From: Candidatus Nitrotoga sp. 1052
Lineage (GTDB): Bacteria > Pseudomonadota > Gammaproteobacteria > Burkholderiales > Gallionellaceae
Length of the DNA stretch: 64,000 bases
Assembly (NCBI RefSeq): GCF_927312905.1
Contig: NZ_CAKMHQ010000045.1
Span: forward strand, 58,229 to 122,228
Direction: 5' to 3'
The notes below the pieces were generated by a model, which saw only the letters and a list, made by a program, of their open reading frames with translations, searched no databases and had not been told where the DNA came from. Positions 1 through 64,000 of this stretch are shown one piece after another (the stretch's first letter is position 1; every line of letters begins with the position of its first letter). Both the position numbers and the translations under genes were made by a program.

Positions 1-231
1 ATGTTCTGGTATCTCATCAAGCGTCACGCAAAGCACGGCGGCCTACTCAAGCCACTGTCGCCGCACACCTTGCGCCATGCCTTCGCCACCCATTTGCTTA
101 ATCACGGAGCTGATCTGCGCGTAGTGCAACTGCTGCTCGGCCATGCCGATATTTCTACCACACAGATTTACACGCATGTTGCACGCGAACGGTTAAAGCA
201 ACTGCACGCGCAGCATCACCCGAGGGGGTAA
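1..231 (+). CDS. xerD: Site-specific tyrosine recombinase XerD, C-terminal part (5' end lies outside the window)
   Basis: The translation carries the catalytic tyrosine region [10 protein letters not shown]...[32 protein letters not shown]. The HHPR(A/G) end is typical of XerD. Confidence 0.8.
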
Positions 232-352
232 TAGACGTAATACATCAAACCTGTTCAGTCAAATCAGCGGTGGTGTCTCAACCAAGCAAAGGTTCGGATG
301 GCCGAAATCTTAATGAACTATTTTTCAGTTTTATGAGATACAACCTATTACA

Positions 353-697
353 TCACTCGCTTATGGGATGTCCATTCTTGATTTTGACGTTGCTTTTGAC
401 TATAACCACACCTTCGGTACCCCGAGCAATTTCAATGGCTTTTTCCTCTTCTGATAAAAGGTGAGCAGTACCGCTCAACCATACAACGCCATTGTTATCC
501 GTATCAACTTTAATACTTTTAAACTTGCCTAAATGTTTATCAGCATGCAGTCGGGTATTTATTTTATTTGTTATATCCGAGTCCTTGACTATTGTCGTGG
601 GGTCTGGAAGGTCCGATTTTGAATCGGCGGTAAAGCCCATACGGGGTATAAGCAATATACCGACCATAAAACAAATTGTCGCGATTTTGATTTTCAT
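353..697 (-). CDS. BON-domain periplasmic protein (OsmY-like) with signal peptide
   Basis: N-terminal hydrophobic signal peptide. BON-like pattern VKVDTDNNGVVWLSGTAHLLSEEEKAIEIARGTEGVVIVKSNVKI. Confidence 0.45.
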   Translation of the reverse strand: MKIKIATICFMVGILLIPRMGFTADSKSDLPDPTTIVKDSDITNKINTRLHADKHLGKFKSIKVDTDNNGVVWLSGTAHLLSEEEKAIEIARGTEGVVIVKSNVKIKNGHPISE

Positions 698-913
698 GAC
701 TTTACCTCCTTGATAAAAATAAGAGTTATTAAAATAACACTTCTTTGCATAATTTTCAGTTCGCTAACGCTCATAAAATGTAAAAAAATGCCGAAGCCAA
801 GATGCTTTTTCAGGTTCTGGTACAAACTTCTTTCACATTGTTTTTTGTAAAAAATTCGTATCCAATGATGCCATATTTTCAAGAACATTTATCGCCAGCT
901 GTGGGGGCATAAT

Positions 914-1801
914 ATGAGTAATCGAATCTCAAGAAATTTCCGAAATATTTTTCTAACTCTCATCGCAATTTGCGGCAACGTCTGTTTACCTGCACCAGCG
1001 TTTTCACAAAGCGACATCGGCATTGAGTTCAAGGACAAAGGTCAAATCGTCAAGACTCTGACTTTAAGCGAGCTTGCTACTGCTTTTCCAGCAGTTTCGT
1101 TAAAAATTTTCGAGATCCACGAGAAAAAAGACCACATCTACAAGGCTTATCCTGCCCGAGCGCTTTTTGACAAAACATTTGGCAAAGAGTGGAAGAAAGC
1201 AGAGGAGATTGTATTCATTTCCATGGACGGATATCAAGCGAGCATTCCGGTCACAAAGTTTCTCTCCCATGATGCCTATTTCGCCTTTGCTCACGACGAC
1301 GACTCGCCATTTACGATGACCAACATACTACAGAATAACGAGGTAGTACAACTCGGACCGCTCTACTTAATCTGGGACAACATGAAATCAAAAGTGCTGC
1401 TTCAGGACGGCGCGTCAGACATGCCTTACCAGGTGAAGAGCATCGAACTCACGACATTTGCGACTCGCTTTCCGAATCTTTCCCCGCCAGCCAAGGCATC
1501 CGCAGAAGCGCAGCTTGGTTTCTTGCACTTTCGCAAGTATTGCATGGCATGCCATATGATCAATGGTGAAGGCGGCGGCAAGGCACCTGAACTCAATTAC
1601 CCGACGAGTGTGGTCGAGTACATCAAGCCTAAGTACCTGACACGCTGGATCGAGAATCCATCGAGTATTCGACACAACACGCTGATGCCTGGACTTGCAC
1701 AAGAGATCCCTAATCGAGCGAAAGTCACAAAAGAAATCATCGAATATCTCAAGGCAATGAGCACAACAAAACGTAGTCCAAAGCGTCAAGACATCCACTG
1801 A
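914..1801 (+). CDS. Secreted c-type cytochrome domain protein
   Basis: Signal-peptide-like N-terminus. Single CxxCH heme-binding motif (CMACH) followed by a Met-rich distal region (NTLMPG) typical of class I cytochrome c. Confidence 0.55.
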   Translation: MSNRISRNFRNIFLTLIAICGNVCLPAPAFSQSDIGIEFKDKGQIVKTLTLSELATAFPAVSLKIFEIHEKKDHIYKAYPARALFDKTFGKEWKKAEEIVFISMDGYQASIPVTKFLSHDAYFAFAHDDDSPFTMTNILQNNEVVQLGPLYLIWDNMKSKVLLQDGASDMPYQVKSIELTTFATRFPNLSPPAKASAEAQLGFLHFRKYCMACHMINGEGGGKAPELNYPTSVVEYIKPKYLTRWIENPSSIRHNTLMPGLAQEIPNRAKVTKEIIEYLKAMSTTKRSPKRQDIH

Positions 1802-1936
1802 GCGCCAGCCTGAAGCTATGGAACGAGCGAAGCAAACTCCGGGTTGCGCGAGTTCTCTGCTCAGCTGATCTCATCATCGAATATGACAGAAATTTTTTTA
1901 AAGTTATACTGAAAAATTTAACTGCAAAAAAATCTG

Positions 1937-4246
1937 ATGGAAATTGTTGATTCTTCAAGTTCAAAATTAACTGGCTTTACGATGAAAACTGGACAAGCTA
2001 TCACTATCACGCTTTGCTGCGTGGACTGCATCAATCATGACCTTGCCATCAAGGCATTGAAAAAATCTAAAGAAAGATGCGTCTTTGACCGCGTACTTTT
2101 CCTGACGAACCGAGATTTCACCCTTCCAGATATTGAAACAGTAGAAATACCAGCGATTCGCTCACGGCAGGAATATTCGATGTTTGTACTGCATGAACTG
2201 CATCGTTATATTGATAGTGATTTCGTTCTTCTTGTCCAGTGGGACGGCTACATCATTAACCCCGACGCATGGACGAATGAATTCCTAAGCTTTGACTATA
2301 TCGGTGCGGTGTGGGGTCATCATAAAGATGGATTCAGAGTTGGTAACGGCGGATTTTCGCTGCGGTCGCGTAAATTGTTACTTGCCACGCGGGAAATCCC
2401 CTTCGATGAAGAGTTAGCTGAAGATGAACTGATTGGCCGCAAATATCGCCCCCTGCTGGAGGAGCAATACCAAGTGCGGTTTGCGCCAGAATCCGAGGCA
2501 GAAAAATTTTCCTTCGAAACCACTTATCCAGCCCGCCAGCCTTTCGGCTTTCACGGGTTATTCAACATATGGATGGCCCTTGCTCCAAATGAAGTGGAAG
2601 AGTTTATCCATAGTCTGCCGTCCAATGTTACAAATTCCATTCAGTTTTTCCGGCTTGGAATCAATTACCGGGATCTGCGACAGTTTCGTTTTGCTGAGGC
2701 AGTCTTTCAACGCATCCTTGAGAACAATCCCGCGCATTCAGACGCCCGCAGTCAATTGGCGGCAATGGCAAGTCCTCCTACTTCAAAATCGATAAGCCGA
2801 AACGAAACATGTTCGTGCGGTAGCGGTGAACGGTACAAGAACTGCTGCGGAAAAATTGCCGTGACATCTATACCACGCGGCGCAACCCGCGAGGAGGACA
2901 TTCAATGGATGTTGTCCGTCGCATTAAAGCACCATCAGCTGAGCCACATCGTTCATGCCAACACAATTTATGGCTTGATTTTGCACGAACAACCGCAAAA
3001 TGCAGTTGCGTTGCAATATTCGGGGGTAATTGCTTATCAGTCAGGTGCCCACGAAGAAGCCTTAAAACTGATTGAGCAAGCCATCCGGATTCAGCCTTCA
3101 ATTCCGGATTTTCATAATAATCTAGGATTGGTGTTTCAAGCCATAGGGGATCGTCATCGGGCTGCCGAATGTTATCGCCAAGCAATCGCCCTGAACGCCA
3201 ACTATGTGGAAGCATATAACAACTTGGGCTTGATTCTTGAAGCCACAGGACGTCCTGCTGAAGCAGTTACTTATTACGAAAGAGCAATTGCCTTACGGCC
3301 CGATTTTGCTCAGGCACACTGGAACCTTTCACTGGCGTTACTCGCAATAGGTAATTTTTCGCGTGGCTGGGATGAATATGAGTGGCGTCTGAAGACGCCA
3401 GAACTGGCTGGTGAAGGAAAACGTTTTACACGTCCGTTATGGAATGGCGAAGACCTTCGCGGCAAAACAATACTTTTGCACGCAGAACAAGGGTTTGGCG
3501 ATGCTATACAGTTCATTCGATATGCGCCACTGCTGGCTTCGCTTGGGGGACAAATCTTATTTGAATGTAAACCTGCGCTGAAGCGCCTGTTTAAAGAGGT
3601 GAAAGGAATACATGAAGTCATCTTGCGAGGCGAACCCCTACCGCAATACGATTTCCATTGTCCTTTACTCAGCCTGCCGTCCAGGCTCCGCACAGCTGAG
3701 GGGGAAATACCAGTAGCGGCTCCTTATCTTTCCCCGGATGAAGGCTTGGTTGAAGATTGGCGGAAACGCATGCCGGATACTGGATCAGCATTAAAAGTGG
3801 GGTTGATGTGGGCTGGAAGTCCCGGAAACAAGAACAATCTGAATCGCTCCATATCCCTCAGTCAACTTGATTTGCTTGGGACCGTAGAAAATGTGGTATT
3901 TTTTAACCTGCAAAAAGGCTCTGGGGAGGCCCAAGCTAAACATCCGCTTGCAAATCTCCATTTCATCGGCTTGACGGAAGACATCGGGGATTTCGCCAGC
4001 ACAGCGGCATTAATTGCCAATCTTGATCTCGTGATTTGTGTCGACACATCGGTTGCTCATCTTGCGGGTGCTATTGGCAAACCGGCATGGGTGCTCTTGC
4101 CATTTGCGGCGGACTGGCGCTGGCTGCTGGAGAGAGAAGATAGTCCGTTGTACCCGTCCCTTCGCTTGTTCCGACAATGCAATATTGGCAACTGGGAAGA
4201 GGTAGTGGCGAGAGTTCGAGACGCCTTGTGCAAGATGGCAGCGTAA
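1937..4246 (+). CDS. Multidomain protein: N-terminal unknown domain, SEC-C metal-binding motif, TPR repeats, C-terminal glycosyltransferase family 9 (heptosyltransferase-like) domain
   Basis: CSCGSGERYKNCCG is a SEC-C type motif. There are several TPR-like A..Y..A repeats (e.g. AECYRQAIALNANYVEAYNNLG). C-terminal GFGDAIQF...LDLVICVDTSVAHLAGAIGKPAWVLL resembles the GT9 ADP-heptose:LPS heptosyltransferase fold. Confidence 0.55.
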   Translation: MEIVDSSSSKLTGFTMKTGQAITITLCCVDCINHDLAIKALKKSKERCVFDRVLFLTNRDFTLPDIETVEIPAIRSRQEYSMFVLHELHRYIDSDFVLLVQWDGYIINPDAWTNEFLSFDYIGAVWGHHKDGFRVGNGGFSLRSRKLLLATREIPFDEELAEDELIGRKYRPLLEEQYQVRFAPESEAEKFSFETTYPARQPFGFHGLFNIWMALAPNEVEEFIHSLPSNVTNSIQFFRLGINYRDLRQFRFAEAVFQRILENNPAHSDARSQLAAMASPPTSKSISRNETCSCGSGERYKNCCGKIAVTSIPRGATREEDIQWMLSVALKHHQLSHIVHANTIYGLILHEQPQNAVALQYSGVIAYQSGAHEEALKLIEQAIRIQPSIPDFHNNLGLVFQAIGDRHRAAECYRQAIALNANYVEAYNNLGLILEATGRPAEAVTYYERAIALRPDFAQAHWNLSLALLAIGNFSRGWDEYEWRLKTPELAGEGKRFTRPLWNGEDLRGKTILLHAEQGFGDAIQFIRYAPLLASLGGQILFECKPALKRLFKEVKGIHEVILRGEPLPQYDFHCPLLSLPSRLRTAEGEIPVAAPYLSPDEGLVEDWRKRMPDTGSALKVGLMWAGSPGNKNNLNRSISLSQLDLLGTVENVVFFNLQKGSGEAQAKHPLANLHFIGLTEDIGDFASTAALIANLDLVICVDTSVAHLAGAIGKPAWVLLPFAADWRWLLEREDSPLYPSLRLFRQCNIGNWEEVVARVRDALCKMAA

Positions 4247-4292
4247 TCGCTCATGAGAATTTCATTACGTTTCTGAATTTAGATTGAAATAT

Positions 4293-4937
4293 TCACAATT
4301 TACTTTCTGCCACCAACGCCGGATTCAACTGCGGATCGTTGTACATTTTGAACTGGCGATAAACCTTGAAGTATGCACGGCCCGCCTGTGTATCAGCTAG
4401 CAACTCGTCCAGGCAAGCACCCAAGTCGCTGCGCTGCTCATTCAACCGCTCCAATTTTCTACGGCACGTTAAACGATGAGCTTCATCAACTTCAATACGC
4501 TCGGTCTGCTGACGCATGGCGCATATCTTCAGTGCGAGAATCGACATCCTATCCACCATGCTGCCAGCAGTCTCGCTATTCAAACGCGCACCCTTTGTTA
4601 CTTTGATGATCGGCGAATCAGTTCGCGCAGAGAGAGCATCCACCAGTTCAAGGGCGATTAATAATTGTTCATCAATACATTCAATGGCATCATTGCGGGC
4701 CTGATTGTAGCGATCGATAGCTCGTTTATTAATGGCGATATCAATGTCGCTGACCTTGATACGGCGAGCCAAATCTTCCTGCGCCCAAAGCAGGCAATTG
4801 TTGCAATGATTCATGATGATCCACTTCCATAACTCAGTCCCATCGGAATGAGGTATGACCGAAGATGTAGACCAAGACGGGTTAGCCAAGTAACTGTCGT
4901 GAAAGGTGGCAACCAAATGACTGGCAATCAGGCACAT
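4293..4937 (-). CDS. Hypothetical protein, possibly DUF4254 family (a family often found beside GT9 genes)
   Basis: Clean 214-aa ORF divergent from the GT9/TPR gene with no recognisable catalytic motif. The family assignment is from memory of its association with GT9 genes, not from a search. Confidence 0.3.
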   Translation of the reverse strand: MCLIASHLVATFHDSYLANPSWSTSSVIPHSDGTELWKWIIMNHCNNCLLWAQEDLARRIKVSDIDIAINKRAIDRYNQARNDAIECIDEQLLIALELVDALSARTDSPIIKVTKGARLNSETAGSMVDRMSILALKICAMRQQTERIEVDEAHRLTCRRKLERLNEQRSDLGACLDELLADTQAGRAYFKVYRQFKMYNDPQLNPALVAESKL

Positions 4938-5251
4938 ATTAATTTTTTTGCTTTTTGCAGACTGTCATTTTAGCGGATTTCACTGTGCACTTGTAACCGC
5001 GAGTGCTTGGCAAGCAAGCTACGATTTTACTACGTGAAGTTTTGTGGGTAGAGTAACTATCGGCGATTAACAACGGAGTCCGATAAACACTCCTGGGGCT
5101 AAGTAAACCGACAAATCATGTGCTACAAGTCTGGACAGTTTATTTGCTCGCTACAGAATGACAGTTTTTGTTGCCCCCCCCTGCACTTTTAAGGGACAAT
5201 TTGATTCTTTTTTCCCGTAACGTATTCACTTTTTGCAAGGAAGATGTTGGA

Positions 5252-6361
5252 ATGTCCGAGATCGCCAAGATCTATCAGCTCACCCAAGTTCTCACACAAC
5301 CGCCATTGCGATGGTATTTCGATCCAAAAATTTTGGAAATTGAGCAGCGCATGCTATTCGATAACGGCCCTGGCTATATCGGACACGAACTGTTGGTACC
5401 AAACATCGGCGATTACCATGTTCTGAATTGGATGGATAATGCTAAGATGTTGGTGCGTAATAAAAATGGGGTGGAACTGCTCTCCAATATTTGCCGTCAT
5501 CGTCAGGCCACCATGCTTGAAGGGCGTGGTAGCGCGAAAAACATTGTGTGCCCGCTGCATCGCTGGACGTACCAACTGGATGGCCAGCTGTTGGGTGCAC
5601 CGCGCTTCCCGCAGAATCCCTGCCGGCATCTCCATAAGACTCCGTTGCAACACTGGAATGGCTTACTGTTCGCAGGTAAACGCAATATTGCCAAGGATCT
5701 AGCGGATATTCCTGCGCTAAAGGAACTGGATTTTTCCAATTATCAACTGGATCGTGTAGAGATAGATGAATATGCTTTCAATTGGAAGACTTTCATTGAG
5801 GTATATCAGGAGGACTACCATGTAGCGCCGTTCCATCCCGGCCTGGGTAAATTCGTCAATTGCGACGATCTGAGTTGGGAATTCGGCGACTGGTACAGCG
5901 TGCAAACTGTAGGCATCAACCATGGCCTGCGCAAAGCTGGCAGTGCCGCCTATGGCAAATGGCAGGAACAGGTGCTGCGTTATAACAACGGCGCGCTACC
6001 CAAATACGGCGCGATCTGGCTGACCTACTACCCTAACATCATGGTAGAGTGGTATCCAAATACATTAGTGGTCAGCACTGTCATTCCGCGCGGTGTCGAT
6101 GCCTGCACTAACATTATGGAGTTTTACTACCCCGAAGACATAGTGCTATTTGAGCGCGATTTTGTCGAAGCAGAAAAGGCTGCCTACCGTGAAACCGCGC
6201 TTGAGGACGATACCATCTGCCTGAAAATGCATCAGGGGCGCAAATGGCTGTACCAGCATGGAATCGAAGATGCTGGACCGTATCAATCTCCGACTGAGGA
6301 CGGCCTGCTGCATTTCCATGAGTTTCTGCGGCGCCAGCTTGATCCGCACTTAGGAGAATGA
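5252..6361 (+). CDS. Rieske [2Fe-2S] non-heme iron oxygenase, ring-hydroxylating alpha-subunit-like
   Basis: Rieske motif CRHRQ...CPLHRW (CxH-x17-CxxH). Downstream mononuclear-iron His pair region EDYHVAPFHPG. Start chosen at ATG 5252 (MSEIAKIYQL) behind an aagga ribosome-binding site. Confidence 0.6.
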   Translation: MSEIAKIYQLTQVLTQPPLRWYFDPKILEIEQRMLFDNGPGYIGHELLVPNIGDYHVLNWMDNAKMLVRNKNGVELLSNICRHRQATMLEGRGSAKNIVCPLHRWTYQLDGQLLGAPRFPQNPCRHLHKTPLQHWNGLLFAGKRNIAKDLADIPALKELDFSNYQLDRVEIDEYAFNWKTFIEVYQEDYHVAPFHPGLGKFVNCDDLSWEFGDWYSVQTVGINHGLRKAGSAAYGKWQEQVLRYNNGALPKYGAIWLTYYPNIMVEWYPNTLVVSTVIPRGVDACTNIMEFYYPEDIVLFERDFVEAEKAAYRETALEDDTICLKMHQGRKWLYQHGIEDAGPYQSPTEDGLLHFHEFLRRQLDPHLGE

Positions 6362-6501
6362 TCATCTTAATCGCCGCTACTATAAAATTCCGCACATTTT
6401 CATACCCGTGCAGGTGGAACCCCTGTTTAATTAAACAGCTTTATTTCCTCTTGCGCGGGGTTAGCATTTTTTTTACCCATCCGCTTAAATAATCTATTGG
6501 A

Positions 6502-7350
6502 ATGGGCGCGCTATGGATGCTAGTCGCCGGGTTCCTTTTCGGCTGGATGGGGGTGTTTGTCAAACTAGGTGCAGAATATTTTTCTCATATTGAATTAGTA
6601 TTTTATCGCTCTTTCCTTGGGCTATTGATGATCTATGCCGTCATCCGCCAGCAAGGACTGTCGCTGTCGACCCATCACTTGAAGCAGCACTTGTGGCGCG
6701 GCGTTTCTGGCACCATCGCGCTGATGCTATATTTTTACTGCATCACCGTGTTGCCGCTGGCCACCGCAGTAACGCTTAATTACACCGCACCGCTCTATCT
6801 CTCTATCCTGACCATGCTGGCATTCAAGGAACATTTCCGTCCGGCTCTCTCCAGCGCCATCCTGCTGGGGTTTTGTGGCGTGATATTGCTGCTGCATCCC
6901 ACCTTGGCCCAAGATCAACTCATCCCCGGTCTTATCGGGCTGATTTCCGGCCTCTTGGCCGGCATCGCCTACCTCAATGTCAGACAGCTTGGGTTAAGGG
7001 GTGAACCGGAATGGCGTGTGGTGTTCTATTTCAGTCTGATTGCCGCTATTAGCAGCGGCATCGGCATGTTGCTCGGAACCGTTCATCCGATCACTGCGCC
7101 TGGATTATTTATCTTGCTCGGACTCGGCAGCACTGCCACACTAGCACAGCTAGCCATGACCCGCGCCTACCGTACCGGGAAAATGCTAGTGGCGGGTAGC
7201 TTGTCCTACAGCACTGTGATATTCGCCAGCATATTCGGCATGATCTTGTGGGGCGAGGCATTGCCACTGATGGGATGGATAGGCATGGGACTCATCATTG
7301 CAGGCGGTGTGCTAAGCTTGAAACTGGCACCCAAGCACAGTGGCACATAA
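6502..7350 (+). CDS. DMT superfamily (EamA-like) transporter
   Basis: About 10 hydrophobic helices arranged as a duplicated EamA-like pattern. 282 aa. Confidence 0.55.
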   Translation: MGALWMLVAGFLFGWMGVFVKLGAEYFSHIELVFYRSFLGLLMIYAVIRQQGLSLSTHHLKQHLWRGVSGTIALMLYFYCITVLPLATAVTLNYTAPLYLSILTMLAFKEHFRPALSSAILLGFCGVILLLHPTLAQDQLIPGLIGLISGLLAGIAYLNVRQLGLRGEPEWRVVFYFSLIAAISSGIGMLLGTVHPITAPGLFILLGLGSTATLAQLAMTRAYRTGKMLVAGSLSYSTVIFASIFGMILWGEALPLMGWIGMGLIIAGGVLSLKLAPKHSGT

Positions 7351-7371
7351 CTAACGAAGAAGAGACTTGAT

Positions 7372-7722
7372 ATGATCACAATAGAACAAACCCCCACCCT
7401 GCTCAACATTGCTGTACTGGGCGAATTCACCTTGGCCGATTTCAAGCAATTCGAGGAACACGCACTCTACATGCTTAAATCACCCGGCACGGCCAACCTG
7501 TTGTTCGACCTACGTGACATGATCAGCTACACGGTGGATGTAGCATGGGAGGAAATCAAATTTTTCAATCGCGAACACCCACATGACTTCAGCAAGATTG
7601 CAGTTATTACTGACGATCAGTGGATCACATGGCAAGCTTGGCTATCGCGCATGTTCGTGGATGCCGATATACGCGTCTTTACCGAATATGAACAAGCAAA
7701 AACCTGGGCGGCTACAGCTTGA
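7372..7722 (+). CDS. STAS/SpoIIAA-like small protein (DUF3478-like)
   Basis: 116-aa soluble protein. Weak resemblance to STAS-fold anti-sigma-antagonist-like proteins. Low confidence. Confidence 0.3.
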   Translation: MITIEQTPTLLNIAVLGEFTLADFKQFEEHALYMLKSPGTANLLFDLRDMISYTVDVAWEEIKFFNREHPHDFSKIAVITDDQWITWQAWLSRMFVDADIRVFTEYEQAKTWAATA

Positions 7723-7787
7723 TATGTTCTTAATTATGTTAAAATAGTTAGTATATAATTTATAGTTGATTTTTCAGGAGATAGTAA

Positions 7788-8954
7788 ATGTTTTCAGGTT
7801 TTATTGATTTGCCATGGTGGGGCTATATAGTTGTTACACTGACCTTAACCCATATTACCATCGCATCTGTTACCATTTTTTTGCACCGCCATCAGGCACA
7901 TCGCGCACTGAATCTGCATGCTGTTCCCAGTCATTTTTTCCGTTTCTGGTTATGGCTAACCACCGCTATCGTCACAAAAGAATGGGTTGCCATCCACCGC
8001 AAACACCATGCTAAATGCGAGACAGAGGATGATCCACATAGCCCGGTTATTCTGGGCATCAAGAAAGTGCTATTGGAAGGCGCTGCTCTCTACCGCAAAG
8101 AAGCCCAGAATCAGGAAACACTAGACAAATACGGCCACGGCACACCGAACGACTGGCTGGAAAACAATCTTTACAGCAAACGCAGCGAGCTCGGCATCAC
8201 GCTGATGCTGATCATCAACGTACTTTTGTTTGGCCCACTTGGCCTAACCATCTGGGCCGTGCAAATGGCATGGATACCCATTAATGCAGCCGGTATTGTC
8301 AACGGCATAGGGCACTACTGGGGTTATCGTAACTTCCAGACGGCGGACGCTTCCACCAACATCGTGCCGTGGGGTATCTTCATCGGCGGTGAAGAACTGC
8401 ACAACAATCACCACGCTTATGCCTCCTCCGCCAAACTTTCCAACAAGTGGTATGAAATCGACATCGGGTGGTTCTACATCCGCGTCATAGAAACGTTCGG
8501 TCTAGCACAAGTGAAGAGGCGTGCCCCGCGAGTACGACTGAACCAAGCCAAGACTTCATGTGACATGGAAACCCTGCACGCCGTTATCGCCAACCGCTAC
8601 GAAGTCACAGCCAGATATGCCCAATTACTGAAAAAAACCTACTCGACGGAAATAGCTCGGCTAAAACTACAAGCCTCGGATAAAATTGATATAGCGCGCA
8701 TCAAACACTGGCTGCACTTGGATGAAAACGTTTTAACCGAGCAACAAAAAACGAAACTCAGCGTAGTGATTAAAGCCAGCGGCATTCTACGGACAACTTA
8801 TACCCTACGCCAAGAGCTGGCCGTCGTCTGGCAAAACTCTACAGCCACCAAGGAGCAATTAGTAAAGCAATTGGAAGACTGGTGTCATCGAGCGGAGAAC
8901 AGCGGGATTGCGGCATTACAGGAGTTTTCCCAACGACTACGTTGCTACGCTTAG
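7788..8954 (+). CDS. Membrane fatty acid desaturase (Delta9 acyl-lipid/acyl-CoA desaturase family) with C-terminal extension
   Basis: Three histidine boxes (HRHQAH, HRKHH, HNNHH) and N-terminal transmembrane helices. About 100 extra C-terminal residues, as in DesA-like enzymes. Confidence 0.65.
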   Translation: MFSGFIDLPWWGYIVVTLTLTHITIASVTIFLHRHQAHRALNLHAVPSHFFRFWLWLTTAIVTKEWVAIHRKHHAKCETEDDPHSPVILGIKKVLLEGAALYRKEAQNQETLDKYGHGTPNDWLENNLYSKRSELGITLMLIINVLLFGPLGLTIWAVQMAWIPINAAGIVNGIGHYWGYRNFQTADASTNIVPWGIFIGGEELHNNHHAYASSAKLSNKWYEIDIGWFYIRVIETFGLAQVKRRAPRVRLNQAKTSCDMETLHAVIANRYEVTARYAQLLKKTYSTEIARLKLQASDKIDIARIKHWLHLDENVLTEQQKTKLSVVIKASGILRTTYTLRQELAVVWQNSTATKEQLVKQLEDWCHRAENSGIAALQEFSQRLRCYA

Positions 8955-8976
8955 CATACTTCTTTTGCAATATGAA

Positions 8977-9004
8977 TAAAAAACCCGCTTAAGCGGGTTT
9001 TTTA
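8977..9004. terminator. Bidirectional rho-independent terminator between the desaturase gene and rpmG
   Basis: aaaaacccgcttaagcgggtttttt: GC stem aacccgc/gcgggtt with a 4-nt loop, flanked by an A-run and a T-run. Confidence 0.7.
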
Positions 9005-9027
9005 TGCGTTTGAACAAAGTGAATAGC

Positions 9028-9183
9028 TTACTTCAGCTTGGTTTCCTTGTACATCACATGTTTGCGCACCACTGGATCAAACTTCTTGATCTCAAGCTTT
9101 TCCGGCGTTGTTCGCTTATTTTTGTCCGTCGTATAGAAATGACCAGTACCGGCGCTGGATTCAAGCTTGATTTTTTCACGCAT
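9028..9183 (-). CDS. rpmG: 50S ribosomal protein L33
   Basis: Reverse strand translates to [51 protein letters not shown] (51 aa). Absent from the ORF track because it is under 60 aa. Confidence 0.8.
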
Positions 9184-9196
9184 TTTTCGTTACTCC

Positions 9197-9433
9197 TTAA
9201 ACGTTTTCGCCGCGTGCGCGCATTTCAAACAACACCGCATCGATACCATTCTTGTCAATGGTACGCAACCCGGCATTTGTCAGGCGCAAGGATATCCAGC
9301 GATTTTCAGTTTCAACCCACAAACGACGACGCTGCAAATTCGGCAGGAAACGACGCTTTGTTTTATTATTGGCGTGAGATACATTGTTTCCCACCATCGG
9401 GCGTTTCCCCGTTACTTGACAGACGCGAGCCAT
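9197..9433 (-). CDS. rpmB: 50S ribosomal protein L28
   Basis: [34 protein letters not shown]... is the L28 signature. Start at ATG 9433, not the extended ORF start. Confidence 0.85.
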
Positions 9434-9585
9434 AGCTATTTCTCCAACTAGTTTGCAAAAGAAACGCAATTCTACTCTAAAACCTTATACCTGATCAACC
9501 TGCAGCTGTTTCATCAAGTTAGCGAAATTAACAATGCCCGCTTTCTCCAACGTTAAATCCTCTGAGTTATGGCAACTCAGCATCC

Positions 9586-10965
9586 CTATCTTTCGTTCAC
9601 ACTCATGTCTAGACTGGGTAAAGACTCCCCCTTTTCTATTAATTCCACACGCGCCCAACCATGCGCGAAGGTGATATCGAGGCGTGCGCCTACAGGCAAA
9701 GCAGCGCTGTCTAAAATAATTGCACCATGTGCATCACGCACCACACTGTAGCCGCGCGCCAGCACCTGCTGCGGATCGAGATGGTCGAGATGTTGCTGTA
9801 AGGCGTCTAGGCGGGTATTGTGGCGTTCCAGTGTACGATGCATGACTTCCAGCAGGTGGTGAGCCAAAATTGTCTGTCGTGCGCCAAGCTGTTCAATGTT
9901 TGGACATACCGCACGTAAACGCCGCTGCAACGACTGCCAACGCCATTGTTGGCGCTGCAAAATATAGGTTAGCACGGTCTGCAAGCGTTGCTGCAGATGG
10001 TTAAGATGCTGAGTTTGTTGCTGCACTCGCTGTGCGGGGTGTACCAGGCGACGCTGCAAGTAATCGAGCTGCTGCATTACGCGTTCGAATTGGCGCTGCT
10101 TGCCGCGTGCTAATCGCTGTGCCAAATGGTACACGCGTTGCAACAACTCCTGCCGCTCCGGCACAACCAGTTGCGCTGCCGCAGTGGGTGTAGCAGCACG
10201 CTGATCAACGACAAAATCAGCAATAGTAAAATCAGTTTCGTGCCCAATGCCGCTCACCACCAGAATACGACTGGCGAAAATGGCACGCGCCACTATTTCT
10301 TCGTTAAACGCCCATAAATCCTCGATGCTGCCACCACCGCGACATAACATCAGCACGTCGCACTCCGCGCGCTCATTAGCCAATCGAATGGCTTGCGCGA
10401 TCTTTTGCGCCGCTCCCTCCCCCTGTACCGGGGTGGGATACAGCACGACAGGAACACTTGGCATACGCTTAGCCAAGGTAATCAACACATCGCATAACGC
10501 TGCTGCCTGCGGCGAGGTGATAATGCCAATTTGTGCAGGGAAGAACGGCAGCGGCCGTTTTCGCGCAGCATCGAACAGCCCCTCGGCTTCCAGTTTGCGT
10601 TTGAGGCGCTCGAACGCATCATACAACGCACCCAGTCCCGCTGGCCGCATCTGCTCCAGCGTCAACTGAAATTCACCACGAGCTTCATACAACGTGGCCA
10701 GAGCCAACACCTCCACTTGCATGCCATTTTTTGGTAGCCAGTCAAGGTACTGACTTTTGTGGCGGAACATCACGCAGCGCACCTGCGCCTGCTCATCTTT
10801 CAGGGAAAAATACCAATGCCTGGAAGTAGCACAGACAAAATTGGAAATCTCGCCGCGCACCCATAACAGCGGCAAGCCATTTTCCAATATCTGCTTGGCA
10901 GCCATATTGAGCTCTTGCACACTGAATATATGATTTTTTTCATCTTCAACTAATTTAAAAATCAT
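9586..10965 (-). CDS. xseA: Exodeoxyribonuclease VII large subunit
   Basis: N-terminal OB-fold ([16 protein letters not shown]...[10 protein letters not shown]), central catalytic region, and a long Q/R-rich C-terminal coiled coil. 459 aa. Confidence 0.8.
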
Positions 10966-11353
10966 ATTGACATTCTTGAATAATCCACAATTTGAAGAAA
11001 GATGCCATATTTACACCAAAATTATAGCGTAACATTTTGGCAATTTATGATATGCATTTGTTTTTATTGTAATTTTTTAAAAAGCACATAAATTAAGCAG
11101 GCAACCAAAATTGGTTACTTGATAAGCAGTTAAGCACCATTTCTAATCCCTTTTCCACATAGTTATCCACAATTTTTGTGCATGAATAAACATTCATGGC
11201 TTCCTCACTCGATGACATTGTTTAACCTATCTAATCAATCATGATACAAACTTAAGGGGCAATCAAGCTAGAGTAGCTGGAGAAATCTTGCTCAAACAAG
11301 TGCGACCAGATACAGTTCCGCTTTATTAATTTAAGCATATTTGGAGAAATTCA

Positions 11354-11962
11354 GTGTTTGCACTTGTAGAAGCGGCTGGTTGGCCGATTTGGTTTCTGAT
11401 AGTTGCATCTGTAATTGCCGTTGCGTTAATTGCAGAACGCTTGATGACCCTGCGCAGCAAAAAAATTGCACCCGCAGAGCTATTCAACGAAGTGGTCCAT
11501 GAACTTAAACAGCGCGGCGTCAGCGATGCCATGCTTTCCCGTTTGGAGGCAGAATCCCCGCTCGGTCGTATCTTCGCCGCTGGCCTTAAGAACATTAAAA
11601 GCCCATCTTCAGTGATGAAAGAATCTGTCGAGGAAGCAGGGCGCGCCGCCGCACACGAGCTTGAACGTTTTCTCACTACATTAGGCACAATCGCTTCAAT
11701 AAGCCCGCTGTTAGGCCTATTCGGCACGATGGTGGGAATGATTGAAATTTTCGGTGTGCAAAATACTGCAGAAAATGCCCCTGCCGCACTCGCCCATGGC
11801 ATCTCGATAGCCTTATACAACACGGCATTCGGCCTGATGGTGGCTATCCCCAGTATGATTTTCTATCGCCATTTCCGCGCTAAGGTAGATGGTCTGACTA
11901 TCGAAATGGAACAGCAAGCAATTAAGCTGATTGAAATCATACATGGCGCACGCCGAGGTTAA
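11354..11962 (+). CDS. exbB: MotA/TolQ/ExbB proton-channel family protein (ExbB-like)
   Basis: Three transmembrane helices and the conserved LGLFGTMVGMIEIF...ALYNTAFGL motif region. GTG start behind a ggag ribosome-binding site. Confidence 0.7.
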   Translation: MFALVEAAGWPIWFLIVASVIAVALIAERLMTLRSKKIAPAELFNEVVHELKQRGVSDAMLSRLEAESPLGRIFAAGLKNIKSPSSVMKESVEEAGRAAAHELERFLTTLGTIASISPLLGLFGTMVGMIEIFGVQNTAENAPAALAHGISIALYNTAFGLMVAIPSMIFYRHFRAKVDGLTIEMEQQAIKLIEIIHGARRG

Positions 11963-11965
11963 GCC

Positions 11966-12379
11966 ATGAACTTTCAGCGCGGCCGCATGCGTGATGAACC
12001 AGAAATCAACCTGATTCCAATGATAGATATATTTTTGGTAATCATAATTTTTCTAATGGTGTCGACCACATACACCAAATTCTCCGAACTGCAGATTAAC
12101 CTGCCGCAGGCCAGTGGCGATGAAACGACTTCGCAAGCAAAACAAATCAATGTGTCAGTAGATGCTTCGGAGCATTACGCCATCAACAACGCGGCCACGA
12201 CATTCAATAACGTACAGAATATGTCGCAAGCGCTGCGGGCAGCCGCAGGCGAACAAAAAGATCCGACCATCGTTATTAACGCCGATGCCAAGGCGCCGCA
12301 CCAAGCCGTAATTAACATCATGGAAGCAGCGCGCCTCGCTGGTTATGGCCGCATTACATTCACCACCAGCCGAAAATAA
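11966..12379 (+). CDS. exbD: ExbD/TolR biopolymer transport protein
   Basis: INLIPMIDIFLVIIIFLMV single transmembrane helix followed by a periplasmic domain. Follows exbB by 4 nt. Confidence 0.7.
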   Translation: MNFQRGRMRDEPEINLIPMIDIFLVIIIFLMVSTTYTKFSELQINLPQASGDETTSQAKQINVSVDASEHYAINNAATTFNNVQNMSQALRAAAGEQKDPTIVINADAKAPHQAVINIMEAARLAGYGRITFTTSRK

Positions 12380-12397
12380 CGGGCGCAGGCTAAGCGA

Positions 12398-13390
12398 ATG
12401 CAGTGGCTAGAGCAACACTGGTATCGCACCACTCCGCTACACCTCATCCTGTTGCCTGTCAGTTTCATATTCCACATGCTGGCGGCAACCCGACGTGCGC
12501 TTTACCGTAGCGGCATTTTAACTTGCGTGAAGCTGCCGGTACCTGTCATCGTGGTGGGCAATATTACCGTTGGCGGCAGCGGGAAAACACCGCTCACACT
12601 ATGGCTGGCGCAGCAATTAATCGATAGCGGCTGGCATCCCGGCATTATCAGCCGCGGTCACGGTGGCGCCACTACATCCCCGCTGGCCGTGCATGCGTCA
12701 AGCAGCCCCGATGAGGTCGGGGATGAAGCAGTGCTGATGGCACAACGCAAGCTGTGTCCAGTGTGGATCGGGCGCAACCGCGTTGGCGCAGCTCGCGCGC
12801 TGTTACAGGCTCACCCCGAATGCGATATCGTGCTTAGCGATGATGGCCTGCAACATTACCGCTTGCAGCGCGATTTTGAAATCGCGGTAGTAGATGGTAC
12901 ACGTCGCTTTGGCAATGGCTTCCTGCTCCCGGCCGGTCCGTTGCGTGAACCACTATCACGCCTGACTGAGGTGGATGCCGTAGTCGTTAACGGGGGAATG
13001 GCCACCAACGGCCAACACAGCATGCAATTACATGGCGAGAGTTTTTACAACCTGCTCAATCCGAGTACCATAGCCCAAGTTGCCGATTTTTACGGCCAAC
13101 GTCTGCACGCCATTGCCGGGATCGGCCACCCGCAACGCTTTTTCACGCATCTGAACCGTCTTGGTTTGAAGGCACAAGCCCACCCTTTCCCCGACCACCA
13201 TCGCTTCACGCCCGCCGATCTGGATTACACTGATGCAGACGCAATACTCATGACGGAAAAAGATGCGGTAAAATGCACAACATTCGCCAACGAAAAATGC
13301 TGGGTGCTGCGCGTGGATGCGCAGCTGGATTCCTTGCTTACCCAACAAATTCTAGAAAAGGTTACTCCTGATGGATGCCAAACTGCTTGA
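12398..13390 (+). CDS. lpxK: Tetraacyldisaccharide 4'-kinase
   Basis: P-loop [12 protein letters not shown] and the LpxK length and synteny (followed by trm112 and kdsB). Confidence 0.8.
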
Positions 13391-13555
13391 AATCCTGGTT
13401 TGCCCATTGTGCAAATCCCCGCTGATTTACCGCAAAACCGAGCAAGAATTAATCTGCAAGGCGGATCGTCTGGCATTCCCTATACAGGATGACATTCCCG
13501 TAATGCTGGCAGATGAGGCGCGCAAACTTACCCCGGAAGAAATCGAACGGCTCCG

Positions 13556-13559
<4 letters not shown>
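13371..13559 (+). CDS. Trm112 family protein (YcaR/DUF343)
   Basis: 62 aa with CPLCKSPL...IPVML Trm112-like zinc-finger pattern. Overlaps the lpxK end and precedes kdsB as in other proteobacteria. Confidence 0.65.
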
Positions 13560-15434
<1,875 letters not shown>

Positions 15435-15437
15435 TTT

Positions 15438-16028
15438 ATGCTTTACACCCTGTCAGGCCGCACACCGGAATTAAATGGGCAACAGCATTACATCGCGCCC
15501 AATGCCAGCGTCATCGGCTCAGTCATTCTCGAAAATAATGTCAGCATCTGGTTCAACGTGGTAATTCGTGGCGACAATGAACCTATCCGCATCGGCGAAA
15601 ACAGCAACGTTCAGGATGGCGTAGTAATGCACACCGACCCCGGCGCGCCGCTCACCTTAGGCAAAAACGTCACTGTCGGCCACATGGCAATGCTGCACGG
15701 CTGCACCATCGGCGACGGCAGCTTGATCGGCATCCACAGCACCATTCTTAATCATGCCGTAATCGGCCGCAACTGCCTGATAGGCGCGAACACACTGATT
15801 ACCGAAGGCAAAGTAATCCCGGACAATTCACTGGTGGTAGGTTCGCCCGGAAAAGTAATGCGCAGCCTGAAAGAAGAAGAAATCGCAGCCCTGCATGCCA
15901 ATGCTGCGCGCTACGTGGTAAATATTGGTCGCTATCGGGAGTCGTTGGTGCACGTAGGGGCAAAAGATTTTTTGCCCCTACAATCTTTTGCCCCTACAAA
16001 AGATAAACATGGCGACATTCAATTCTGA
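15438..16028 (+). CDS. Gamma-class carbonic anhydrase family or hexapeptide-repeat protein, with its C-terminus rewritten by a REP insertion
   Basis: Left-handed beta-helix hexapeptide repeats with His ligands (VVMHTD...HMAMLHGC). The last ~25 codons ([26 protein letters not shown]) read through a REP palindrome. Confidence 0.7.
15954..15997. repeat. REP palindrome gtaggggcaaaagattttttgcccctac (28-bp perfect palindrome) plus an adjacent half copy
   Basis: Exact 28-mer at 15954-15981, followed by ttttgcccctac. Identical 28-mers recur at 16288-16315 and 16559-16586. Confidence 0.85.
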
Positions 16029-16536
16029 CACGCCCCACCGCAAATCTCTCCGCCTGCGTGGATATGATTATTCGCAGGCTGGTTTGTATTTCATTACCAT
16101 CTGCACGCATAAGCGGCTGCCGTTATTCGGAGAAATCGTTGATGGAAAAATGATGCAAAATGAGACTGGAATGATGGCAGAAAAATGTTGGTGTGCCATA
16201 CCCGATCATTTTTCGTGGGTCATGTTGGATGCGTTTATTGTCATGCCAAACCACGTGCATGGCTTTATCACCGTAGGGGCAAATGACGTAGGGGCAAAAG
16301 ATTTTTTGCCCCTACAATCAAAACCAAAACATGGCACATCCCGAATGATTGGATCAATTGTTCGGGGATTCAAAATTGGCGTTACCAAATGGTTTCGTTC
16401 CAATACAAATGTTCATGTCGTTTGGCAACGCAATTATTACGAACACATCATCCGCAATGACGAGGCGTACTTAAAAATTGCTGAATACATCCAGACCAAT
16501 CCCCAACGATGGGAAGAGGATATCTACCATATCTAA
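16009..16536 (+). CDS. REP-associated tyrosine transposase (RAYT, IS200/IS605 TnpA-like Y1 HUH enzyme)
   Basis: HUH motif HVHGFI and a catalytic Tyr region ([15 protein letters not shown]). About 175 aa. Flanked on both sides by REP palindromes. Start taken at ATG 16009 (MATFNSDT). Confidence 0.7.
16273..16315. repeat. REP unit (partial plus full palindrome) lying inside the RAYT coding sequence, in frame
   Basis: gtaggggcaaa tgac gtaggggcaaaagattttttgcccctac. It encodes about 15 extra residues ([15 protein letters not shown]) between the HUH motif and the next conserved block. Confidence 0.8.
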
Positions 16537-16558
16537 TCTCACCGAATCCGCCATCAAT

Positions 16559-16586
16559 GTAGGGGCAAAAGATTTTTTGCCCCTAC
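16559..16586. repeat. REP palindrome, 3' flank of the RAYT gene
   Basis: Exact copy of the 28-bp palindrome, 23 bp after the RAYT stop. Confidence 0.85.
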
Positions 16587-16660
16587 AGGTGTAAGATAAA
16601 TTTCTGCATTACCAATCAATGGTTAAAAAATCAATAAATTCATATGGAGTTATCAGCCAC

Positions 16661-17920
16661 ATGACAAAGAAAAACGCATTTTATGCCCAATCCGGTGGCG
16701 TAACCGCAGTAATCAACGCATCGGCTTGCGGCGTGATCGAAACGGCGCGTGCACACAAGGACAAAATCGGCAAAGTCTATGCAGGCCGTAATGGCATCAT
16801 CGGCGCGCTGACTGAAGACCTGATCGATACGACCAAGGATTCCGCCAAGTCCATTGCGGCATTGCGCTACACGCCGTCCGGTGCATTCGGATCCTGCCGC
16901 TTCAAGCTGAAAGGTATTGAAGAAAACAGATTGCAGTATGAGCGGCTGATCGAAGTCTTCAAGGCACACAACATTGGTTATTTCTTTTATAACGGCGGCG
17001 GTGATTCCGCTGATACCTGCCTGAAAGTTTCACAGTTGGCTGAAAAAATGGGTTACCCCATTCAGGCAATCCATGTACCCAAAACAGTCGACAATGATTT
17101 GCCCATCACTGACTGTTGCCCTGGTTTCGGCTCGGTCGCAAAATATGTCGCCGTATCGGTACGCGAGGCCAGTTTTGACGTTGCTTCAATGGCCAAGACC
17201 TCAACCAAGGTATTCGTGGTGGAAGTGATGGGCAGACATGCTGGCTGGATAGCCGCCGCCGGTGGCTTGGCCTCGGATGTGAATTGCGAGTTGCCGATTA
17301 TTATTCTGTTTCCCGAAATCCCCTTCAACAAAGAAAAATTTCTGGCCAAAGTCGATGCCATGGTAAAGCAGCATGGCTATTGCTCAGTAGTGGTGTCAGA
17401 AGGCGTGCAAGGTGCAGACGGCAAATTTCTCTCCGACCAGGGGCTGCGAGATGCTTTCGGTCATGCCCAGCTGGGTGGCGTAGCGCCGGTGGTAGCCAAC
17501 ATGGTGAAAGATGGGCTGGGTTACAAATTCCATTGGGCGGTGGCTGATTACCTGCAACGTGCCGCGCGCCATATCGCTTCCAGGACCGACGTCGAACAGG
17601 CCTATGCGCTCGGCAAGGCTGCGGTGCAGCTGGCATTGAAGGGCGAAAACGCCGTCATGCCTACCGTTGTTCGTCTCGCCGACAAGCCCTACAAGTGGAA
17701 AATTGGCGTTGCCCAACTCAAAAACGTGGCTAATGTAGAAAAAAAAATGCCGCGCAACTTTATTACCAAGGATGGGTTCGGCATCACCGACAAGTGCCGT
17801 GCATACCTCGCTCCGCTGATCAAGGGCGAAGATTACCCACCTTACAAAGACGGCTTGCCCCAGTACGTTCGGCTCAAGAATGTGGCGATACCCAAGAAAC
17901 TAGACGATTTCAAGATATAG
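16661..17920 (+). CDS. pfp: Pyrophosphate-dependent 6-phosphofructokinase (PPi-PFK)
   Basis: PFK fold motifs GGDGS-like (GGGDSADT), PKTVDNDL, MGRHAGW. About 420 aa, the PPi-type length. Directly upstream of the H+-PPase gene. Confidence 0.7.
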   Translation: MTKKNAFYAQSGGVTAVINASACGVIETARAHKDKIGKVYAGRNGIIGALTEDLIDTTKDSAKSIAALRYTPSGAFGSCRFKLKGIEENRLQYERLIEVFKAHNIGYFFYNGGGDSADTCLKVSQLAEKMGYPIQAIHVPKTVDNDLPITDCCPGFGSVAKYVAVSVREASFDVASMAKTSTKVFVVEVMGRHAGWIAAAGGLASDVNCELPIIILFPEIPFNKEKFLAKVDAMVKQHGYCSVVVSEGVQGADGKFLSDQGLRDAFGHAQLGGVAPVVANMVKDGLGYKFHWAVADYLQRAARHIASRTDVEQAYALGKAAVQLALKGENAVMPTVVRLADKPYKWKIGVAQLKNVANVEKKMPRNFITKDGFGITDKCRAYLAPLIKGEDYPPYKDGLPQYVRLKNVAIPKKLDDFKI

Positions 17921-18070
17921 CTTAAACACCGCATAAAACATTACCCAACATATCCAATATTTAAAAAGGTCGCAACAACAAGCAAAATCTACCACCCCGT
18001 TATTCCCGCTTTCGCGGAAACAACGGTTGCTGAAATGGCATCTATCACGAATTACGTAAGGGAGAAACTT

Positions 18071-20098
18071 ATGTCTGGTGGGCTGATATTTTCGTTGTTA
18101 TGCGCAATGGCGGCACTCATATATGGAGCGGTTTCTGTTAGATGGATTTTGGCTCAGTCGACCGGCAACGATCGAATGCGCGAGATCGCTGCTGCAATAC
18201 AGGAAGGCGCTTCTGCCTACCTGAACCGGCAATACAGCACGATAGGCATCGTCGGTGCTACTCTGTTTCTGGTAATTTTGCTTATACCGGAGCTGGGTTG
18301 GAAAACCGCTATAGGCTTCGCCATCGGCGCGATTCTGTCGGGCCTAACCGGCTATATCGGTATGCACGTGTCAGTGCGCGCCAACGTGCGTACCGCACAA
18401 GCTGCACATGCCGGCCTCAACGCAGCTTTGAACTTAGCTTTCAAGGGCGGGGCCATCACCGGCATGTTGGTAGTCGGCTTGGGTCTGCTGGGTATAGCGG
18501 GTTACTACACCTTCCTCACTATTTCAATGGGCAGCACCCCTATGGAAGCAACCCATGCCTTGGTCGGCCTGGCTTTCGGCGGCTCGCTGATTTCTATTTT
18601 TGCCCGTCTTGGCGGCGGCATCTTCACCAAAGGTGCTGACGTAGGCGCAGACTTGGTGGGGAAAGTCGAAGTTGGCATCCCCGAGGATGACCCGCGCAAT
18701 CCAGCGGTGATTGCCGACAACGTCGGCGACAATGTCGGCGATTGCGCTGGCATGGCTGCCGACCTGTTTGAGACCTACGTCGTGACCATCATCGCCACCA
18801 TGCTTTTGGGTGGTTTGCTGATGGCCAATGCCGGCTCTAACGCGGTGATCTACCCACTGACGCTAGGCGGGTTCTCGATCATTGCTTCCATCATCGGCAC
18901 CTATTTCGTAACAGCACGGGAAGGCGGCAAGATCATGAACGCGCTCTACCGCGGCTTGATAGCATCTGCCGTGTTGGTGCTGATCGCCTTCTATCCCATC
19001 ACCCAGTGGCTAATGGGCGACAATGGCGTTTATTCCGTTAACGCGCTATATGGTTCGGCTCTCGTTGGGTTGGCACTGACGGCCACAATGGTGTGGATCA
19101 CCGAATACTACACAGCGACCGAGTACAGCCCGGTAAGACATATTGCTGAAGCCTCCACCACTGGCCACGGCACCAACGTGATCGCCGGTTTGGGAGTATC
19201 GATGAGGTCTACCGCTGCGCCAGTGTTAGCGGTGTGCATTGCCATCTGGAGTGCCTACGAACTGGCCGGTTTGTATGGTATCGCTATCGCCGCGACTTCA
19301 ATGCTCTCTATGGCTGGGATCATCGTGGCGATCGATGCCTTTGGCCCGATCACCGACAACGCCGGTGGTATTGCCGAAATGGCCAAGCTGCCGAATAACA
19401 TCCGCAACATCACTGATCCACTCGACGCAGTAGGCAATACCACCAAGGCCGTGACCAAGGGCTACGCCATCGGCTCCGCCGGCCTCGCGGCACTGGTGCT
19501 GTTTGCCGACTACACCCATGCGCTTTCCACTAATCACCCGGGATTGACTTTCGATTTATCTAATCACATGGTAATCATCGGCCTTTTCATCGGCGGCATG
19601 GTGCCCTACTTGTTCGCTGCCATGGCCATGGCAGCGGTCGGCCGCGCCGCCAGTTCTGTGGTGGTAGAAGTGCGCCGCCAATTCAAGGAAATTCCCGGCA
19701 TCTTGGAAGGTACCGGCAAGCCTGAATATGGAACCTGCGTTGATATGTTGACCAAAGCCGCTATCAAGGAAATGATCTTGCCCTCACTGCTGCCGGTCGC
19801 GGTCCCAGTAATTGTCGGTCTAGCCCTTGGCGCACAAGCATTGGGCGGCGTGCTCGTTGGCGCCATCGTGACTGGCATCTTCGTGGCAATTTCCATGACC
19901 AACGGTGGTGGCGCATGGGATAACGCCAAAAAGTATATTGAGGAAGGCAACTTCGGCGGCAAAGGCTCCGAAGCCCACAAGGCAGCGGTAACGGGCGATA
20001 CCGTCGGCGATCCTTATAAGGATACCGCTGGCCCTGCCATCAATCCGTTAATCAAAATCATGAACATTGTGGCGCTAATGATCGTGCCATTGTTATGA
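18071..20098 (+). CDS. hppA: Membrane-bound H+-translocating pyrophosphatase
   Basis: About 16 transmembrane helices. Conserved V-PPase motifs GGG(I/A)[25 protein letters not shown] and EYYT. Start chosen at ATG 18071 behind a strong gggaga ribosome-binding site. Confidence 0.85.
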
Positions 20099-20161
20099 AT
20101 CCGATTCAGTAGACCATTCAGCGTGCCATTGTTATGAATCCGATTCAGTAGACCATTCAGA
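20084..20161. repeat. Perfect tandem duplication (2 x 39 bp) spanning the hppA stop codon
   Basis: gtgccattgttatgaatccgattcagtagaccattcag repeated head-to-tail. The first unit contains the last codons and TGA of hppA. Confidence 0.8.
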
Positions 20162-20378
20162 GGGCTACCACTAAGCCCCCTTTTCTCGCCCTTATTTTAT
20201 ATTCGCTGAATGTTACAATTCGCATCTTTCAATGCGCACAAAAACTCTCATCATGAGTACAAGTTGGTCAAGATTCAGGACTCTTTTTTGTTGGACTAGC
20301 CTATTCAAAATCATGACCGAGGTTGCCAACTATCAAACGCACCGAAAAGACCCTCGTTCTAATCTTAAGGAATAAATA

Positions 20379-21236
20379 ATGACAGCTCGCATCATTGACG
20401 GCAAGGCCATCGCTCAGGAATTACGTGCTGAATGGAAGGTACGTGTGGATGCGCTAAAGGCGCACGGCATTACGCCGGGCTTGGCAGTCATCATCGTAGG
20501 TGAAGACCCTGCCTCAAAGGTGTATGTTGGCAACAAGGTAAAAGCCTGCGCCGAAATCGGGCTCTATTCCGAACATATCGCCCTGCCCGCCGACACACAA
20601 GAATCAACATTGCTGGCGAAAATTGCTGAACTGAATGTTAACCCCGCTATCCATGGTCTGCTGATACAACTACCCTTGCCCAATCACATCGACAGTCAAA
20701 AGGTGCTGGAAGCCATCAGCCCGAACAAGGACGTAGACGGATTCCATCCGATGAATGTCGGCGCATTAGTTACCGGCACTACCTTATTTCCGCCCTGCAC
20801 ACCATCTGGTACAATGAAACTGTTGGAGAAAATGGGCATCGAAATCGAAGGCAAACACGCCGTGGTAATTGGCCGTAGCAACATCGTCGGCAAACCAATG
20901 GCACTTATGCTGTTGCACAATAGTGCCACCGTCACCATCTGCACCTCCAAGACGGTGAATCTTGGCAAGCACACACGGGATGCCGACATTCTGGTGGTCG
21001 CTACTGGCAAACCTCGGATGATTACCGGCGATATGATCAAGCCCGGAGCAGTCGTGATTGACATCGGCATTAACCGTCTACCCAACGGCAAGCTAGTGGG
21101 CGACGTTGATTTTGAAAGTGCAAAAGAAGTGGCAGGCTACATCACCCCTGTGCCCGGCGGCGTCGGGCCAATGACTATCACCATGCTGATAGCGAATACC
21201 ATACAAGCAGCAGAACGTGCAGAAAAGCAAGAATAA
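20379..21236 (+). CDS. folD: Bifunctional methylenetetrahydrofolate dehydrogenase/cyclohydrolase
   Basis: [20 protein letters not shown] and PGGVGPMT motifs. Confidence 0.9.
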
Positions 21237-21293
21237 CTATCATTCCAACAAAAGCGGAAATGACTAAACCTAAACCAACTCACAAGGAAAGAA

Positions 21294-21653
21294 ATGACTA
21301 CAACCACCACCCCCTCCGGACTGCAATATGAAGACATTACCATTGGCAGCGGAGGCACCGCTCAAGGCGGACACACCGTTACCGTACATTACACTGGCTG
21401 GCTTACAGATGGCACTAAATTCGATTCCAGCAAGGATAGAAACGATCCTTTCCAATTCACTCTCGGCGCAAGAGAAGTAATTGCTGGCTGGGATGAAGGT
21501 GTACAGGGCATGCAGGTTGGTGGCGTACGCAAACTGACTATTCCGGCATCACTGGGCTATGGCGCGCGTGGTGCAGGACGCGCCATTCCACCGAATGCGA
21601 CACTGGTGTTTGAAGTGGAGTTGCTGGAAGCGTTATACGCGCGCGGAGGATAA
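21294..21653 (+). CDS. FKBP-type peptidyl-prolyl cis-trans isomerase
   Basis: [16 protein letters not shown]...GWDEG...M.VGG...IP...YG FKBP signature. 119 aa. Confidence 0.8.
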
Positions 21654-21909
21654 ATCCATTAAGCGCGAATGCGCCGGTATTTAAATCGGAGCTGCCGGGG
21701 GTTAAAAATAGAGGTGTAGCGTGACAAGTTTGTCCACCATCAAAAAAGATCACCCGCGTAGACATGACAAAGTTTGCACTAGAGCCCCAAATGACAGGGG
21801 AAATGTTATTAAGGTAGACATTTCTTACAAAGAGTCACACAATAACTAAGCTGATAGAAAATAAAGCTTTTATCGGAGTAGCCTTCTCAACAAAACGAAA
21901 GGGAAAATC

Positions 21910-22530
21910 ATGAAACTGAAAAAAATAGCTTGTGCAGTTGCACTGCTGGGAGCAGGAAGCACTTTCATCGTACCCGCAGCAATAGCAGCACCCGCAACAG
22001 GTCAATCCGCGTATTACGTCGGCGCCAGCGTCGGTCAGTCGGAATTCAAAGACATCCCCCCTAGTTTGACAAATGTCGATGACAAGGATACTGGGTACAA
22101 GGTATATGGTGGCTATCAGATCAACCCAAACTGGGGAGTGGAAGCCACCTATTTTGACTTGGGCAAATTTACTGGTAATGAAACCGCGTTTAATGGCAGT
22201 ACCGTTGTTCCTGTCAGCGCATCTTCCAAAGTTACTGCTTGGGGATTAGCAGGTGTTTTTACGGCACCAATCAGTAATGGGTTTTCGGTATTCGGCAAGC
22301 TTGGTTTGGTTAGAAGCGAGCTAAAAACTAATTCTTCCGGTGTTGGTTTTTCAGCTCATCAAAAAGAATCCAGCACTGGCGCCAACTTCGGCTTCGGCGC
22401 TAAATATGATTTCACCCCGAATCTCGCCGTCCGTGCAGAGTGGGAGCGCTTAAAAAAGGTAGGGGATGACGCCACCACTGGTGAAACTGACATGGACTTC
22501 TTGTCGGCCGGTATCACATTTAAGTTCTGA
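21910..22530 (+). CDS. Outer-membrane beta-barrel protein (OmpA-like transmembrane domain or OmpW-like) with signal peptide
   Basis: Signal peptide with AIAAPA cleavage region. Alternating amphipathic beta-strands. C-terminal Phe (…ITFKF) typical of outer-membrane proteins. Confidence 0.55.
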   Translation: MKLKKIACAVALLGAGSTFIVPAAIAAPATGQSAYYVGASVGQSEFKDIPPSLTNVDDKDTGYKVYGGYQINPNWGVEATYFDLGKFTGNETAFNGSTVVPVSASSKVTAWGLAGVFTAPISNGFSVFGKLGLVRSELKTNSSGVGFSAHQKESSTGANFGFGAKYDFTPNLAVRAEWERLKKVGDDATTGETDMDFLSAGITFKF

Positions 22531-22539
22531 TGTTTTGTA

Positions 22540-22812
22540 TTACCGATGCGCAACCGGACAATTGAAGAATTGCCCGGTTTTATTGCGCTCAAAACCATAT
22601 CTAGAGAATGCATTTCCGCCAAATTCCCTCGCCCAGTGATGCGCACCACCACAGGATTCCATGCCGGCCAGGCAAATCTCCGGCTACCCAAGGTACTGCG
22701 CCATGTCTTTCCGCTTCAACTGCTTTCGCAGCACTTTCTTGCCGTTCGCATCCTCGCCGTGAATCTGTAAAACTTCCTTTGCCAGGCCGATATTAATCGT
22801 CGTAATCTTCAT
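22540..22812 (-). pseudogene. IS110-family (DEDD) transposase N-terminal remnant, frameshifted and truncated
   Basis: Reverse strand reads MKITTINIGLAKEVLQIHGEDANGKKVLRKQLKRKDMAQYLG then stop. A second frame continues LPPCLAGMESCGGAHHWARE. That matches the IS110/IS116 N-terminal consensus (GIDLAKNVFQLHGVD..GK.VLRK.L.R..LL.F...LPPCLVGMEACGSAHHWAREL). It ends abruptly at the outer-membrane-protein gene stop. Confidence 0.5.
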
Positions 22813-22951
22813 TTCGAACACCCCCCTGTTTTAGTGATCATAATCCAGCCACTACTTTGGCACTTCAATGCAATTAGGGAAAGTGGACGCCCATTCCATT
22901 AAAACCGTGGGTTTATCTCCTCGTTAATTATTATTCACTCAGGAAAACACC

Positions 22952-23137
22952 ATGCCTTACGTCAACATTCGCATCGCCGGTACCCTCAGTCGCGAACAGA
23001 AAGCCAAGATCGCTGCAGAGATCACCGACACCCTGGAACGCATCGCGCACAAACCGAAGTCCTACACCTACATTACCTTCGACGAACTGCTGGACGAGAA
23101 CTGGGCGATTGCAGGAAAGTTGCTGGATGAGGAATAA
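22952..23137 (+). CDS. 4-oxalocrotonate tautomerase family enzyme
   Basis: 61 aa starting MP(Y)VNIRI (catalytic Pro1). Canonical 4-OT length. Confidence 0.7.
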   Translation: MPYVNIRIAGTLSREQKAKIAAEITDTLERIAHKPKSYTYITFDELLDENWAIAGKLLDEE

Positions 23138-24374
23138 GCTGAGCGCCAAGTCGGTTGCCGTCATCGGCGGCGGACCTGCCGGACTGATGGCTGCAGAGGT
23201 ATTGATTCAGGGCGGCGTTCAGGTCGATCTTTACGATGCCATGCCATCAGTGGGACGGAAGTTTCTGATGGCTGGCAAGGGCGGCATGAACATCACGCAT
23301 TCCGAGCCAATGGATCCATTCCTCTCGCGCTACGGTGCACGCCGCGCCCAGATCAAGCCGCTACTTGACACCTTCGGACCGGAGGCTCTGCGAGAGTGGG
23401 TGCATAACCTTGGCATAGCGACATTCGTCGGCACGTCCGGGCGCGTATTCCCGGCTGACATGAAAGCAGCACCGCTCTTGCGCGCTTGGCTGCACCGCTT
23501 GCGTGAGGCCGGAGTGAATTTCCATATGCGCCATCGCTGGTGCGGGTGGAATGAAAATGGTGCGCTTCGTTTTGCCACCCCACAGGGCGAGCACACCGCG
23601 AATGTCGATGCAGTGGTGCTGGCACTGGGTGGCGGCAGTTGGGCGCAACTTGGTTCCGATGGCGCATGGGTACCGCTGCTCGCTCAGCGCGGCATTCCCG
23701 TTGTGCCATTTCAACCCGCAAACTGCGGTTTCGATGTCGGCTGGAGCGAGTACTTCAGCTCCCGCTTCGCCGGGCATCCGGTAAAAGCAGTAACGGTGAC
23801 CTTTACCGATGCAGCGGGGCGCTTTCACCATCGACAGGGTGACCTCATGGTGACGGCGACCGGGGTTGAAGGCGGCCTGATTTACGCTTTGTCAGCACTT
23901 CTGCGCGATGAGATTGCTGCCACCGGCGCGGCAGTCATTTACCTTGATCTGACGCCCGGAAAAAATTTGCCTCGCATCATCGCCGAGATAGCGCATCCGC
24001 GCGGTTCCCGCTCGATGGCCAGCCATTTGCAGAGCCGGGCAAGCATCAAGGGGGTAAAAACTGGCCTGCTGCGCGAATTGGTGCCGCCATCAGACTTCGC
24101 CAACCCCGAGCACCTTGCGGCTTCAATTAAATCATTGCCGTTGCGGCTCATCGCACCGCGTCCGCTGGATGAGGCCATCAGCAGCGCAGGGGGCGTTGCC
24201 TTCGAAGCGCTGGATGAATGCTTGATGGTGCGCGCCATGCCCGGCGTGTTCTGTGCGGGCGAAATGCTTGACTGGGAAGCGCCCACCGGCGGCTATCTGC
24301 TCACCGCCTGTTTCACAAGCGGACGCACCGCAGGCTTGGGAGCGCTGGCCCACCTCGAATACGGGAACATTTAG
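23127..24374 (+). CDS. FAD/NAD(P)-binding flavoprotein, HI0933/BaiN-like (TIGR03862-type) oxidoreductase
   Basis: N-terminal dinucleotide-binding GxGxxG (VAVIGGGPAGLMAAE) and a C-terminal CAGEMLDWEAPTGGYLL block typical of HI0933-like flavoproteins. Overlaps the tautomerase gene by 11 nt. Confidence 0.7.
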   Translation: MRNKLSAKSVAVIGGGPAGLMAAEVLIQGGVQVDLYDAMPSVGRKFLMAGKGGMNITHSEPMDPFLSRYGARRAQIKPLLDTFGPEALREWVHNLGIATFVGTSGRVFPADMKAAPLLRAWLHRLREAGVNFHMRHRWCGWNENGALRFATPQGEHTANVDAVVLALGGGSWAQLGSDGAWVPLLAQRGIPVVPFQPANCGFDVGWSEYFSSRFAGHPVKAVTVTFTDAAGRFHHRQGDLMVTATGVEGGLIYALSALLRDEIAATGAAVIYLDLTPGKNLPRIIAEIAHPRGSRSMASHLQSRASIKGVKTGLLRELVPPSDFANPEHLAASIKSLPLRLIAPRPLDEAISSAGGVAFEALDECLMVRAMPGVFCAGEMLDWEAPTGGYLLTACFTSGRTAGLGALAHLEYGNI

Positions 24375-24419
24375 CCATGGCTAAACTAATGTTCCAGCCC
24401 CGGCCAGGCCAGGCCAACC

Positions 24420-27400
24420 TCACACCATGAAGTTGATCAAATATTCAATGAGCTGCGCGCCGCCAAACCCACCGAAAGGCAAGAGCAGCGCGCGCAACGC
24501 CGGCTGCTCAGTGACTGGGGCAAAAACGCCCTCACGAGTGTTGCGAATACGCTCCATCAGCAGTTTGATCTGTTCCGCGCTAATTGGCGGCTCTTTCAGC
24601 TGAGACTGGCCAGCCACCGTACCATTGACCCTGTCAGGTGACGGGCTACCGTCTTCAGGATTTTCATCAAGATTGTTCTTCAGCGGGGACGGGGCCTGCA
24701 TGCGCCACAACAGCATTTCGTAGTAGTTGAGCGCCTTGGTGCGCGCCGCCAAGGCGCCTCTATGCAGCAGTACCTCGCTGAATAGCGCATAGACCAGCAC
24801 GAGCCCGATGACAAAAACTAGCACAAGCGGAAAATTCATCGCGTCAAAGAGATCGCTCCGCGCGATTACCATGAACAGAATCGAGACGAACGGCAAGTAG
24901 ATAAGCCAATGAATGCGTTGCGTGGCGCGCATAACTAACTGAAAGTCAAGGTAGTCCGCGAGATACGCACGCGGCACGCCGGTCTCGGCCTCTTTGCGAT
25001 TGAGCAACCGCTCAGGCCACACGCTGCTCATATTGCTCAGTATCTTGATAAACTGCGCGCAAGCACGCGTCTGGTAGCTGACCCAGAAGATGACCAGCCA
25101 CAAAATCGACGCGTTGAGGAATACAAGAATGAGGTTCAGTCTTTCCACAAGCTGACCTCGGTGAGGAAATAATGGCATGCCAAAAATTTGGTACGCCACA
25201 TAGCCAAGTAAGACTACAATTGCAGTGGAGAGCAAGATCCAGCCTGTCATCTCGCGCATGCCGGTGGCACACAAGTAGTTCTGCCACAGGGTTGCGATCT
25301 CGACCTCAGTATTCCCTGGCTTCGGGCCGACCTTGTCTTCCCTATTGAATGAGGTCAAATCGAGATACGGGCCGGTCAACATTGCAGACCATCTGCTGCG
25401 CGCCAGCGTCCATGTCTGCGGCAGGGCAAAATTGAAGCTTCTGGATATGAGACGCGCCTCCCGCCAGATCCAAATCCAGAGTACAAGCGCAAGCACAATC
25501 GTAAGCACGAAGCCGATGAAGCGTAACACCAGACTCGGCCACACGCTGGTTCCTTCCAACCACACGAACGGCTCACCGATTCCCTGCTTAAGCGAAGCAT
25601 TCATTTCTCCTATGATATACGCGAAGATATAAAGCACCACTAAAGCCAGCAAACCCACGCCCGTCAACCAGAATTTTGCGACTTTCGCATTCATAGGAGA
25701 GGAAAGTACATTTTTCACGGCGCACAACGTTTCATGAACATGACGGCTTGCCATGGCGATTAACAGGAGTCCAAGGGCGATCATTAAGAAAATCTCAGGC
25801 GCATGCTCAAATGATGGCCGGCCCAGCGGCCTGGCCGGCTCGATGCCCGTGCACTCCGCCCAATAGTTGTGATCACAGGGTTTATATATCTTTGGAGAGA
25901 TAGTGCCCTTGGGGTTGGAACCTTCAATTTTGGAGGCGTCATACCAAACGGTGAGATCATCAACCGTCGGCGAGGCGACATGCACAGCCTCTGTCCGACC
26001 GATCTCGAAGATCTGCGGATACAGCCACTGCTTCATCTTGCCGGTCCAATCGAACACCTTGTTCTCGAGCGCCATCAATGTAGCAAGGTAAGTTGCTGTC
26101 TGGTAGCTATCTCGAAATGGCAAGGTCGACTGTTGCAGTTCCGGACGAAGCGACAATCCGAAGTTGGACGCAACTACGAGGTTGCGCGCCCAATCCTTCT
26201 GATCAGCGTGCAGGTAGCGCGCATCAAGGTCGGTGGTGAAGAATATCTTGTCCTTGAAACGGTTGCGAAGCGCCTGGAGGATAAGGAGTTTGTCATACAC
26301 GTCGGAACCAACGATACCAATCGCCTTTATGCCGTTCTCTGCAAACTGCTTATCGCTATTAAGCTGCGTAATCTCGTCGGCAAGCCGCCGCAGATAGTCA
26401 TACTGGCTTCGTCCTTCGGCGTGCTCTATCGGGATATCGTTGAGCTGCGCGCCCAAGTCCTTTGATTTTCCACCATCATTCTTGTGCGATGCTTTGGTGC
26501 CAGACTTGTCTATATCAGGCAACACGCCATCCAGCCCACGCAGATAGGTAAATGTGCGTACCTGCTTCGACACGCTGGGATCAGTCCCGCAGAGCGACGA
26601 AAAGCCGTCGGTGAGATTCCGGGATAGCGTGCGAGCATACGTGGAATCCCACTCGCTGATTAGCACCAAGCCGTCCTTGCAATTACGTGGAGAGCTTGCA
26701 TATTTCTTGCTATTCACAAACTGCGCCCATTTCAGCTGCCACCACGAATCATCATATCCGAACTCACGATTGACGCCGCGCTGCCACAACTCCCACAGCA
26801 ACGCGGCCGAGAGTGTGTCGTCGGTGCCGATCGTGCGAACGATCTGGGGCATTGTCAGATCGCTCGATCGGGGAAAGTCTTTTATCTTGATGCAATCCCA
26901 CAGCTTCTTCTTGCTGTCATCTCGCCCCCCCGAAACGAGTGACAGTTCGCAATTAGAGACGGTAGCGCTGGGCGAGAACATCTGGAGCATAACGCCACTC
27001 TTCGGCATCACAGAATTTTGCTTCGTGACATTCCCGGTTGTCGGCAGACCACTATCGGGAAGCAGCTTCGTTAGCATCGCCGACCCCGCCGGCCCGACCA
27101 GCTTGACATTGAGGCCATCGCTGCTGTTGGCTGGTAACGTAGTATCCGGAGGTGGCGTCAAACCTCTAAACAAGGCATGCAGCTTCACCAGCGGCGCAGT
27201 GGTGAACTTTTCCTCGTTCAGCCAGAGCACCAGCACATTGGAAGACGGATCTTTCCGCTCGTACCACTCGTATGGCACAGTCAACTGCAACGGACGGCTG
27301 CCTGATTCAGGCAGGTTGATGTTGAAATAGCCTATCGCGTCGGCGTTCTCGGGATGATAGCGATGAAAACCTAGCGCTGAGACCACTGCGAAACGCGAGC

Positions 27401-27866
27401 GACGCCGATATTCGGCCGCTTCGACGAATGAGCCGCCAAAAACACTCACAGCGACAACCGTCAAACGACTGGGGGCAAGGTGGCGTAACTCATTGATGCG
27501 CTCGTGCAGCGCCTCAGTGGTATGCGCCTTGGAGTTGGATGCCTTGAGAGTAGACGCGACCTCGGTGGCCTGAGCGGAACGCTCCTCATGTTTCTCTATC
27601 GCTGCGAACGGATCCTGCCACAGCCGCGCCTCGATATCCTGTTGAGTGGTCGGCATAAACTTCACGCGCTCTGGATCAATCGGGCGCGCGCTCTCCAGCG
27701 GCACGGTCTTGACCAGCACGCCTGCTGCCAGCAATACCACCATCACAATGGGCAATGGGTTGGCAAACAAGCCTCTGGTTTTGTCACTGTTGTCGGCACT
27801 CATAAATTGACTCAATGCAATAGTTAACTTGTCACGATTTCCTGGATCAGGCTCCCCATCAGCCAT
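24420..27866 (-). CDS. Large (1148 aa) polytopic membrane protein of unknown family
   Basis: Uninterrupted 3447-nt ORF. It has an N-terminal transmembrane helix (PIVMVVLLAAGVLV), a soluble domain of about 630 aa predicted periplasmic, then about 7 hydrophobic helices (e.g. FWLTGVGLLALVVLYIFAYII, VWPSLVLRFIGFVLTIVLALVLWIWIW, FPLVLVFVIGLVLVYALF), and a soluble C-terminal tail of about 110 aa. I recognise no catalytic motif. Confidence 0.6.
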   Translation of the reverse strand: MADGEPDPGNRDKLTIALSQFMSADNSDKTRGLFANPLPIVMVVLLAAGVLVKTVPLESARPIDPERVKFMPTTQQDIEARLWQDPFAAIEKHEERSAQATEVASTLKASNSKAHTTEALHERINELRHLAPSRLTVVAVSVFGGSFVEAAEYRRRSRFAVVSALGFHRYHPENADAIGYFNINLPESGSRPLQLTVPYEWYERKDPSSNVLVLWLNEEKFTTAPLVKLHALFRGLTPPPDTTLPANSSDGLNVKLVGPAGSAMLTKLLPDSGLPTTGNVTKQNSVMPKSGVMLQMFSPSATVSNCELSLVSGGRDDSKKKLWDCIKIKDFPRSSDLTMPQIVRTIGTDDTLSAALLWELWQRGVNREFGYDDSWWQLKWAQFVNSKKYASSPRNCKDGLVLISEWDSTYARTLSRNLTDGFSSLCGTDPSVSKQVRTFTYLRGLDGVLPDIDKSGTKASHKNDGGKSKDLGAQLNDIPIEHAEGRSQYDYLRRLADEITQLNSDKQFAENGIKAIGIVGSDVYDKLLILQALRNRFKDKIFFTTDLDARYLHADQKDWARNLVVASNFGLSLRPELQQSTLPFRDSYQTATYLATLMALENKVFDWTGKMKQWLYPQIFEIGRTEAVHVASPTVDDLTVWYDASKIEGSNPKGTISPKIYKPCDHNYWAECTGIEPARPLGRPSFEHAPEIFLMIALGLLLIAMASRHVHETLCAVKNVLSSPMNAKVAKFWLTGVGLLALVVLYIFAYIIGEMNASLKQGIGEPFVWLEGTSVWPSLVLRFIGFVLTIVLALVLWIWIWREARLISRSFNFALPQTWTLARSRWSAMLTGPYLDLTSFNREDKVGPKPGNTEVEIATLWQNYLCATGMREMTGWILLSTAIVVLLGYVAYQIFGMPLFPHRGQLVERLNLILVFLNASILWLVIFWVSYQTRACAQFIKILSNMSSVWPERLLNRKEAETGVPRAYLADYLDFQLVMRATQRIHWLIYLPFVSILFMVIARSDLFDAMNFPLVLVFVIGLVLVYALFSEVLLHRGALAARTKALNYYEMLLWRMQAPSPLKNNLDENPEDGSPSPDRVNGTVAGQSQLKEPPISAEQIKLLMERIRNTREGVFAPVTEQPALRALLLPFGGFGGAQLIEYLINFMV

Positions 27867-28147
27867 AGATGAATTTCAGCTTTGCACAGTTTCATATACA
27901 CCTTATTTGGCAGACTGGCTGACTTGTTCTTGGGCGCGTGTCCTCGGTTAAAAAGTCAATAACAATCTGATTATAAATATATTTTTAACATAATCAGCAT
28001 GCCAAAACAATCAATAAGCTACGCTCAAAACTCGCTATATTCCTAAAAATTAAATATTTTGATCAGAGTTTAATAATGGAGCTGCGCCAAGAAAAAGAGA
28101 ATAAGCAAACTGCTTATTCTTAACAAGAAAATCCATTTATTTTGCGA

Positions 28148-28245
28148 CTTGTCTCACTTAAAGCATTCTTTAACTGTTCAGCTTTCGCAGATAGTCTGCA
28201 TTGATCATCTTGTAGCACCATCAGTTTTAGCTGATCAATGATCGC
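28148..28245. repeat. Intergenic repeat X, copy 1 (copy 2 at 37556-37650)
   Basis: Shared ...tgttcag.cttcgcagata...cattg.t.atcttgtagcacc.tcagtttta.ctgatcaatg, about 85% identity over about 70-95 bp. The homology ends sharply at caatg in both copies. Confidence 0.6.
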
Positions 28246-28322
28246 TGGCACCGCCGAATGTAAATTGATACATAGCACCGATAGAAAACTAATACACCGA
28301 ATTGAGAAGATTGCCGGATTTT

Positions 28323-28403
28323 AGAAACGGCCATGATCACAGACGAGGGGTATGTGGAAATCGAATTATTGAGGAAGCACGGCATGAGCTTGCGCAAGAT
28401 TGC
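28323..28403 (+). pseudogene. Transposase N-terminal HTH remnant (IS21 IstA-like), truncated
   Basis: MITDEGYVEIELLRKHGMSLRKIAEE then stop. The pattern EI..L...G.S.R.IA.E matches the IstA-type HTH. It is cut exactly where the duplicated flavoprotein segment begins. Confidence 0.3.
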
Positions 28404-28416
28404 TGAAGAGTAGGAT

Positions 28417-29119
28417 GCCGCTGCTCGCGCAGCGCGGCATTCCCGTTATGCCATTACAACCCGCAAACTGCGGTTTCGATGTCGGCTGGAGCGAGTACTT
28501 CAGCTCCCGCTTCGCCGGGCATCCGGTAAAAACAGTGACGGTGACCTTTACCGATGCAGCAGGAGGCTTTCACCGTCGACAGGGTGACCTCATGGTGACG
28601 GCGACCGGGGTTGAAGGCGGTCTGATCTACGCTTTGTCTGCACTTCTGCGCGATGAGATTGCAGCCACAGGCGCGGCAGTTATTTACCTCGATCTGACGC
28701 CCGGAAAAGATTTGCCGCGAGTCATCGCCAAGATAGCGCATCCGCGCGGTTCCCGCTCAATGTCCAGCCATTTGCAGAGCCGGGCAAACATCAAGGGGGT
28801 AACAACTGGCCTGCTGCGCGAACGGGTGCCGCCATCAGACTTCGCCTATCCTGAGCATCTTGCGGCAGCGATCAAATCATTGCCTTTGCGGCTCATCGCA
28901 CCGCGTCCGCTGGATGAGGCCATCAGCAGCGCAGGAGGCTTCGCTTTCGAGGCACTGGATGAATGCTTGATGGTGCGCACCATGCCCGGCATATTTTGTG
29001 CGGGCGAAATGCTTGACTGGGAAGCGCCCACCGGCGGCTATCTGCTCACCGCCTGTTTCGCTAGCGGACGCACCGCTGGGCTGGGAGCGCTGGCCCACCT
29101 CGAATGCGGGAACATTTAA
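28417..29119 (+). pseudogene. Partial (3' two-thirds) diverged duplicate of the HI0933-like flavoprotein gene at 23127-24374
   Basis: Collinear with 23673-24374 at roughly 90-93% nucleotide identity. The encoded 233 aa differ from the parent by scattered substitutions. There is no N-terminal FAD-binding half and no start context. Confidence 0.75.
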
Positions 29120-29199
29120 CCATGGTTAAACTTATTTTACAGCCCCGGCCAAACTAACCTCACACAGTGAGGTTGATCAAATATTTATAAGCTGCGAGC

Positions 29200-29448
29200 C
29201 TCCAAAAATAAGAAGAGGCGGATTCAACTCTGAAGTGCAGCTTGTGTAAGTTAATTGAGGTGCACCCACACACCAGCTTGACAGCCGTGAATTTGCACAT
29301 TGATTGTGTGCTCTCTGACTTCGCGATCTACCAACAAGCCTAAGCGTTCCTCGATAGTCATCTTCCTCGTACAACTCAGGTAAGGTCTGCTGTTCAATCA
29401 ATGCACGTGCCATGCCGAACAGGCGTAGTTGGTTAAATTGTTCATGCA
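29200..29448 (-). pseudogene. IS21-family IstB (helper ATPase) N-terminal remnant, frameshifted
   Basis: Reverse strand reads MHEQFNQLRLFGMARALIEQQTLPELYEE. After a +1 shift it reads MTIEERLGLLVDREVREH. That matches the IstB N-terminal domain consensus (L..LrLsGMaeALeeQ...........SfEErLalLldrEw..R). Confidence 0.45.
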
Positions 29449-29454
29449 TAGGAT

Positions 29455-29585
29455 GGTTCCTTATCTCAACTTTTAGTTGAGACCAGCTCCTCCGAAGAGA
29501 CGTGGCACGGCACATGTCCTTTACTTAATATCGTTCTGCCTCAATAAGCAAAAACCTTAAGGATTAACCACTATAGGTGGTGTGA
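29455..29585. repeat. Intergenic repeat R, copy 1 (copy 2 at 33655-33790)
   Basis: About 115-130 bp at about 85% identity between the copies. It contains the hairpin tctcaac-tttta-gttgaga and the segment ctcctccgaagagacgtggcacggcacatgtcc. Both copies abut a minus-strand start codon. Confidence 0.7.
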
Positions 29586-29656
29586 ATAAGCATCATCTTG
29601 ATTATGTAATGAAGCAAAAATTGTTCACACTACTTTAATAAAAGGAGGACATAAAA

Positions 29657-30928
29657 ATGTCTTATATGAAAAAAGTAATTACATCCACTATGCTGGGAAA
29701 TGGGCTGGAATGGTATGACTATGCGCTATATGGCACCTTCTCGGCCCTTATCAGCCAGCAATTTTTTCCAAAGGGCAATGATGTTGCTGCACTAATTGCC
29801 ACCTTCGGTATTTTTGCTGCTGGGTTTTTAATGCGTCCCTTGGGTGCCATGTTTTTTGGGGTTATTGGCGATAAATTCGGACGCAAAAATGCGCTGGCAT
29901 TGTCTATTTTGTTAATGGCATTTCCCACGGCCTGCATAGGCTTGTTGCCTACTTATCAAGCCATTGGTATTTGGGCACCCATTCTTTTGACGCTAATCAG
30001 ACTGATACAAGGCTTTGCGGTTGGTGGCGAGTTTGGCGGATCCATTGTTTATTTGGTTGAGCATGCGTCCCCAAAAAATAAGAATTTCATCGGTAGTCTT
30101 TCTATGTTAAGCATGCTGATAGGATTGCTTAGTGGCGCTATTGTCGCAGCAGCACTTGCCAGATTTATGCCGATTGAAGATTTTGAATCTTATGGTTGGC
30201 GAATCCCATTTATTCTCGGTTTCTTTATAGGCATGACAGGCTTATATATCCGCACCAAGCTGCATGAAAGCCCCGCATTTTTAGAACAACAAGAAAATCA
30301 CACTATTTCGGACACACCATTGAAAGATGCTTTACAGCACAACTACAAAGAAATTGTTTTAGGCGTAGGCATCTATCTTGCTGTCACTATTCCGTTTTAT
30401 ATCCAAACGGTTTTAATGCCCAGTTTCATGGAAAAGTTTCTGAATTTTTCAAAGGCAGACTCTTTTCTACTATTCACTATCAGTTTAATAACGATGATGA
30501 TAGTAGTGCCTATTTCTGCCAAATTATGCGATAAAAAGAATAGGGAAACTGTACTTATAGTTGTGCTGTTAGCGTATTTTTCTTTTGCAATCCCCTATAT
30601 TTATTTGCTGGATTATAAAACCTTTAGCTTCGCGCTCATTTCGCAAATAACTTTTTCAAGCATTCTTGGGTTTTATATTGCCCCCATACCAACGCTGGTA
30701 GTTGAGTTGTTTCCGACCAGAACGCGCTATACAGGCATGTCGTTAGCGTGTAATTTGGCTGCAGCAATATTTGGCGGAACGACACCTATATTATTGACAA
30801 AAATGATGTCGGCAACTGAATCACATTTGCCAATTGCGTTTTATATCATGTTCGCTGCGATTGTTTCTTTCGTTTGCATTGCAAATGTAAAAGCGAGGCA
30901 AAAGCGTGCTTTGTTACATCTTGTATAG
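29657..30928 (+). CDS. MFS transporter, metabolite:H+ symporter (MHS; ProP/KgtP-like) family
   Basis: Twelve transmembrane helices. N-terminal LEWYDYALYG and GxxxDKFGRK motifs are characteristic of the MHS family. aaggagga ribosome-binding site. Confidence 0.7.
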   Translation: MSYMKKVITSTMLGNGLEWYDYALYGTFSALISQQFFPKGNDVAALIATFGIFAAGFLMRPLGAMFFGVIGDKFGRKNALALSILLMAFPTACIGLLPTYQAIGIWAPILLTLIRLIQGFAVGGEFGGSIVYLVEHASPKNKNFIGSLSMLSMLIGLLSGAIVAAALARFMPIEDFESYGWRIPFILGFFIGMTGLYIRTKLHESPAFLEQQENHTISDTPLKDALQHNYKEIVLGVGIYLAVTIPFYIQTVLMPSFMEKFLNFSKADSFLLFTISLITMMIVVPISAKLCDKKNRETVLIVVLLAYFSFAIPYIYLLDYKTFSFALISQITFSSILGFYIAPIPTLVVELFPTRTRYTGMSLACNLAAAIFGGTTPILLTKMMSATESHLPIAFYIMFAAIVSFVCIANVKARQKRALLHLV

Positions 30929-31610
30929 TTTTTGTATTATGCGTTTATTTGCTAGTAGCACTGGATACTGAGAAGTCACGATGATTAATCTTAAAATATA
31001 ATCAACGATATCATTTCTATGGGTAGAAGCAGCTAGAGTTGGATTAATCCCAAATTGCCTGAAACATAGTCGTGGACTTGTCCACGACTTCAGTAGGATT
31101 TAGGTGAAATGAAAGGTCAACGCGGCTGGCGGAAAAAAATAGGGGCAATCGTCGACAGGTGATCGTAAGCAAGCCTGCATAAATGGCAAGCAATTTGCTG
31201 CAATTTATAGATGCCTGCGGTGCTATGTTCGACTACATGCTCAAGGTGAAGTGTGCATATGAATTGCATGAATATCCCGATCGGAGCAGCCCGCTTTGCA
31301 ATGAAGGCGTTACAGAAAAGGGAGTTAGGACGGCAGCAATGGGACTAATGCTGTTGAACTGCTGCTTGCTCCCGAAGAAAAATTCGGGATCCATATTCAT
31401 GACGCTGATGCTTCGAATTTATCGACGCCGCGAATGATGGTTGATTATGTGTATTCTCGTGTCAGAAATACCGAGGATAGGTCATGTACATCACAAATAG
31501 GCTTCAATCGCTTCCGTTCCGTGCTTGTAAACTCGTTCGGAGTGCCACGAAAAATGTTCATCCTGACTCTCATTTTGAACGCGATCTTGGCCTTCGCTAA
31601 CCACTTTGCC

Positions 31611-32258
31611 CTAACTTCGTGTTCCTTCGACATCCGGGTTTCCATAACGTCTGATAGCTTCTCTGTAAAGTTCAGGCGTATTATTTATGCCAAGCTTCCA
31701 CATAATATTGTTTCGGTGAGTTTTTACGGTGGACAATTTAATTTTAAGCTGTAGGCAAATCTCCTGGTTCGTCATCCACTGAGCAAAAAGTCTCATTACA
31801 ATTTCTTCGCTTGGGGTCAATTTCTCACCCGGCAATATTGGCTTTGGTTTTTCCGGTAAATCTGGGTCGAGATAAATCCCGCCCGCCATGATTATTTCGA
31901 TCGCTTGGTGGATTACCTGGATGTCTGCGCCCTTCAACAAATAGCCACGCGCACCAGCATTTCTCGCTCTTCTTACGAGCTCCACATCGCTCTGTCCACT
32001 ATATATAAGAATAGCCAAATCAGGATAAAGGTTACTGAACTCTTCGGTCAGGTCAATGCCATTCCCGGCCTCAAGACGGATATCCATTATTACCAGATCA
32101 ACGATGTTGTTTTGCATAAAACGTCTTGCTTCCTCAACGCTTTTTGCCACGCCAACTACTTTAAATTTAGATACCGTATCGAGAAATCCGCACAATCCGT
32201 GAATCACGGCCGGATGATCTTCTACGATCATAATTTGAACAAGTTGTGTATTGGGCAT
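31611..32258 (-). CDS. Two-component response regulator, NarL/FixJ family (REC plus LuxR-type HTH)
   Basis: REC domain with IVEDHP, DxxMP and conserved-Lys regions. C-terminal LuxR HTH (LTPSEEIVMRLFAQWMTNQEICLQLKIKLSTVKTHRNNIMWKLG). Start at ATG 32258, 10 nt after the kinase stop. Confidence 0.75.
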   Translation of the reverse strand: MPNTQLVQIMIVEDHPAVIHGLCGFLDTVSKFKVVGVAKSVEEARRFMQNNIVDLVIMDIRLEAGNGIDLTEEFSNLYPDLAILIYSGQSDVELVRRARNAGARGYLLKGADIQVIHQAIEIIMAGGIYLDPDLPEKPKPILPGEKLTPSEEIVMRLFAQWMTNQEICLQLKIKLSTVKTHRNNIMWKLGINNTPELYREAIRRYGNPDVEGTRS

Positions 32259-32268
32259 AATAAATAGA

Positions 32269-33642
32269 TCAATCAGGGAGGGGAATAGTAGCGCGCACGA
32301 CTGTGCCACTGGGCAATGATGTAATTGTTAATTGCCCGCCCACGGACGCCAAACGTTTTTTCATGCTAGACAAGCCAATACCGCGACCTGGATTGTCGTT
32401 GAAATGATTTACGTCAAAGCCATCGCCATCGTCGCTAATGGCAAGTTTTACACAATGCTCCGTGCTTTCTAGTCGCACTTCGGCCTGATGAGCCGCAGCG
32501 TGAGCAATTATATTAGTCAATGCTTCTTTTGCAATCATGAGCAGGGCTTCTTCAGCGCCGTTACTTAAGCCATGCATCTCGCCCTTAGCACAAAATTCAA
32601 TCGGCATGCCAGGGTGCGCCATGTCAAATGTAAGCTGCTTTAATCTTTGGGCCAAACTATTTGATCTCCAAGGCCGAATGCCACGGATAATGTTGGTTAG
32701 TTCGCCCAAGCTATCTTTCAGTAGCCCTGCCGCTGACTTGAATGTGATTTCCGCAGGGGCTATGTGTCCACCTGCCTTTGGCAATTGTATGACACCGGTC
32801 TCGATTTTTAATTTGACAGCTACAAGCATCGGTTTTAGGCCATCATGCAAATCATTTTCTATTCTTTCGCGCTCTTCATCTCGAGCCTTTATCACGCGTT
32901 GTGCCAGTGCCCTAAGCTCGGTGTTCGCCACGCTGAGCTTTTCATCCATGACAGTACGTTCCCTGATATTCAGCAGCAAACCTAAAAATATAGCGGCCGC
33001 GCTCAGAAATGCGATGGCGGCAATCCAGAGCATCGTGTTGTCAATATTGCGGGATACTTGCGAATCAATTTCTGCCAACGCATCATCAACATCATCGAGA
33101 TAAACCCCTGTGCCCAGTACCCATCCCCAAGCCGGCAGCTCAATGACATACGCGCGTTTAGGTTTTGGATCAGGACTCCCACTTGAGGGTTTCGGCCAAA
33201 CAAAGGTCTCATAGCCACCTCCTGCATGCGCACGGCTAATTAAACTCTGGATAATTAATTTCCCTGTGGCATCTTTAAAATCCCACATGTTCTTTCCAAC
33301 CCATCCTTGTTGTCGTGGATGAATCAGCATTGTTCCTTGAAGATCGTATACGAAGAAGTATCCGTCATCCCCATATTCCAGTTTCTCCAGAATGGCCTTG
33401 GCTTCGTTTTTTGCGGCGGCATCTGTTCTGCCTGATTTATAAAGGTGGGCAATCGCATGGGTTGCGAGTGCTACATAGTTCTTCAATTCAGCTTCCTTGC
33501 TGGCAAGGTACGCTGGCTTGATAACTTCCTGCTCTTGCTGCGCCAACGATATTGCATGGTGACGAACGGTCAGTGCGATAGCGCAAAGCGCGAGCGCGAG
33601 GGGCATCACCGCAAACAGAATAATTTTATGTCGTAGTTTCAT
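32269..33642 (-). CDS. Sensor histidine kinase, HisKA_3/NarX-type, with periplasmic single-Cache sensor domain
   Basis: Transmembrane helix, Cache-like periplasmic domain of about 150 aa (…YFFVYDLQGTMLIHP…), second transmembrane helix, coiled coil, H-box ENDLHDGLKPMLVAVKL (HisKA_3), and HATPase_c (N, G1 DDGDGF, G2 GRGIGLSSM). Confidence 0.75.
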   Translation of the reverse strand: MKLRHKIILFAVMPLALALCAIALTVRHHAISLAQQEQEVIKPAYLASKEAELKNYVALATHAIAHLYKSGRTDAAAKNEAKAILEKLEYGDDGYFFVYDLQGTMLIHPRQQGWVGKNMWDFKDATGKLIIQSLISRAHAGGGYETFVWPKPSSGSPDPKPKRAYVIELPAWGWVLGTGVYLDDVDDALAEIDSQVSRNIDNTMLWIAAIAFLSAAAIFLGLLLNIRERTVMDEKLSVANTELRALAQRVIKARDEERERIENDLHDGLKPMLVAVKLKIETGVIQLPKAGGHIAPAEITFKSAAGLLKDSLGELTNIIRGIRPWRSNSLAQRLKQLTFDMAHPGMPIEFCAKGEMHGLSNGAEEALLMIAKEALTNIIAHAAAHQAEVRLESTEHCVKLAISDDGDGFDVNHFNDNPGRGIGLSSMKKRLASVGGQLTITSLPSGTVVRATIPLPD

Positions 33643-33654
33643 GATGCAAGTCTA

Positions 33655-33790
33655 CAACGCGGCTCTCTTCCTAACCTCAACTTTTAGTTGAGAGGAGCTC
33701 ATCCGAAGAGATGTGGCGCGGCAAATGTCCTTTTCCTAATATGGCACTGGGCATTAAGCAAAACCGTAAGGATTGACCGCTGCAAGTAGT
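33655..33790. repeat. Intergenic repeat R, copy 2 (see 29455-29585)
   Basis: Same element as copy 1, lying immediately upstream (minus strand) of the histidine-kinase start codon. Confidence 0.7.
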
Positions 33791-33956
33791 GCCGTTGGCA
33801 GCGCCTTGACTACATATAGCAGTTCTCCAGCATCGAATAAATTAATGCGACAGAACCACTGGAGCGACAAAAATCAAAAGGGCCATTTGTTGAAGTAGAA
33901 GTAATAAATAGGATCCATCCATTATTAATGGAAATAAACGATAAGGAGAAATTAAA

Positions 33957-35975
33957 ATGAACTTGCCAGAAGCATATTTTACTATCGGAGCCATCATTGG
34001 CGTTTATTTCGTTCTACGTATATTTTTCAGCACAGTTGTTGTAGTTAAAGGGAATGAAATTGCCATCCTAGAACGGCGATATGTTGGCAAACCCTTGCCG
34101 GATGGCCGCGTTATTGCGATGAGCAGTGAGATTGGCGTGCAAGCGCGCGTATTGGGGCCAGGTTTGTATTATTTGATCCCATTTTTGCATGATGTCCGCA
34201 AGGCACCATTTACTATTATCGCCGAAGATGAAATTGGAATTATTGAGTCAGTGGATGGTAGCCCCATTCCTCAAGGGCATATTTTTGCCAAGGTGATCGA
34301 TGCCCACAACACATTTCAGGATGGAGAAGCGTTTCTTTTGGGCGGTGGACAAAAGGGGCCGCAAGTTCAGATTATTCCTCCCGGCAGCTACCGTATCAAT
34401 ACTGCTCTTTTTAAAGTGACTATTGGCAGGAATTTTTATATCCCACCTGGTCAAATCGGAATAATCACCTCAATGGACGGGGAACCAATGACGCCGGGAC
34501 GCTTGCTTGCCAAGCATATTGAAGGCCATGGAAACTTTGAAAATGGTCAAGCTTTTCTTAACAATAGTGGTCAGCGCGGCCCACAAATTGACGTGTTAAT
34601 GCCAGGAGTTTACCGGATTAATACCTCATTATTCAAAATAGAGCTCCGCCCAGCAACTGTAATCCCTGTTGCAAATATAGGGTTGGTAACCGCACTTGAC
34701 GGTGCTCCGCTGCCTGACAATGAATTTGTCGCTAAAAAAGTTGAAAACCACATGGACTACCAGAATGCATCTCTATTCCTAAATGCAGGTGGGCAACGTG
34801 GGCCTCAACTTGATGTACTTAGACCCGGGACTTACTACATCAATCCGGCTATGTTTGATATTGCACTTGAGCAGATTACCGAAGTTCAGCGCGGGCAAGT
34901 TGCTGTAATTGTATCCAATGTTGGTGACGAGCCACCAGTGGATATTGCATCAATGGCAGCAACGGAACTTATATCCGGACAGGAGCGTTATGTCGTATCA
35001 GAAGGGTATCGAGGCATTCAAAAAACCGTCCTCGGGCCAGGTCGCTATTACTTGAATCTGTGCGCGGAGATCGCTTATATCATTGACACAACCAATATCA
35101 TCATCGCTTGGGCAAACGGGGACCATCAACCACAATTCAAGCCGCTTAAAGTGATATCCAAGGATGGATTTACGATTGAAATAGCGATGAAGGTCATTAT
35201 TCGAGTACGGCCAGATCAAGCACCTTATATGGTTGCCAAGATTGGCTCCATCGTCAATCTGGTGCATCACGTAATCCAGCCGACAGTAGCATCATCATTA
35301 CGCAATCAGGCATCTGAAACCTCTGCCATGAGTTTTATGCTGGATCGTCAAGTAGAACAACAGAAAGTAGAAGAGCGCGCACGTATCGAACTGGAGAAAT
35401 ACCATGTCGAATGTGTATCCGTATTGATTTGCCAAATTAATTTGCCACAAGATTTAATGGACACTCAGACGCAAAGGATAATTGCCAGAGAGCAAATGGA
35501 AATGTACAAGGCCGAAGGTTATGCACAAGATCAACGTGCAACGATGGAAAAAAAACGAGCACAAGCGGATATGCAACCAAAGCTGGTGGATGCTGAAATT
35601 GGGGTGCAAATCGCAACACAATCCAAGCTAACAACTGTAATTTCAGCAGAAGCTGATGGCGAATCCAAGCGTCTTATTGCTGAAGGTGAGGCTGCGGGTA
35701 TCAGGGTTCAAGGGGAAGCCGAAGCAGCCAGAATTTTGGCAATTGGTAAATCTACTGCCGAGAGTTATGACCTGCAAAATAAGGCTATTGGTGGCAATGG
35801 TGTAACTGCCATAGAAATCGCCAAACAAATTGCTTCTGGTAACGTGAAAATCACTCCCGACTTTCTGGTGCAGGGCGGTGATTCAACGGGGGGGCTTGTG
35901 TCAGCTTACCTGGCCAAGTTAATCGGTAATTCGCCACAAGCGCCAAATAAAGCAACAATTGTTGACGCTAATTAA
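33957..35975 (+). CDS. Flotillin-like SPFH/band-7 protein with expanded N-terminal tandem repeats
   Basis: N-terminal membrane anchor, an SPFH-like beta-rich region, a C-terminal flotillin-type coiled coil with EA-rich repeats (AEGEAAGIRVQGEAEAARILAIG), and a C-terminal tail. Five consecutive modules of about 55-70 aa fit the pattern G(I/V)(I/V)..(D)G.P.P...(F/L)AK....H..(F/Y)..G.(A/F)FL..GGQ(K/R)GPQ....L.PG.Y.IN..LF. Confidence 0.7.
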   Translation: MNLPEAYFTIGAIIGVYFVLRIFFSTVVVVKGNEIAILERRYVGKPLPDGRVIAMSSEIGVQARVLGPGLYYLIPFLHDVRKAPFTIIAEDEIGIIESVDGSPIPQGHIFAKVIDAHNTFQDGEAFLLGGGQKGPQVQIIPPGSYRINTALFKVTIGRNFYIPPGQIGIITSMDGEPMTPGRLLAKHIEGHGNFENGQAFLNNSGQRGPQIDVLMPGVYRINTSLFKIELRPATVIPVANIGLVTALDGAPLPDNEFVAKKVENHMDYQNASLFLNAGGQRGPQLDVLRPGTYYINPAMFDIALEQITEVQRGQVAVIVSNVGDEPPVDIASMAATELISGQERYVVSEGYRGIQKTVLGPGRYYLNLCAEIAYIIDTTNIIIAWANGDHQPQFKPLKVISKDGFTIEIAMKVIIRVRPDQAPYMVAKIGSIVNLVHHVIQPTVASSLRNQASETSAMSFMLDRQVEQQKVEERARIELEKYHVECVSVLICQINLPQDLMDTQTQRIIAREQMEMYKAEGYAQDQRATMEKKRAQADMQPKLVDAEIGVQIATQSKLTTVISAEADGESKRLIAEGEAAGIRVQGEAEAARILAIGKSTAESYDLQNKAIGGNGVTAIEIAKQIASGNVKITPDFLVQGGDSTGGLVSAYLAKLIGNSPQAPNKATIVDAN

Positions 35976-35977
35976 AC

Positions 35978-37458
35978 CCAGATTATCCATTAGCCGTTCT
36001 CATGTTGCCACAGGAATGACAGGCGGATTTTCTGAATTGCTCCATAGACCCTTGAACCACGCTCGTCTTTTTCGCGGTAGCGAGAGGATCAAGGTGTTGT
36101 TATCGGGATCGTGATGCCAGCTTGCTCCGATGGCCAAGACTTGGCCGTGCAAGGTAGCCAAGGTCGATTGCACTTTCGTTCGCAAAACGGCTTGCCGAAA
36201 CAAACTGATCAAATTGTAGGCCAGCATTGCAAAGCCCAAAGCTGCCTCAGTGGCCCAGAAATTATTGAGGGCAAAGCTGTCCAGGCCGAAATCGGCCTTG
36301 AGCTCCTTGATGCGGTTCTCGCAGTCTGCACGCCCCCGATAGCTACGCCAGACATCGACGTCAGGCAGACTCAGCGAAGTCACCATCGCCCCGTAGCGCC
36401 AACCTGATAGATCTGGATCGTCGGCGAACAGCGACAGCGTCTTGCCGGGTGCCGCTTTGCGCTTGACCGACTGACGTGCCACCACGATCCGGCGAGGCGC
36501 AATCCAGCCCTGTGCCTGATACGTAATCTCGGTCAGCTCCAGCCCGGTCTCGAGCGCCCACCAGCGCGCGTCACGCACAATGGCCGCCTGCAATCGCTGA
36601 GTGAGTTTGGCACTGATGATGTAGTCAATCTTGCGCCCTTCCAGAAGGCTCAGGATCGCTTCATTAAAGAAGCCGCTGTCGGCACGAAATAATCCGACCG
36701 TCTTGTCGCCCAGATGGCGCAAGGTGGATTCGATGAAGGCCAGCACGTTATTGGTCGTATAGGCATTCCCTGGTCGCAGCCAGAAGTTGGCGACCATCCG
36801 CGCTTCAGCCACAAATGCGAGCAAAGGATGATGCGAGGGCCGCCCGCGTCGCCCAGGGTTGTATCCCCGCGTCGCGCCCTCCTGTTCGCTATGGCGGGTG
36901 AGCACCGTGGAGTCCATGTCGAGAGTGATCCGCCGCAGCGTGCCGACTTGACCGAAAAACCAGCGATAGACGGACTCTTGTACTGCCTCATTGCGAGCCA
37001 TGTCGAACCGTTTGAACAGTCGCATGATCGCTTGGTAACCCGCGGCCTTCGGCCAATCGAACAGGCGGGTCAGGGTGCCGTCAAAGCGCACCGTTTCGGC
37101 ATGGGCAAAGCGACAAGCACCGCACCAAATAGCGACGATCCATTGTTCGATCAGCTGCGCTGGCGGATACCCACGGTTGGAACCCGGTGGCGGCAAATCC
37201 CAGCCAGTGGCCGCCTGCCGAAAACCCATCTGATCAAGCATTCGCTTGAGCAGCGCCATTCCTCCCCAGGCGCTTATCTCACGATTGGAAAACTTGATCT
37301 TGAAACCACTGTCCGGCGCATTAGTCGACATCAAAAAATCACCAATAACAATAGATAATCAGTTAGTTGGCCTAATGAATATCATTAGAACCAGCTTATG
37401 CATTCAACATCATCCGCGGAGCAAAGCTTACCTCAGAATTGCTAATGGATAATCCGGG
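35978..37458 (-). mobile_element. Intact insertion sequence, IS1380-like (IS4-superfamily DDE), 1481 bp
   Basis: 18-bp terminal inverted repeats cccagattatccattagc (35978-35995) and gctaatggataatccggg (37441-37458), 17/18 complementary. Flanked by the 5-bp direct repeat TTAAA (35973-35977 and 37459-37463). Single transposase ORF. Confidence 0.75.
36000..37334 (-). CDS. DDE transposase of the IS element (IS1380/IS4-type)
   Basis: 444 aa with a perfectly spaced Y-x2-R-x3-E-x6-K motif (YRGRADCENRIKELK) and acidic residues in the ADSGF context. Confidence 0.8.
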   Translation of the reverse strand: MMSTNAPDSGFKIKFSNREISAWGGMALLKRMLDQMGFRQAATGWDLPPPGSNRGYPPAQLIEQWIVAIWCGACRFAHAETVRFDGTLTRLFDWPKAAGYQAIMRLFKRFDMARNEAVQESVYRWFFGQVGTLRRITLDMDSTVLTRHSEQEGATRGYNPGRRGRPSHHPLLAFVAEARMVANFWLRPGNAYTTNNVLAFIESTLRHLGDKTVGLFRADSGFFNEAILSLLEGRKIDYIISAKLTQRLQAAIVRDARWWALETGLELTEITYQAQGWIAPRRIVVARQSVKRKAAPGKTLSLFADDPDLSGWRYGAMVTSLSLPDVDVWRSYRGRADCENRIKELKADFGLDSFALNNFWATEAALGFAMLAYNLISLFRQAVLRTKVQSTLATLHGQVLAIGASWHHDPDNNTLILSLPRKRRAWFKGLWSNSENPPVIPVAT

Positions 37459-37556
37459 TTAAATAAAGGGAGGAAATACAAATGTCAAATATAAAAAAAT
37501 AATTTCATCCACTATGCTGGGAAATGGGTTGGAATTGTATGACTATGCGCTAGATT
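37459..37556 (+). pseudogene. Truncated second copy of the 5' end of the MHS transporter gene (ribosome-binding site plus first ~25 codons)
   Basis: aaagggaggaaatacaaatgtcaaatat...atttcatccactatgctgggaaatgggttggaattgtatgactatgcgcta parallels 29640-29745 (aaaaggaggacataaaaatgtcttatat...attacatccactatgctgggaaatgggctggaatggtatgactatgcgcta). A stop codon is present and the homology breaks at 37556. Confidence 0.6.
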
Positions 37557-37650
37557 GAGACTAGTTCAATTTATTCATTGTTCAGACTTCGCAGATACGC
37601 TTCATTGTTTATCTTGTAGCACCTTCAGTTTTATCTGATCAATGCCCGAT
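37556..37650. repeat. Intergenic repeat X, copy 2, immediately upstream of the acnA promoter region
   Basis: See copy 1 at 28148-28245. Confidence 0.6.
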
Positions 37651-37716
37651 CCACCCCTGCCGCGTTATAATCGCGTTCTTTCTTTTCGCACATAGCTTTC
37701 ATTCGGAGCCGTCGCC

Positions 37717-40596
37717 ATGTCGCATAATCTGTTCAACACTCGTCAAACATTCACCCTCGCCAACGGCAAGACTGGCACGCTGTATTCCTTGAAAGCACTC
37801 GAAACAGCTGGGTTGGGCAAAATTTCACGCTTGCCAGTTTCCATCCGCATTGTGCTGGAAGCGGTGCTGCGCAATTACGATGGCAAGAAGATCAGCGAAG
37901 CGCACATTCGCCAGCTGGCGAACTGGCAGCAGAACTCACCACGCACCGAAGAAATTCCGTTCGTGGTGGCGCGTATTGTGTTGCAGGATTTCACCGGCAT
38001 CCCGCTGCTGGTTGACCTTGCCACCATGCGCGATGCCGCTGCGAAGTTGGGCAAGAATCCGATGATCATTGAACCGCTGGTGCCAGTGGATTTGGTGGTG
38101 GATCATTCGGTGCAGGTGGATTATTACAATAGTCCGGATGCGCTGCGACTCAACATGGAACTGGAGTTTGAACGCAATAATGAGCGCTACAAATTCATGA
38201 AATGGGGCATGCAGGCATTTGATACGTTCAAGGTGGTGCCGCCCGGCGTAGGCATCGTGCATCAGGTGAATCTGGAATATCTGGCGCGCGGCGTGCTGCA
38301 AAAAGACGGCGTTTATTATCCCGATACGCTGGTAGGTACCGACAGCCATACCACTATGATTAATGGCATCGGCGTGGTCGGATGGGGTGTGGGCGGCATC
38401 GAAGCGGAAGCTGGCATGCTGGGCCAGCCGGTATATTTCCTCACGCCGGACGTGGTGGGTGTTCATCTCACGGGCAAGTTGCGCGAAGGCATCACCGCGA
38501 CCGACTTGGTGCTGACCGTAACCGAAATGCTGCGCAAGCATAAAGTGGTGGGAAAGTTTGTGGAATTTTTCGGTGCAGGTACCGCGGCGCTCACCCTGCC
38601 GGATCGCGCTACTCTCGCCAACATGGCGCCAGAATATGGCGCAACAATGGGCTTCTTCCCGGTGGACGACGTAACGTCGGACTACCTGCGCAATACCGGA
38701 CGGAGCGATGAAGAAGTGGATGCTTTCCAGTCCTACTTCAAAGCGCAAGGGTTGTATGGCATACCTGAGGCAGGCGCAATCGATTACAGCAGCGTGGTAG
38801 AGCTGGATTTGAACAGCATCGAACCTTCTCTGGCCGGACCAAAACGTCCGCAGGATCGCGTACCGCTCTCCGGAATGAAGGAGAATTTCAACACCTTATT
38901 CAGCAAGTCAGTGACGGAGAACGGCTTCAACCAGCTCGCTGAAAATTTGGGAAAACGTTATATCGCCGATTTGGCCGACCTTAGCGGAAACGTTTGTGTA
39001 CCGATCATCGGTGGCGGCCTGCAGGATCAGGAAACCGCACCGGCTGGCACCGGCACACAAAGCAAGCACAACACCAGCACCGTGACTGAAATCGAGATGA
39101 TGGACAACCGCCCGACTCCCAGCGTGCGCTGCGAAACAAGCGGTGAAATGATGCCGGCAGTACAACTCCGCCATGGCGATGTATTAATAGCTGCCATCAC
39201 CTCCTGTACCAACACGTCCAACCCCGGTGTGATGCTGGCGGCAGGTTTGCTGGCGAAGAAAGCGGTGGAGGCAGGCCTGCGCGTGCAACCACATATCAAA
39301 ACGTCGCTTGCCCCCGGCTCGCGCGTAGTGACGGACTACTTGACCCATTCTGGTCTGCTACCTTATCTGGAACAACTCGGTTTCCGCTTGGTGGGCTATG
39401 GTTGCACCACTTGTATCGGCAACTCCGGCCCATTGAATGCAAAAATCGAAGATGTCATTCTCGCCCACGATCTGATCGCTGCAGCAGTGCTGTCCGGCAA
39501 TCGCAACTTTGAGGCACGCGTCCATGCCAACATCAAGGCCAATTTCCTCGCCAGTCCCCCGCTGGTAGTTGCCTTCGCGCTGGCCGGCCGAGTAAACATT
39601 AATCTGGATAGTGAGCCACTTGGCACCGGCCGCAACGGTCAGCCAGTCTATTTGAAAGATATCTGGCCGAGCAGTACGGAAATCCATGCAGCAATGAAAT
39701 TTGCTGCCGACCCCATAGTGTATCGCAGGCTATATAGTGACCTTACTCGCGACCTGCCACTGTGGAACGGTATTTCTGCCCCCACCGGCAACCAGTACCA
39801 CTGGGACGATTCCACCTACATTGCGCGCCCGCCGTTCTTCGACGATTTTGACATGACTGTCGGTAGTGTTTCCGACATCCGCAATGCCAAGCCGCTGGGC
39901 ATTTTCGGTGACTCAGTTACCACCGATCACATCAGTCCGGCTGGCAGTTTTAAATCCACCACCCCTGCCGGCCAATACCTGCAAAGCAAAGGCGTGGCCA
40001 TCAAGGATTTCAACAGTTACGGCGCACGACGCGGCAATCATGAGGTCATGATACGCGGCACTTTCGCCAACGTGCGCATCAAGAACCTGATGCTGCCACT
40101 CAATGCCGACGGCAGTCGCGTGGAAGGCGGCTACACACTTTACAACGGCGAACAGATAGCGATCTACGACGCAGCGATGAAATATATCGCAGACGGCACG
40201 CCCACTGTTATTTTCGCCGGGGAAGAATACGGCACTGGTTCATCACGAGATTGGGCGGCGAAAGGCACGCAATTGCTGGGCGTGAAAGCTGTAGTGGCTA
40301 AGAGCTTCGAGCGCATCCATCGCAGCAATCTGGTGGGCATGGGCGTGCTGCCTTTACAGTTCAAGGGCAACGACAGCGTGACTTCGCTCAAGCTGACCGG
40401 CGAAGAAACATTCGATCTCACCGGCATAACAAATTTCATTAAGCCACAACAGGATGTAATGCTCACCATCAAGCGCCGCGACGGAAGCACGCAACAAGTT
40501 TCGCTGCTGCTGCGAATCGACACTCCCGTCGAAGTGGATTACTACCGCCATGGCGGCATCCTGCCTTATGTACTGCGCGAACTGGTAACTCAGTAA
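37717..40596 (+). CDS. acnA: Aconitate hydratase A (aconitase 1), with an enlarged linker region
   Basis: Fe-S cluster ligand motifs ([23 protein letters not shown]), swivel-domain SRDWAAKG, and the C-terminal motif. 959 aa versus about 890 for typical AcnA. Confidence 0.9.
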
Positions 40597-40636
40597 TTCC
40601 AATTGTCGACAGAAACCTTCGGTCAGGCGGGAATGA

Positions 40637-41848
40637 TTAACCCTTGACTGGCACCACTTTGCTGGCGGCTAGTTTGGCGCGTATTCTCGCTTCGTCGGTA
40701 TCTACTCCGTTTGCCAACGCCACGCCCATACGCCGTTTTAAAAACGATTCCGGTTTACCAAACAAGCGCAAATCGCTTTGCGGGACACGTAACGCTTCAT
40801 CGACACCAGTAAAAGCGATAGCCGATTCTTCCAGTTGCCCATAAATCACCGCGCTCGCGCCCGGTGCACGCAATGCGGTACTCACTGGCAGACCGAGTAT
40901 GGCGCGGGCATGCAGCTCAAATTCATTCTGGACCTGACTGCACATCGTAACCATGCCAGTGTCGTGCGGACGCGGGCTGACTTCACTGAACCACACATCA
41001 TCGCCATTGACGAACAGTTCGACACCGAAGATACCTAAGCCCCCGAGATTGTCCGTAACTTTCCTGGCAATATCGCGTGTGCGCTTTAAAGCCATTTCAG
41101 ACATAGCCTGCGGCTGCCAGCTTTCAACATAGTCACCATGAATTTGGACATGCCCGATCGGTTCGCAGAAATGCGTTTCGACTTCGCCATTACTGCCCAT
41201 CGCACGCACGGTGAGCTGAGTAATTTCATATTCGAAATTAATAAAACCCTCGACGATTACCCGCCCCTGGTTCACCCGGCTGCCGCTGGCTGCATAATTC
41301 CACGCCTGCTCCACCTCCGCCGCGCTGTCGATTTTAGACTGCCCCTTGCCGGAGGAGGACATCACCGGTTTCACCACGCATGGATAGCCGATGCCGTCAT
41401 CAATCGCCGCCCGCAACTCTCCCATACTGCTGGCAAAGGCATAGGGAGAAGTGGGCAACCCCAATGTTTCCGCAGCAAGGCGGCGAATTCCCTCACGGTG
41501 CATGGTAAGTTGAGCGGCGCGTGCGGTTGGAATAACTCGCGCCAATCCCTCCCGCTCAATCTCGACCAGCATGTCGGTGGCAATAGCTTCAATCTCCGGC
41601 ACGATAAGGTGCGGCTGTTCGCGCTCGACCAGATCACGCAATGCCGCAGCATCCGTCATGTTGATGACATGTGCACGATGTGCCACCTGATGTCCCGGTG
41701 CATTGGGATAACGATCCACGGCAATGGTCTCCACACCCAAGCGTTGCAATGCGATGATAACTTCCTTACCGAGTTCACCGCTGCCCAGCAACATAACTTT
41801 GGTAGCGGAGGAGCTAAGTGGTGTTCCGACAGTGAGTTGTTTTTTCAT
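40637..41848 (-). CDS. purT: Formate-dependent phosphoribosylglycinamide formyltransferase (GAR transformylase 2)
   Basis: ATP-grasp enzyme. N-terminal [12 protein letters not shown] and the PurT-specific length and motifs ([15 protein letters not shown]). Confidence 0.85.
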
Positions 41849-42658
41849 AACTGGTACGAATAAGAAGTTATAACCTGGAAGGCAATACCGGCGAGACTAG
41901 TGGTGCGGAGTGCTGATTAATTCAATCCATTATCGGATAGCGCAAAAAGCGCTAAGCGCTGAAGAAACCCAATGCTGTATTGGTATAAGCAAACCGAGCA
42001 GAGCATAAGACGGCGATTCAATTCAGGAAATGGTCGTTCAACGTATTAAAAGCGTGGAAATCTAATACGCATAGAAATAATAGCATCAACTTTACGCAAA
42101 TGCGTTCATAAATTGATCTTCCTTACAATACCGTTAAACATGACACGAGCTGCCGTTTCAAGTGTGTGAAAATAACATGTTAAAAATTACCCTATGAGGA
42201 GACAAGTTACGCAATGGCATTGAAATACGGCTACATGCCGTCAGACAGATCAATGAGGTAGTGTGTTAGAACCAGCACGCTTAATGTTGTGGCAATTAAT
42301 GATATTCTGATGATAGGTAAACAGGTAGATTCCAGCAATATGGCGATAGATAGGCCATTGCATGCTGCATTGCTGTTACTCACGACCGCCACATTTTAAA
42401 ACATTGCATGGATATCTGCATTGGATAAAATTTCAAGAATTGACAGTGGAATGCTAACTGACCTATATGTTCAATACGAATCAACCAAGCAAGGTTGAGA
42501 TACGCATTTTATTAACCTGCTCGACAAAATTAGGGAGTTCGGGGAATTAAAACTGAAAAAAAGGCATCTCAGTTTGGGCCACGGCGAAATTTTTTACCTG
42601 GTCATCAATAAGTTTTTTAACTAGCAAGTGGGGATTATCCCCTCATTTGGAGATAACC

Positions 42659-43306
42659 ATGCAAGAGCTACAAGAAGTTTGGATCGCATTTAAACTCGGC
42701 GGGATAATTATCCTGCCATTGTCGTTACTGGGGGTAATCGCTTTAGCCATTATGCTTGAGAAGGCATTCCTCTATGGCCGTTTTGCACGTCTCTCACATG
42801 ACTTGCTAAACCTTGTTGAAACTTATGGCTTCGCATGGGAAGACCTGGAAAAGATACTTTCCGGGTTGAATGAACGTCACTATTACAAGCGATTCTTTGA
42901 GGTAGTGATCGCCAACCGGCATCGGCCTTCATGGTGGACTGAGTCTCGTGCAGCTGATGAAGCCCAGTTGATTGAAACATCCCTTGCGCGCAGGTTATGG
43001 GTGTTAGAAACCATCGTCACCGCTGCTCCTTTGCTCGGGCTGATGGGAACAATTGTTGGAATGATGCATGCTTTCCAGATAATTGGCGGCAGCGGCGTTG
43101 TCAATCCTACGGGGGTGACAGGAGGCGTGGCTCAGGCACTTATTGCAACTGCAGTCGGCCTATTGATTGCGCTTATTGCATTGTTCGGATTTAATTATTT
43201 TTCCCGTCTGCAATCACAAACGATGGATGAAATGGAGCGCCTTGGTACGCGTCTGATTGATCACATCCGTTTGGATCAACAGGGTAGCCCCCATGAAGCT
43301 GCGTAA
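42659..43306 (+). CDS. MotA/TolQ/ExbB family proton channel (second paralog)
   Basis: Three transmembrane helices and a conserved LGLMGTIVGMMHAF...ALIATAVGLL core. Start ATG 42659 behind a ggag ribosome-binding site. Confidence 0.65.
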   Translation: MQELQEVWIAFKLGGIIILPLSLLGVIALAIMLEKAFLYGRFARLSHDLLNLVETYGFAWEDLEKILSGLNERHYYKRFFEVVIANRHRPSWWTESRAADEAQLIETSLARRLWVLETIVTAAPLLGLMGTIVGMMHAFQIIGGSGVVNPTGVTGGVAQALIATAVGLLIALIALFGFNYFSRLQSQTMDEMERLGTRLIDHIRLDQQGSPHEAA

Positions 43307-43694
43307 ATCCAGAACGTATTGCAAGGGGCGCATCGAGATCATTCCGATGATCGATGTGATGTTTTTCTTACTGGTGACATTCATGCTCTCTTCATTGTCA
43401 ATGCAGAATCTTGATTCCCTGCAGGTGAATCTGCCCCAAGGGGAAGCCGAAAAACTCAAAGCTGACGCGCCGGTAACGCTGACACTGACTGGTGATAGCC
43501 AAATTTTTATCAATCGTATTCCCGTAACACTGGAAACCCTGGCCGCCACGCTCAGGCCGCTATTGCACGATTCGCAACAGAGCTTGGTCGTATCAGCGGA
43601 CAACGAAGCACCGCAAGGCATTGTAGTGCAGGCGATGTTGCAGGCTCGATCCGCCGGCGCCCAACATTTTTTGATTGCGATAAAACATAAATGA
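43293..43694 (+). CDS. ExbD/TolR family protein (second paralog)
   Basis: IEIIPMIDVMFFLLVTFML single transmembrane helix plus a periplasmic domain. Start overlaps the upstream gene's end. Confidence 0.65.
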   Translation: MKLRKSRTYCKGRIEIIPMIDVMFFLLVTFMLSSLSMQNLDSLQVNLPQGEAEKLKADAPVTLTLTGDSQIFINRIPVTLETLAATLRPLLHDSQQSLVVSADNEAPQGIVVQAMLQARSAGAQHFLIAIKHK

Positions 43695-43704
43695 CGTGGT
43701 AAGC

Positions 43705-44646
43705 ATGCCCGAATCTAGATCGAAGGAGATTCGATTCTGGTGGCCAATACCGCTGGCGACCATCATTTGGCTGGCCATCATTTTGGAATTTGGATATTTC
43801 CTGGCATCTCCCAAGACAGAGATTGTTCCTTTGCCTCCAATTGATGCACGCTTTGTAGAATTGCCCGAAACAAAACCAGAACAAGAATCCTCGCCTACCC
43901 CAAAAAAGAGTTCTCAGACTCAACCTGAGCCTAAACCTGAGCCTAAACCTGAGCCTAAACCTGAGACTAAACCTGAGCCTAAACCCGAGCCTAAATCCAA
44001 ACCTGAGCCTGAGCCAAAACCAAAACATGAACCCCCGCCCTCGCCTCAACCTCAGGCTATCGAAACGGAAATACCAATTAAGCCTTTACCGAAAAGAACA
44101 GTCACGGAGACTGAGGTCCCGTTAGCCATCCCCCCAGCGTCACATTCGGCACCTCCGGCTGACCTGGCGAGCTACATTAACGCCGCCAGAGCGCGCCGCC
44201 AGGCAGCCGAAATTTCTGATGAACGTGATAACGCTGAAACAATATCTAACCAGCGCCAGCTTTCAGCTGATGAAAAAAGGATGGCTAACATCAGACGCAA
44301 TCTTCAGCCACCAGGCACAAGCGGTGTATTTCAAATTCTCAGCATGGGTGTTCGGACCGCCCGATTTTCATTTCGAGGCTGGACAACAGACTATAACAAC
44401 TCTCGGCGCGAAGTAATCGAAGTCGATGCCGGGTTAAATGGTGATGTGGAGCGCGCAATCATTCGCAGGATGATCGAACTGATTCGCAAGCATTTCAAAG
44501 GAGATTTTAATTGGGAATCGCAACGCCTCAACCGCGTTGTCGTCCTGTCTGCACGCATGGAAGATAATGCGGGACTTGAAGATTTTTTGATGCTTGAGTT
44601 CTTTGGCACAGACTCTGGATTTCAGCGAAGTCCGCCATTGCGTTAA
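43705..44646 (+). CDS. TonB-like energy-transducer candidate: transmembrane anchor, Pro-rich PEPK-repeat spacer, and an atypical C-terminal domain
   Basis: N-terminal transmembrane helix (IPLATIIWLAIILEF). Long Pro/Glu/Lys-rich rigid spacer (PEPKPEPKPEPKPETKPEPKPEPKSKPEPEPKP). The last ~120 aa lack the canonical TonB_C signature. Confidence 0.45.
   Translation: MPESRSKEIRFWWPIPLATIIWLAIILEFGYFLASPKTEIVPLPPIDARFVELPETKPEQESSPTPKKSSQTQPEPKPEPKPEPKPETKPEPKPEPKSKPEPEPKPKHEPPPSPQPQAIETEIPIKPLPKRTVTETEVPLAIPPASHSAPPADLASYINAARARRQAAEISDERDNAETISNQRQLSADEKRMANIRRNLQPPGTSGVFQILSMGVRTARFSFRGWTTDYNNSRREVIEVDAGLNGDVERAIIRRMIELIRKHFKGDFNWESQRLNRVVVLSARMEDNAGLEDFLMLEFFGTDSGFQRSPPLR
43921..44013 (+). repeat. 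Coding 12-bp tandem repeat (cctgagcctaaa)n encoding (PEPK)n
   Basis: About 7.5 near-perfect 12-nt units within the TonB-like gene. Confidence 0.85.
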
Positions 44647-44884
44647 TGCATCTTCATACGGTTTAGTACGATTCCAGGATCCTGAATTCGAATACCAGCA
44701 ACTATGAGAAGCTTGCCAACAATCCAGAAGACTACCAACGATACGAAAGGTACAAACCATTTACACAATCGTATTTGGTTCTGCAGCGTGCGGGGAATCC
44801 GGCATTCAAACAGAAACAAGGCTTCTCCAGCTTGCGCCATTGCTGCCGGTTACTAGTTTCGATATGCAACTTGGGAGTATATTC

Positions 44885-45187
44885 ATGAAACGCATCGAAC
44901 GTAATAAACCAATACGATTAGAAGATTTGCCGAACATTGGCAAGTCAATTGCGTCCGATCTTCGAAATATTGGAATCCATTACCCAGATCAACTTGTCAA
45001 CCGTGAACCTCTAGTAACATTCCGCGAACTGGCTAAGGTCATGGGCCATCGTCATGATCCGTGCGTGCTCTATACTTTAATTTCGGTTAAACACTTTCTT
45101 CAAGGTGAAGAAGCCCTCCCATGGTGGAAGTACACGTCCGAAGGAAAAAAATTGCTGGCGTCATCCAGTGAAGATGAACGCACCTGA
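44885..45187 (+). CDS. Standalone TfoX/Sxy C-terminal-domain protein
   Basis: LEDLPNIGKSIASDLRNIGIHYPDQL...FRELAKVMG fits the TfoX_C pattern (LpNiG....L...GI.t...L...G....y.). About 100 aa. gggag ribosome-binding site before ATG 44885. Confidence 0.45.
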   Translation: MKRIERNKPIRLEDLPNIGKSIASDLRNIGIHYPDQLVNREPLVTFRELAKVMGHRHDPCVLYTLISVKHFLQGEEALPWWKYTSEGKKLLASSSEDERT

Positions 45188-45318
45188 AATTACGTGCATC
45201 TGTCGTGCAAATTGACTGTCGAAATTTTTCTGCGCCATGATATTGGCCGGAAACTTAATTTCCAGAGCCCCATCAAGCAAGACCGGTATTTCCTGAAAAT
45301 CAAGCTGTAATTTTTGGA

Positions 45319-45795
45319 CTATTTTATAGCAGGTGCGCTAACGGATGACGCGGCATTCACTGCAGATTGTCCTTTAGCAGCCTGCTTCATAGCATATGCA
45401 GCTTCCGGGGCTATGTAGTTTTCATCATGCTTGGCCAACACCTCATCCGCACGGAACACGTTCCCAGCCTCAAGCTTGCCATGTACCACCACCCCTTTCC
45501 CTTCCTTGAAGAGATCGGGCAAGAAACCTTTGTACACAACCGGCATACTCTTGGCGGTATCGGTTATGCTGAAATGCACTGTCAAACCATCGCTCTGACG
45601 CTTGACACTATCCACAACCACTAATCCGCCCATACGGAAGCCGCGCCCCTGCGGCGCTTCTTTGTTAAGAACTTGGGTCGGGGTAAAGTACAGGCTAATA
45701 TTATCGTTTAGTGCATATAACACCAAACCTATAGCTGTACCCAAAGCAACAAGTGCAAGAATTATATATACAAATTTTCTCTGACGCGGTTTCAT
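45319..45795 (-). CDS. ccmE: Cytochrome c-type biogenesis heme chaperone CcmE
   Basis: N-terminal transmembrane anchor, OB-fold, and the conserved heme-binding His context in VLAKHDENYIAPE. 158 aa from ATG 45795. Confidence 0.85.
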   Translation of the reverse strand: MKPRQRKFVYIILALVALGTAIGLVLYALNDNISLYFTPTQVLNKEAPQGRGFRMGGLVVVDSVKRQSDGLTVHFSITDTAKSMPVVYKGFLPDLFKEGKGVVVHGKLEAGNVFRADEVLAKHDENYIAPEAAYAMKQAAKGQSAVNAASSVSAPAIK

Positions 45796-46023
45796 GTTAT
45801 TTTTTTCCAATATCAATATTATTTCAGTCCGAATGCTTTATGAATCGACACAGTTTCGATTGCTTTGAGTTTATTTTGTAAGGTTTTGTTCCATCAGGTA
45901 TCTGAATACTCCACGCTTGTGTTCGCATAGATAAACATTCTTGTCCAATTCGAAGAATTTTTCGCGATCATCGCACGAATTGATGAAACGATTAGAATAG
46001 CTGGCAAACCTGTCCTTGAAACA

Positions 46024-46194
46024 TTACGTCATATCATCTTCTGCATTGCGCATCAGGTGTAATTGCTGCAAGATAAGTGCTCTTCTGTGGCGCACCATCA
46101 CAATTTCAATAATAAATATCAGCAGTGCCATTCCGTACGAGCCCCATATATACCAGGCATAGCCATTCATGGCAAAAAACTCACCCCAGTTCAT
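46024..46194 (-). CDS. ccmD: Heme exporter protein D
   Basis: Reverse strand reads MNWGEFFAMNGYAWYIWGSYGMALLIFIIEIVMVRHRRALILQQLHLMRNAEDDMT (56 aa, single transmembrane helix). Its ATG overlaps the ccmC stop (ATGA). Not in the ORF track because it is under 60 aa. Confidence 0.65.
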   Translation of the reverse strand: MNWGEFFAMNGYAWYIWGSYGMALLIFIIEIVMVRHRRALILQQLHLMRNAEDDMT

Positions 46195-46928
46195 CGCTTA
46201 ACCTCCGCGAGCTCAGATACCCACTGGGCCTTGCATTCACGCTCTAAAATAATACATCGCACACGTAGTAAAGAAACCGCAATGGCATATAGCCAGACCG
46301 CCATCATCATGGTGTACATGCCCTGCTGCATAGCCACGTGCATGCTAGTGCCGGTGAATTTTACCGAAGCTCCTTGATGCAGGGTATTCCACCATTGCAC
46401 CGAAAAATAGATGATAGGGACATTGACCGAGCCTATTATGGCGAGCAGTGCGCTGGCACGGTCGGCACGACGCGGATCATCAATCGAGGCATGCAAAGCG
46501 ATAAAACCAAGATACAGGAATAGTAAGATGAGTTCAGAAGTCAGTCGCGCATCCCATACCCACCATGCCCCCCACATCGGCTTGCCCCACAACGCGCCAG
46601 TCCATAGCGAAAGAAAAGCAAGCAGCGCGCCCGTAGGTGCCAGCGCAGAAGCCATCATGGAAGACAAGCGCGTATTGAAAATCAGCCCTAGCGCGGCATA
46701 ACCCGCCATGACCAGGTAGATAAACATAGACAGGATGGAAGCAGGCACATGTATGAACATGATGCGGTAAGCTTCGCTTTGCTGGATATCAGTCGGTGCC
46801 ACAAAAAAACCAATATAAAGGCCCACAACAAACAGGATTGCGGCCGACCACGCGAACCACGGCACCATCTTGCCGGCCGCCCCATAAAAGGTGCTCGGCG
46901 AGGAATATTTAAACCAGTTTATAGCCAA
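46191..46928 (-). CDS. ccmC: Heme exporter protein C
   Basis: WGxxWxWD-type tryptophan-rich motif (MWGAWWVWDARL) and 6 transmembrane helices. Confidence 0.85.
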   Translation of the reverse strand: MAINWFKYSSPSTFYGAAGKMVPWFAWSAAILFVVGLYIGFFVAPTDIQQSEAYRIMFIHVPASILSMFIYLVMAGYAALGLIFNTRLSSMMASALAPTGALLAFLSLWTGALWGKPMWGAWWVWDARLTSELILLFLYLGFIALHASIDDPRRADRASALLAIIGSVNVPIIYFSVQWWNTLHQGASVKFTGTSMHVAMQQGMYTMMMAVWLYAIAVSLLRVRCIILERECKAQWVSELAEVKR

Positions 46929-46959
46929 TATCTACTCAATTAAAAATACACAATGTGTT

Positions 46960-47658
46960 TTATTCCATCGAAATACGCAGAGCGAGGGCCGTAACCCATG
47001 GCGTGAATGCCAATGCCATCACCAGTAGCGCGCCTAGCAACGACAAGTGAGAGCTCACACTTGTGCCACTTACAACGGCTTCCACTGCGCCTGCTCCAAA
47101 AACCAACACCGGGATGCACAACGGCAATACCAGTAGCGACACTAACGCCCCGCCGCCGCGCAGCCCCAGTGTCAGCGCAGCACCGACCGCACCTATCATG
47201 CTGAGTATCGGTGTGCCAAGCAGCAGGGCAGCGATCAATACCCATAATGCCTGCGCCGACATATCAAACTGCAAGCCCAGCACCGGAGCCATAATCACCA
47301 ACGGCAAACCGGAGACCATCCAGTGCGCCAAAATCTTAGCTAACACGAGTACCGACAGCGACTGCGGTACCAGCATCATCTGCTCCAGAGTACCATCCAG
47401 ATAATCCGCTGAGAACATGCGCCCCAGTGATAGCATTGAAGCCAACAAAGCCGCCACCCAAACCACGCCGGGAGCCATTTTGCGCAGCATATCCATTTCG
47501 GGACCCACCCCTAAGGGGAACAGACTGACCACCATGACGAAAAAAACCAGTGTGGTCAGCACATCGGCACGACGACGCATGGCCAGCACCAGATCGCGAC
47601 GAATCACCAGGCTCAACAAACCTATCAGCGACAACTTGTTCATGACAGCGCAAGCCAC
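46960..47658 (-). CDS. ccmB: Heme exporter protein B (ABC permease)
   Basis: Six-helix membrane protein of 232 aa between ccmA and ccmC. Conserved FxxD(x)4DG(S/T)L region (FSADYLDGTL). Confidence 0.8.
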   Translation of the reverse strand: MACAVMNKLSLIGLLSLVIRRDLVLAMRRRADVLTTLVFFVMVVSLFPLGVGPEMDMLRKMAPGVVWVAALLASMLSLGRMFSADYLDGTLEQMMLVPQSLSVLVLAKILAHWMVSGLPLVIMAPVLGLQFDMSAQALWVLIAALLLGTPILSMIGAVGAALTLGLRGGGALVSLLVLPLCIPVLVFGAGAVEAVVSGTSVSSHLSLLGALLVMALAFTPWVTALALRISME

Positions 47659-48254
47659 CGCGTTGCAACCCCGACCACTTCCAGTGGCTGATGAGTAGTG
47701 TAGATCACCATGCCGTTATTCACCAGATGCTCGCCAATCAATTCTTGCATCAGCCCAACCGCGCCCACGTCCAGTGCAGTGAGCGGTTCATCCAGTATCC
47801 ATAAAGGGGCATTGCTAAGCAACAAGCGCGCCAATGCCACACGCCGACGTTGCCCTTGAGACAGCACTTTGACCGGCAAAGTTTCCCGGCCGCGCAGACC
47901 CATACGACGTAAGGCCGCAATTACCTGTTTATCATTCACCTTGCAGCCAGCGAGCCCTGCACTAATGCGCAAGTTCTCCAGCGCATTCAATTCATCCTTG
48001 ATGGCATTCAAATGGCCGAGATAAATCATCTCTGCATAAAATGCATCACCCAGCTCACGGATGTTCTGCCCGCGCCAACGAATCTCGCCCGCAACAGGCA
48101 TCATAAAACCGCATAAAGTACGCAGCAAGCTGGTCTTGCCACTGCCGTTGGCGCCCTGCACCTGTAGCAACTCGCCAGCTGAGAGAGAAAAATTCAGATC
48201 AGAAAATAGCAGATGATCTCCGCGACTACAAGCAAGATTGCTAATTTCCAGCAT
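47640..48254 (-). CDS. ccmA: Heme exporter ATP-binding protein CcmA
   Basis: Walker A GANGSGKTSLLR, ABC signature LSQGQRRRVALAR, Walker B LWILDEP. 204 aa. Confidence 0.8.
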   Translation of the reverse strand: MLEISNLACSRGDHLLFSDLNFSLSAGELLQVQGANGSGKTSLLRTLCGFMMPVAGEIRWRGQNIRELGDAFYAEMIYLGHLNAIKDELNALENLRISAGLAGCKVNDKQVIAALRRMGLRGRETLPVKVLSQGQRRRVALARLLLSNAPLWILDEPLTALDVGAVGLMQELIGEHLVNNGMVIYTTHQPLEVVGVATRWLALS

Positions 48255-48411
48255 TACGTGGTCGGTTTTCGCTCAATATAAAATAGCGCGGAATTGTATA
48301 CGATTGCACCAGTGCATGTTAGCCAAAAAGTGAAGGTGTCTGCTACTCGATGTAGCGAAAATTAGCTTCGCTGAAAAAACATGGGTTAGAGAAAGCGTAT
48401 TAGCCACGCAA

Positions 48412-49398
48412 TTATTTTTGATAACGATTCACTGCATTGTTGTGTTCATTTAATGTATTTGAAAATTGTGAACTGCCATTCCCGCGCGCCACGAAGTACA
48501 GAGCATCGGTCGAAGCCGGATGAAGAGTCGCCTGTATCGAAGCTAGCCCTGGCAGTGCAATCGGAGTGGGCGGCATGCCTGCGCGGGTATAGGTGTTGTA
48601 CGGCGTATCCACTAGCAAATCGCGCTTGCGCAAATTGCCATCGAAATTCTGTCCCAACCCGTAAATTACGGTCGGATCAGTTTGCAGCAGCATACCCTTG
48701 CGCAGACGGTTGATAAATACGGCCGCTATCATGCCGCGATCACTTGCCTGCCCCGTTTCTTTTTCCACGATAGAGGCCAGAATCAACGCTTCATAGGCCG
48801 ACTTAAGAGGCAAGTCAGGCGTACGTTCTTGCCAACTTTCCTGCAGGTGCATTTGCATAGTCTTGTAGGCGCGCTTAAGCAAGGCAAGGTCGCTTGTACC
48901 TTTGACGAAATAATAGGTATCGGGAAAAAACTGTCCTTCCGCATACGCCTCCGTTGCGCCGATGCGTCGCAGAATCTCTGCTTCGGACAGGCTCGCGCTA
49001 TCATGCCGAATGGCCGGATTGGTATTCAATGCAGCGCGGAATTGGTTGAACGTCCACCCTTCAATTATGCTGAATTCACTCTGGGCGGCCTGCCCTTCTG
49101 TCACGATAGCTAACAATTCCAACATCGTAACCGCAGTTTCCAGTTCATAGTTACCAGCCTGTATCTGTGCAGATTTGCCCAGCATGCGCGCCAACCAGAC
49201 AAACATCCAGTCATTGGGCAACGCGCCAGCCTGTTGCATCTGCCGCGCCGCAGTCTTCAGGCTGCTGCCCTGATTGAGGGAAAATTCCAAGGGAAGCACG
49301 GGAAATGTCAGCGGACGAACAACATAATAGCCAATAGCACTCGCCAGCAGCACGGCCAAAAGCAACACAACGAGCAACAAGCGTTTAATCGTGCGCAT
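48412..49398 (-). CDS. mltG: Endolytic murein transglycosylase MltG (YceG-like)
   Basis: N-terminal transmembrane anchor and YceG family core. 328 aa. Confidence 0.7.
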   Translation of the reverse strand: MRTIKRLLLVVLLLAVLLASAIGYYVVRPLTFPVLPLEFSLNQGSSLKTAARQMQQAGALPNDWMFVWLARMLGKSAQIQAGNYELETAVTMLELLAIVTEGQAAQSEFSIIEGWTFNQFRAALNTNPAIRHDSASLSEAEILRRIGATEAYAEGQFFPDTYYFVKGTSDLALLKRAYKTMQMHLQESWQERTPDLPLKSAYEALILASIVEKETGQASDRGMIAAVFINRLRKGMLLQTDPTVIYGLGQNFDGNLRKRDLLVDTPYNTYTRAGMPPTPIALPGLASIQATLHPASTDALYFVARGNGSSQFSNTLNEHNNAVNRYQK

Positions 49399-50218
49399 GG
49401 TTCAACCATTCCTGCACTTGCATGGAAATCGGGTGATGGCTCCAGTCACTGCCTGACAGCTCACGCACCGGCCATAAACCAATCACACTATTCACCAAAA
49501 ACACTTCGTCAGCAACAAGCAATTCCGCCAGTCCAAACTGCCTGACCCAGCACGGCACACCATGCTTGGCAGCCCACTCTATCACGCGTTCACGCTGTAT
49601 GCCGGCCACGCCACAGCTCGACAAATTCGGTGTAAACAATTCACCGTTCCGTACCATGAAAAGATTGCTGCGTACGCCTTCAATCACATTGCCGAAAATA
49701 TCCAGCAACAGACCCTCTGCGATGTCCGGGTCACTCCATTCCGCAGCAGCCAGAACATTTTCCAAACGGTTAAGGTGTTTAATGCCAGCCAGTTTCGGTT
49801 GATGAGCCAAACGTAAATCGCATATCCGGAGCCTGACACCGTGCGAATAATTCCTGTCTGGATAGTCAAGTGGAGGAGTGAGACTCAGGATGCGTGTCGA
49901 AATCATATTTTCAACTGGCGCATAGCCGCGAGCAGTTTGTTCGCCACGTGTGATGATTATTTTGGCCACACCATCGGGCCGCTGTTCAATCAAACGCCGC
50001 AATTCCTCAAACAGCAGCGCCGCTTCTGGACAAGTGATGCGCAATGCAACGCAATCCTGTTGCAACTTGCGATAGTGACGCGGCCAACACTGTATGCATC
50101 CACCGAGCACACGCAGCGTGCGAAATACGCCATCTCCATATAGCAAGCCGCGGTCATGAATGCTAACCTGATCTCCTGGAACGCCATTGATCAGCATGTA
50201 GTTCCTTGAGACGTGCAA
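49385..50218 (-). CDS. pabC: Aminodeoxychorismate lyase, fold-type IV PLP enzyme
   Basis: Class IV aminotransferase fold about 270 aa long, positioned upstream of mltG as in many proteobacteria. It could alternatively be a D-amino-acid/branched-chain-type class IV enzyme. Confidence 0.6.
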   Translation of the reverse strand: MHVSRNYMLINGVPGDQVSIHDRGLLYGDGVFRTLRVLGGCIQCWPRHYRKLQQDCVALRITCPEAALLFEELRRLIEQRPDGVAKIIITRGEQTARGYAPVENMISTRILSLTPPLDYPDRNYSHGVRLRICDLRLAHQPKLAGIKHLNRLENVLAAAEWSDPDIAEGLLLDIFGNVIEGVRSNLFMVRNGELFTPNLSSCGVAGIQRERVIEWAAKHGVPCWVRQFGLAELLVADEVFLVNSVIGLWPVRELSGSDWSHHPISMQVQEWLNHAHD

Positions 50219-50223
50219 GCGTT

Positions 50224-51462
50224 TTAAACCTTGCGAAACACCAAAGTAGCATTGGTGCCGCCAAAGCCAAATGAGTTGGACATGGCGACATTAATCGTCA
50301 TGTTGCGCGCAATGTTAGGCACATAATCCATATCACAAGCCTCATCCTGCTCGAAAATATTTATGGTAGGCGGGGCAATCTGATGGTAAATGCCAAGCGC
50401 GGAAAATATAGCCTCTATACCGCCCGCAGCTCCCAGTAAATGTCCTGTCATGGATTTGGTGGAACTGACCTTAACCTTCATCGCGTGTTCGCCAAGGCAG
50501 CGCTTCATTGCCATGGTTTCAGCCAAGTCGCCTAGCGGGGTGGAAGTGCCATGCGCATTAATATAATCCACCTGATCCACATTAAGGCCGGCATTGCGCA
50601 AGGCATTACTCATACAGCGCGCGGCACCCTCGCCGTCCTCGCGCGGTGCCGTCATATGGTATGCATCGGCACTCATACCATAACCTGCCACTTCGGCATA
50701 AATTTTTGCACCGCGGGTTTTGGCATGTTCATATTCTTCCAGCACTAAAACCCCAGCACCTTCTCCCAGCACAAAGCCATCACGTCCTTTGTCCCATGGA
50801 CGGCTGGCGGTAGCAGGATCGTCATTGCGAGTGGAAAGCGCTCGTGCAGATGAAAACCCCCCTAACGCAAGCGCACAAATTGACCCTTCAGAGCCACCTG
50901 CGATCATAATGTCGGCATCACCATATTCGATCAACCGGGCAGATTCGCCTATGCAATGAGTGGCTGTGGAACAGGCTGTCACCATGGACAGATTAGGTCC
51001 TTTAAAGCCATACATGATGGACAGATTGCCAGAAATCATGTTAATAATTGTACCCGGAATAAAGAACGGTGAAATCTTGCGTGGACCCGCCGCCAAATAG
51101 TCGTTATGACTATCTTCAATCTCCGGCAGCCCGCCGATACCAGATCCAATATTGACACCGATGCGTTCGGCATTTTGTTCAGTTACCTCTATCCCGGCAT
51201 CTTTAATTGCCTCCATGCCAGCTGCCAGGCCGTAATGAATAAATACATCCATACGCCGAGCATCCTTGGCAGAGAGGTATTGGTTCACATCAAACCCTTT
51301 CACCTCTCCGGCAATCTTCGATGTAAACAAGCTAGTGTCAAAACGTGTGATGCGGGTAATACCTGATTTGCCATCAACGATATTTTGCCATGCTTGGGAA
51401 ATTCCTGTACCAACGGGCGAAACAATACCCAAGCCAGTAATGACGACTCTGCGTTTTGCCAA
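50224..51462 (-). CDS. fabF: 3-oxoacyl-ACP synthase II
   Basis: Active-site Cys context ACSTATHCIG, His-His catalytic residues (…AHGTSTPLGD…, …TGHLLGAAG…), and C-terminal NSFGFGGTNATL. Confidence 0.85.
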   Translation of the reverse strand: MAKRRVVITGLGIVSPVGTGISQAWQNIVDGKSGITRITRFDTSLFTSKIAGEVKGFDVNQYLSAKDARRMDVFIHYGLAAGMEAIKDAGIEVTEQNAERIGVNIGSGIGGLPEIEDSHNDYLAAGPRKISPFFIPGTIINMISGNLSIMYGFKGPNLSMVTACSTATHCIGESARLIEYGDADIMIAGGSEGSICALALGGFSSARALSTRNDDPATASRPWDKGRDGFVLGEGAGVLVLEEYEHAKTRGAKIYAEVAGYGMSADAYHMTAPREDGEGAARCMSNALRNAGLNVDQVDYINAHGTSTPLGDLAETMAMKRCLGEHAMKVKVSSTKSMTGHLLGAAGGIEAIFSALGIYHQIAPPTINIFEQDEACDMDYVPNIARNMTINVAMSNSFGFGGTNATLVFRKV

Positions 51463-51501
51463 ACCGAACTCCGTTATTTTAGGGGAAAGCGAAAGGATGA
51501 A

Positions 51502-51738
51502 TTACTTAGGATGATCGTTAACGTAATCGATTGCCTGTTGCACCGTAGTTATTTTTTCTGCGTCTTCGTCTGGAATTTCACACTCGAACTCTTCTTCCAG
51601 CGCCATCACCAGCTCAACCGTATCCAATGAATCGGCACCCAGATCATTAACGAACGAGGACTCATTCTTCACTTCAGTCTCGTTTACACCGAGTTGTTCA
51701 GCAACGATTTTCTTGACGCGTTGTTCGATATTAGACAT
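51502..51738 (-). CDS. acpP: Acyl carrier protein
   Basis: [18 protein letters not shown]...[20 protein letters not shown] with the phosphopantetheine Ser in DSL. Start at ATG 51738, not the extended ORF start. Confidence 0.9.
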
Positions 51739-51975
51739 GTAACTCTCCCTACTCTGGTTAAAGTTCAAAAAGCCTCGGCATTCTACCAAACTTACCTCAA
51801 ATTCCCAACCAGCCTCTTCCAATATGATTGGAGTCTGAAGGGTTATCGTATTTCTACCGAGGAATAAGTCTTAAATTGAATAATTGATGGACGTAAATTC
51901 AGGAGTTCCAGTGTCACTCCGAACAAAAAAGTGGACCATGCTTACTCCCGCCACCACACTCTCTTTTGTGATCCG

Positions 51976-52728
51976 CTACGTGGTGGGATTGGAAGTTTTC
52001 TTACGAAAACCGAGCAGCCACAGCACATAGCCAGATAGGGCATAGCACAAGAATAGCAGAAACAGCACTCCAGGCGGATAGCTGGAAATCAGTATAAAAA
52101 ATAACGCAACCAGGATAATAACAATAAACGGCACGCTCTTGCGCATATTGAAATCTTTGAAACTGTAGTAGCGCACGTTGCTAACCATACTCAAGCCGGC
52201 AAACACCGTGAGTGTGACAGCATACCAACGTGCCTCTTGACCGCTAAATTGATTGTCCAGCATTACCCAAACGAAACCTGCGATCACCGCGGCGGCAGCA
52301 GGGCTGGGCAGACCTTGAAAAAATCGCTTGTCTACCGTTTCAATATTTGCGTTGAAACGTGCCAGCCGTAATGCCGTGCCAGCGCAATAAATAAAGGCTG
52401 CGAACCAACCCAATTTACCTAAGTCCTTGAACGCCCATTCATACATCAGCAAAGAGGGGGCCACACCGAACGAAACCATATCGGACAGGCTATCATATTC
52501 CGCTCCAAATTCACTTTGGGTGCGGGTCAGTCGCGCCACACGACCATCCAGACCATCTAGCACCATTGCAATAAAAATTGCTACGGCAGCAAATTCAAAC
52601 TTGCTATTCATTGCCTGCACGATGGCGTAAAAACCGGCAAACAGTGCCGCCGTAGTCAATAAGTTGGGAAGCAGGTAGATACTGCGCCTGCGCAGATTCA
52701 TCGGTTTTCTGTCATTCAGGTCAGTCAT
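51976..52728 (-). CDS. pssA: CDP-diacylglycerol--serine O-phosphatidyltransferase (CDP-alcohol phosphatidyltransferase family)
   Basis: CDP-OH transferase motif DG.DG..AR......G...D...D in DGLDGRVARLTRTQSEFGAEYDSLSD. Polytopic membrane protein. Confidence 0.75.
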   Translation of the reverse strand: MTDLNDRKPMNLRRRSIYLLPNLLTTAALFAGFYAIVQAMNSKFEFAAVAIFIAMVLDGLDGRVARLTRTQSEFGAEYDSLSDMVSFGVAPSLLMYEWAFKDLGKLGWFAAFIYCAGTALRLARFNANIETVDKRFFQGLPSPAAAAVIAGFVWVMLDNQFSGQEARWYAVTLTVFAGLSMVSNVRYYSFKDFNMRKSVPFIVIILVALFFILISSYPPGVLFLLFLCYALSGYVLWLLGFRKKTSNPTT

Positions 52729-52758
52729 GATTTTGAAAGATTTTCATCATATTGGCCT

Positions 52759-53409
52759 TTAGCTTTTGGCCAAAACCGCCAGTATCGTAGTAGTTGCGTA
52801 TACTTTATCACCAATTGACACTTTTACGGCAGCCGTCAGTGGCAAGTACACGTCCACGCGCGAGCCGAAGCGGATGAAGCCATATCGCTGACCACGTGTC
52901 AGAACATCGCCTTCTTGCACATAACACAGGATACGGCGTGCGATCAGCCCGGCCACCTGCACACTGGTTACATCTTGCCCATCAGCCCTTTTAATCCATA
53001 TGGCATTTCGCTCATTTTCCAGCGAAGCCTTAGCCAGATCAGCATTCACGAACTTGCCAGGGAAATATTGGATGCGCTTCACCAAGCCATCTATGGGACT
53101 GCGATTGGAATGCACATTAAATACATTCATGAACACGCTTATCTTGATGGCATCGCGCTGCACATAGGGATCCTGCGTGCGCTCCACCGCCACAATGCGA
53201 CCATCAGCAGGTGATAACACTGCATCTGCATCCTGTGGGATTTCGCGCGGCGGATCGCGGAAAAATTGCAGCACAAACAGCGCCACCAACCAAAGCGGGA
53301 GCGACCACACCCCGCCGCCAAAATATGATACCAAACTAGCGATGAATACGGCGATGGCCAAGAATGGCCAACCCTCGCGTGCGATGATTGGATGGGGATA
53401 ATTAGGCAT
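52759..53409 (-). CDS. psd: Phosphatidylserine decarboxylase family protein (short Psd-related type)
   Basis: About 215 aa with the FGSRVD self-cleavage-site-like motif (GST-type region). Immediately downstream of pssA. Confidence 0.65.
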
Positions 53410-53532
53410 TAGAAGGGAGAAACGAAAATTGGATTTTTAGAAACAAGGATTGCAGAACAAAAATCGTGCAGCTTAGGATTGAAAGCGATCCAGCACTCAT
53501 TATTCAAACTCTCAATCCCAGCCCCATCATTC

Positions 53533-54576
<1,044 letters not shown>

Positions 54577-54584
54577 TTAAAAAA

Positions 54585-55076
54585 TTAAAGTTTTAAAATG
54601 CGATCGCCGCGCCCGATGCCGGACGCGCCGGTACGCACGGTCTCCAGGATTAGGCTGCGGTCTATGGCTTGCAAGAAGCTTTCCAGCTTGTGACCGGTAC
54701 CGGTTAATTGAATGGTGTAAGTTTTGTCAGATACATCAATAATGCACCCGCGGAAAATATCCGTCATGCGCTTCATCTCCTCTCGCACCGCACCCACCGC
54801 ACGCACTTTCACCAACATTAACTCGCGCTCCAGATGTTCGCCTTCGCTCAGGTCCATCACCGCGACTACCTCAATCAGCTTATTGAGCTGCTTGTAAATC
54901 TGTTCGATCACTTCGTCAGAACCGCTGGTAACTATAGTCATACGCGACAGGGTGGCATCTTCTGTGGGCGCCACAGTGAGTGACTCGATGTTGTAGCCGC
55001 GCGCTGAAAACAACCCGGAAACACGCGATAAGGCGCCCGCCTCATTTTCCATCAACAGGGAAATAATATGCCGCAT
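54585..55076 (-). CDS. ilvH: Acetolactate synthase small (regulatory) subunit
   Basis: ACT domain start HIISLLMENEAGALSRVSGLFSARGYNIESLTV. 163 aa. Confidence 0.85.
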   Translation of the reverse strand: MRHIISLLMENEAGALSRVSGLFSARGYNIESLTVAPTEDATLSRMTIVTSGSDEVIEQIYKQLNKLIEVVAVMDLSEGEHLERELMLVKVRAVGAVREEMKRMTDIFRGCIIDVSDKTYTIQLTGTGHKLESFLQAIDRSLILETVRTGASGIGRGDRILKL

Positions 55077-56782
55077 TACAAATCCTCCGCCAGAATCACT
55101 TCAGACAAGCCCTTGCCACCCTGTACCATGGGGAACACGTTTTCAGTCTGGTCTGTTATGAAATCCATGAATACCAGTTGTTGCTTACGCCCAAACGCTT
55201 CTTTCAATGCAGGTTCCACATCCGATGGCTTCTCAATGCGCATACCAACATGACCATAGGCTTCCGCCAGCTTCACAAAATCGGGCAACGCATCCATGTA
55301 GGATTCGGCATACCGGTTGCCATGGAAGAACTGCTGCCACTGGCGCACCATCCCTAGATAACGGTTATTCAACATGATAATTTTGAGCGGCAATTGAAAT
55401 TGCTTGCAGGTGGAGAGCTCCTGAATGCACATTTGAATACTGCCTTCACCAGTGACGCAAGCTACATGCGCATCTGGATGAGCAAGTTGCACGCCCATTG
55501 CCGCGGGCAAACCGAAGCCCATGGTGCCCAGCCCGCCGGAGTTAATCCAGCGACGCGGCTTATCAAATTTGTAGTACTGCGCCGCCCACATCTGATGCTG
55601 CCCAACGTCGGAAGTGATGAAGGCATCGCCCTGGGTAACTTCATACAGCTTTTCGATCACGAACTGCGGCTTAATTATCTCATCCGAATTTTTATAGACT
55701 AAGCTATTCTTGCCGCGCCATTCCTTAATTTGCGCCCACCACGGCGCAATCGCCTGCTGATCGGGCTTTTCCTTGCTACCGTGCAATTCCGCCAGCAGAT
55801 CGTCCAACACATGTGCCACATCGCCGACGATAGGCAAATCCACCTTCACCCGCTTGGAAATTGAGGAAGGATCAATGTCAATGTGAATGATCTTGCGTTT
55901 TTCCTGATTAAAGTGCTTAACATTACCAACCACGCGATCATCAAAGCGTGCTCCCACGGCCAGCAATACATCACAATACTGCATCCCCATGTTTGCCTCG
56001 TACGTGCCATGCATGCCCAACATTCCAACAAATTGCTTGTCTGTCGCCGGATAGCCACCCAAACCCATCAAGGTGTTGGTACAGGGAAAACCCAACAAAC
56101 GCACCAACTCGGTCAATTGCTTAGATGCATCAGCCAGGATCACGCCGCCGCCCGCATAAATCATCGGCCGTTTGGCTGCTAGCAGCAACTGCACGGCACA
56201 CTTAACCTGCTCCAGGTCACTATGCTGCGCCGGATGGTAAGAGCGGATGTTCACCGATGATGGATAGCTGAACTCCGTCTTTTGATTGGATATATCTTTC
56301 GGAATATCTACCAGCACTGGCCCAGGTCGACCGCTTTTGGCGAGATAAAATGCCTTCTTAATGGTGCTGGCGATTTCCTTAACGTCTTTGACCAGGAAAT
56401 TATGCTTCACGCAAGGTCGTGTTATGCCAACAGTATCCACCTCCTGAAAAGCATCTTCGCCGATGGCATAAGTCGGCACTTGGCCACTGATAATTACCAT
56501 AGGAATAGAATCCATATAGGCAGTGGCAATACCTGTGACTGCATTGGTCACCCCGGGGCCAGAGGTGACTAACGCGACCCCCACCTTATCAGTGGAACGG
56601 GCGTACCCGTCGGCGGCATGAACTGCAGCTTGCTCGTGACGAACTAGTATATGTTTAACCTGATTCTGAGCGAACAACGCATCGTAAATGTGCAAGACCG
56701 CACCGCCAGGGTACCCGAACACATATTCAGTCCCCTCTTCCTGCAAACATCTAATGGTTATTTCCGCGCCCGTCAGTTCCAT
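55076..56782 (-). CDS. ilvI: Acetolactate synthase large (catalytic) subunit
   Basis: ThDP-binding GDG...N motif region (…GLPAAMGVQLA…, …NNRYLGMVRQWQ…) and the N-terminal pyrimidine-binding domain. 568 aa. Confidence 0.85.
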   Translation of the reverse strand: MELTGAEITIRCLQEEGTEYVFGYPGGAVLHIYDALFAQNQVKHILVRHEQAAVHAADGYARSTDKVGVALVTSGPGVTNAVTGIATAYMDSIPMVIISGQVPTYAIGEDAFQEVDTVGITRPCVKHNFLVKDVKEIASTIKKAFYLAKSGRPGPVLVDIPKDISNQKTEFSYPSSVNIRSYHPAQHSDLEQVKCAVQLLLAAKRPMIYAGGGVILADASKQLTELVRLLGFPCTNTLMGLGGYPATDKQFVGMLGMHGTYEANMGMQYCDVLLAVGARFDDRVVGNVKHFNQEKRKIIHIDIDPSSISKRVKVDLPIVGDVAHVLDDLLAELHGSKEKPDQQAIAPWWAQIKEWRGKNSLVYKNSDEIIKPQFVIEKLYEVTQGDAFITSDVGQHQMWAAQYYKFDKPRRWINSGGLGTMGFGLPAAMGVQLAHPDAHVACVTGEGSIQMCIQELSTCKQFQLPLKIIMLNNRYLGMVRQWQQFFHGNRYAESYMDALPDFVKLAEAYGHVGMRIEKPSDVEPALKEAFGRKQQLVFMDFITDQTENVFPMVQGGKGLSEVILAEDL

Positions 56783-57068
56783 GTCAAACTACCTTAGCAA
56801 ACAATAATTAAAGAACCGTGCAAGATAAAGGTTAGACGCATTTTGGTCAACCCCCACGCCAGAACGGGATTAACAATTATCTATTGATTTATGATGAAAT
56901 TTGTTAGCATTCGTCATTCATTAATTTAGTAGGCCATCTGTAAAACTAAAAACTTCATCACAATTACAATGTTGCTCAAAATCTATTTGCTTACATATCA
57001 AAGACATGTAGTGCCGTGTGATTTTATCGCACCTTGAATTTTGAATTTGGGTAACCTTTGAATTTTCA

Positions 57069-57680
57069 ATGTTACCCAGTAGTTATCACCCATCAGGGGA
57101 GCATTTCAAACTGGCCAGCCACGACGAACTTTCCAAATTTCTCGCCGAAACCGAACGTCGCGCCTACAAACAGGCGTTGTTCGCGATACGCGACGAACAT
57201 GTGGCGTTAGATATCGTACAGGACTCCATGCTTAAACTTGCCGAAAAATACGGCGGTAAACCCACAAATGAATTGCCCATGTTATTTCAGCGTATCCTGC
57301 AAAACACTATTCGCGACCATTGCCGAAGACAGAAAGTGCGCTCCAGGTGGATTTCGCTGATGTCCTCGCTGATTCCACAACATGAGGAAGCTGATTTTGA
57401 GCCACTGGATAGCCTTCAGGACGAAGACAACAACAGCCAAGGACTTGCTCCTGATGCATCTTTTGAACAATCCCAACTTATTGCTCTGATTGAAGAAGCA
57501 TTAATCATTCTCCCGGCACGTCAACGTGAGGCCTTCCTGTTGCGTTATTGGGAGGATATGGATACTACAGAAACAGCGGCGATCATGGGTTGCACAGAAG
57601 GTAGCGTCAAAACACACTGCTCACGCGCCACCCATAGCCTCGCGGCCATTTTGAGGAAAAAAGGAGTTCACTTGCCATGA
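57069..57680 (+). CDS. ECF-type RNA polymerase sigma factor (sigma-70 family group IV)
   Basis: Region 2 (ALFAIRDEHVALDIVQDSMLKL) and region 4 HTH (REAFLLRYWEDMDTTETAAIMGCTEGSVKTHCSRA). Confidence 0.7.
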   Translation: MLPSSYHPSGEHFKLASHDELSKFLAETERRAYKQALFAIRDEHVALDIVQDSMLKLAEKYGGKPTNELPMLFQRILQNTIRDHCRRQKVRSRWISLMSSLIPQHEEADFEPLDSLQDEDNNSQGLAPDASFEQSQLIALIEEALIILPARQREAFLLRYWEDMDTTETAAIMGCTEGSVKTHCSRATHSLAAILRKKGVHLP

Positions 57681-58021
57681 AAAAAAATGAACTGAACCAT
57701 GAAAATATCAAACAATTGCTTAACCACTCCGTCGCACAGCTCGAACGACCCACGCTGACACGCCTGCGCCACGCGCGGGAGCAAGCCATGGCACGCTATG
57801 CTACACGTCGTGCGGAGCCTGTATTTGCCCGAGCTGGGCATGCCATATGGCATGCTTTCGGTGCGCAACACAAGTCGCGCTTGTGGGCCACCACTTTGCT
57901 GGTTGCGATTATTCTGTTCAGCGCTACAGCTTATTGGAATCATATTGCGAAATCCGATACAGCCGACGTAGATATCGCCATTCTGACTGGTGATTTGCCC
58001 ATACACTTTTACGTTGACTGA
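57677..58021 (+). CDS. DUF3619-like small membrane protein (likely ECF sigma partner)
   Basis: 114 aa, one transmembrane helix (ATTLLVAIILFSATAYW). Overlaps the sigma-gene stop. This gene order is typical in betaproteobacteria. Confidence 0.4.
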   Translation: MKKNELNHENIKQLLNHSVAQLERPTLTRLRHAREQAMARYATRRAEPVFARAGHAIWHAFGAQHKSRLWATTLLVAIILFSATAYWNHIAKSDTADVDIAILTGDLPIHFYVD

Positions 58022-58440
58022 TGCAAATCATGCACCTGATCCGCCATCACCTGTTCGCATTGAGCGTCGCCGTACTTTTGTTTCTGCCAACGATAGCTGG
58101 AGCACAGTCATGGGAGAATCTCACCCCAGTGCAACGAGAGGCACTGGCTCCGCTCTCTAAAGAATGGAATACACTGCAAATACAGCAGCAGCAGCGTCTC
58201 ATCAATTTGGCGAAACGCTACCCACAGCTTGATGCAGTGCAGAAACAACGCCTGCATAACAGACTGGAAAAATGGAGCAAGCTAACGCCCGAACAGCGTA
58301 ACCGTGCCCGCGAAAAATTCCAGGCATTTAGCAAAGCTCCTTTGGAAAAACGCGAACAGGTCAAACAAATGGTTCGCCAACAAGAAGCTGAAAAATTGAG
58401 CATACCTGCTGCAAACCCCGCATTAACCAACACGCCATAA
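58021..58440 (+). CDS. DUF3106-like periplasmic protein with signal peptide
   Basis: Signal peptide then a charged, Q/R/K-rich helical domain (…QQQQRLINLAKRYPQLDAVQKQRLHNRLEKWSKLTPEQRNRAREKFQ…). Confidence 0.4.
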   Translation: MQIMHLIRHHLFALSVAVLLFLPTIAGAQSWENLTPVQREALAPLSKEWNTLQIQQQQRLINLAKRYPQLDAVQKQRLHNRLEKWSKLTPEQRNRAREKFQAFSKAPLEKREQVKQMVRQQEAEKLSIPAANPALTNTP

Positions 58441-59132
58441 AATTTATAGCCATGCTTCCTATGACAGATTTTGGTGCACACCGCAACAACTCGATCACAC
58501 GAATTTACGTGAGTTAGAAGTGCAGTAAGCTGAAAAAAAATGGAGTCCAGCGTTTCAATAAATCGGCCCACACGGCTTGCCGCGCCCCATATATGGGTTG
58601 AAATATCTTGCAAATACACTGTGATAACGCGGGAACAGTGGCCGTCAGCTTCGTGGAAGGTTTCAACTCTGTCAAAGACCAATTCCAAGGGAAGCTGTAA
58701 CCCCATCTATGGCGGCATCATTAGGTGACCCTGTTAAGGAAATTTATTTAATCCGAGTCCCCGTCCTGCGGCTTTAACCATCAGGAAAATAAAGCCTACT
58801 GGGCTGCTAGCGGAAACAAGCCCGCCTTGGCTACTTGTCACCCCCTGCTTTCACGCAACGATATTATGAAAATCAGCCCGCTACTTAACCCGTTGGACTC
58901 CATTATTGTCAACGTCTCATACTGACTCCGTTTGGTATTTGTCTAGTCTTCTAATGTCCCACCCTCTTTGATCCGGGCATTTTCTTCCCGGTGGTTACGT
59001 TGGCGCGGCATCTCCACGAAAGTGGCGTTTATAAGATTTCAAGCATTAACAGAATGAGGTATTTGGATGGTTTACCTTCGTATTTTTATGCATCTATAAT
59101 CTAATTTTTCCCGTTCAATCTTTGGAGTTACC

Positions 59133-59918
59133 TTGTTTAAGCTAATTGGTGTCATATTAGGTTTTTACTTTTTCGGTTTTTTCGGAGCAGTTATTGGTTA
59201 TTTACTGGGAAGTTTTCTTGACCGTTATAAAGCTTATGGTATTGGCGGAGTTAACCCGCTCAGCCAACACCAGCGCCAATCAGTATTTCTTGAAACTGTT
59301 TTTATTTCAATGGGCAAACTTGCTAAAGCGGATGGTCATATATCGCAAGATGAAATTGATCATGTTGAACAGTTCATTCAAAAACTGGGAATGTCAGCTG
59401 AGCATAGGCAACAAGCAATTGCTCTTTTTAAACAAGGAGCCGATGCAAACTTTGATATTGAACCGAACTTAAAGAAATTTATTGCCATTTGTGGCAATAC
59501 GCATAACTTAAAGCAAATGTTGCTGGTCTATCTCATAGTCATGGCTTTGTCTGATGGGCATATTCATTCAGCTGAAGAAATAATGCTAAAAGACGTTGCC
59601 CGTCATTTTGGTTATGACCAAGCTGCATTTAAGCAAATACTGGATATGGTTTTAAATCAGTCCCACTTTGCCAGCGGACAAACACCCACCGCCTCCCGCC
59701 TGGACGAAGCCTATAAAGCGTTGGGCGTAAGCAAAGAAAGCAGCGACCACGAAATAAAACGCGCTTATCGCAAGTTAATGAGCCAATATCACCCCGATAA
59801 GTTAATGGGCCAAGGTGTTCCTGAAGATATGATCGCTGTGGCAACTGAACAAGCAAAGGAAGTACAGGTTGCCTACGATTTGATTACAACGAGCCGAATA
59901 AAAGGCGAGGGTAGTTAG
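59133..59918 (+). CDS. djlA: Co-chaperone DjlA-like protein (N-terminal transmembrane helix, TerB-like domain, C-terminal J domain)
   Basis: N-terminal transmembrane helix, central TerB-like region, and a C-terminal J domain with HPD (YRKLMSQYHPDKL). Confidence 0.65.
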   Translation: MFKLIGVILGFYFFGFFGAVIGYLLGSFLDRYKAYGIGGVNPLSQHQRQSVFLETVFISMGKLAKADGHISQDEIDHVEQFIQKLGMSAEHRQQAIALFKQGADANFDIEPNLKKFIAICGNTHNLKQMLLVYLIVMALSDGHIHSAEEIMLKDVARHFGYDQAAFKQILDMVLNQSHFASGQTPTASRLDEAYKALGVSKESSDHEIKRAYRKLMSQYHPDKLMGQGVPEDMIAVATEQAKEVQVAYDLITTSRIKGEGS

Positions 59919-60003
59919 TTTTGTGCAAGCTGCCATATAACGAAAATTTGACCAACTTGAATCTGAAACATCATCCACACTTGATTCCAGATATCCCCGT
60001 CTT

Positions 60004-60522
60004 TTATTTCCTGCCATAAGTGACGAAATGGTATTCCAGGGCCTGAGGAGTTTCCTGGCTGCATTGCTCGCGCGCCAACTCCTGCCATTGTGTTTTATCA
60101 AATTCCGGAAAGTGCGTATCGCCTGCTACGTCTTGACTGATTTCGGTGAGGTAGATCGTGTCCACTAACGGCATGGCCAATGCGTAGAGTTCAGCACCTC
60201 CGACGATAAAAATTTCATCATCCCCTGCACAAGCCTTTACCGCTTCTTCCAGCGAGTGCGCCATGATGCAGCTTTCAATTTTTAATGCATCATTGCGTGT
60301 TACCACCACGGTAGTGCGGCCGGGCAGCGGCTTGCCGATGGAATCGAAAGTCTTGCGCCCCATGATCAGATGATGCCCCATGGTGAGCGATTTAAAGCGT
60401 TTAAGGTCTGCCGGAATACGCCATGGCAATGTGTTGTTGATCCCGATGGTGCGATTACGAGCCATTGCAACAATGATCGCAAGCTTGCCCTTCCTCTTGT
60501 CCCCTCCTTCGTCACTCGTCAT
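60004..60522 (-). CDS. folA: Dihydrofolate reductase
   Basis: [11 protein letters not shown]...[25 protein letters not shown] signature. Start overlaps the thyA stop (ATGA). Confidence 0.8.
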
Positions 60523-61313
60523 ACAGCGACTGCGGCTTTAATCGCCGGGTGTGGGTCGTAGCCATCCAGCGAAAAGTCCTCAAATTTAAAATCGAAGATA
60601 TTTTTCACATTAGTATTGATGTGCATGACAGGCAGCGATCGCGGCTCGCGCGACAGTTGCAACTCAGCCTGTTCCAGATGGTTGAGATACAGATGTGCAT
60701 CGCCGAAGGTATGCACAAAATCACCTGGTTTCAGGCCACATACTTGCGCCATCATCAAGGTAAGCAACGCGTAAGATGCGATATTGAACGGCACGCCCAG
60801 GAAAATATCCGCACTGCGCTGATACAGCTGGCAGGAGAGCTTGCCATCAGACACATAGAACTGGAACAGGACATGGCAAGGCGCCAGCGCCATTTGATCC
60901 AGTTCCCCTACGTTCCAGGCGGAAACGATCAAGCGGCGTGAATCGGGATTACATTTAATCTGTTCTATAACATTGGAAATCTGGTCGATGGCGAGACCAT
61001 CCGATGCCGTCCATGAACGCCACTGTTTGCCATACACCGGGCCAAGGTTGCCATCCTCGTCTGCCCATTCATCCCAGATTTTGACACCATTTTCCTTGAG
61101 ATAGCGGATATTGGTATCGCCCTGCAAAAACCATAGCAACTCATGGATGATGGATTTCAGGTGACATTTTTTGGTGGTGACCAGCGGAAAGCCGTGTTCC
61201 AGATTAAAGCGCATCTGATAGCCGAATATGCTTACTGTGCCGGTGCCGGTGCGATCGCTCTTTTTTGTGCCGTGATTGAGCACATGTTTCATCAAATATA
61301 AATACTGGCGCAT
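60519..61313 (-). CDS. thyA: Thymidylate synthase
   Basis: [15 protein letters not shown]...DRTGTGT and the active-site Cys in LAPCH. 264 aa. Confidence 0.9.
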
Positions 61314-61383
61314 AAAGATTCAGGGAATAGGTGGTGACTGTTTGTATAATGCCAGACAATACATAAAATTTATTGAGGAACAA

Positions 61384-62823
61384 ATGCTAGCACAACTTAC
61401 TCTCTCCCTGACGCCGCCCAAAAACCTGATTAACCAACATCTGCTGGTGCTGCTGCCCAAAGCCAAGACGCTACCTCAAGACTTGCCGCATCTCGACTTA
61501 CTCAAGACAGTGCTGGCGCGACGCGGCCTCAAGGTGGATGAACTGACTAACTCGCCGGTTTCTGCTAATGCGGCTAATGGCGCGTTGATGGCTTGGACGA
61601 TGCTGGATTTTTCCAAGGACGCCTTCGCCATCCAGACCCAAGTGCGCAAAGCCATGCAATTGCTTCTGGCAGAAATGCCCAAAAGCATTGCCATTGTGGT
61701 GCTGGGCGATCCTGCGCAACGCAAGCTGACTGCAGAGCTGGCTGTGTATGGTGCATGGGTGAATAGCGCCCTGCTGCCGGAACATAAGAAAATAGATAAA
61801 CGCAAACCGCTGCGAAAAATTGAACTATTTGGATTTGCGGACAGGCAAGCATTTGTATCACTCAAGGCGCAGGGCGAAGGCAATTTCCTATGCCGCGAAC
61901 TGACTGTGCTTCCGCCTAACGAGCTGACTCCAGCTCTCTATCGGGCGCGGGTAAAAATACTCGCACAACAACATGGCTGGAAGCATGTGGAGTTTGACCT
62001 TAAGAAACTGCGCAAGTTGGGCGCGGGTGCTTTCGTGGCTGTGGCGCAGGGCAGCGCGGACGAAGATGCCGCCATCGTACATCTGCGCTACACTCATCCG
62101 AAAGCCAAGCAAACCGTAGGGCTGGTGGGCAAGGGTATTTGCTTCGATACCGGCGGGCACAACCTGAAACCAGCGCGCTATATGCATGGCATGCACGAGG
62201 ACATGAACGGGTCGGCCGTAACACTCGGCATCTTGCTTGCAGCGTCACAGGGTAAGCTGGCGGTGAATATCGATTGCTGGCTGGCGATCGCTCAAAACCA
62301 CATCAGCCCCAAGGCGTACAAACAAAACGATATCGTGACTGCGCTGAACGGCACCACCATCGAAATTATTCACACCGATGCCGAAGGACGCATGGTGCTA
62401 GCCGACACACTCACGCTGGCGGCGCGCGCCAAACCGGATCTAATAATTGACTTTGCCACCCTAACCGGCAGCATGGCCGTGGCCTTAGGCGCGCGCTACA
62501 GCGGCGTACTAGGCAACCGCGATGAGCTGTTACAGCGTGCGGTCAACGTGGGCAAGCAATGCGGCGAGCGTCTATGCGCCTTCCCCCTGGATGACGACTA
62601 TGAAGCTGCGCTGGATTCAAAAGTGGCTGACATCAAGCAATGCACGCTGGATGGCGAGGCCGATCACATCTTGGCAACCCGTTTTCTTAAGCACTTTGTG
62701 GATGACATTCCTTGGCTGCATGTGGATTTATCCGCCAGCCGTTGCGAAGGTGGGCTGGGCATAGTAGCGAGCGAAGTGACGGGATTTGGCGTGGCATGGG
62801 GATTACGTATGCTGCAGGGTTAA
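61384..62823 (+). CDS. M17 family leucyl aminopeptidase
   Basis: M17 signature NTDAEGRL (HTDAEGRMVLAD) and metal-ligand region VGKGICFDTGG. Start ATG 61384 behind a gagga ribosome-binding site. The upstream in-frame extension that overlaps thyA was rejected. Confidence 0.75.
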   Translation: MLAQLTLSLTPPKNLINQHLLVLLPKAKTLPQDLPHLDLLKTVLARRGLKVDELTNSPVSANAANGALMAWTMLDFSKDAFAIQTQVRKAMQLLLAEMPKSIAIVVLGDPAQRKLTAELAVYGAWVNSALLPEHKKIDKRKPLRKIELFGFADRQAFVSLKAQGEGNFLCRELTVLPPNELTPALYRARVKILAQQHGWKHVEFDLKKLRKLGAGAFVAVAQGSADEDAAIVHLRYTHPKAKQTVGLVGKGICFDTGGHNLKPARYMHGMHEDMNGSAVTLGILLAASQGKLAVNIDCWLAIAQNHISPKAYKQNDIVTALNGTTIEIIHTDAEGRMVLADTLTLAARAKPDLIIDFATLTGSMAVALGARYSGVLGNRDELLQRAVNVGKQCGERLCAFPLDDDYEAALDSKVADIKQCTLDGEADHILATRFLKHFVDDIPWLHVDLSASRCEGGLGIVASEVTGFGVAWGLRMLQG

Positions 62824-62968
62824 TTCGTAATAGTTCGCTTTGCGAAGGCAGACAATCCACTGTTCTTACTACCAGCGCTGGAACTACCTGCGCTGGAATG
62901 TTGAATAGGTGCCCTAGCCCAAAATTGCACAGCAAGCGTCAATTCGACGGATTGACCTTCCAGAAACT

Positions 62969-63003
62969 AAAAAGCCCGGCATTTTCATGCCGGGCTTTTT
63001 TTA
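62969..63003. terminator. Bidirectional rho-independent terminator between the M17 peptidase gene and cspA
   Basis: aaaaagcccggcattttcatgccgggcttttttt: a 9-bp GC-rich stem with an A-tract on one side and a T-tract on the other. Confidence 0.75.
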
Positions 63004-63019
63004 TCCAATCAAGAACCGA

Positions 63020-63223
63020 TTAAGGAGCCTGAATATTGGATGCTTGCTTACCTTTAGGACCTTGCGTCACTTCAAAGGTAACCTTTTGGCCCTCTTGAAG
63101 AGACTTGAAGCCGCTCATGTTAATTGCTGAAAAGTGTGCGAACAAATCTTCACTACCATCATCTGGAGTGACAAAACCAAAACCCTTTGCGTCATTGAAC
63201 CATTTTACTGTACCAGTTGCCAT
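63020..63223 (-). CDS. cspA: Cold-shock protein, CspA family
   Basis: [34 protein letters not shown] with RNP1 and RNP2 motifs. 67 aa from ATG 63223. Confidence 0.85.
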
Positions 63224-63399
63224 GTGTATTACTTCCTTAACTAAAAACGGGGAAATCCCCCGCGAAACTATTTGAATCGAAGATTGCACATGGAAAAAAC
63301 CAGTATCGCAAAAACTTTGAATCAAACGCCAGTTAACCTTATACACTCATAGAATGGATATTGTCAAGGTAATTCTCAGAACATCTAAAATGCATGTAT

Positions 63400-63700
63400 A
63401 TACGTCCATGTTTTAATGAGCAAGCTGGGGTATTGGTCATACGCTCGCTCATAGCGTAACCCACCACCATTGAATAGGTCTTTGTGCCCCCAAATAGAGC
63501 TAGCCTTCGTCAGTCGAATGTAGGTGATATCAGAGTCACCCAAATCCTGTTCGAGGTGGTTGCAGTGAATTCTGCTTAAGCAAGTTTGGTGCGACTGCTA
63601 ATTTTCGGCATCGACAGCAATTTCGCCACCGCTTCAGCACTCAATTCTTCTTCAGCTACTTGCTTGATCACCTGCTCTCAAAATTTCTTTGCTGTATATC
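63400..63700 (-). pseudogene. Possible degraded IS3-family transposase (OrfB) remnant
   Basis: The reverse strand contains ...LGDSDITYIRLTKASSIWGHKDLFNGGG... which resembles the IS3 OrfB block DITYIRT.EGWLYLAVV.DLFSR. It is broken by stops and frameshifts. Weak. Confidence 0.25.
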
Positions 63701-64000
63701 ACGTTAGGAATTCTCTATTTCATTTGACACATCCATATTCGTTTATCAAAACGTTCGTGTCCACTTTCTTCAACTTACCTCATTACTTCGGGAGTTAAAA
63801 ATCGAAAAATGGCTTAAAAATTCTCTCGCATGAGCGAGTAAAGGAAAGTATATGGGCGTTTTTTCAGAAACCTGCTAAAGCTTAGGTTATCAACAATTAT
63901 GATTTATGCAGATACGATCTCTCGAAATGAACTTCCCCAAGAGTGTTAAGGAAACGCTGAATAATTCACCGCACAGCAGAGTCCGGTGCGTAGTTTCCGG

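Follow-up and report, generated by a model that had tools for sequence, protein, structure and literature searches.

A RAYT gene of Candidatus Nitrotoga sp. 1052 with cognate REP hairpins on both flanks and in its own reading frame

Genes and repeats at the locus

The stretch of DNA analysed here, 64 kb of Candidatus Nitrotoga sp. 1052 (hereafter the window), carries a gamma-carbonic-anhydrase-like (gamma-CA) gene whose reading frame overlaps the start of a RAYT (TnpA_REP) gene by 20 nt. The genes and the REP elements around and inside them are collected in Table 1.

Table 1. Features of the RAYT locus, in positions of the window
Feature	Position	Strand	Remarks
Gamma-CA-like (hexapeptide-repeat) ORF	15438..16028	+	196 aa; Pfam Hexapep 6.8e-18
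605-bp unit, one REP plus RAYT	15954..16558	+	absent from the solo-REP allele of L070 (locus comparison)
REP copy 1, RAYT upstream flank	15954..15981	+	12-bp stem, GATT loop, 'double foot' 5'-GTAG...CTAC-3'
Extra half copy	15982..15997	+	flipped loop AATC and right arm TTTTGCCCCTAC
RAYT / TnpA_REP subclass 2.4 gene (probable assignment)	16009..16536	+	175 aa; stop codon 16534-16536
HuH motif N81-H82-V83-H84	16249-16260	+	motif alignment
In-gene half copy GTAGGGGCAAATGAC	16273..16287	+	B-type variant left arm; encodes VGAND
REP copy 2, inside RAYT	16288..16315	+	in frame; residues 94-103, beta3-alphaC loop (predicted)
W139-Q140	16423-16428	+	motif alignment to 4ER8
Putative catalytic Y160 in YIQTNP	16486-16488	+	motif alignment to 4ER8
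REP copy 3, RAYT downstream flank	16559..16586	+	orientation as in copies 1 and 2

The original prediction spoke of a perfect 28-bp palindrome occurring three times. The three exact copies of GTAGGGGCAAAAGATTTTTTGCCCCTAC indeed lie where it placed them, and a search of the whole 64 kb finds exactly these three, with none expected by chance (100 shuffles). The palindrome, on the other hand, is imperfect, since the 28-mer mismatches its own reverse complement at 2 positions; its architecture is a 12-bp stem (GTAGGGGCAAAA/TTTTGCCCCTAC) with an asymmetric 4-nt loop, GATT. Folded computationally as single-stranded DNA, the three sites reach -14 to -19 kcal/mol (z = -5 to -7.7). All full copies have the same orientation, with the GATT loop on the + strand, and are spaced by 334 and 271 nt. 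With 27 nt between copy 1 and the RAYT ATG, and 22 nt between the RAYT stop codon and copy 3, the proposal of a REP on both flanks of the gene stands. We looked for a RAYT promoter between copy 1 and the ATG and found none.

Copy 2 lies in frame between the HuH motif and the next conserved block, just as had been proposed. It is read as GTA GGG GCA ... CCC CTA C and encodes 10 residues, and it begins 4 codons plus the 5-codon half copy downstream of H82-V-H84. The partial copy predicted near 16273 was found as well, at 16273-16283. The second half copy, directly after copy 1, was missing from the original list; it is able to pair over 16 bp with the left arm and loop of copy 1, and two relatives (L009 and L039) lack it. 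A 17-nt likeness that follows copies 1 and 2 (CAAAAGATAAACATGGC / CAAAACCAAAACATGGC) was discarded as chance, because many two-copy families of that size occur within the same 1.6 kb.

The RAYT protein

The protein is 100% identical to a Candidatus Nitrotoga sp. 1052 protein. Its identification as an HUH-Y1 RAYT is confirmed by the motifs NHVH, WQ and YIQTNP and by the fold: the best PDB match of the AF2 model (pLDDT 72.5, pTM 0.70) is the E. coli TnpA_REP structure 4ER8, at an rmsd of 2.5 Å, and the top 30 Foldseek matches, with 4ER8 first, are only TnpA_REP, ISDra2, IS608 or IS200 transposases. Domain profiles are less generous. Pfam PF01797 (Y1_Tnp) gives 18.3 bits (E = 0.0025), below its gathering cut-off of 23; the loop insertion splits the domain, and it is the fold and the motifs, rather than this profile, that place the protein in the superfamily. 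The NCBIfam equivalog NF047646 (REP_Tyr_transpos) matches with 67.7 bits (E = 9.7e-19, profile positions 6-133 of 146), below its curated cut-off of 80, which indicates from the sequence a related subclass and not that equivalog.

Y160, W139, N81, H82, H84 and N164 do not vary among 40 homologues, and I161 and P165 reach a conservation of at least 90%. Residues W94/Q95/E100/H101/R104/Y115 of 4ER8 align with W139/Q140/E145/H146/R149/Y160 of the RAYT. The segment Y160-I-Q-T-N-P matches Y115-I-Y-I-N-P of 4ER8, with T in the fourth position against the consensus N of YIxNNP. The protein ends 10 residues past YIQTNP, the last modelled helix covering residues 165-173, so there is no conserved C-terminal tail domain.

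In the model, pLDDT drops below 50 for residues 94-110, a stretch placed between a strand (82-89) and a helix (114-132). The REP-encoded residues are thus predicted to sit in a disordered loop at the surface, between beta3 and alphaC. The segment from the HuH motif to alphaC is ~21 residues longer than in 4ER8. Homologues range from 170 to 223 aa, and most of this variation falls in the same region, part of it being due to N- or C-terminal extensions that read through flanking REPs.

With its catalytic and GTAG-binding residues kept and dN/dS at 0.22-0.28 over the syntenic group, a sign of purifying selection, the enzyme looks intact as judged from sequence. Site-specific cleavage and rejoining of single-stranded DNA at the cognate hairpin would be its putative activity. 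There are three lineage-specific substitutions, P69S, I86F and T113M, each at a position that is at least 90% conserved; these could mean relaxed constraint.

The end of the neighbouring gene

It had been suggested that a REP has rewritten the neighbouring gamma-CA gene, and a REP-derived C-terminus is indeed real. The NCBIfam gamma-CA profile covers residues 1-168 of the ORF, REP copy 1 begins at codon 173, and from there to residue 196 (15954-16025) the ORF consists of copy 1, the half copy and the spacer. We judged this C-terminus from five syntenic orthologues. In relatives the protein ends at ...RYRDSLVSE* (L070), ...RYRDS* (L009) or ...SLVSENG* (L039), and the stop codon used there is a TAG within the REP itself; in the window and in the closest relative, L032, the frame continues through the REP. 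The cause is not a new insertion into the gene, as the REP already abutted it, but a spacer that is 2 nt shorter, by which the TAG of the REP falls out of frame and the ORF becomes 24 codons longer. On this sequence comparison the tail is a by-product of a REP abutting the gene. REP copy 1 is also the only terminator-like hairpin that adjoins the gamma-CA gene.

Copy number and dispersal

The original prediction further expected a dispersed REP family with BIME-like spacing, and this expectation failed. Our proxies for copy number in the genome were the 64-kb window and a sister Nitrotoga metagenome-assembled genome (MAG). In the remaining ~63 kb of the window, neither a search for the 11-mer GTAGGGGCAAA with at most 1 mismatch nor a scan for perfect stems of at least 9 bp returned a further hairpin of this family. 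The sister MAG has 4 exact copies of the 28-mer, and only two of these lie beyond the RAYT locus, of which at least one belongs to a RAYT relic. Copies of the REP family are few in Nitrotoga and nearly restricted to the RAYT locus, hence current mobilisation is not evident. The classical REP/BIME pattern of the E. coli or Pseudomonas type, with >100 dispersed copies in alternating orientation, is not what is found here.

We also scanned GTDB representative genomes, a set that does not include Nitrotoga sp. 1052, for the 28-mer. The highest count in any one genome is ~16, in Desulfarculales UBA702. The identical 28-mer occurs as well at dozens of non-coding sites remote from any RAYT. The idea that most of these dispersed copies are RAYT relics was rejected, because it fits only 3 of ~65 loci (L026, L031 and L035, all of which terminate at the in-gene REP) and the others are solitary copies. 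Carriage by phages as the reason for the cross-phylum spread of an identical 28-mer was likewise dropped, since 2.9 million viral contigs yielded 2 distant relatives only.

The in-gene hairpin in relatives

Five syntenic genomes with the gene order HbpS-gCA-RAYT-PFK were compared. All five hold the hairpin at exactly the same codons, as variants A, B, B', B' and A', which differ by a flipped loop and a swapped closing pair. The flanking REPs are identical to each other in the four genomes with both flanks intact; L039 has an inverted upstream and a degenerate downstream REP. Only in the window genome is the in-gene copy identical to both flanks (28/28). Deletion and damage are also seen among relatives. 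L070 has a solo REP and no RAYT at the site and nests within the RAYT-bearing clade, L075 has a frameshift, and L009 has lost the ATG.

For a wider comparison we used 80 metagenomic loci with 38-65% amino acid identity to the RAYT. A perfect stem of at least 8 bp follows the HuH motif in 73 of the 80, and a degenerate stem is present in 6 of the other 7. An unselected test gives the same picture: a perfect stem of at least 8 bp occurs in the 150 nt after HuH at 67 of 75 distant loci, in the 150 nt before it at none of 75, and in shuffles at 1.7%. (A pair count on hand-picked 28-mers was rejected as circular, the hairpins having been chosen for perfect stems.) The position of the in-gene hairpin, directly after the HuH strand, is fixed throughout the clade.

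What is kept at this position is DNA (or RNA) secondary structure, not a peptide. There are 59 distinct inner stems in the genes and every one is self-complementary; the inner stem covaries. The peptide differs totally in wider relatives (VGARHAVPL, VGVQNFEPL and VETQDFASL types), and the DNA is still self-complementary. The foot of the hairpin is in codon frame 0 in 58 of 68 cases, and codon use inside the hairpin departs strongly from that outside it (GTA 55% vs 16%, CTA 58% vs 7%, GGG 66% vs 31%).

Moreover, the in-gene hairpin evolves in concert with the hairpins that flank the same gene. Its core equals a flanking core at 15 of 34 loci, compared with 2.1% between loci, a value that 0 of 10000 permutations reach; at the other 19 of 34 it is not identical to any detected flanking core. 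REP core type also follows RAYT phylogeny. Given a hairpin in ~90% of relatives, a covarying stem and a match to its own flanks, we conclude that the in-gene REP is ancestral and continually homogenised. The original prediction had seen it as a REP acting on itself by self-insertion. The residues are REP DNA, as it claimed, but a recent insertion in this lineage is not supported, for the hairpin is ancestral to the clade. An alignment of the extra residues with orthologues had been set beforehand as the refuting test, and its outcome is divided: the residues are native to the whole subgroup, yet the DNA that encodes them is REP-derived.

Comparison with known systems

An in-frame REP in its own tnpA_REP gene is not a new phenomenon. 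Quentin, Siguier, Chandler & Fichant 2018 (BMC Genomics 19:475, PMC6006769) described 'double foot' GTAG...CTAC REPs in frame between HuH and Y as the hallmark of TnpA_REP subclass 2.4, for which the Nitrotoga locus is a clean new example. The published signature of the subclass is NH[IFV]H, WQ, YIxNNP (Table 1 of PMC6006769), its median length is 194 aa, and it is described as abundant in Cyanobacteria and Bacteroidetes (PMC6006769); it equals RAYT group 4 (Bertels, Gallie & Rainey 2017, PMC5581495). The Nitrotoga RAYT shares NH[IFV]H, WQ and YIxxNP, the absence of a C-terminal tail domain, a variable beta3-alphaC insertion, GT[AG]G-footed double-foot REPs within 1 kb and an in-frame REP in the gene, as well as low-copy flanking repeats, a patchy multi-phylum distribution and largely vertical short-range inheritance. 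We see no difference in kind. The host is a betaproteobacterial nitrite oxidiser, the motif reads YIQTNP and not YIxNNP, and the protein has 175 aa against the median of 194. In-gene REPs were treated qualitatively in the 2018 work, whereas their position, covariation, concerted evolution and deletion alleles are quantified here.

E. coli TnpA_REP (YafM, 4ER8; subclass 2.2 / RAYT group 2) shares the HUH-Y1 fold, the W/Q/E/H/R residues, the Tyr of YIxxNP, a GTAG foot 5' of the hairpin, and the arrangement of a single gene with cognate REP flanks. It has no insertion after HuH, however, and E. coli REPs are bulged, single-footed and present in hundreds of copies in BIMEs, while the Nitrotoga REP is short, perfect, double-footed, of very low copy number, and coding in one copy. 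The Y1 HUH fold and single-strand hairpin recognition are common to the IS200/IS605 TnpA proteins (IS608, ISDra2; Foldseek matches 2-30); those elements are autonomous, differ between their left and right subterminal hairpins and reach many identical copies in a genome, in contrast to the Nitrotoga RAYT, which is single-copy, syntenic in relatives and not obviously self-mobile. Finally, intragenic REPs and Rickettsia palindromic elements (Di Nocera et al. 2013, PMC3733652, and work cited there) are in-frame or gene-end palindromes of 10-30 residues in tolerant loops or termini, a description that fits the RAYT loop as well as the gamma-CA tail. Those repeats sit in hosts unrelated to the transposase of the repeat and at sites that vary between orthologues; the Nitrotoga REP lies in its cognate transposase gene, at a site that is fixed clade-wide.

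Interpretation

In our opinion the locus is a REPtron of the TnpA_REP subclass 2.4 / RAYT group 4 kind, to which we give a probability of about 0.8: a single-copy, vertically inherited HUH/Y1 gene with cognate double-foot REPs on its flanks and one in frame, the in-gene copy being tolerated and homogenised. By analogy with E. coli TnpA_REP (4ER8), the RAYT would bind the folded REP hairpin on single-stranded DNA, read the GTAG foot with the W139/Q140/E145/H146/R149 cluster, and cut and rejoin with Y160. The in-gene REP may be tolerated owing to the permissive loop, and it probably stays a perfect REP through repeated overwriting from neighbouring and dispersed copies, be it by short-tract conversion, hairpin flip or RAYT-mediated exchange; in this genome such overwriting would have made it identical to both flanks. 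Direct REP copies would also make the unit unstable, as recombination could delete the RAYT and leave one REP, or truncate the gene at the in-gene REP.

Read as a locus of this kind, it is notably tidy: its three copies are identical, a relative carries the solo-REP deletion allele, and a REP provides the stop codon of the neighbouring gene. The wider comparison is of some use to specialists, as it shows an in-gene hairpin that is fixed in position, is kept as nucleic-acid structure and not as peptide, and tracks its own flanks. Subclass 2.4 loci are natural material for testing RAYT effects on REPs.

It is conceivable, although we think it unlikely, that the in-gene REP is not a passenger but a required cis-acting element. 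The RAYT could sense or limit its own gene by binding or cutting the template strand, the mRNA hairpin could throttle translation, or the hairpin could be a selection-protected 'master copy' that keeps enzyme and cognate hairpin together. A near-universal hairpin at a fixed position over a deeply diverged clade is what one would expect in that case, as are stems that remain perfect despite saturated synonymous sites, concerted evolution with the flanks, a core type that tracks RAYT phylogeny and, in the syntenic lineages of the window and L009, independent changes of the closing pair that brought it into agreement with the flanking stem. Yet homogenisation by itself can keep stems perfect. Loop orientation (GATT or AATC) varies freely between close relatives, the loop insertion varies widely in copy number (1 to 9) and in length, and some in-gene feet have decayed beside perfect flanks (GGGGA in L075, CTGC in L009). 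At least one apparently intact relative (L115) has no in-gene hairpin at all, and the region has been modelled at the periphery, apart from the sites of DNA binding and catalysis (Quentin et al., PMC6006769).

An extended form of this idea, which we regard as speculative and also improbable, takes the in-gene REP for a functional master copy or self-recognition site placed in sequence that the element cannot lose, with the RAYT itself catalysing the homogenising exchange of in-gene, flanking and dispersed copies. If true, enzyme and hairpin would be co-inherited and would co-evolve across horizontal transfers; one would understand why the position is fixed, why stems stay perfect at saturating divergence and why concerted evolution is locus-specific; and there would be a natural handle on the role of domesticated RAYTs.

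Could the locus instead be a decaying relic, with a RAYT that is inactive in Nitrotoga and three REPs as leftovers? The confinement of the REP to this locus in the 64 kb, the four copies of the sister MAG with at least one in a RAYT relic, the three substitutions at near-invariant positions, and the loss, frameshift and missing ATG among the relatives all point that way. However, the ORF is unbroken, no catalytic or GTAG-binding residue is missing, dN/dS is ~0.25 over the syntenic group and the three hairpins are all perfect, which makes a relic quite unlikely.

Far less probable is that VGAxxxxPL is a conserved protein motif encoded by DNA that is palindromic by chance, with flanking hairpins derived from the gene. 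In its favour, P101 is invariant in the 40 closest homologues, and V94, G95 and A96 each reach a conservation of at least 90%, but wider relatives change the peptide and retain self-complementary DNA in 59 distinct cores, codon choice is set on hairpin-compatible codons, the same 28-mer stands at dozens of non-coding sites distant from RAYTs, and the region is predicted to be disordered.

A recent lineage-specific self-insertion of a RAYT-mobilised REP in Nitrotoga sp. 1052 would account for a 28/28 match to both flanks in this genome only, against a differing variant in L032, but we give it hardly any credence, as five syntenic genomes and ~90% of distant relatives hold the hairpin at the same codons, a 28-nt insertion would disrupt the frame, and the RAYTs of the window and of L032 (94% amino acid identity) are both 175 aa long and differ at the site by two complementary bases, with no insertion.

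As a counterpoint to homogenisation, two point substitutions would also suffice to turn the B-type hairpin of the sister into the A-type hairpin seen here.

The enzyme and its hairpins

The original prediction identified the parts of the locus correctly, namely the reading frames, the RAYT and its REPs. The window RAYT has the full set of catalytic and recognition residues: N81-H82-V83-H84, W139-Q140, E145-H146, R149 and Y160 within YIQTNP match, residue for residue, the HuH motif, W94/Q95/E100/H101/R104 and Y115 of E. coli TnpA_REP (4ER8), in which W94, Q95, E100, H101 and R104 form the GTAG-recognition cluster and Y115 is catalytic (PMC6006769). The best PDB match of its AlphaFold2 model (pLDDT 72.5) is again 4ER8, with an rmsd of 2.5 Å, followed by IS200/IS605 transposases only. 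Scores against Pfam Y1_Tnp (18.3, threshold 23) and NCBIfam REP_Tyr_transpos (67.7, threshold 80) fall below threshold, as would fit a diverged subclass in which an insertion interrupts the core.

The 28-mer GTAGGGGCAAAAGATTTTTTGCCCCTAC was indeed found at all three claimed sites, 15954, 16288 and 16559, always on the plus strand; by chance none is expected. It is not the perfect palindrome it was taken for, since a 12-bp stem encloses the 4-nt loop GATT and the reverse complement is mismatched at two loop positions. Folded as ssDNA, each of the three sites gives -14 to -19 kcal/mol (z = -5 to -7.7). Outside the RAYT locus, the rest of the 64-kb window contains no REP-family sequence. Two long perfect hairpins at 8976-9005 and 62969-63000, with A/T runs alongside, resemble bidirectional intrinsic terminators and have no relation to the REP family.

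Features of the window RAYT locus and of related loci (L-numbers) from other genomes or metagenomes
Feature	Position	Detail
Hexapeptide / gamma-carbonic-anhydrase-like gene (gamma-CA)	15438-16028	ORF as originally predicted
RAYT	16009-16536	175 aa; 100% identity to a Candidatus Nitrotoga sp. 1052 protein
Phosphofructokinase gene (PFK)		downstream of RAYT
P69S, I86F, T113M (codons 69, 86, 113)	16213-16215, 16264-16266, 16345-16347
Half copy, right arm with flipped loop	15982-15997	AATCTTTTGCCCCTAC
Half copy, left arm	16273-16287	GTAGGGGCAAATGAC
In-gene variant A (window)		inner sequence AAAAGATTTTTT
In-gene variant B (L032)		inner sequence AAATGATTATTT
In-gene variant B' (L039)		inner sequence AAATAATCATTT
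In-gene variant B', one foot mismatch (L075)		inner sequence AAATAATCATTT
In-gene variant A', one foot mismatch (L009)		inner sequence AAAAAATCTTTT
RAYT fragments	L035:5293-5446; L026:5960-6041; L031:3777-3902

An ancestral hairpin within the gene

The in-gene copy had been presented as a notable local self-insertion that adds about 15 residues. Its reading as a local self-insertion is wrong: the feature is clade-wide and an already published hallmark. When the RAYT was aligned with 40 homologues (56-89% identity), VGAxxxxP(L) followed the HuH strand in every one of them, with V94, G95 and A96 at least 90% conserved and P101 invariant, and the DNA behind this peptide, GTA GGG GCx ... xxG CCC CTA C, is the hairpin itself. 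In a wider sample of 80 metagenomic loci of lower identity (38-65%), a perfect stem of at least 8 bp was present in 73, the median distance from the match start being 273 nt; six of the other seven have imperfect or dimer-like hairpins, and a single locus of the 80, L115, has no in-gene hairpin at all. As an unselected control, we compared the longest perfect stem in the 150 nt after and before HuH at 75 loci, together with shuffled sequences. Stems of at least 8 bp occurred after HuH in 67/75 loci and before it in 0/75, and in 1.7% of the shuffles. The in-gene hairpin is thus ancestral to the clade.

What is conserved is a nucleic-acid structure rather than a peptide motif. The inner stem takes 59 distinct cores between loci and is self-complementary every time, while the encoded peptide varies freely among the distant loci. 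The codons within the hairpin lean towards hairpin-compatible ones (GTA 55% vs 16% elsewhere, CTA 58% vs 7%, GGG 66% vs 31%), and 58 of 68 GT[AG]GGG feet lie in codon frame 0.

These observations agree with earlier work. TnpA_REP subclass 2.4, defined by Quentin, Siguier, Chandler and Fichant 2018 (PMC6006769) and equivalent to RAYT group 4 of Bertels et al. 2017, is marked by NH[IFV]H, WQ and YIxNNP motifs, a variable beta3:alphaC insertion and no tail domain; in-frame REP insertions between HuH and Y, predominant in this subclass, are called a 'remarkable and unique feature' (PMC6006769). The window RAYT locus shows all the features listed for the subclass. Hence it adds an example of a published arrangement, and the phenomenon itself was already known. 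Our literature search found no later paper extending the in-gene REPs of subclass 2.4 beyond PMC6006769.

Homogenisation with the flanking copies

The gene order HbpS-like, gamma-CA, RAYT, PFK is kept in four related genomes (L032, L009, L039 and L075). The intact flank pairs (window, L032, L009, L075) carry the identical A-type 28-mer, the variant of all three window copies; in L039 the upstream flank is an inverted form and the downstream one is degenerate. Unlike the intact flanks, the in-gene copy varies from genome to genome, the closing pair being swapped (A-T / T-A) and the loop flipped (GATT / AATC) with the stem intact throughout. The RAYT genes of the window and L032 are equal in length and their hairpins differ by exactly two complementary bases, which rules out an insertion of copy 2 and argues that it came to match its flanks by homogenisation, via either conversion or a compensatory double change. 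Rooted with L039 as outgroup, the PFK tree suggests T-A as the ancestral closing pair; the window and L009 may then each have gained the flank-like A-T pair independently, which is suggestive, with n = 2.

The same tendency is seen more widely. Among 34 loci with both in-gene and flanking hairpins detected, the in-gene core equals a flanking core, or its reverse complement, in 15, as against 2.1% between loci, and 0 of 10000 permutations reached this number. At loci such as L108, L105, L123, L157 and L162, every copy has one core that is absent from the other loci. Judging from these comparisons, the in-gene hairpin evolves in concert with its own flanks.

In the AlphaFold2 model the REP-encoded residues 94-110 form a low-confidence loop between a strand (82-89) and a helix (114-132), a placement that agrees with the homology model of PMC6006769, which sets the insertion region apart from the DNA-binding and catalytic sites. 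In our opinion, passive homogenisation in a permissive loop is the favoured explanation of why, across the subclass, the in-gene copy stays perfect and matched to its neighbours; that a cis function keeps it so seems rather unlikely.

The four intact syntenic RAYT genes give pairwise dN/dS values of 0.22-0.28. P69S, I86F and T113M are found in the window RAYT only; they affect positions at least 90% conserved among the 40 homologues and may indicate relaxed constraint in its lineage. One nucleotide is missing from the L075 gene (L075:1275-1783), either a frameshift or an assembly error, and in L009 ATA replaces the start ATG (L009:7277-7279).

Neighbouring genes and instability of the unit

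The REP-derived chimeric tail of gamma-CA was borne out by comparison with orthologues. In L070 the protein ends ...RYRDSLVSE*, with the TAG contained in the GTAG foot of the REP as its stop; a partial REP foot provides the stop in L039, and in L009 a TAG lies earlier. The spacer reads GTG CAC GTAGGGG in the window and L032 and GTG AGTGA GTAGGGG, 2 nt longer, in the others. The shorter spacer shifts the REP into the register GTA GGG GCA, and the frame is extended by 24 codons to 16028, overlapping the RAYT ATG by 20 nt. The tail is real, and originated in a small spacer change beside a REP that already abutted the gene. REPs situated inside unrelated genes, or at their ends, have been recorded before (PMC3733652). 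At the gamma-CA 3' ends of L070, L039 and L009 (compare window 15940-15960), the REP and the final codon overlap. The listed PFK frame opens with 14 codons (16619-16663) that are unconserved and contain an in-frame stop in L070; PFK translation probably starts at ATG 16661, preceded by GGAG at 16646-16649.

The L070 site (L070:1-330, Nitrosomonadales MAG Loclat_bin-08429) consists of gamma-CA, one 28-mer REP and PFK, with no RAYT, and its junctions are the outer edges of window copies 1 and 3. In the PFK tree L070 pairs with L009, within the RAYT-bearing clade. The simplest reading is that a 605-bp unit was lost through recombination between direct REP copies. In L035, L026 and L031 (Nitrotoga and betaproteobacterial MAGs), RAYT fragments end either at the in-gene REP or shortly past it, which suggests that the internal hairpin can serve as a rearrangement breakpoint.

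The REP family in other genomes

Exact matches to the 28-mer were found in 84 stretches (L001-L084) of GTDB representative genomes from at least 8 phyla: Pseudomonadota, Desulfobacterota, Bacteroidota, Spirochaetota, Planctomycetota, Fibrobacterota, Latescibacterota and Cyanobacteriota. About 65 of the 84 have no RAYT within 8 kb and hold mostly solitary copies. Copy numbers per genome are low (a maximum of ~16 in Desulfarculales UBA702, 6 in Parapedobacter, 4 in a sister Nitrotoga MAG). BIME-like alternation was not seen, the three window copies being directly oriented. RAYTs adjoining this core share 54-94% identity with the window RAYT and more distant ones carry different cores; REP type therefore tracks enzyme phylogeny.

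Two loci show further arrangements. In the isolate genome of Thiothrix eikelboomii ATCC 49788 (L071:5234-6163), the RAYT frame is open for 309 aa and contains nine tandem 51-nt REP-derived repeats (GNVGANNHLPPQYNGGD) directly after HuH, an extreme in-gene expansion. On a Desulfarculales-like metagenome contig with P0094, five mixed-variant REPs spaced by ~50-90 nt lie downstream of the RAYT (L167:2128-2415), whose in-gene copies are without the right foot and whose annotated protein is N-terminally truncated relative to the open frame.
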